A stretch of 63,862 nt of DNA, the filler included, from Reclinomonas americana ATCC 50394 (Eukaryota): assembly GCA_048213135.1 (NCBI GenBank). It is 15 parts of 15 records of this genome, joined end to end, with 100 filler letters (N's around TTAATTAATTAA, not from the genome) between each part and the next. Parts side by side here need not be neighbours in the genome. Positions count along the whole stretch, not along the records: positions 46,098 to 55,062 come from AFZH01022117.1; 14 more parts are not named here. One strand, 5' to 3'. Position numbers and translations under genes: made by a program. How positions within the stretch are numbered: the first letter of the stretch is position 1; the number at the start of each line of letters is the position of its first letter. The notes under the pieces were generated by a model, which searched no databases, had not been told where the DNA came from, and worked only from the letters and a program-made list of their open reading frames with translations. Shown in pieces: positions 1 through 63,862 of this stretch.

Positions 1-13600: not shown

Positions 13601-16600
13601 TCCAACTCGTGCTGCCTGGCGCGGTACCGCAACGAGGCCTGCCACCATGTGAGAAACCGTCGCAGCGTGTGCCTCCTGAATAAATCGTCGGCCTTTTTGT
13701 GCTCCGTTGCGGCTTGCAGACTGAGGCACGTGGCTCGTCGCCATCGCCGACAGAAACGACGCAGCTCCCACCGTCGAACAATCTGCGCCGCCCGCTGACC
13801 GAGTGGCCGCAGTACGCTCACCGGCTCCGCCAACTTGGTGAGCGCCATGAACGCCGTGCGCAGTCTCTCGTCTGTGGGTGGGCGTTCAGAAAAAGGCAAA
13901 GAGGAGGGCAGACGAAGGAGGAAGAGAGGCACACAACTGTTGATGCGCTCCTCAATGCTGCCGATCGCCAGTCGAATCCATCGTGATGCCGCGGTGCGGG
14001 CGCGCAGAGCGAGGAGGAAGAGTTTGGCAGTGTACTTGGTGCGCAGCGTGGCCACCAGTGATAATGCGGCGGCGGTGTTGGGTGGTGGGGCGAGTTCCTA
14101 AATGGGGAAAGGGAAAGGGGGAAGGATGGGGAAGGGGGGGGGGGGGAGGGGGGGAAGGTGGAGAAGAGAAGGGGGAGAAGGGAGAGGAGGAGGAGGAGGG
14201 ATGAGGGAAGCGGTGAAGTGAGGAGTGGAGAGGAAAGGAGGTGAGGGAAGGGAGGAGAGGGAGGAGAGGGAGGAGAGAACAGGAGATAAAAGAACAGGAG
14301 ATGAGAAGAGAAGAGAGGAGAGGAGAGGAGAGGAGACCAGAGACAGAAAGAGAAAAGAAGGAAGAGGCAAGTATGGGATGAAGAGAAGAGAACAAGAGAT
14401 GAGGTGAGATGAGACAGGAAGAAAAGAGACGAGAAGAGATGAGACGAGATGAGAATAGAAGAGAATGGAAAAGAAGGGATTGAAGAAGAAGGAAAGAGAA
14501 GAAAAGAAGAAAGAGGAGAGGTGACGAGAAGAGGAGACGAGTAGAGAACACGAGAGTAAAGAGAGAAGAAGAGTATAGAGAAGAGAAGATAGGCAGGATG
14601 AGGAAACGAGAATAGCGAGGGTGAAACGAGAGAAAAGGGAAGTGCAGAATAGAGAAAAGAAAAGGAGCAGAAAGAAAGCGAGGAAAAGAGTGACAAGGTG
14701 AGACAGAAAACTGCAATCTTGTCATTTCTGTCGCCACACATGGCTCGCTGGCTTCTCCTTGCCCAACACGTTTTTTATGTCGCCTCCCTCTTCGACCGTC
14801 TGTCTGTTGCTCTGGTCTCTCTGCCTCACTCACTGCTTCACTTTGGAAGACGGGGAGCTGGAAAGATGACGACCAGCAGGGGAGGAAGGGAGAAGGGAAG
14901 AGAAGAGAGTGGAGATGAGAAAGAGATGATGGAAGATATCAGATTTGAGAAGGGAAGAAGAGAAGTGATACCAAGAAGAACCTCTTCCTCTCTCCGCAAC
15001 ACCAACCTTGGGCATTCGCAGCGGCTTCCCCGCCGTCTTGTCCTGCGTTGCCGTACCCGCCGCTGCTGATGGCGGCTGCGGCGGCTTGGGCCTGCCCAAC
15101 CGGCCCGTACTCGCCGATCGCGCCTGTCCGTCGGCCGGCTTCCGTTCCGCTGGCCGTCTCCGATCAACCTCCAGTGCATCCTCGTAGGTCATGGTGGGTG
15201 GCGTGCGGGCGGCGCGTTCCGCGGCCGCCACCGCCAGCAGATCACGTTCCTTTTCCCGCAACTCGCGCAGACGCTCAAGCACCTCCAGCGCCGGCTCCAA
15301 TGCTTGTCGCTGTCGGTCGTGTGCCTCCATCCGCAACCGTCGCAGCACCTCCATCTCCACCATGTGCATGCGACCGACGGCATCGCAGTACTCGCGACTG
15401 GAGCGCTCCATCGACACTGTGCGCTCACTGTCACCAATCGCCGGAGCCATGGCGGCAACAGGCAAGGGTGCTGTTGTAGTGGCGCTGGGTGGCGGGGCGC
15501 CTCGCAGTGTCGGCAAGTGCGGCGACTCGAACGCAGATGGCCTGCTGGAGAGTGCGGCGGGGCGGACGACTGCCATTTGAGGCGATGCTTGTGTGGCAGT
15601 CACGCCGAGGCCGCGTTCCGCTTGCGACAGGGTGTGGTGAAGTGCTGGCCGCTTGGCCGCCGCCGCCGTCGTTGCCACTGTGGATGATGTTGGTTGCCAC
15701 GCCGCCTGTGACGTAGGTGTGGAAACAACAAGTGGTGGGGGAGGAGGAGGTGGCGGTGGCAGTGGCTGGGAAGGGAATGATGGCGCCGATTGAGGTGCGG
15801 GTAATGTCGGAGTTGGCACGGCGGGGGCATGTGCGGGTCTTCTTGGCGGTGGAGAGGGATCGGTGCGCAAGCGGGGCACTTGCGTAGGTCGATCCTCCAC
15901 AGTGACGGTGGTGGTGATGCTTGTGGCGGTAGTGGGGTCTTGCAAGGGTCGACGTTCTGCAGACCACAGGAAAAGTGAGTCTCTCAACATGCGACAAGAG
16001 TTTGATCGCATTCACCATGCAGAGGCGGCCTGGTTGGGGCAGGCTGCGGGGGCAACGGTGCAGGCTCTGGAGTGGGTGCCTCGGTGACGGGAGATCGCTG
16101 CGGCGAAGGGCGCCGTGCATGGAACAGAACCGGCTGCTTCGACAAGTCAACAAACAACTTCACTAGCAAGCACGCAGAGAGAGAGAACACACCTCAGGCA
16201 GCGACTCCAGCAGCCCACGTGAGCTCTCTACCGACTCAACGACCCTGGCCGGCGATGGCGTGCGAGTACGCGGCTGCTTTCGCGACAAGAGCATCAGCTT
16301 GGCCTTGATTTCGTCGTCTGTCGGCGCCCGTCTCCTTTGCTGCTGCTGTCGATGCAACGGCATATCGTCGGTGGCCACGGACGGAGCACGCACTACCGGT
16401 GTGGCAACAGTCATGGTCGACAGAGGCGAGACCATCAGCGATGACTCGGAGAGCATCGACAGCGAAGGAGCGATGGGAGTGGCGGGCACAGGCACTGGCG
16501 GCTGCGCCTCTGGAGACGACGATGCCGACGAGGACGAGACAAAGAACGATGCGTCTTGTGGTGGAAGAGGAGGTGGAGGCGGTGGAGGAGGAGCAGAAGG

Positions 16601-17756
16601 AGGTGAAGGCGATCGCGTGTGAGTGGTGCTGCTGCCGAGGCGAGGAGGCGGACCATCGACCGATCGCACCAATCGCTTCGTGTCGGTGGGACTGTGCGTG
16701 CATGTGCAGTGAGACTCATGTGAAGTGAGAGTGAGGACACAGAGAGCGCAACATAAAGTCGCCCATGAGCGATGGAGTCGGCCGCAGTCCGTGATGGCGA
16801 TCGCGGATCGGTGAGACCGAGTGCAGGTACGCTCGATGTGGCGATGGCGAGTCTCTATCAACACGAGTAAGATCTGTGTGTGAGTGTGAGAGAGAGGCAC
16901 GAGACAACGCACCTCTTTGCTGCAGAGGCCGACAATGGAGGTTTGAGAGGGTGGCGAGAGGTCGGCGACAGTTCCTCATCATCGACATCGTCTTCGCTGG
17001 ATGGTGGTCGTCGACGCTGATCGGCAATGCGCTCACGCGTGGATCGGTACGTAGTGAGCAGCGTGGGTGCGCCGCCGGTGGGAGAGGTCGACCGGCGAGT
17101 GCGTCGACTTTGCTCCATCGATGAGTGAATGTTATGTGTCGTTGATTTTTGGCGCCAAAATTTGGGAAAGGGTGGGGAGGGGAAGGGGGGTGGGGATGAA
17201 AAGGCTGGGGAGGTGAGGGAAGTGCTTCTCCTACAAGTCTGTTGTCTGTGGCGAGATGGCGGCTCTTGGCTTCGTGCGACGTCGTGAAGTTGATGAACGT
17301 CGCAGTGGTGAGTGAAGGGTTGAGACGGGCAATGGCATAGCTGCGCACTGTCATATTGAGGGTAAAAGGGGTCGAGGGAACAACGATTCCACGCACGCTT
17401 GCGCGGGTCAGGAAGAACAGAGCAGCCGCGCTGCGATTGCTTGACTTTGCCTACTGGACGGGAAGATGACTGTGTGGAGAAGACGATCGTAGTTTGTACC
17501 TTGGTCATTGCAGCATATATGACGCTGATCACACTCACGCATCGGTTCAAGGGCATAGAGTGCACAGGCTTGTCGAGCGGTGCGTGAAAGACTTGAGGGT
17601 GAGAGAGTCCACAAGTGCATGAAACAATGTTGCAGACAACACAGACTTCCATGTCCTCCCTCGTGAGGCGCGTTCTGCTGCTATGGTGTCAACGGTGCGA
17701 CTGAGACTGCTGCGGTGACTGAGGTTGAGATTGTTGCTACTGTTGCTAGCGAACAT
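7624..17756 (-). CDS. Large Sfi1-like centrin-binding repeat protein with Pro/Ser-rich regions and a C-terminal ~41-aa tandem repeat (multi-exon; could be two genes)
   Basis: Many exons carry Sfi1-type L...F..W(R/K) motifs (LQWAFARWS, LRRHWRMWRK, MRQTCFDHWQ, LRRFLTWWQ, LPYFFRKWVQ, LRMQYFVHWQ). Long last exon 7624-~9550. Putative ATG at 17756 (MFASNSSNNL); the exon chain was not fully resolved. Confidence 0.65.
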
Positions 17757-17902
17757 GATGCTGCAGTTGCAGAAGCACTCTCGGTGCTGCTCTCTCTGCG
17801 ATGCTGTTGAAGTGACGGGGGTGCGTCTCCACCAGGTCCACAACGCAAGCAGCAGCAGGCGAACAAAACAGAACCGCAAGCTTTTTCACGCCGCACTCAT
17901 CA

Positions 17903-20900
17903 TCACATTCGCGGCTGTGAACCCTGCCGTGACAAACCCGTGCTGGTCGGTCCACCGAGGCCGCCTCCCGGCGCAGAGGCACTGCTGCCTGCGCCTTCCT
18001 CGCTGTACCAGCACGACAGTGAGACTTCTGCAACCTCCACACACGAACGCCAGATCAACACGGAACCGTGGAACCGATGGCCGTCTCCTGCGCTTCTGTT
18101 CCTCCAGGTTGCGCACAAAGATGCGTTGCTGGTTGGTGATTTCGGTGCCGTCGAGGGAGCCTGCAAAGAGGGAGAATGAGCGGTGAGGAAGAGGCACAGA
18201 GAGAGGGAGGGAAGAAAGCGCGAGGGAGAAGAAAGTGATGAGTGCTGAGAGAGGGAGGTGGTGAGAGAGAGAAAGGAGAGAACGGGCAGCGCGAGAAAGA
18301 GAAGATAGTAATGAGCGAGCACAGACAGTGAAGAGAGTGATGAGTGCTGAGAAAGGGAGGTGGTGAGAGAGAGAAGGAGGGAAAGGCCTGCGCGAGGGAG
18401 AAGAAAGCGATGAATGATGAGAGAAAGAGAGAGAGAAGTAGGGAAAAGGCAGCGCGAGGGAGAGGAGGAGGGAAAGGGCAGCGCGAGGGAGAGAAGAAAG
18501 TGATGAGTGTTGAGAGAAAGAGAGAAGGAGAGAAAGGGCAGCACGAGGGAGAGAAGAAAGTAATGAGTGAGAGCAGAAGTAGTGAGCGAGCGCAGACAGT
18601 GAGTAAGAGAGTGATGATTGCTGAGAGAGGGAGGAGGTGAGTGAGAGAGAGAGAAGGAGAGAAAGGCCTGCGCGAGGGAGAGAAGAAAGTAATGAGCGGG
18701 TGCAGAGAGTGAGTAAGAGAGTGATGAGTGCTGAGAGAGGGAGGCGGTGAGAGAGAGAGAGAAGGAGGGAAGGCCTGCGCGAGGGAGAAGAAAGCGATGA
18801 GTGTTGAGAGAAAGAGAGAAGGAGAGAAAGGGCAGCGCGAGAAAGAGAAGATAGCAATNNNNNNNNNNNNNNNNNNNNNNNNNNNNNNNNNNNNNNNNNN
18901 NNTTAATTAATTAANNNNNNNNNNNNNNNNNNNNNNNNNNNNNNNNNNNNNNNNNNNNGAACGAGACGGAAGGTGAACGAGACGAAAGGTGAACGAGACG
19001 GAAGGTAAACGAGACGGAAGGTGAACGAGACGGAAGGTAAACGAGACGGAAGGTAAACGAGAGGAAAGGTGGACGAGAGGGGAGGTGGACGAGAGGGGAG
19101 GTGGACGAGAGGGGAGGTGGACGAGAGAGAGGAAAGGCGAACGAGAGGGAAGGCAGACGAGATGGAAAGGGAATTACAGGAAAAGTGAACGAAAACGATA
19201 GGAACGTTCAAAGGAAAGGAGAGAAGGAAGCAAGAAGAAGACGAATCGAGAAATGGAAGTGAGTGGGTAGAGGGAACAAGTGGACAGGAGAGGAGGAAAA
19301 TGGGGTCTTGGGTGGAAAAGGGAAAGAGAGATGAGCGAGAAAAGTAAAGTGGGAGATTCCAAGCGAGGTATGAACACACACAAACGAGGGAGATTACACA
19401 GAAGAGCACAAAGACGAATCAACGGTGCGTGAAACGAGAGAATAATACCGACAGAGGGAAGAGAAAGGATTAATTGGGACGGAGAACAGGGAGCGCGTGG
19501 GGGAAAGAAAGTGAGATATGTGAGAAGAGACATGAACACACTGACACAGAAGATTACAAAGCCGAATCGACAGTGCTGTGAGACGAGCGAGTGCCAATTG
19601 CAAACGGCGAGATGAAAACAGTGAGATGGCAGAAAACATCTGGATGATCGACAAACCTCCAAATCACCAGCGGCACACCCGGCAAGGTTCATCTTGCGCA
19701 CGCGCATGAGCATGGAGAGGGGCTTTACGTCTTGGATCGGGCAGTTGGCGCAGTTGAGGACCACGAGTGATCGCTGAATGAAAACGATGAGAAGAGAACC
19801 CGTGTTCTGCACCCTCCACTCGCACTCACCGACACCGCCCTCAATGACATCTCCTCAAACGTCATCGGCTCCCCGTCGACCGGCTGCTGGCCCGCCAGAT
19901 GCAACTCCTCCAACCGCGTGCACCTCTGCAGACCCTCCACCCTCGATATCCGATTGTGATCCAAATACCTATCACAGCCGTTCAGCCTCTCTTCGTCATC
20001 TTCACCGCATAGGCACAACCACCACAATAGGCGCGCAACAGTTTTCTCAATTCGCACAGCGACTCGAGGCCCTCCATCGTGGTGACGGCGTTGTTTTGCA
20101 AGTACAGGTGCGTCAGCTGGGTGGCCCAGTCGAGGTGCGTGATGCGCGTCAGCTGGTTATCGTACAGATACAGAGATTTCACATTGGGGCACATGGGGAG
20201 GTTCGGCTGCCGGCACACTCGAGTCAAGGCAAGGAAGTGGACAGGGGTGTGTGCACTGCAGCGCAAGACGCAACGATTTCCGCCAGCTGATTGCCATCGA
20301 AATGGAGATGCGTGAGGCGCAACAAAAAGGCACGCAGACTCTCGTTGCGATTCTTGCGCTGATCCTTGTGCGACGCGCGGAAAATGAGCTCGCGAATGTC
20401 GGTGGTGAGGTGAAGAGCACGCATTTCGTCGTCGTCGCTGCCGCCGGGTGAGCGTGCGCCGCCCGAGCCAGTGTCCTGGGAGTCTACGTCTGTGCACAAA
20501 GGAGAAGGATGAGCGACGAGGGGAGGAGGAAGGAAAGGGGAAGGATGAGGAGGGGAGTAGGGGGAGGGTGGGAAAGGGAGGGAGGGAAAGGGGGAAGGGA
20601 GGGNNNNNNNNNNNNNNNNNNNNNNNNNNNNNNNNNNNNNNNNNNNNTTAATTAATTAANNNNNNNNNNNNNNNNNNNNNNNNNNNNNNNNNNNNNNNNN
20701 NNNAAAGGGAGGGAAAGGGAGGGAAAGGGAGGGAAAGGGAGGGAAAGGGAGGGAAAGGGAGGGAAAGGGAGGGAAAGGGAGGGAAAGGGAGGAAAAGGAA
20801 GAGAAGAAGGAGGGGAGAGGGAAAGGGAGAGAAGAGGGAAGGGGCGGGCGGTACCATCGAGTTGCATGGAGAGTGATTCGCCGGCGTCGATGAGGCGGAA

Positions 20901-23117
20901 GTGCTCTTGCAGGAGCTGCGCGAGGAAGGGAAAGGAAGGGTGAATAAGAGAGCAAAGAGAGAGGAGGTAAGGGCTAATCACGCTGACCTTCAGAGTGACA
21001 GATCCAGCGCCGACCAAGAACTGGTCCACAGCCGCGCCCAAATGCCTGTACACTTCGCCGGCTACCCGGGCCGCCAGTGATCGCAGTTGTGGGTTGCTGT
21101 TGCCAACGGCATCCAGGATGGTGTGTGTGAGGCATCCCTGCAGATACGGGAAGGGAGAGAGTGAGGAAGAGGAGAGTGTGTGAGCGCGAGGAATGGGTGA
21201 TGTGAGCGCGAGATGGAAAAAGAGCAACGTGGATACGACGAAGGGAAGAGCGATGTGAACAAGGGGAGAGTTATGTTAGGGCGAGGAAGGGAGGGTGATA
21301 CGAGCACGAAGAAAGAAAGAGGACGAGGAAGGGGAGAATGATGCGAGCACGTGCAAGGAGATAGCGATGCGAGCAAGAAGAATAGGAGAGACAAGAGCAC
21401 GAGGAAGGGATAGTGATAAGAGCACAAAGCAGAGGTGAGTGATGTGAGCTCGAAGAAGGGGAAAGTGATGCGAGCGTGAGCGCGAGGGACGGGATAGCGA
21501 TGTTAGCAAGAAGAAGAGGAGAGTGAGGTGAGCACGAGGAAGAGGAGAGAAGCGAGTGCGAGGAAGAGGAGAGCGATGTTAGTACGAGAGAAGAGAGCGA
21601 TGTGAGCTCGAAGAAGGGGAGAGTGAAGTGAGTGCGAGGAAGGGGAGAGCGATGTTAGTACGAGAGAAGAGAGAGAGAGAGAGAGGAGAGCACGAGGAAG
21701 GGGAGAGTGATGTGAGAGAGGAAAGAATGAGCGATGTGAGCGCGAGGAAGGGGAGAGCAAGGTGAGTGCGAGGAAGAAGAGAGCGATGTGAACGTGAGGA
21801 AGGAAAGGGATGTGAGCGCGAGGAATGTGATCGAACGGAGGTGAGCCTCGCATTAAACACGCCAGACTCCGCCATAAGAAATGCAGAGATAACGACGAGC
21901 GAAGCTGAGCGAGGAGCTGGAGACGGGAGGAACAAGACCAGAAGAATCACGCAGATCGTCTTCCCTCCGTCGACGCCACTCACCGCCAAGTCATACTCGG
22001 CGAGTTTCGCACCCACACGAGTCACCACACATCCAATGGCTGAGCACTTGCCGGCTGTCGCTCTCCACGACGCCTCGGCTGGGTAGTCGAGCACGAGGGT
22101 CAACAGCTGACTGGGCGTGACAATCTGTGGTGAAGGAAGGGTGTGAGAGAGACCGTCAGCGGGACATGTGTGCATGGCGCGCAACATTGGAGTCAGTGAT
22201 CTTTGCCAACGCGTCGAATGCAAGCATGCGGTGGCGGGCCTCCTCGTGCGCCGACACGGGGAGAATGGCGTGGAGGAGGCAGGCGGTGCAGTTAAAGAGC
22301 TGTTGCTTGCTGGCGCGGCGAATGACGCCGTTGAGATCTGCGAAAAGGGAAAGGGTGAATTAGGGAAAGGGTAAAAGGGAAAAAGATGGAGAGACGGTGT
22401 AAAGTGTGTGTGTGAGAGAGAGTTGAGATGTTTGAAAAGCAAAGTTGGAAAGGCCAGTGATCTAGAGAAAGTTTCAAATTGACGCAAACAAGGAGAAAGA
22501 GAGCAACTCACCCAGCACCTTGGTCAGCACCACCAGCGCCCGCTGCGCCACCGCCAACACCTCATCGCCAAACATCTGCACGACCACGCCCACCGCCGCG
22601 TCAAACAGGCGCGTCTTGGCGAGCGGCATGCCGCCGTTGGGCAGCAGCACGAGGCCCTTGGGCAGTTCGGTGGCGTCCGACAGCAGCGAGGCCACGTCGT
22701 TGAGGCAGCCGAGGCGTTCGAGTTCGAAGGGTTGCTTGAGGCGCATGCGGGTGGCGGTGCCGAAGACGGATTCGATGAGGTCCAGGCGGGAGTCCTCGTC
22801 CTCTGCAAATGAGGGAAGGGGGTGGGAAAGGGGGAAGGGCGGGAAGGGGGAGGAAAAGGGGGAGGGAGGGAAGGGGGAGGGAGGAGAGGGGGAGGAAGGG
22901 GGGGAAGGAGGAGGAAGGAGGAGGNNNNNNNNNNNNNNNNNNNNNNNNNNNNNNNNNNNNNNNNNNNNTTAATTAATTAANNNNNNNNNNNNNNNNNNNN
23001 NNNNNNNNNNNNNNNNNNNNNNNNAGCCGCCGCAGACGCCGTCGCCACTGATGCAGCAGGCGGCGCAGACGCAGACGGCACAGAGCCGCGACCGCGACGC
23101 ACAGGCGAAACACTCAT
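17903..23117 (-). CDS. TOG/HEAT-like domain fused to a PPP1R42 (LRRC67/TLRR)-like SDS22-type LRR domain (multi-exon)
   Basis: LRR exons LTHLHFDGNQL, VKSLYLYDNQLTRITHLDWATQLTHLYLQNN, LEELHLAGQQ...EPMTF and cap SLDGTEITNQQRIF closely parallel PPP1R42. Upstream exons (20850-22800) are HEAT-like (DAVGNSNPQLRSLAARVAGEVYRHLG). ATG 23117 (MSVSPVRR); probable stop at 17903. Part of the LRR cap is likely hidden in gap 18859-18958. Confidence 0.75.
18190..19140. repeat. Intronic GA-rich compound tandem repeats
   Basis: Recurrent GCGCGAGGGAGAGAAGAAAGT(G/A)ATGAG units (18200-18850) and AACGAGACGGAAGGT(G/A) units (18960-19080). Confidence 0.8.
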
Positions 23118-23306
23118 TTTTTCAATTACACAATAAAAATGCGAAAAAGTAACGGTCGAATATTGGTCGGTCGCGTGTCCTCGCACTCTCTCACGAATCA
23201 CACGCACACACGAGTGAGTGAGTGTGTGTAAGTGTGTGAGTGAGTGTGTGTGTGAAAGAGTGAGTGATTGAGTGTGTTTTCATCGCTTCTCTCCTCTCTC
23301 TCTCGC

Positions 23307-23351
<45 letters not shown>

Positions 23352-23354
23352 AGT
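23118..23354. promoter_or_regulatory. Short putative bidirectional promoter
   Basis: 237 bp between divergent ATGs at 23117 (-) and 23355 (+); positional inference only. Confidence 0.5.
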
Positions 23355-26300
23355 ATGAGTGGGCGTCGCAAACTGCCTCCTCCGCCTGTGCTTGCGTCTC
23401 CGTCGTCGGCTTCTTCTGCGAATGCGACAGTGCCTTCTCCGCTTGCGGCGGTGTCCAAGGCGCTGTCGCCATCGGTGCAGGCGGTGAAGAGTTTGTTGGT
23501 GAGTGAATGGGGAGAGAGAGAGATGAGAGAGAGAGGTGGTGTGTTCGGATTGTGACAGTGTGTGAGAATGTGCGTGTGTGTGCGTGTGTGAGAGAGAGGT
23601 ACGTGTTGTTGACGTGCGTTGTGAGTGTGAGAATGTGTGTGAGTGAGTGAGCGTGAATGAGTTTATGATCGTGTCCATTTATCGTTTCGTGCTTCTTCTC
23701 TGCGCTCTGTTCTTCAGTTCGCTTTGTGTGTCTCTGTCCCGTTCTTGTTCTCTCGCTCTCTTGCTTTCTTTATGTGTGTGTCAGTGAAGGGATCGCGAGA
23801 TGTATTGTTGGCGTTTATCGTTTGCCCAGTCATGCTTCCACTCTCTGCTCTCTTATTCTCTTGCTGTTTCGCGACGAGCTCTGTGACAGTTGGTCAGCGT
23901 GATTTTTCTCTCTGTTCTCTGACTTCCTCGCTCTCTCTCTCTCTCTCCTGCTTTCTCATTCTCTCTGTCATTTCCTTCATGCGTGGCGTCAGCGACAGAT
24001 CACGGGATGTATCGTCGCCATTTATCGGGTCTTTGCAACTCACCGCGCTTTTACGCTGTCAACGGTGCACATTGCCTTTCTCCATCCTCATCCCCGCTCT
24101 CTCTGTGAGAGAATATCGTTGTTTGCAAGTGTTTTTTGCACGCCGCACCCCCTCCCTGCCTGTGCTCTCCCTCTCTCCTTCTCCTGTTTTCTCTCTCCCC
24201 CCTTTCATCACTCCGTGGTTCTCATTTCTCCTCCTTGACAGGCCAACGGCATGCTCAAGCCCGCAGCCTCAGCTGCTGCGCCTTCCCAACCCCCACCACC
24301 TCCACTTCCGCTCTTATCCACCGCCACCGCCGGCTCGCTGGGACCGGCCTTGTCGGTGACGCTGGACACGACATCGTTTCTGCACGAGTTGTACGCCGCG
24401 GCGCAGCAGACGGGCGATGTGGTGATTCATACGGGCGATGGAGGCGTGCTCCGTGCGCATCGGTTGTTTCTGCGGGCGCGGTCGCCCTATTTTTCGGTGA
24501 TGTTGGATGGAGGTTCGTTGGGGGGAACGGAGGGAAGTGGGGAAAGATAACAGGAGCGAGTCTGATGTCCTGTGATGAAACTATCGACATGGAGAGAGAA
24601 AAAAGGCAGACAGAGAGATAGAGAGAGAGAGAAGACAAAGAGAGTGTGGTTGCGACCTGTCCTATGATTATGTGAGAGTGAGAGAGCGGGAGGAAGACAG
24701 GGAATCAGAGTGTGACTAGGACGCAGCCCTTGTCACTAAACGACTGTCTGAATTGCGTCCGCTCTTCTCCTGCAGATTGGATGGAGTCGGCACAGGGCGT
24801 TGTACAGAAACCAAACGTGACCAAGTCGACAATGGAGGCATTGCTTCGTTTTATTTACACGGGGGAGTTGGTAATTCAAGGTGCGCGATGGGGAACACAG
24901 CATGTCCTGCCTTCTCTTTCTCCTTTCCCGTTCCCGTCTCCCTTATCCCTCTCACCCTCTCCTCCCAGAAACCCGCGAAGTGGTCTCCGTGATGAAAGCC
25001 GCCGACGAACTGCGCATCGAATCCGTGTACCACACCTGCAACGACTTTATGACCAACCTGCTACACCGCCTGTCGCCCGACGAGAATACTGTGGACATTC
25101 TCGGCGTGTGGGTGCGTTCTCCCAAAGATTTCCCACTGCCATCGGCCCCCTCCTTTTCCTCAATCNNNNNNNNNNNNNNNNNNNNNNNNNNNNNNNNNNN
25201 NNNNNNNNNTTAATTAATTAANNNNNNNNNNNNNNNNNNNNNNNNNNNNNNNNNNNNNNNNNNNNGTCGGCGCAGGTGGAGGCACAAGACCTGGAGCCCT
25301 TCTGCACCGACTGTCAACGATGGATCTGCGATCACGCCTCGCGCATCTTTGCGCGGCCCACGTGCGCGACGCATTTGACAGTGGATCAGTTGCGGTATCT
25401 GCTGTCATTAGAGCTGCGCGCGGAAGAGATTCAATTGTGGAGAGCGGTGCTGCATTGGGGCTGGTGCGCTTACGTCAGAGGTCGTGCTCCTGGTTATATT
25501 GTGGGTGCTCACACTCCGCGCATGCAGTCACCAAGTTGGGCTGTTGGTCTCGCAACAAGAGAGCTGGAGCGACAGCGACAGGCGACGGCTCGGCGCGGTG
25601 TGTGGTCCGCTGTTTGACGAGCTGTGCTTTCATCGGATACCGGTGCAGCTGTTCTTGGTGTGTGTTTCTCCATCTGGAATGTGCTGCTGTGACGTGTCTG
25701 TGACCGCCACCCGTGCAGGATGAAGTGCGATCGACGCGTTTGTTGCCGGCGGATGTGGTGGCGTCGCGGCTGGAGTTTGAGTTTGCGCCGCCCGATCTGG
25801 GTGTGACGGAGCAGCTGAGGAGATGGAATGCGCTGGCGGAGAGTTGCGGCGCAGAAGGGTGGAGGGGAAGGGTGTCTTGAGAATCGGCGTTGGTCTTCTT
25901 TGATACGCACTCATTATTTCTCCCCGATCTCATTCTCTCTCCGTGTCTTTCACTCGCTTTCTCTCTATCTTTCTTACTTCTCTCTTACACTCTTTTTCTT
26001 TCTTGTTTCTCTCTTACACTCTTTTTCTTTGTTGCTTTCTCTCTTGCGCACACACTCTGTCTGTTGCACACATATGCTCTTCCTCTTTCTCTCTCTATCT
26101 CTATCTCTTCATCTCACTGATCTTTCGCTTTTTCTCTTTATCGATCTCTCTTTTTATCTCTCTCTATCTCTCTTTATCTCTTTCGTCTCACTGATCTCTC
26201 GCTTTTTCTCTTCATCGATCTCTCTTTCTATCTCTCTTTCTCTCGTTCTCTCGTTCTCTCTTTCTCTGTTGAGGTGTCCCTCCCCCATTTTTGTCGTCTC

Positions 26301-28346
26301 CGGTCACACAAGGAGGTTCTCTCTCTCTCTTTTCTCTTTTACGCCATCCTCACTCACCAACATGCAGACGTCGAACTGACTTGGTCACGGAGGCATTGTG
26401 GCTCAAAGATGGAGATCTCGGAGGATGGCAAGACGGCGCGTCACACGTCCAAGCTGTGGGACTCGACGGTGCGGTGTGAGGAGCCGCTGGTGGATGATGG
26501 GAGTGGATCGACGTGTGCGTTTGAGTTGGTGCTGAGGTGAGTGGGGAAGGGGGAGCAGAAAGGGGAAGGGAGGTAGAAAGAGGAAGGGGGCAGAAAGGGG
26601 AAGGGGCAGAAANNNNNNNNNNNNNNNNNNNNNNNNNNNNNNNNNNNNNNNNNNNNTTAATTAATTAANNNNNNNNNNNNNNNNNNNNNNNNNNNNNNNN
26701 NNNNNNNNNNNNGAAGGGGAAGGGGGCGGAAAGGGGAAGGGGGCAGAAAGGGGAAGGGGGCAGAAAGAGGAAGATGGGGTGCAAGAAGCAAGTCGTGGGG
26801 GATCTGGAATGAGTTGGTCAATGACGGAGTGACACGGAGGGGAGTGGTGGGAGGCAGAGAATTCATTGTTGGTATTGATGGCCGAGTGATTCAAAACGTG
26901 ACAGTGCGTGTTTTTTATGGATGAGCATCTTCCCGTCACCGAGACGAGTCTTCACTGTGCCAAGGACATTTGTAGCGATCTTGTGCATTTATTCTTTCAA
27001 GTTCTCAGAGCGAGTTATTGCGAGCTTCCTTGAAGAGAGAGTTCTGTGTGGTTGTTTGAACGAATGCGCTGCAGTGCGATTTGTGTGTTCTTTGAGTCAG
27101 TCGAGCGGGAGTTCTTGTGTCATGCTTGCAGCTACATGATTGAGCGTTCAGCGAGTGCTTGTCACTTGTGGTCCTGGACACGCGTCTCTTTACACGCAGC
27201 AGTACTTCGTAGCGTTCAGCGAGTGCTTGTCTCGTGTGGCCCGCGTATCTTGTTTTTTGCATGCAGAAATACTTCGTAGCTCACTGTCACGTGTGGTCCT
27301 GGACACGTATTTTTTTGTTTTGCATGCAGAAGTACTGTACTGCATTCAGCGAGTGCATGTCACTTGTGGTCCATCGTGGACACGCGTATCTTGCTTGCAT
27401 GCAGCAGCACTTCACAGCGTTCAGCGAGTGTTCTGGTCCATCATGGACACGCGTCTCGTTTTGCATGCAGCAGTACTTTACATCGTTCAGCGAGTATTCT
27501 GGTGCATCATGGACACGCGTCTCTTTTGCACGTAGAAGTTCTTCGTCCATCACGACACCCGTATCTTGTTTTGCATCCAGAAGTACTTCACAGCGTTAGC
27601 GAGTGCTTATCACTTCTGATGCATCATGGACACGCGTACATGCAGAAGTACTTCATAGTGTACAGGTAGCGCCTCGTCTGTGGTAGAGTCGAGTCATTTA
27701 AGTTGCTTTCTGTCATGCAGCGCGATCAACAGGAGTGTCCTGTTTCGCATACAAGTTTCTCACAATCCTCTACCTCCCTTTCCTCCACCCCTTCCTCCCT
27801 TCTCCCTTCTCCTCTTATCCCGCAGACTAAACACCTCCGCCCAACACGAAATGATCGGCTTCACCACCGACGGCTTCTCCGACTGGGAGGGCATCTCCTT
27901 CTTCGCCTCCTCCCCCAATTTCGGCGTCTTCTTCTATACCAACAACACGCCGCTGCTGGTGTTCCCCGGCGGGCAAGATCTGCTCGGTCCCGTGCGGAAA
28001 CCGCGGAGTGGCGAACTGTTTCGTCTCCTGTTCAATTTGCGCGAGCAGACCATTACCGTGTACACGAATGCCGACGTCTCCCCAGTTGCGTCTGCCTGCT
28101 CCGCCACTCACTCACTCCTGTTGTCATCATCATCTCTGTGCTCAGGCATTGCCGTGGCCGCAAATGCCGAGAAGAATTTACCTGACCTACTCGTCGGCGT
28201 CGCCGAAGAGCGCGCTGGAGATTGTCGCCTGCCGCCGCGTGCTGCCGTCAGTGTGGGGCATCGCGGCCTCGGCACCCACTCCGCCGCTCTCCTCCTCTGT
28301 CACCACCTCGGCAACGACAGCGACGACGAATGGGGCCGCCTCATGA
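23355..28346 (+). CDS. BTB/POZ - BACK - SPRY/B30.2-like protein (putative Cul3 adaptor; multi-exon)
   Basis: BTB: GDVVIHTGDGGVLRAHRLFLRARSPYF...MEALLRFIYTG. BACK: LRYLLSLELRAEEIQLWRAVLHWG, LCFHRI. SPRY-like: LTWSRRHCGSKMEISEDGKTA, MIGF, FRLLFNLREQTITVY. Stop TGA at 28344-28346. Confidence 0.85.
27130..27660 (+). repeat. ~65-70-bp intronic tandem repeat
   Basis: Repeated TTGCATGCAG(C/A)AGTACTTC...GTTCAGCGAGTG...TGGACACGCGT units inside the BTB gene intron; no unique spacers. Confidence 0.85.
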
Positions 28347-28509
28347 GACGTGCAGGAGGGAGGGACAATCCACGAAAAAAAGAATCATAAATTATGCACT
28401 GTTTTGCAAGTCATTCAAAAACTTCCGGTTTGCCGAGCGACAGCGGAAGAGCGGTGTGCATGGAACAGGGGGGTGATAAAAGAAAGAAAGAAAGCAAGCA
28501 ACAAGGAGA

Positions 28510-33540
<5,031 letters not shown>

Positions 33541-34590
33541 ATCTGACTTTGCGAAATGCTGCAAATCGGTCGATTGGCGACCTGTATTGGATCTCCATTG
33601 GGTTTTTTGAGGATCGGGCGGGGAATGCAAGCTAGCGGAATCGAGGTCCTTTGATACAAAGCATTGGTTGAGCTGCAGCATGGTGGTCGAATTCGCATGC
33701 GTTCGAAATTGCAATTGCAAGACAGCTGTCGCTGCGGAAGCGCGCAACGTAGCAGCTGCAGCTGGGAAGAAGTCTGCATTAGTATGCACTACAATCTCGC
33801 GCCTGCTCCTTCGACCAGATCGCAGCTGTGACTGCCATTCGAGAAGTTGGATCCGAACTCAATTTTTATTTCCCGGCAAGTTTGTTGCCTAGCTTGGCTT
33901 CCAACAACAAGAGGAACGATTTTCGAAGTCTGCTCTTGATGCCAAAAGCACGTTGCACCGGCAACATCCGCAGAAGAATGCCATACGTGGCCTACCTGTC
34001 ACCGATCGCGACGCTGACGGTCCCTGCCGACGTGAGTGCTGATCGCAACTGGGGTTGTTTCCGTGCGCGAATTCAAGCTCAATTGCTGCAATGATTGGCG
34101 TGGTTTGTTTTGGTGATGCACAGACTGCAAGTGAGCATCGAGATAGCTGCTGTTGATAGATTGCTGTCGGCCAGCACGCGCACCCCGTGAGCTCTTGGAA
34201 TCCAGAGACAGGAGCCGCTGCGTGGTTTCTGTTGCAGAAACGCCAGCATTTTTTAGCCATCTCGACTTTCTTTCGTTTTTCCGTGATGTCTGAGTTTCTT
34301 GTGCTCACTCAAGATGGTGATCGTCATGCAGCTGTGTTGTCGTTTGCGTCGGGCGTTTCTGCATCGCGATATCGCGATCGACGACAAAACTGCCGAATAC
34401 AAATTGCAATACTGGGTTCATCGCTGCGTCCGTTGCTCGTTCTCATTACGGATCGGCGCTGCTTACTATCATGTACAACACCATGTACCAGCAGCACCGT
34501 GCATGCCCACCCACGAGCCCGAATACATTGACCAGTTTTGTTCGAAATTTCATCCTGCAGTTTTTTCTTCAGTGCGTTTTGTGAGCAGAG

Positions 34591-37500
34591 ATGATTGAGG
34601 AGCTGAAGTGGACGGTGACGTCGATTCCGTTTGAGGGACGTGGGTTTGAGAAGCACAAGGAGTTGCTGAAGAAGTGGTGCGTTGCGGAGAGTGAGTGAGA
34701 GGGAAAGAGATTTGCGCGGGAAGCAGAGGTTGATGGTTTGGTGGCGTCACGCTTGTTGATGCGGAGAGTAGGCAGAGTGGAGAAGGAGAGAGGGAGAAGG
34801 AGACAACGGAAGGGAGAGGGAGAGTGCGTGGAGAGTGTGTGAGAGAAAGACAGCAACAGATTTTGAGGTGATCTTCTCTCTCTCCCTGTGTCGCCCACTC
34901 TCCTCTCTCCCCTCTCCCATTGTGTATGTGTGTATGTGCGTGTGCGTGTCTTTGTGTGTGAGTTTCCTCAATTATCGAGTGTGATCATGCGAGACAACTG
35001 CCGAAACGCCCTCTTCCTATGCCGCCTTCGTTGGCGTTCTTGAGAGAGCGAGGGTAAAGGAGATGAGAGCGATGGCAGAGAGAGGAGAGAGGAGAGAAGA
35101 CAGAGAAAAAGAGCAAGAGAGAACGCGAGAGAGAGAGAGAGAGGAGAGAGGAGAGAGGAGAGCGTGGAGAGAAGAGAGATGAGAGACAGACAGACAGAGA
35201 GAGAGAGACGAGAGAGAGGAGAGAGGAGAGAGGAGAGGAGAGAGGAGAGAAAAAAGAGCAAGGAGAACGCGAGGGGGGAGACGAGAGCGTGAGAGAACGC
35301 GAGAGAGAGAGAAAGAGAGAGAGAGAGGAGAGAGCAGAGAGCCTAGAGCGTAGACGAGAGTGAGACAGGAACAAGAGAGAACGCGAGGGAGCGAGACAGA
35401 GCGAAGCCAGAGAGGGAAGACAGAGAGTGAGAGACGACAGAAAGAGAGAGAGAGAGAGACCAGAGAAGACAGTGTGCCATTGAGAAGAAGCAAGAATACC
35501 AATGAAGGCGACAGAAGAAGCAAGGGACACTTTCTCTCTCTCACTGTCGCTGCCTCTCGCTCTCTCTCCATCTCCCCGTATTTCTGTCTTGGTCTGCACC
35601 TGTCTGACTTTCTCATTCTCCATGTAAGCCTCTCTCACTCCTCTCCTCTTCTCATCCCTCACCCTTCCCTCCCCACCCACAGGGACCTGGAGGCCCACAT
35701 GAGCCTCCACTCCTTCCGCTACGACCCCCACGTCTCCTCGTCCCACATCGAGCCATTCCTGGTCGAGCTGCTGAACAGCGAGGCGGTGCAGGGACACTTC
35801 CAGGTGCGCACCCTTCGCCACGTCATTCCTTCTCTTCCCAGCATCTCATCCTCACACCCCGCAGGTGGTGGCCCACGGAGGCGTGTGGCAGCCATTCGCC
35901 GGCACCGTGACCTCGGTCAGGGCGCGCCAGCTCGGCTGCTCGGTGCTGAGCATGAGCTTCTTTGACAAGCTGTCGGAGGGCGAGGAGGTGGTGCGCGAGA
36001 CGGGCTCGATCGTCAAGTGTTTCGATGTGTACCTGGACGATGGGGTGACGGTGAGCGATCGGCTGCGCGAGATGTTCCTGTCGGAGGAGTCGCCGTCGGC
36101 CGAGCTGTTCTCGGAGGAGGAGAAGAATGAGTTTGTGTATCACGTAATGAGGTATGAGAGGGAAAGGTACGAAGGGCAGATACAGAGACTCAGTGATTGC
36201 TGGCAGGCGATTGGCCACGGGCGGTGGATTGAATCAGTACGAGGACACGGTGGCGCCGCTGACCGAGGCGTGCAAGTCGATCTACAAGGATTTGGTGAGG
36301 TGAGGAGGTGGAAAAGGGGAAGGGGAAGATGAGGGAGAGGGGAAGGATAAAGAAGGAGAGAAGTGGGAGAGACGTTAAAGAGGAAGGAGGAGAGTGGAAG
36401 AGAGGATAAAGAGGAAGGAGGAGAGCGGGAGAGGAGATTAAGAGGAAGGAGGAGAGTGGGGAACAGAGGGTGAGAGTCTTAATAACACGCGCGCGCTCTC
36501 TCATGTACACGCTCTGAGCGGTTGTGAAACAAACCATAGCGCACTTCTCGAGCCACGCAGTCGCTCGCTCCTACACAGCAGTCTCTTCTCTCTCATCCTC
36601 GCAGCTTGTAACCTGCTAGTCAAGGAGAACATGTGAATGTGTGAGTACGTGAAGAGTTAATGAGCAGATCTTAACACTCTGGTCTTTGATGCACTAGCTG
36701 TCGTGCAATACGAGAAAGCGTGTGAGTTGACCTATGTCCTCTCTTCTTCTCTTCAGATAACTGGACATTTTCGTAGCAAGGGGTGAAAGTGTTGCATGCG
36801 AGTTCATCTCTACCCTCTCTTCTCCTGTTGCTGTGCACGCTGAGCTGTTGAGTGAGCAGTTTTGTGACCCCTTTATGCACATGCTCACGGAGCAGTTATG
36901 CAACAAGAGGGCAGCTAGTGAGTTGGCCCTCATATTCTCTTTTCCTCTTGATGCGCACGCTCACAGAACGATAGAAAAATAGAGCAGTTTTTGAGTCGAT
37001 CTTCACCCTCTCTTCCATACGCTGAGCGAGAAGCTATGGAACAAAAGCAGCCTGTGCATCGATCTTATCCTCTCGTCTCCTCCTGATGCACACGCTCTCT
37101 GAGGACTTCTGAAGGGTGAGAGCAGCTTGCAAGTCGATGTTACCTTCTCCTCTGAGCAGTAATCCAACAAGAGAGCAGCATGTTCATCGCTCTTTGCTCG
37201 TCTCCTTCTGATGCGCTCCCTTTCTACGCTCTGAAACAAGAGGACAGCATGTTCATAGATCTTATCCTCTCGTCTCCTCCTGCTGTGCACGAAAAGAGCT
37301 GCATGTGAGTTGATCTCGAGCCTCACTTGTCCTCCTGATGCACACGCTCCCTGAGAGTTATGCAGCTCGCAAGAGAGCACTTGTGCAATTTCTATCTCTT
37401 TCATCTACCAGTGATCATCTCATGCTTTGATCTTTACCCTCCCTTCCCCTCCCCCGCACAGCGTGCAAAAGAACCCCCACACCGGCAACCCCGAAGTGAT

Positions 37501-37648
37501 CTCCAGGGCCTTCGAGGTGACGCAGGTCGACTGCACCGGCACGCCCTTCTTCGACCGGGAGACGCCACTCAATTTCTGCTACGTGGTGTTGGATCCCATT
37601 CGCCGAGTGGCACACTTGTGGTACTCGTCCTTCATTCCGGTGTTTTAG
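34591..37648 (+). CDS. CFAP300: Cilia- and flagella-associated protein 300 (C11orf70; dynein arm assembly factor)
   Basis: Spliced product includes ELLKKW, SVLSMSFFDKL, GSIVKCFD, SDRLREMFL.EES...LFSEEEKNEF, LATGGGLNQYED, KSIYKDLVSVQKN, FCYVVLDPIRR; ATG 34591, TAG 37646-37648. Confidence 0.92.
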
Positions 37649-37703
37649 AGAAGAAACGAAAAAAACAAGTGAACGGGCATCGATATCGTTTAATTACAGC
37701 ACA

Positions 37704-40700
37704 TCATTGGACGCTCATCGTGGACGCCACGGTGACGTACGGCTGCTTGATGGCCAGCTGGGAGGACACGCGGCGCAGGTCCTCCCGCACCATGTCTCGC
37801 GGTTCGTCGACCATCAGTTCGGGGTCGACACCCGGCGCCGTGGGAATGGGGTCCGAGTCGTACGCGTCGGCGTAGCGTGAGGCGAGCGAGTGGGCGCCAA
37901 AGTAGAAGAGTGAGTCTGCGGGAGGGGAGAAGGGAGGGAAGAGGTGAGAGGAGCAGAGGGAAAAGAGGGAAGGAGGGAAGGAGGGGAAGAGGGGAAGAGG
38001 GAAAGGGGAAGGGGAAGAGAGAGAAGGGAAGGAGGGAAAGAGGGACGGAGGGAAAGGGAGTGAAAGGGAGGGAAAGGAGGGAAAGAGGGAAAGAGGGAAG
38101 GNNNNNNNNNNNNNNNNNNNNNNNNNNNNNNNNNNNNNNNNNNNNTTAATTAATTAANNNNNNNNNNNNNNNNNNNNNNNNNNNNNNNNNNNNNNNNNNN
38201 NCAGAATGACAAGGAATCGTGTGCGATGAGAGAGGACGAGAGGAAGAGAGGAAGAGGGGAAGTGGGGAAGAGAGGAAGAGAGGAAGAGAGGAAGAGAGGA
38301 AGAAAGGAAGAGAGGAAGAAAGGAAGAGAGGAAGAGAGGAAGAAATAGAAAGGGCGAAAACAGGACGAGAAGCTGCGGACTGGGAAAAGTAGGAAAGAAG
38401 AGAGAATGAAGTGAGAACGAAAACGGAGAGAAGGAAAGAGAAGAGGGAGGGGAAATAGGGTAAGCAGTTATGAGGTGCGGTGGAGAAGAGAAGGAAGAGG
38501 GACACATCCCCTCGCAACCTCGTGACAGTGCCAAGCAAGTGGCGAAGATGTCCCATGGACGGAGAATAAAAGAGATAGAGATTTGTTGAAAGCTGACGCA
38601 GATAAGAAATGCAGAAAATGGGAAGCCGGTGCAAGTGCGATCGTGTTGTAAGCAAGCAGAGAAGATTGGGCAGTAACTGCACTTCCCCCCTGCCCCTTCT
38701 CCTATTCCCACCCCTTCCCGATAATCGCACCAATCACCCACAGCGCACTCGACACAATCGTGAGAATATTGCAGTCGCGCTGGCCAGCAGCCGGATAACG
38801 GAAGTTGATAAAATCGCACGTAAAGGCCACACGCACATAGAACGCCGAGCCAATCACGTAAAAGAGGTCACCCCAGAAGCACAGGTCGGGGAGGTAGATG
38901 ACGTGGCGCGTGCCGGCCTTGGTTTGCAGTTCAATGTCGCGCTCGGTGGGGGGTGGGTGTGAGGGGCGTATCCTAGAAGGGGGGAAGGGGAGAAGGGAAT
39001 GAGAAGAATGAGCCAATTACGGAGGACCAAGAAGAGAGAGCAAACTGCTGCTGACTAAGAAGAGAACCATGAGCTGAGAACATGCTGTTGTCAGCAAAAA
39101 TGGAGAAGCATGAACAGAGAGAAAAATGTTGCCAGAAACCATGAACAGAGAGCATACTGTCGCCCAGCACAGAGAGCAACTGCATGCAACTGTGGATCAT
39201 GAACAGAGAGGAAGCGGTTACCAACTAAAGCGGACCATGACCAGAGGAAAGACTGTCGCCAAGTGAAGAAAGAACCATAAACCGGGAGCAAACTACTGCC
39301 TACAAACTTGAACAAAGAGCAAAGTTGAAAGAACGATGCATAGAGAGCAACTACCAACGAATGAGGAACCAGGAACAGAGAGCATACTGTTGCTAGCTAA
39401 TGAACAGCAACCAAACTGCTGCCGACGAAAAAGAGATCCACGAATAGAGAGCAACCTGGCGCAGTGCGCTTCTCACCTAAAAAAGTTGTACTGCACTGGA
39501 CTTCCACGCTTCCTCTCCGCGTAGTGATTGAACCACCAGCCCATGACGCAAAATATCGCCGCCACCAAGTACACCCACGCCATGGTGATGTCGATGGAGT
39601 CGTACAATACGCTGGCGGGCAAGTCAGAACCNNNNNNNNNNNNNNNNNNNNNNNNNNNNNNNNNNNNNNNNNNNNTTAATTAATTAANNNNNNNNNNNNN
39701 NNNNNNNNNNNNNNNNNNNNNNNNNNNNNNNGGAGAGAGGAAGAGGAGAGGAGAGGAGAGGAGAGGAGAGGAGAGGAGAGGAGAGGAGAGGAGAGGAGAG
39801 GAAGGAGAGGGCTAGTCGAGAAGGGTAAAGAATGGGGCAGGAAAATGAGAATGCAATCAACGGAGAGCAGGAGAATGGTTACACGCACATGTGCCATCTC
39901 ACGCAACGCAACGAAGAATACGTGGACGACAGCGTGATGATGGCCAGGTACATGTAAAACGCTGAGGCCACAAGGAAGATTAGATTCGACCAGCCGTACC
40001 TGATCGACATTCTATAGTGAGTCACTCGGCGCACGACCTCGTGTGTGTGCTGCACTCACCAGTCGATTCGCTGCAAGTACTTGCCGAGCGCAGACTTGCA
40101 TCCACCGCCGCCGTACACGCAACCGTCGTACAAGCGGTGCAGTTGCACCGTGTCGAGTGTGTACAACATCGAGTCCTGCACGTGCGATACGGTGAGCGAC
40201 CCGCTGTTCACTCATGCTGCAGCAAGGCAATGCAAACCAGGAGGTAATTGGCGGCGCCCCACACGCCGAGGTATGTCGACACTTGCGAGCATATGCCGCT
40301 GGCTGGACACTCCCAGCTGGTGGCGACAACAAGGTCAGTAAGCGAGTTCCGTTGTTGTGTGTTCTGTGCATTTCTCCTCTCCCGTGTCTCTCTCCGTTCT
40401 CTCTCCACAAGCGAGAAGCAGAGAACACGACCACACTGACTATCTTCTGAGTCTTCCTCTCACCCTTCTCCCCTTATGAGAGCCTCACTCCTTGCCTGTT
40501 GCAAATGACACTGTCTGCACAAACCTCCTCTCCCGTGTCTCATCAGAGGCAGACCCAATGAATCCACGTTGTCTAGTGCTCCCGCAAACCTCTCTCGCTC
40601 TCTGCGCCCCTCACTCTCGTTTCTCACCCTCCTTCTTCCTCCCAAGAATCAGCCAACAAGTCCAATTTCCCTTCTCCTTTTCTCCCCCTTCCTCCCCCCC

Positions 40701-41467
40701 ACTCACCTCATAACGGCGGCCACCAACGCACCCACCGCACCCACACAAAACAAAAAGTTGCCCCACCACGAGAAATCCGCCCGATCAAACCACGACGGAT
40801 TCTCCGTCTGCTCAATCACCGTAACCGCGTCCACATCAAAGTCCTCGCCCGCCGCCAACATCGACTCCTGATCCTCGTCCTCCTCCTCCGCCAACAACGC
40901 CGTCTGCTGATCGTACTCCTCACCATACTCCAACGTCGGCGACGTGACAATCTGCGCAGTGTTGTCATCACCGCCAGTTCCGAGCAAAGAGTCAATCAGC
41001 AGTGACGTGGCCGCTGCATCGCCGGTGGTCTCGCGCCTTCGCACACGCGGTTTGGCATGCCGACGTGCCAGACACGCGACGTTGCGATTCAACGTCGATG
41101 AGCGCACGAGAACGACGGATGCCGAGGCGGCGGAGGAAGGGCGACGTCGTCCTGTGATGGACGATGCACTGCTGCGACGACTGAGCTCGCCCTGATGTTG
41201 TTGCGAGGCAGTGGTGGTCACGGAGGGCGTGCGTGACTCCAATGTTGGCAGTGGTTGCAGCACGGATAAGGAGGAGGCGACTGGCACTGAGGAGGCGAGT
41301 GTGGAGACTGGTGGCACGAAGATGACATTGCGTGGGCGGGAGGGTGTGTGTGGTGGTGGTGGTGGTGCGTGTGTGGTGGGGAGGAGAGGGCCGCGCTCTC
41401 CGGCGTCGCCGCTGCTGACGAGCAGAGAGCTGCGGCGCATGTGCGCGAAGACAAAAGGAGAGGACAT
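37704..41467 (-). CDS. Multipass membrane protein with repeated (D)W..W.(N/D).LF..GS..Y helices (YrhK-like repeat), disordered N-terminus
   Basis: Exons encode DFSWWGNFLFCVGAVGALV, IDWYGWSNLIFLVASAFYMY and DLCFWGDLFYVIGSAFYV; ATG 41467; stop at 37704; two gaps fall inside. Confidence 0.65.
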
Positions 41468-42797
41468 TTTGCAAGTGCAGGACGTGTGAGAAGCGAAAGG
41501 TGTGTGAGAGAAGGAGAGTGGCGGGAAAGGAAGAGAAGAGGCGTGGTTGTGCGAGGGAGTTGGGCGATGGGAGTGAGAGAGAGGCAAGGGAGATATGCGG
41601 AGATTCTTGCAGTGGAGAGAGGATGCGTTGTACTCTCTTACTCACTCTCTCACTCACTCTCTCTCGCTCTCTCTCTGTTTTCCTCCTCCTTGTTATGTTC
41701 TTGTTTCTGTTCCTTCGCACTCGCTCATGTTGTTGTTCAGCATTCGCATGTTGTGTTCGAACCAACTTTGTCTTCTCTGCTCTCTCTCACTCTCTCTCTT
41801 TCTTCCTCCTTCCTGTTTCTGGTCATCTTCCTTTGTCACTCTGCAATCGATATCGCCTGTGTTGTTCGAATGCATCTCATCACTTGCAAATTTGCTCTGT
41901 CTCTCTCACTCTTTTCTTCTCTTTTTCCTCTTCCTCTCTGTCTCTCTCCCGTTCTCTCTTTCTTCCTCCTTCCTGTTTCTGTTCATCTCATTCGTCACTC
42001 TGCATTCGCCTGTGTTGTTTCTCTTCTCTTTCCCACGCTTTTCTTCTTTCCTCTTCCTCTCTGTCTCTCTGTCTTTATCTCTTTTCTCTTTCTACTTTTT
42101 TCTCTTCCTTCGTCTGCAATCGTTGTTTATGTCGCGTTCGAAGATCATAATCTCTCTTTCTCTTTCTCTCTTTCTCTCTCGGTGTGTGTCCCTCTGTCTC
42201 CCTGTCTCTGTGTTATACTCTCTTCTTGTTTCCTGTTCCTGTTGCTGCAATCGTTATGCAATCGCGGGCTGTGTTCGAAGGCAACTCATTGCACTTGCAA
42301 GTCTCTCAAGTCTCTCCCTCCATCTTCCTCTCCTCTGCGCGCTCTCTCTCTCTCTCTCTCTGTTCTTTCTTCGTCACTCTGCAATATCTTCAGCATTCTA
42401 TTCACTTGTGTTGTGTTCGAAGGCAACTCGTTGCTCTTCTCTCGTTTGCATGCGCTCTCTTTCACACACTCTTTTGTTCTCTCTTTTTTTTTATTCTTCA
42501 TTCCTGTTTCCTATTCCTCTCCTCACTCTCTTGAGTTTTCCGTCCCCTACAATCGTTGTGCAATCGCGTGTTGTGTTCGAGGCTCCAACTCTTCTCTCTC
42601 TCTCTNNNNNNNNNNNNNNNNNNNNNNNNNNNNNNNNNNNNNNNNNNNNTTAATTAATTAANNNNNNNNNNNNNNNNNNNNNNNNNNNNNNNNNNNNNNN
42701 NNNNNTCTCGTCTCGTCTCTCGTTCGTTACTCTCGTCGTTCGTACGTTCGTCTACTACTACGTCTCTCGTCGTCGTCTCGTTCGTCTCGTCGTCGTC

Positions 42798-42864
<67 letters not shown>

Positions 42865-43185
42865 TTCTTCGTCACGTTGTGTTCGAAGGCAACTCGTTGC
42901 ACTCTGCTCTTTTCTTTTCTCACACCTGCACGCATTCGCGGTTCTTTGCATTCTCTCTTCCTCTCCTTTGTCGGTTCCGTGTTCACAGTTGTCTCGTCGC
43001 GCATCGTACATCTTTAGTGGAGCAGAAGCACTTCTTCCATCACTGCTTGCGCCCTTCTCCTTATACCCCATCCCCTAATTCCTCCTTCCTTCTCTCTTCT
43101 CCCTTCCCTTCCCCCTCCTCTTTCCCCCTTCTCCCTCCTTCGCCTCCCTTCCCTCCTGACCCCTTCTCTCTTCCCGAGCAGTTCC

Positions 43186-45802
43186 ATGAAGCTGGAGGGC
43201 AAGACAATCATTGTGACGGGCGGCGTCTCGGGCCTGGGACTGGCGTGCGCCGAGTACTTTGCGTCGGTGGGCGCCAAGGTGGCGGCGTTCGATTTGAACG
43301 ACGAGGCCGGGAAGACCATGGAGCAGACGCTGGGCGAGAAGAGCGCGATGTATGTGAGGACCAATGTGGCCAACGAGGGTGAGCGCGGAAGGAGGAGAAA
43401 CGGTGGTGGGAGTGACTGTTGACTCATCACGCGCACCAGATTCGGTAAAGGCGGCTGTGGCGGCTGTCGTGGAGCGCTTTGGCGATATTCATGGAGTGAT
43501 CAACTGTGCGGGCATTGCTAGTGCGGAGAGAGTTGCGCGCGTGCGGGAGGGAGGGGAGGGGAGGGGTAAGGGGACTTCCTCTGTCTGCCTCTCTCTGTCT
43601 CTACCTCTGCCTTTGTTTGTGCCTCTTACTGTCTCCCTCTCTGCCTCAGTTTCTGCCTGTCTCTTTCTGTTTCTGCCTTTCGCTTTCTGTTGCTGCCTGT
43701 CTCTTTCTGTTTCTGTCTCTTTCTCTTCTCTGTCTCTCACTCTCTCTACCTCTGCCTCTTTTGTCCCTCTGTTTCTGTCTCTGCCTGTGTTTGTGCCTCT
43801 TACTCAGTCTCTCTCTCCCCATCTGGTCTCTGCCCCTCTGCCTCTGCTTCTGCCTGTCTTTTTCACTGTCTGGCCGCTGTCATTTCTCTATCTCATTCCT
43901 TTCTCTCTCCCTCTCCTCTTCCTCCTCCCCGTATTTACTTTTCTTCTTCTTCCCCGACCCGTTGTCTTCTCGATTTCTCTCCCTTTCTGCTGCTTCTACA
44001 TTACTCCCCTTGCGCGTCGTCTTCGTCCTCCTTCATCGCTTTCCTCTTTCCCCTTTTCCATTCTTCTCCACCTTCTCTTCCGCCTTTTTGATTCTCTAGT
44101 CCTCCATTCCTTTCCTCCCCTCTTTTCTTCTTCTTCCGGCCGTGTCTGATGTTTCGTTGTCGCCGCAGGTGCTCTCTCGCCGCGGTGCGCATCCGCTGCA
44201 GGTTTTCGCCAAGGTAATCGAGGTGAACGTGATTGGCACCTTCAATGTGGCGCGCCTGGTCGCCGAGCGCATGGCGCAGCAGAAGCCGTATGATGATGAT
44301 CGTGAGTGGGAAAGGGAAGTGTGGTCAAAGAGGGAGGGACCGAGAGCTGTAGGACTGGGAAGAAGCGTGATCACGAGGGCGGACAAAAGAGGCGCACAGT
44401 ATGTTGCTCATTGCAATGGCCGAGGGGAAGAGTGGTCAAAGAGGGGGGGCCACCAAGTCGCAGAGTGTGTTGCTAACTTTGAGGACTGGGGAGAAAGGAG
44501 GTCAAGAGTGAGAGACTAAGAGTCGCAGACTGTGTTGCTTAATCTTTGACAAGTTCGAGAAAGGGCCAGTAGAGATGGAGGGCCAGAGAGTCGCAGATTG
44601 TGTTGCTCTCTTTCGCGAATAAGTCGATAGACGGCCAGAAAGTCATTGAGTGTGTTGCCTTCTTTGAGAGTTGAGGGAATGGCATGTTACAAGAATAGTC
44701 GACTTGAAGGCCGGTACTCTCCTTTGAAGAGTGGGAAGGAGCTCGTCCGCCGTGGCGGCGCGCTTCAACGCAGAGTATGTGTCAGTGCATCAATGTAAGA
44801 GTTGATTGACTCACCCTTTCTTCTCTTTGCAGAGGAGCGCGGCTGCATTATCAACGTGGCCTCGGTGGCTGCCTTTGACGGTTCGTGAATGTCATTTCAC
44901 TGTATCCCACGCAGATTGACTCGTCGTTCACAATGCTCTCGATCCATGCAGGCCAGATTGGCCAGGCTGCATACTCCGCCAGCAAGGGCGGTGTCGTGGC
45001 CATGACGCTCCCGAGTTGCGGCATCTCGTACACACCGCTCTCGGCGTTCGCTCACTAACCGCGTACTGCCCCCTCAGTGGCTCGTGAGCTCGGCGCTTTC
45101 AACGGCATTCGCGTCAACACGGTGGCCCCCGGTATCATTGGTGAGCGCGAAGAAAGAGGACAGCACGTGATGGGCGAAGACTGAGAGAGAGAGAGAGAGA
45201 GAGAGAGTAGAAAGAGTGAGCAGCGATCCACGCGGGCGGACCGAACTGCGGTGGCCCTCAGCCGCCTTGCTACGGCCCGAACTGTGGCAGCCCCCAGCCG
45301 CCGTGCTACGCGTGGTGATTGAGTGAGTGACACACATGCATACAAGAGAGAGAGAGAGGAGGGAGAGTGAGCGAGTGTGTGTGTGTGTGTGAGAGAGAGA
45401 GAGTGACAGAGTGAGCAGCGATTCACGCGGGCGCGTGGTGATTCAGTGAGTGACACACCCGCAAGTGAAAGAGACAGTCTTCTTACCTATTCGCAGAGAC
45501 CCCGATGCTGTCGAAGGTTCCAGAAAAGGCGCGCGAGTCCCTGATCAAGCAGGTTTGGTGCCACCGACACGAAGCACATTGCCGAGTGCTGTTCTCATCT
45601 CCCTGTCGTTCGCAGGTCGTCTTCCCGAAGCGCCTGGGTCGCCCTGCCGAGTTCGCTCGCCTCTGCGCACACATCTTCGAGAACAGCTACCTCAATGGCG
45701 AAACCATCCGTCTGGTGCGACTCGGCTGTTGCTTGTAATCCTGTGTGCATAGCTTCTCATCCATCAATACAGGACGGCTCGGTGCGCATGGCGGCCATGT
45801 GA
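43186..45802 (+). CDS. HSD17B10: 3-hydroxyacyl-CoA dehydrogenase type 2 (SDR5C1) orthologue, 9 coding exons
   Basis: [90 protein letters not shown]; all 8 introns restore frame. Confidence 0.93.
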
Positions 45803-46097
45803 GGTGGCCACTACTGCGTGCGGCGGTGGCGCTTGTCCAGTGCGTAGACACTCTCACAATCCACCTCAATAATACACAAGTCGCAAGAGGCGCCGACGGA
45901 ATATTGAAGGGGCATGTGCGGGCAGGAGACGCAGAGAGAGTCGCCATCTGGATTGCTCCCCGCTCTCTCTCGTTGATCGATCGCTCCCGCGCGCTCTNNN
46001 NNNNNNNNNNNNNNNNNNNNNNNNNNNNNNNNNNNNNNNNNTTAATTAATTAANNNNNNNNNNNNNNNNNNNNNNNNNNNNNNNNNNNNNNNNNNNN

Positions 46098-46419
46098 ATC
46101 GTCGTCGTCGTCCTCCTCGTCATCGTCGATGACGGCCACCACGGACACCATGATGAACAGCACGGGCACAACGGTGCACGACGACCTCACGGAGGATCTG
46201 GTGGTGCACACGGCCGCCGGCAGCGTGGCCGTGCCGTGCTCGCCCACGTCGTCGTCATCGTCGTCGTCGGCCTCCTCGGCGGCCTCGTCAGTGGCCACCA
46301 CCATTGTGGCCACGGTGGCCGTGTATGAGCCGGTGCTGTCGCTGGATCGCAAGCTAATGGCGTCGCCCGAGGTGCAGAGATCACAACCGGCGGTGCCTCT
46401 GCGACCGAAGGACGTGTGA
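46098..46419 (+). CDS. 3' terminal coding fragment of an unidentified gene (upstream part hidden in gap)
   Basis: GC3-rich open frame from the gap edge to TGA at 46417-46419; Ser/Thr-rich, no recognisable domain. Confidence 0.45.
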
Positions 46420-46614
46420 GGTGAAAAATGAGAAACACAAATTAGGATAATGCAGAGTGTGTGTGTGGCAAGGGAGAGGCGCAGAGGGAGAAGGAGAGGG
46501 ACTGAGTGGTGTTGCAGCAGCGGAGTGCTTCATAAACAGAGAAAAATGTGTGTGTGCATTGTGGGGTGTGGGGTCTTGCTTTGCATGTGCCGTGGATGAG
46601 GGAGAGAGCAAGTG

Positions 46615-47164
46615 CGACGGCCGACGGTCAGCGCATCGTGAGTGGAGATACTGATGACTCAGTGTGTCGGTGGTCACTTTTTGAGTGGAGCTCAAGTGCG
46701 GCAGTTGGAGGGACACACGAGAGCTATGCTCTCTGTCGCTGTCACTGCCGACGGACAACACGTCGTGAGCGGCACTCGTGACTGCACTGTGCGAGTGTGG
46801 TCGCTGGCGAGTGGTGAGGAAGTGCGACGATAATCCGGAGCTATGGATTGCACAGTGCGAGTGTGGTCGATGGCAACTGGGGAGGAAGTGCGCAGGTTGG
46901 AGGGACGCAATTGATGAAGTGCGTCACAGTCGATCAGAGACCTGGTGACTGTAGGTCATGTTTTGTCCACCCTGTGGCCTTGCTTGGTGGGAGCTGGAGT
47001 ATGCGCGTGTGGCCAGGCAGGCTGTACGGGAGATGCAGCAAAAGCGGGCACGGGTGAGCGTTGAGTCTCAGTGCCTGCCAGAGATGGTGCTCCGGTGCTT
47101 CATTGTGGAGGATGCAGACGTGGTGCTGCACCGTTGCTGCATTAATCCCGCGGTGTGCCTGTGA
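46615..47164 (+). pseudogene. Decayed member of the tandem WD40 array (copy 0)
   Basis: WD40 fragments with a frameshift (~46680), in-frame stops (46831, ~46912) and internal deletions; no MTST start; the family tail PCGLAWWELE...CLPEMVLRCFIVED is retained. Confidence 0.88.
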
Positions 47165-47384
47165 CCTGGTGCGGGAAGATGCAGGATGCAAGCAGTTGTG
47201 ATGGTTCCTTGTTCAGCATGAGCATGAAAGCCAGCGCCTGTGCACTTCGATTGAACCAGCGTCGACTTCATGTCACGAAGGACATCCAAATTCCGACCAA
47301 ATCGCTCTCTTCCTCGCTCTCACGAACGCACAGTTGCCTTGTCTCTCTCCCTCTCTCCCTCTCTCTCTCCCTCTCTCTCATCTC

Positions 47385-48470
47385 ATGACCTCCACCACCC
47401 CTCTCTTCGTCTGCAAGTCTCTGCTCAGACACGAGAGTACAACACGGTCTGTGACCTTCACTTCCGATGGCCAGCACATCATCAGTGGAAGTGATGACAG
47501 CAGAATGAGAGTGTGGTCTGTCGCGAGTGGAGAAGAACTCCGACGATTGGAGGGACACACTGGTCCAGTGCACTCTGTCGTCGTCACACCCGATGGCCAA
47601 CACGCTGTGAGTGGCAGCTGGGACCGCACAGTTCGTGTGTGGTCGCTGACGAGTGGAGAAGAAGTACGTCGGTTGGAGGGGCACACAGCTGCTGTGGAGT
47701 ATGTCACCGTCACTTCCGATGGCGGTCATATCGTCAGCGGCGGTTTGTACTGCACAGTTCGAGTGTGGTCACTGGCAAGTAGTCGAAAGCAAGTTCGTGT
47801 GTTAAAGGGATACGAACGCGGAGTGAACTCGCTCGCCGTCACGAGCGATGGCGAGCGCATTGTGAGTGGGGCAATGGACGAGTTCGTGTGCGTGCGGTCA
47901 CTGGAGAGTGGGGAGGAGGTACGACGCTTGAAGGGGCACACCAATGGCGTTCTGTCAGTCGCCGTCACCGTCGATGGGTTGCACGTGGTGAGTGGCGGCA
48001 TGGACTGCACAGTGCGAGTGTGGTCACTGGCGAGTGGAGAAGAGGTGCACCGACTCGAGGGGCACGCGGATTGGGTGTGGTCGGTGGCCGTCGCTCCCGA
48101 TGGTCGCCACGTTGTGAGTGGCTCCATGGACAAGACAGTGCGGGTGTGGTCGATGGAGAGTGGGGATGAAGTGCGCCGATTGGAGGGGCACACTGCAGGC
48201 GTGTGGTCTGTAGCCGTCTCCCCCGATGGTCAGCATATTGTGAGTGGAGGTCGTGACAGAACGGTGCGGGTTTGGTCGACGCCGTGTGGCCTCGCTCGGG
48301 GGGAACTGGAAACGGCGCGAGCAGCCATGCAGGCTGTGCAGCAGATGCAGCGAGAAGGAGAAGAAGATGACTCGCGATGCCTGCCAGAGATGGTGCTCCG
48401 GTGCTTCATTGTGGAGGATGCGGGCGTGGTGCTGCATCGTTCCTTTGTCGATCCCGCGTTGTGCCTGTGA
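47385..48470 (+). CDS. Intronless 7xWD40 protein with conserved C-terminal tail, array copy 1 (361 aa)
   Basis: ATG MTSTTPLF; seven repeats of EEVRRLEGH..V.SVAVTPDG.HIVSG..D.TVRVWSL.SG type; tail ...CLPEMVLRCFIVEDAG. Confidence 0.92.
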   Translation: MTSTTPLFVCKSLLRHESTTRSVTFTSDGQHIISGSDDSRMRVWSVASGEELRRLEGHTGPVHSVVVTPDGQHAVSGSWDRTVRVWSLTSGEEVRRLEGHTAAVEYVTVTSDGGHIVSGGLYCTVRVWSLASSRKQVRVLKGYERGVNSLAVTSDGERIVSGAMDEFVCVRSLESGEEVRRLKGHTNGVLSVAVTVDGLHVVSGGMDCTVRVWSLASGEEVHRLEGHADWVWSVAVAPDGRHVVSGSMDKTVRVWSMESGDEVRRLEGHTAGVWSVAVSPDGQHIVSGGRDRTVRVWSTPCGLARGELETARAAMQAVQQMQREGEEDDSRCLPEMVLRCFIVEDAGVVLHRSFVDPALCL

Positions 48471-48640
48471 TCCGAGGCGTAGGAAGGACAGTGTGCACAA
48501 TTCAGCTGTGTGCCGCAACTCAGTATCGTTGTTGGGTGCAAGTTGCGCTTGTGATCTGAGGCGTGGAAAGAAACAGAGTGCAGAATAAAGCAGTTGGATT
48601 GGTTCCTTGTCGCATGAATACCAGCGCCTGTTCAGCCAGC

Positions 48641-48680
48641 GCGATCCTCCATTGCCGACTTCATGTCACGAAGGACATCA
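48641..48680 (+). promoter_or_regulatory. Conserved upstream element of WD40 array genes (also ~47261, 49899, 51176, 52429)
   Basis: GCGATCCTCCATTG(T/C)CGACTTCA...AGGACATC precedes each intact copy by ~70-125 nt (only the GTCGACTTCA...GGACATC part before copy 1), followed by a pyrimidine tract and ATGACCTCCAC. Confidence 0.6.
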
Positions 48681-48751
48681 ACACACATTCTGTCGTCTCA
48701 CGCGCACGCCCCTTACTTGCGCCTTCCCTCCTCCTCGTCTCTCTCTTTCCA

Positions 48752-49837
48752 ATGACCTCCACCACCCCTCTCTTCATCCGCAAGACTCTCCTCGGACACA
48801 GTGCGGCAATCAGTGCTGTTGCTGTCACACCCGACGGGCAACACATTGTGAGTGGCGGCACTGACGAGACAACGCGAGTGTGGTCGCTGACGACGAGTGG
48901 CAAAGAGGTGCGCTGCCTGCGCACAACCTCAGTGCGGCGTGTCGCCATCACTCCCGATGCGCAACACATTGTGAGTGGCGGAATGGACAAATCCGTGCGA
49001 GTGTGGTCCCTGGAGAGTGGGAGAGAGGTGCGGCGACTGGAGGGACACACCAGCTGGGTAATGTCTGTCACCGTCACTCCCGACGGGCGTCACATTGTGA
49101 GCGGCGGCATGGACAAGACCGTGCGAGTGTGGTCACGGGCGAGCGGAAAGCAAGTGCGGCTGTTGGAGGGACACAGTGGAGGAGTGAACCGTGTTGTTGT
49201 CACGCCCGATGGGAAGCGCATCGTGAGTGGCGGTGCTGACTGGTCAGTGCGGGTGTGGTCAATGACGAATGGTGCGGAAGAGCTGTGTTTGGAGGGACAC
49301 AGTGATGCAGTGCTGTCTGTTGCCGTCAATGGACAGCATGTTGTGAGCGGCAGTCGTGACGGCACTGTGCGAGTGTGGTCGCTGGCGAGCGGAGAAGAAG
49401 TGCGGCGGTTGGAGGGACACACCACCTATTGGGTGTGGTCGGTGGCCGTCACACCCGACAGTCGCCACATTGTGAGTGGCGTTATGGACTGCACAGTGCG
49501 AGTGTGGTCGATGGAGAGTGGGGATGAAGTGCGCCGATTGGAGGGGCACACTGCAGGAGTGTGGTCTGTAGCGGTCTCCCCCGACGGGCAGCATATTGTG
49601 AGTGGAGGTCGTGACAACATCGTGCGAGTGTGGTCGACGCCGTGTGGCCTCGCTCGGTGGGAGCTGGAGACGGCGCGAGCAGCCATGCAGGCTGTGCAGC
49701 AGATGCAGCATGAAGGAGAAGAGGATGAGGAACGAGACTCGCGATGCCTGCCAGAGATGGTGCTGCGGTGTTTCATCGTGGAGGAGGCAGGAGTGGTGCT
49801 TCATCGTTCCTTTGTCGATCCTGAGTTGCGCCTGTGA
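48752..49837 (+). CDS. Intronless 7xWD40 protein with conserved C-terminal tail, array copy 2 (361 aa)
   Basis: Same start peptide, seven repeats and tail; uninterrupted ORF. Confidence 0.92.
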   Translation: MTSTTPLFIRKTLLGHSAAISAVAVTPDGQHIVSGGTDETTRVWSLTTSGKEVRCLRTTSVRRVAITPDAQHIVSGGMDKSVRVWSLESGREVRRLEGHTSWVMSVTVTPDGRHIVSGGMDKTVRVWSRASGKQVRLLEGHSGGVNRVVVTPDGKRIVSGGADWSVRVWSMTNGAEELCLEGHSDAVLSVAVNGQHVVSGSRDGTVRVWSLASGEEVRRLEGHTTYWVWSVAVTPDSRHIVSGVMDCTVRVWSMESGDEVRRLEGHTAGVWSVAVSPDGQHIVSGGRDNIVRVWSTPCGLARWELETARAAMQAVQQMQHEGEEDEERDSRCLPEMVLRCFIVEEAGVVLHRSFVDPELRL

Positions 49838-50020
49838 GTTGTGTCATGAAAGTGTACAATGAAAACAGCTGAGGGAATGGGAGAAGGAGAAAGACAGCGC
49901 GATCCTCCATTGTCGACTTCAGCGTCGCGTGTCACAAAGGACATCAAACGCATTCACACACACGTCTCTCGCGCTTGCACACACTCCTGTTCTCTCTCTT
50001 CTTGTTCTCTTTCTCTTCCG

Positions 50021-51124
50021 ATGACCTCCACGGCCCCTGTCTTTGTCGGCAAGACTCTCCGTCGTCATCACGTCGGCGAGATGTACGCCACCGCCATCAC
50101 TCCCGACGACAAGTACATGTGCTGTTGTCACATCACTGCGATACGAGTGTGTTGCCTTGCCAGCGGCCGTGAGGTTCGCCTTATTGAAGGACACACCAGT
50201 TGGGTGTGGTCGATAGCCATTACTCCCGATGGTCGACACGTGGTGAGTGGGAGCAGCGACAAGACGGTGCGAGTGTGGTCGCTGGAGAGTGGAGAGGAAG
50301 TGCGACGACTGGAGGCGCACACCGGCACCGTCATGTCGGTCGCCGTCACCCCCGATGGTCGTCACATCGTCAGCAGTGGCACGGACAAGACGGTGCGAGT
50401 GTGGTCACTGGCGAGAGGCGAAGGAGTGAGACGACTGGAGGGACACACTGGGTGGATTCCTTCTGTGGCTGTCACGCCGGATGGGCTTCACGTTGTGAGT
50501 GGCAGTATGGACTGGACTGTGCGAGTGTGGTCACTGGCGAGTGGCGAGGAGGTGCGGCGATTGGAAGGTCACCACGCGTGTCCAGTCACCTGTGTCGCGG
50601 TCACTCCCGACGGCAAGCACGTTGTGAGTGGCAGCACGGATACGACACTGTGTGTGTGGCCTCTGGCGGCTGATGCGCATGAGGAGGTGCGGCGATTGGA
50701 GGGACACGCCGACTGGGTGCTCTCTGTGGTCGTGACTGGCGATGGACTGCACGTGGTGAGTGGGAGCAAGGATTTGACGATTCGTGTGTGGTCTCTTGCG
50801 AGTGGCGAGGAGGTGCGACGGCTGGTCGAGGGTCATACTTCTTCGGTGATGCACGTCTCTGTTGCGCTCGACGGGCAGCACATTGTGAGTGGAGGTAGTG
50901 ACGGGACGATGCGTGTCTGGTCGACAACGTGTGGCCTCGCTCGGTGGGAGCTGGAGACGGCGCGAGCGGCCATGCAGGCTGTGCAGCAGATGCAGCGAGA
51001 AGGAGAAGAGGATGAGGAACGAGACTCGCGTTGCCTGCCAGAGATGGTGCTGCGGTGTTTCATCGTGGAGGAAGCAGGAGTGGTGCTTCATCGTTGCTGC
51101 GTGGATCCCGAGTTGCGCCTGTGA
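50021..51124 (+). CDS. Intronless 7xWD40 protein with conserved C-terminal tail, array copy 3 (367 aa)
   Basis: MTSTAPVF start; divergent first blade; small in-frame insertions; same tail. Confidence 0.92.
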   Translation: MTSTAPVFVGKTLRRHHVGEMYATAITPDDKYMCCCHITAIRVCCLASGREVRLIEGHTSWVWSIAITPDGRHVVSGSSDKTVRVWSLESGEEVRRLEAHTGTVMSVAVTPDGRHIVSSGTDKTVRVWSLARGEGVRRLEGHTGWIPSVAVTPDGLHVVSGSMDWTVRVWSLASGEEVRRLEGHHACPVTCVAVTPDGKHVVSGSTDTTLCVWPLAADAHEEVRRLEGHADWVLSVVVTGDGLHVVSGSKDLTIRVWSLASGEEVRRLVEGHTSSVMHVSVALDGQHIVSGGSDGTMRVWSTTCGLARWELETARAAMQAVQQMQREGEEDEERDSRCLPEMVLRCFIVEEAGVVLHRCCVDPELRL

Positions 51125-51282
51125 GCTGTGGCATGAGAATAGATAATAAAGGCAAGTGAGTAGGAGAAAGACATTGCGATCCTCCATTGTCGACTTCAGC
51201 GTCGCCTGGCGGGCAGGACATCAAACACTCGTCTTCGTCCTCGTCTCTCTCACGCACTCACTTGCCTGCTCCCTCTATTCCA

Positions 51283-52377
51283 ATGACCTCCACTACAGCC
51301 CCTCTCTTCATCTGCAAGACTCTTCTCGGAAACGCAGATGCTGTGCGTTCTGTCGCCATCACTCCCGATGGCCAACACATCATCAGCGGTGGTGATGACA
51401 GGAGAGTGCGAGTGAGGTCCCTCGCGAGTGGAGAAGAAGTACGACGACTGGAGGGACACACTGGCTGGGTGATGGCAGTGGCCGTCACTCCCGATGGTCA
51501 TCACATCATCAGTGGCAACTATGACAGCACAATTCGTGTGTGGTCGCTGGCGAGCGGAGAACAAGTGCGGCAGTTGGAGGGACACACCGCTGCGGTGCAG
51601 AGTGTCGCCGTCACTCCCAATGGTGAGCACATTGTTAGTGGCAGCTGGGACTACACGGTGCGAGTGTGGTCACTGGCGACTGGCAACGAAGTCCTGCGAT
51701 TGGAGGGGCACTTCAATTGGGTGACGTCAGTCGCTGTTACGCCCAATGGTCAGCACATCGTGAGTGGGAGTCAAGACAGTACGGTGCGTGTATGGTCACT
51801 TGCGAGTGGTGCGGAAGAGCTGCGATTGGACACAGGCAGTTGGTATGTGAGGTCAGTCGCCGTCACTCCCGACGGTCGGCACATTGTGGGCGGTAGTCAA
51901 GACAACAGAGTGCGAGTGTTGTCATTGGCGAGTGGAGAAAAGGTGCGGCGGTTGGAGGGACACACCGATTGGGTGTGGTCGGTGGCCGTCACTCACGATG
52001 GTCAGCACGTGGTCAGCGGCGGTACGGACTTCACAGTGCGAGTGTGGTCGATGGAGAGTGGGGAGGAGGTGCAGCGATTAGAGGGGCACACTCAGGGAGT
52101 GCGATCTGTTGCCGTCTCCCCCGATGGTCAGCACGTGGTGAGCGGTGGTCGTGACGGGACGATGCGTGTGTGGTCCACGCCGTGTGGCCTCGCTCGCTGG
52201 GAACTGAAGACGGCGCGAGCAGCGATGCAGGATGTGCAGGAGATGCAGCGAGAAGGAGAAGAGGATGAGGAACGAGACTCGCGATGCCTGCCAGAGATGG
52301 TGCTGCGGTGTTTCATCGTGGAGGAGGCAGGAGTGGTACTGCATCGTTGCTGCGTGGATCCCTCGTTGCGCCTGTGA
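51283..52377 (+). CDS. Intronless 7xWD40 protein with conserved C-terminal tail, array copy 4 (364 aa)
   Basis: MTSTTAPLF start; seven repeats; same tail; AATAAA just downstream (~52398). Confidence 0.92.
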   Translation: MTSTTAPLFICKTLLGNADAVRSVAITPDGQHIISGGDDRRVRVRSLASGEEVRRLEGHTGWVMAVAVTPDGHHIISGNYDSTIRVWSLASGEQVRQLEGHTAAVQSVAVTPNGEHIVSGSWDYTVRVWSLATGNEVLRLEGHFNWVTSVAVTPNGQHIVSGSQDSTVRVWSLASGAEELRLDTGSWYVRSVAVTPDGRHIVGGSQDNRVRVLSLASGEKVRRLEGHTDWVWSVAVTHDGQHVVSGGTDFTVRVWSMESGEEVQRLEGHTQGVRSVAVSPDGQHVVSGGRDGTMRVWSTPCGLARWELKTARAAMQDVQEMQREGEEDEERDSRCLPEMVLRCFIVEEAGVVLHRCCVDPSLRL

Positions 52378-52538
52378 GTTGTGTCACGAGAGTAGACAAT
52401 AAAGGCAAGTGAGTAGGAGAAAGACAGCGCGATCCTCCATTGTCGACTTCAGTGTCGCCTGGCGGGCAGGACATCAAACACTCTCAGTCTTCGTCCTCGT
52501 CTCTCTCACGCACTCACTTACCTGCTCTCTCTATTCCA

Positions 52539-63179: not shown

Positions 63180-63862
63180 GTGAGTGGGAGGATAATGCGG
63201 GGATAAGGGGTGGATAAGGGTAGGGAAAGGGGAAGGGACATGGGAAGAAAGGGTATGGTACTGTGGGCTTCATAGACGCGGCTGAGTCTTACGTCTATGC
63301 GTTGGGTGAGGAGAGGATAAGGGGGGATAAGGGGAGGATAAGGGGAAGGGAAATGGGAAGCGATAGAGAAGGGAAAGGATTGCTCGTGTAAGGTGCTGAG
63401 GAGTGGGAGGATAAGGGAAGGAAAAGGGGAAGGATGGGAAATGGGAAGATGCCTGTTCTGGGGTGCTGTGGGCTTCATAGACACGGCTGAGTCGTACATC
63501 TATGCGTCGGGTGAGGAGAGGATAATGCGGGGATAAGGGGAGGATAACGGGAAGGGTGATGAGGAAGGGAAAGGGGAATTGGAAGAGATACTTCGTGTTT
63601 GGTGCTGAGGACGTGGTACGCAGGGTTGAGTCGTACGTCTATGCGTGGAAGAGGTGAAGGAGAAGGGACTACATAAGAAAGAGAACGAAGGAAAGAAAAA
63701 GAAACTGAGAATTGAGAGTGACAGGAGGCAAAGAATAGAAGTGAGGCCACTCGTGCTGAGTTTGGGTGCATGGTTCTGAGGTCTTGATAGATGCCGCTAT
63801 GTCGTTTGTTTCTGCTTTGAATGAGTAAAGCAGGAGCGATTGCATCGGGAGAGATGCGGAAT

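What the first reader, a model, noticed from the sequence alone, without database searches (positions are those of the whole stretch)
48287..48470. Nearly invariant C-terminal tail resembles a C-terminal F-box (PRANC-like) or Cul2-box
Seen: STPCGLARWELETARAAMQAVQQMQ-acidic linker-RCLPEMVLRCFIVEEAGVVLHR. The core CLPEMVLRCFIVE is unchanged in all six copies including the pseudogene, while the WD40 blades diverge. Established: LPxxhLxxI starts F-box helix 1, truncated C-terminal F-boxes occur in poxvirus ankyrin-PRANC proteins, and hPxxhxxxh is the Cul2 box. Canonical FBXW proteins have the F-box N-terminal to the WD40s. Inference: inverted-architecture cullin-RING substrate adaptors that route variably recognised targets to the proteasome. 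I see no clear BC-box, so Skp1 binding seems more likely.
Basis: partly seen in the sequence, partly recalled or inferred. Interest (0 to 1): 0.78.

Follow-up and report, generated by a model that had tools for sequence, protein, structure and literature searches.

The report
Conserved tail on protist WD40 array
Five neighbouring genes and one broken copy in a protist-like genome encode ring-shaped WD40 proteins with variable binding faces that all end in the same short tail, which is real and under selection but matches no known protein module, so its proposed role in protein degradation remains untested.

Summary
Six head-to-tail copies (five intact 7-blade WD40 genes and one decayed remnant) all encode CLPEMVLRCFIVE near the C-terminus. 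The quoted peptide belongs to copies 2-4, not to the copy at the given coordinates.

Conservation is not only recency:
- The 3' flanks are about half different in 14 of 15 copy pairs.
- All 4 variable bases in the 39-nt core are synonymous.
- The core recurs 12/15 identical on a propeller only 23% identical overall, from another source, and in a Reclinomonas americana EST protein.
- Part of the tail's uniformity does come from unequal crossing-over inside the array.

The F-box/PRANC/Cul2-box reading found no support beyond a motif. Pfam gave 0 families at E<=10. A tail profile against all PDB sequences gave no F-box, SOCS or VHL chain. There is no BC box, LPxP or WDxR. AlphaFold confidence was low. 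The LPxxhhxxh match is uncommon by chance (1 in 65,166 residues), and one-helix F-boxes are known, so the idea stays open.

Best reading: a lineage-restricted, undescribed docking tail that couples variable propellers to one common partner. Binding to Skp1, Elongin or DDB1, and self-association, could not be tested.

The parts
46611..47165 (+). Decayed copy (pseudogene): about 2.5 WD40 blades in three frames with stops and an internal deletion, then an open tail frame 46955-47165
47385..48470 (+). Copy 1, 361 aa, 7-blade WD40 plus tail (tail about 48279-48470; core 48378-48416)
48752..49837 (+). Copy 2, 361 aa, 7-blade WD40 plus tail (tail 49637-49837; core 49745-49783); the copy that was folded
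50021..51124 (+). Copy 3, 367 aa, WD40 plus tail (tail 50924-51124; core 51032-51070); first blade degenerate
51283..52377 (+). Copy 4, 364 aa, WD40 plus tail (tail 52177-52377; core 52285-52323); mosaic of a copy-5-like 5' part and a copy-3-like tail
52539..53633 (+). Copy 5, 364 aa, WD40 plus tail (tail 53433-53633; core 53541-53579); the most divergent intact tail
47072..47110 (+). Core motif in the pseudogene, identical in DNA to copy 1 over these 39 nt, while the helix and linker just upstream differ at 30 of 97 sites

Best explanation
The array encodes a small family of 7-bladed WD40 propellers. Eight loop positions per 42-residue repeat vary freely on an otherwise constant scaffold. These positions are inferred, not shown, to lie on the ligand face.

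Each propeller is fused to a constant C-terminal extension of about 65 residues:
- an amphipathic helix, roughly residues 300-322;
- an acidic linker;
- an invariant, almost wholly hydrophobic, two-cysteine segment, RCLPEM(V/I)LRCF(I/L)VE(E/D);
- about 16 more residues.

I read the extension as a lineage-restricted docking module. It does not fold confidently on its own or onto its own propeller, and the invariant segment would be buried in a partner. On this reading, differently specific propellers are tied to one common partner or machine.

Shown: the architecture, the selection on the core, its presence on a second, very different propeller, and the absence of any known-domain signal.

Inferred: that it docks a partner. 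Which partner is unknown. A Skp1-type cullin-ligase adaptor is the leading specific candidate.
For: Architecture:
- 6-7 WD40 stretches per protein (E 1e-63 to 1e-76).
- The AlphaFold model has 28 strands forming 7 blades, mostly at pLDDT above 90.

Selection on the core:
- 4 of 4 variable bases in the 39-nt core are synonymous across six copies (P about 3e-3 under uniform neutrality).
- Tail dN/dS is 0.13-0.52 over 10 pairs.
- Sequence just past the stop codon differs at 27-44 of 61-65 sites in 14 of 15 pairs.
- Intergenic identity is 0.02-0.60 against 0.77-0.92 in the tail.

Independence from this array:
- A 5-sequence tail profile against 1.84 billion representatives found P0126 (E 1.3e-26) and P0129 (E 8.6e-4).
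- P0126 is an EST-derived protein of Reclinomonas americana, 70% identical to copy 4 over 116 aa.
- P0129 is colinear with copy 4 at 23% identity over 354 columns, yet keeps 12 of 15 core residues, with 3 conservative changes.

Partner-dependent behaviour:
- Residues 322-361 have pLDDT below 50 in the full-length model.
- The tail alone gives two helices at mean pLDDT 65 and pTM 0.42.
- Helix 1 is amphipathic (moment 0.48). The core is hydrophobic with little moment (0.26 and 0.08).

Variable face:
- In 35 aligned blades the highest entropy falls at 8 positions.
- pN/pS there is 0.61-1.07 against 0.29-0.36 on the scaffold. The columns were chosen after seeing the variability, so part of this contrast is circular.
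Against: - No partner was identified, and no binding or self-association test could be run.
- Low AlphaFold confidence may only reflect the shallow alignment (5 and 7 sequences).
- Synonymous divergence is lower in the tail (dS 0.18-0.47) than in the propeller (0.31-1.26).
- The array is mosaic. Copy 4 is 0.82-0.97 identical to copy 5 from -149 to about +600 of the gene, but 0.91-0.97 identical to copy 3 from about +900 into the 3' flank. Part of the tail's uniformity among copies 2-4 is therefore shared recent ancestry through unequal crossing-over, not selection.
- Tail dN/dS is not uniformly lower than that of the propeller. Pairs with copy 5 reach 0.35-0.52.
- Only three sources carry the tail, so the selection argument rests on few independent lineages.
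Confidence: 0.5

Rival explanations
1. Minimal C-terminal F-box. LPEMVLRCFIVE forms the equivalent of F-box helix 1, possibly with a short helix 2 after the EAG turn. It docks Skp1, making these proteins SCF substrate receptors with the box behind the WD40 domain instead of in front.
For: - All 7 tails fit LPxx[LIVM][LIVM]xx[LIVMF]. The same pattern occurs once in 65,166 residues of 120 unrelated WD40 proteins.
- Poxviral F-boxes are C-terminal and reduced to two helices. CP77's is effectively helix 1 alone and still binds Skp1, and most Skp1 contacts come from helix 1 and the loop before it (PMC4353913, passages).
- The FBXW7 propeller is among the closest solved sequences to the WD40 part (E 1.1e-63). 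This is generic WD40 likeness.
Against: - Pfam gave 0 families at E<=10 for 3 tails, and no F-box or PRANC family for P0126 or P0129.
- No F-box chain appears among the 7 PDB hits at E<=10 with the tail profile.
- AlphaFold gives one long low-confidence helix (38-60), not a helix-turn-helix.
- By eye, residues after the core show no likeness to what I recall of F-box helices 2 and 3.
- The motif was picked after the fact.
Confidence: 0.17
2. Self-association module. The helix-linker-helix tail pairs with the tail of another copy, for example as a four-helix bundle or through its two invariant cysteines. The result would be homo- or hetero-oligomers of differently specific propellers.
For: - The tail alone is predicted as a two-helix hairpin (H7-26, H38-60).
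- Helix 1 is amphipathic, and the core is hydrophobic on all sides.
- Two cysteines are invariant in all 7 aligned tails.
- Several paralogues with the same tail are encoded side by side.
Against: - Model confidence is low (mean pLDDT 65, pTM 0.42).
- Structural matches are only generic helical hairpins, with Z at most 6.2, below the tool's stated noise level for helical models.
- No direct test was run.
Confidence: 0.13
3. Docking helix for another cullin adaptor: an H-box-like helix for DDB1 (a DCAF-type CUL4 receptor), or a degenerate Elongin C or Cul2-type box.
For: - DCAF receptors are WD40 propellers that anchor to DDB1 through a short, poorly conserved alpha-helical H-box (PMC3928422, passages).
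- The tail fits the Cul2-box pattern hPxxhxxxh.
Against: - No WDxR motif occurs in any of the 6 proteins checked.
- In the DCAF described, the H-box lies N-terminal to the propeller.
- No BC box occurs in any of the 7 tails, although that pattern is common by chance (37 of 120 proteins).
- The Cul2-box pattern occurs in 26 of 120 unrelated proteins.
- The sequence reads LPEM, not the LP-hydrophobic-P that Cul5 requires (PMC4812663, passages).
- Pfam finds no SOCS-box family.
Confidence: 0.07
4. No special function. The tail looks invariant because unequal crossing-over and gene conversion keep homogenising the 3' ends of the array members.
For: - Tail dS is 0.18-0.47 against 0.31-1.26 in the propeller.
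- Copy 4 is a mosaic, and the two adjacent spacers are near-identical: 7 of 63 differences between the 3' flanks of copies 3 and 4.
- In the pseudogene the core differs from copy 1 at 4 of 61 sites, against 30 of 97 in the helix and linker just upstream (Fisher P 2.6e-4). This could be a conversion patch.
Against: - The same core is kept 12 of 15 in P0129, whose propeller is 23% identical and which comes from another source. It is also kept in the R. americana EST protein.
- All 4 core substitutions are synonymous.
- Conservation stops abruptly at the stop codon in 14 of 15 pairs.
Confidence: 0.05

Closest known systems
WSB1/WSB2 (WD40 repeat and SOCS box proteins, Cul5 receptors)
   Same: A WD40 domain followed by a short C-terminal adaptor box of about 40 residues that links a recognition domain to a common ligase scaffold (PMC4812663, passages).
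   Different: No BC box in any of the 7 tails. The sequence reads LPEM, not LP-hydrophobic-P. No Pfam SOCS-box hit. The tail has a helix and acidic linker that, as far as I recall, the SOCS box lacks.
Poxviral and Orientia ankyrin proteins with a C-terminal truncated F-box (PRANC)
   Same: C-terminal position, short length, and an LP-plus-hydrophobic-helix start. There is precedent that helix 1 alone can bind Skp1 (PMC4353913, passages).
   Different: The recognition domain is WD40, not ankyrin. No PRANC or F-box profile match at E<=10. This is a cellular protist family, not a viral or bacterial effector.
FBXW proteins (FBXW7, beta-TrCP, Cdc4)
   Same: WD40 propeller receptors. The FBXW7 propeller is among the closest solved sequences to the WD40 part (E 1.1e-63).
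   Different: Here nothing precedes the propeller except about 8 residues that form the closing strand.
High-internal-conservation WD40 sensor domains of fungal NLRs (HET-E, HET-D, NWD)
   Same: Very similar 42-residue repeats with a few hypervariable positions. Repeat and gene shuffling by unequal crossing-over (PMC12222747, passages).
   Different: Internal repeat identity is 0.61-0.65 here against over 80% in the fungal genes. The ORF has no NACHT or effector domain. The constant part is a C-terminal tail instead.
DCAF receptors of CUL4-DDB1 with an H-box helix
   Same: A WD40 receptor anchored by one short, weakly conserved helix (PMC3928422, passages).
   Different: No WDxR motifs in any of the 6 proteins checked. 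The helix lies on the other side of the propeller.

Membership tests
WD40 seven-blade beta-propeller | Seven WD40 repeats forming a closed propeller | tested here: met
   Pfam WD40 at E 1e-63 to 1e-76 with 6-7 stretches in all 5 proteins. The AlphaFold model has 28 strands, mostly at pLDDT above 90, and the N-terminal strand closes the ring.
F-box (Pfam F-box, F-box-like) | Significant match to an F-box profile | tested here: not met
   0 Pfam families at E<=10 for 3 tails. None for P0126 or P0129. No F-box chain among the 7 PDB hits at E<=10 with the tail profile. HMMER filters hide very weak matches.
F-box (Pfam F-box, F-box-like) | About 40-50 residues forming three helices | tested here: not met
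   Only 29 residues (24 in P0129) run from LP to the C-terminus. AlphaFold gives one helix, 38-60, at low confidence.
F-box (Pfam F-box, F-box-like) | LP followed by a hydrophobic helix 1 | tested here: met
   LPEM[VI]LRCF in 7 of 7 tails. The pattern occurs once in 65,166 background residues.
F-box (Pfam F-box, F-box-like) | Binds Skp1 | not testable with these tools
No genome is held for the window.
PRANC (truncated C-terminal F-box) | C-terminal two-helix F-box remnant behind ankyrin repeats, with a PRANC profile match | tested here: not met
   C-terminal position is met. The upstream domain is WD40, not ankyrin. No PRANC family at E<=10.
SOCS box / VHL box | BC box (pattern recalled: [STP]-L-x3-[CSA]-x3-hydrophobic) that binds Elongin C | tested here: not met
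   0 of 7 tails carry the pattern. 37 of 120 unrelated proteins do.
SOCS box / VHL box | Cul5 box with LP-hydrophobic-P, or a Cul2 box downstream of a BC box | tested here: not met
   The sequence is LPEM. The Cul5 requirement is taken from PMC4812663. The Cul2-box pattern fits but occurs in 26 of 120 unrelated proteins and has no BC box before it.
DCAF (DDB1-CUL4 receptor) | WDxR motifs and an H-box helix N-terminal to the propeller | tested here: not met
   No WDxR in any of 6 proteins. The only candidate helix is C-terminal. Features are taken from PMC3928422.
HIC WD40 sensor of NLR type | Repeats over 80% identical within a gene, with hypervariable sites | tested here: inconclusive
   Hypervariable sites on a constant scaffold are present. 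Internal identity is 0.61-0.65.
HIC WD40 sensor of NLR type | A NACHT/NB-ARC domain in the same protein | tested here: not met
   Pfam shows only WD40 or propeller families among the 25 best listed for each protein (52-68 families matched per protein), and the ORFs start about 8 residues before blade 1.

The most novel reading that the evidence does not exclude
A deep-branching protist lineage (jakobid-like) has built a repertoire of variable-face WD40 receptors that all plug into one machine through a previously undescribed C-terminal adaptor box. This could be a one-helix F-box that arose or survived independently of canonical FBXW proteins, or an entirely new box for an unknown effector. 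It would resemble an innate-recognition repertoire in which the constant part is a tail rather than a NOD domain.
Probability: 0.15. Interest if true: 0.7.

Novelty: new variant of a known kind. Interest (0 to 1): 0.42.

Why it matters
Short adaptor boxes (F-box, SOCS box, H-box) are how eukaryotes couple many recognition domains to a few ubiquitin-ligase scaffolds. They have mostly been defined in animals, fungi, plants and their pathogens.

A selected, unclassifiable box behind variable WD40 propellers, in a lineage related to Reclinomonas, would be one of two things. It could extend the known range of minimal F-box-like docking helices, or it could point to a partner system not yet described.

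It is also a compact, testable case. A 66-residue peptide with an obvious LP and two-cysteine mutant is enough for a pull-down.

If it turns out to be only a family-specific structural appendage, the finding is of local interest.

Tried and rejected
- Sequence search with the tail of copy 2 among proteins of 198-632 aa: 25 candidates, none at E<=1.
- Full-length copy 2: 2037 proteins at E<=1e-20 among 8000 scored. The 120 listed are generic WD40 proteins, at most 56% identical and at most 89% query coverage. None is an evident orthologue.
- Tail alignment A4 against longer proteins: only P0129, which is itself a row of A4, so nothing new.
- Tail alignment against metagenome contigs: one locus, L001, which is an out-of-frame chance match inside a bacterial P-type ATPase gene.
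- Tail alignment against viral contigs: 208 pattern matches, none confirmed. Against prokaryote genomes: 28 pattern matches, none confirmed.
- ESM Atlas: no usable hit for the copy-2 tail. For the P0129 tail the best score was 0.76, below the tool's chance level.
- Foldseek of the tail model against PDB: 0 matches at E<=0.001, best E 5.1.
- VIA-align against 48,161 chains: only generic helical hairpins, Z at most 6.2. No F-box, SOCS or VHL entry appears among the 50 rows shown, which excludes nothing.
- P0127 and P0128 (E 2.3e-6 and 3.5e-4) are short tandem-repeat proteins. Each matches half of the tail through 3-4 copies of one repeat. I treat them as probable chance, unresolved.
- Sequencing runs: none was listed, and no RNA holder is listed.
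- Skp1, Elongin or DDB1 complex prediction: not attempted, because no such eukaryotic sequence was obtainable.
- Zinc-site idea: only two cysteines are invariant, and the His and later Cys are not. Dropped.
- PTS1 or CaaX-type C-terminal signals: the termini read LRL, LCL, LRI, MYL and LWW, which fit neither as I recall those signals. Dropped.
- One search used wrong repeat offsets and is superseded.
- Earlier-findings look-ups gave nothing on this genome or sequence. The word search returned only unrelated bacterial propeller arrays.

Full report
WHAT IS THERE

Between 46.6 and 53.6 kb the + strand carries a head-to-tail array. It holds one decayed remnant (46611-47165) and five uninterrupted ORFs:
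- 47385-48470
- 48752-49837
- 50021-51124
- 51283-52377
- 52539-53633

The ORFs are 361-367 aa and are separated by spacers of 158-281 nt. I chose the start codons because MTST(T/A) and the following residues are shared by all five copies, while the in-frame sequence upstream is not. That choice is inference.

Each protein gives 6-7 Pfam WD40 stretches (E 1e-63 to 1e-76). An AlphaFold model of copy 2 has 28 strands, that is seven blades closed by the N-terminal strand, mostly at pLDDT above 90.

The remnant keeps about 2.5 blades spread over three reading frames, with stops and an internal deletion. It then has an open frame for the whole tail. An assembly gap (runs of N around a TTAATTAATTAA linker, 45939-46097) lies just upstream, so the true start of the array is unknown.

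THE OBSERVATION

The 39 nt that encode CLPEMVLRCFIVE occur six times, with none expected in 100 shuffles. All six translate identically. A profile of the 66-residue tail finds these six places and nothing else in the six-frame translation of the window.

Tail identity to copy 2 is 92, 94, 89 and 77%. Whole-protein identity to copy 1 is 73, 65, 70 and 67%.

Copy 1 has G for W, D for E and a shorter linker.

IS THE CONSERVATION MORE THAN RECENT DUPLICATION?

Mostly yes, partly no.

For selection:
- Identity falls from 0.77-0.92 in the tail to 0.02-0.60 in the spacers.
- The first 60-odd bases after the stop differ at 27-44 of 61-65 sites in 14 of 15 pairs. The exception is copies 3 and 4, at 7 of 63.
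- The four variable bases of the core are all synonymous.
- Tail dN/dS is 0.13-0.52.

For shared recent ancestry:
- Tail dS (0.18-0.47) is lower than propeller dS (0.31-1.26).
- The array is mosaic. Copy 4 resembles copy 5 (0.82-0.97) from 149 nt upstream to about +600. It resembles copy 3 (0.91-0.97) from about +900 through the 3' flank.

So one segment (tail, spacer and the first two thirds of the next gene) was duplicated by an unequal exchange with breakpoints inside the repeats. Copies 2-4 therefore share a younger tail.

In the remnant the core differs from copy 1 at 4 of 61 sites, against 30 of 97 just upstream (P 2.6e-4). This is either a conversion patch, or a diverged paralogue that kept its core until it was recently inactivated.

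RELATIVES ELSEWHERE

These decide the point. A tail profile run against 1.84 billion representative proteins gave four hits at E<=0.001. Two are informative.

- P0126 (116 aa, E 1.3e-26) is an EST-derived protein of the jakobid Reclinomonas americana in EukProt. It consists of the last blade plus the tail and is 70% identical to copy 4. A family member is therefore transcribed, and the window most likely comes from a jakobid or a close relative. That inference rests on this single named relative.
- P0129 (381 aa, from an unnamed assembled contig) is a colinear propeller-plus-tail protein, only 23% identical to copy 4 over 354 columns. Its Pfam propeller hits are weak. Yet it reads RCLPEMILRCFLVED where the array reads RCLPEMVLRCFIVEE, that is 12 of 15 identical and 3 conservative changes. 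The helix and the extreme C-terminus are not conserved there.

The selected unit is therefore the acidic linker end plus the 15-residue core. Further searches added nothing.

IS IT AN F-BOX, PRANC, SOCS, VHL OR CUL2 BOX?

Profile tests are negative.
- Pfam gave 0 families at E<=10 for three tails, and no such family for P0126 or P0129.
- The seven-sequence profile against all 177,635 distinct PDB sequences gave seven hits at E 1.2-7.8 (Sec24D, eL34, a designed protein). No F-box, SOCS-box or VHL chain was among them.
- ESM Atlas gave nothing usable.

Structure prediction:
- In the full-length model the helix 302-322 has pLDDT 50-60, and residues 322-361 are below 50.
- The tail alone gives two helices (7-26 and 38-60) at mean pLDDT 65 and pTM 0.42.
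- Fold searches return only generic helical hairpins.

Motif level:
- LPEM[VI]LRCF fits an F-box helix-1-like pattern in 7 of 7 tails. That pattern is rare in 120 unrelated WD40 proteins (1 in 65,166 residues).
- The Cul2-box pattern is common (26 of 120 proteins).
- The BC-box pattern, common by chance (37 of 120), is absent from all tails.
- No protein has WDxR.
- Only 29 residues (24 in P0129) run from LP to the C-terminus, too few for a three-helix F-box.

The literature shows that C-terminal F-boxes cut to two helices, and in CP77 effectively to one, still bind Skp1 (PMC4353913, passages). The negative profile result therefore does not close the question.

WD40 followed by a C-terminal adaptor box is itself a known layout, the WSB proteins (PMC4812663, passages). 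A single weakly conserved helix anchors DCAF propellers to DDB1 (PMC3928422, passages).

THE PROPELLERS

The 35 blades align to one 42-residue consensus. Entropy is high at eight positions: three after GH, one after the next V, one in DGxH and three around SGxxDx.
- Blades within a protein are 0.61-0.65 identical.
- At the eight positions pN/pS is 0.61-1.07, against 0.29-0.36 elsewhere.

The columns were chosen after seeing the data, so this shows relaxed or diversifying change, not proven positive selection.

The pattern resembles the high-internal-conservation WD40 sensors of fungal NLRs (PMC12222747, passages). Here, though, repeat identity is lower and the ORF has no NOD domain.

READING

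The best-supported account is a constant docking tail on variable propellers.
- The core is too hydrophobic on all sides to be a surface feature.
- It is not predicted to pack on its own propeller.
- It is kept across very different propellers.

I put 0.5 on 'docks a common partner'. Within that I put about 0.17 on Skp1 and 0.07 on another cullin adaptor. Separately, I put 0.13 on self-association and 0.05 on a homogenisation by-product.

No binding test could be run. No eukaryotic adaptor sequence was available, and the one complex job (tail with tail) never left the queue.

I found no description of this tail. The searches were (Reclinomonas, nuclear genome, WD40; jakobid, WD40, F-box, gene family expansion), listings only. 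These cover open-access text only.

VERDICT

This is a real, selected, lineage-restricted C-terminal module of unknown partner on a mosaic WD40 array. The cullin-adaptor idea is a reasonable but unsupported lead.

Noticed in passing
window 363-5410: A P-loop segment with weak NACHT and AAA hits (E 0.004 and 0.001) is followed downstream by a 481-aa ORF. That ORF has a pentapeptide-like start and 10 WD40 stretches. It may be one split NLR-like gene, about 40 kb from the array.
   Followed up: partly
window 45939-46097 and about 42650: Runs of N surround a TTAATTAATTAA linker, which marks assembly joints. The one at 45.9 kb lies directly upstream of the pseudogene, so the array may be longer than seen.
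   Followed up: no
window 48643-48682 and the matching places before copies 1, 3, 4 and 5 (alignment A6): A conserved non-coding element (GATCCTCCATTG.CGACTTCA ... AGGACATCAA) lies about 70-135 nt before each start codon, followed by a CT-rich tract. An ATG inside it is present only before copies 1 and 2, so it is not a conserved upstream ORF. It may be a promoter or 5' UTR signal.
   Followed up: partly
window 50900-52900: Mosaic structure: tail of copy 3, spacer and the 5' two thirds of copy 4 match tail of copy 4, spacer and the 5' two thirds of copy 5. This indicates a recent unequal crossing-over with breakpoints inside the WD40 repeats.
   Followed up: yes
window 53650-54640: About 2.5 tandem copies of a roughly 420-nt unit lie directly after the last array gene. 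Two copies are 98% identical over a 136-nt segment. GT/GA microsatellites follow.
   Followed up: no
window 43364-44519: A short-chain dehydrogenase gene is split by a CT-rich, intron-like insert of about 570 nt. The genome therefore has introns, while the WD40 array genes are uninterrupted.
   Followed up: partly
P0127 and P0128: Two short metagenome proteins are built of tandem repeats. Each resembles one half of the tail..TLRCSIVEPTGVIFL.. four times, and ..KAAMNDVQEMQ.. three times. This is probably chance inflated by repetition, but it is unexplained.
   Followed up: partly
window 47268-51187, minus strand: Long antisense ORFs (up to 218 aa) run across the WD40 genes and their tails. I take them to be by-products of the repetitive GC-rich coding sequence and did not test this.
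   Followed up: no
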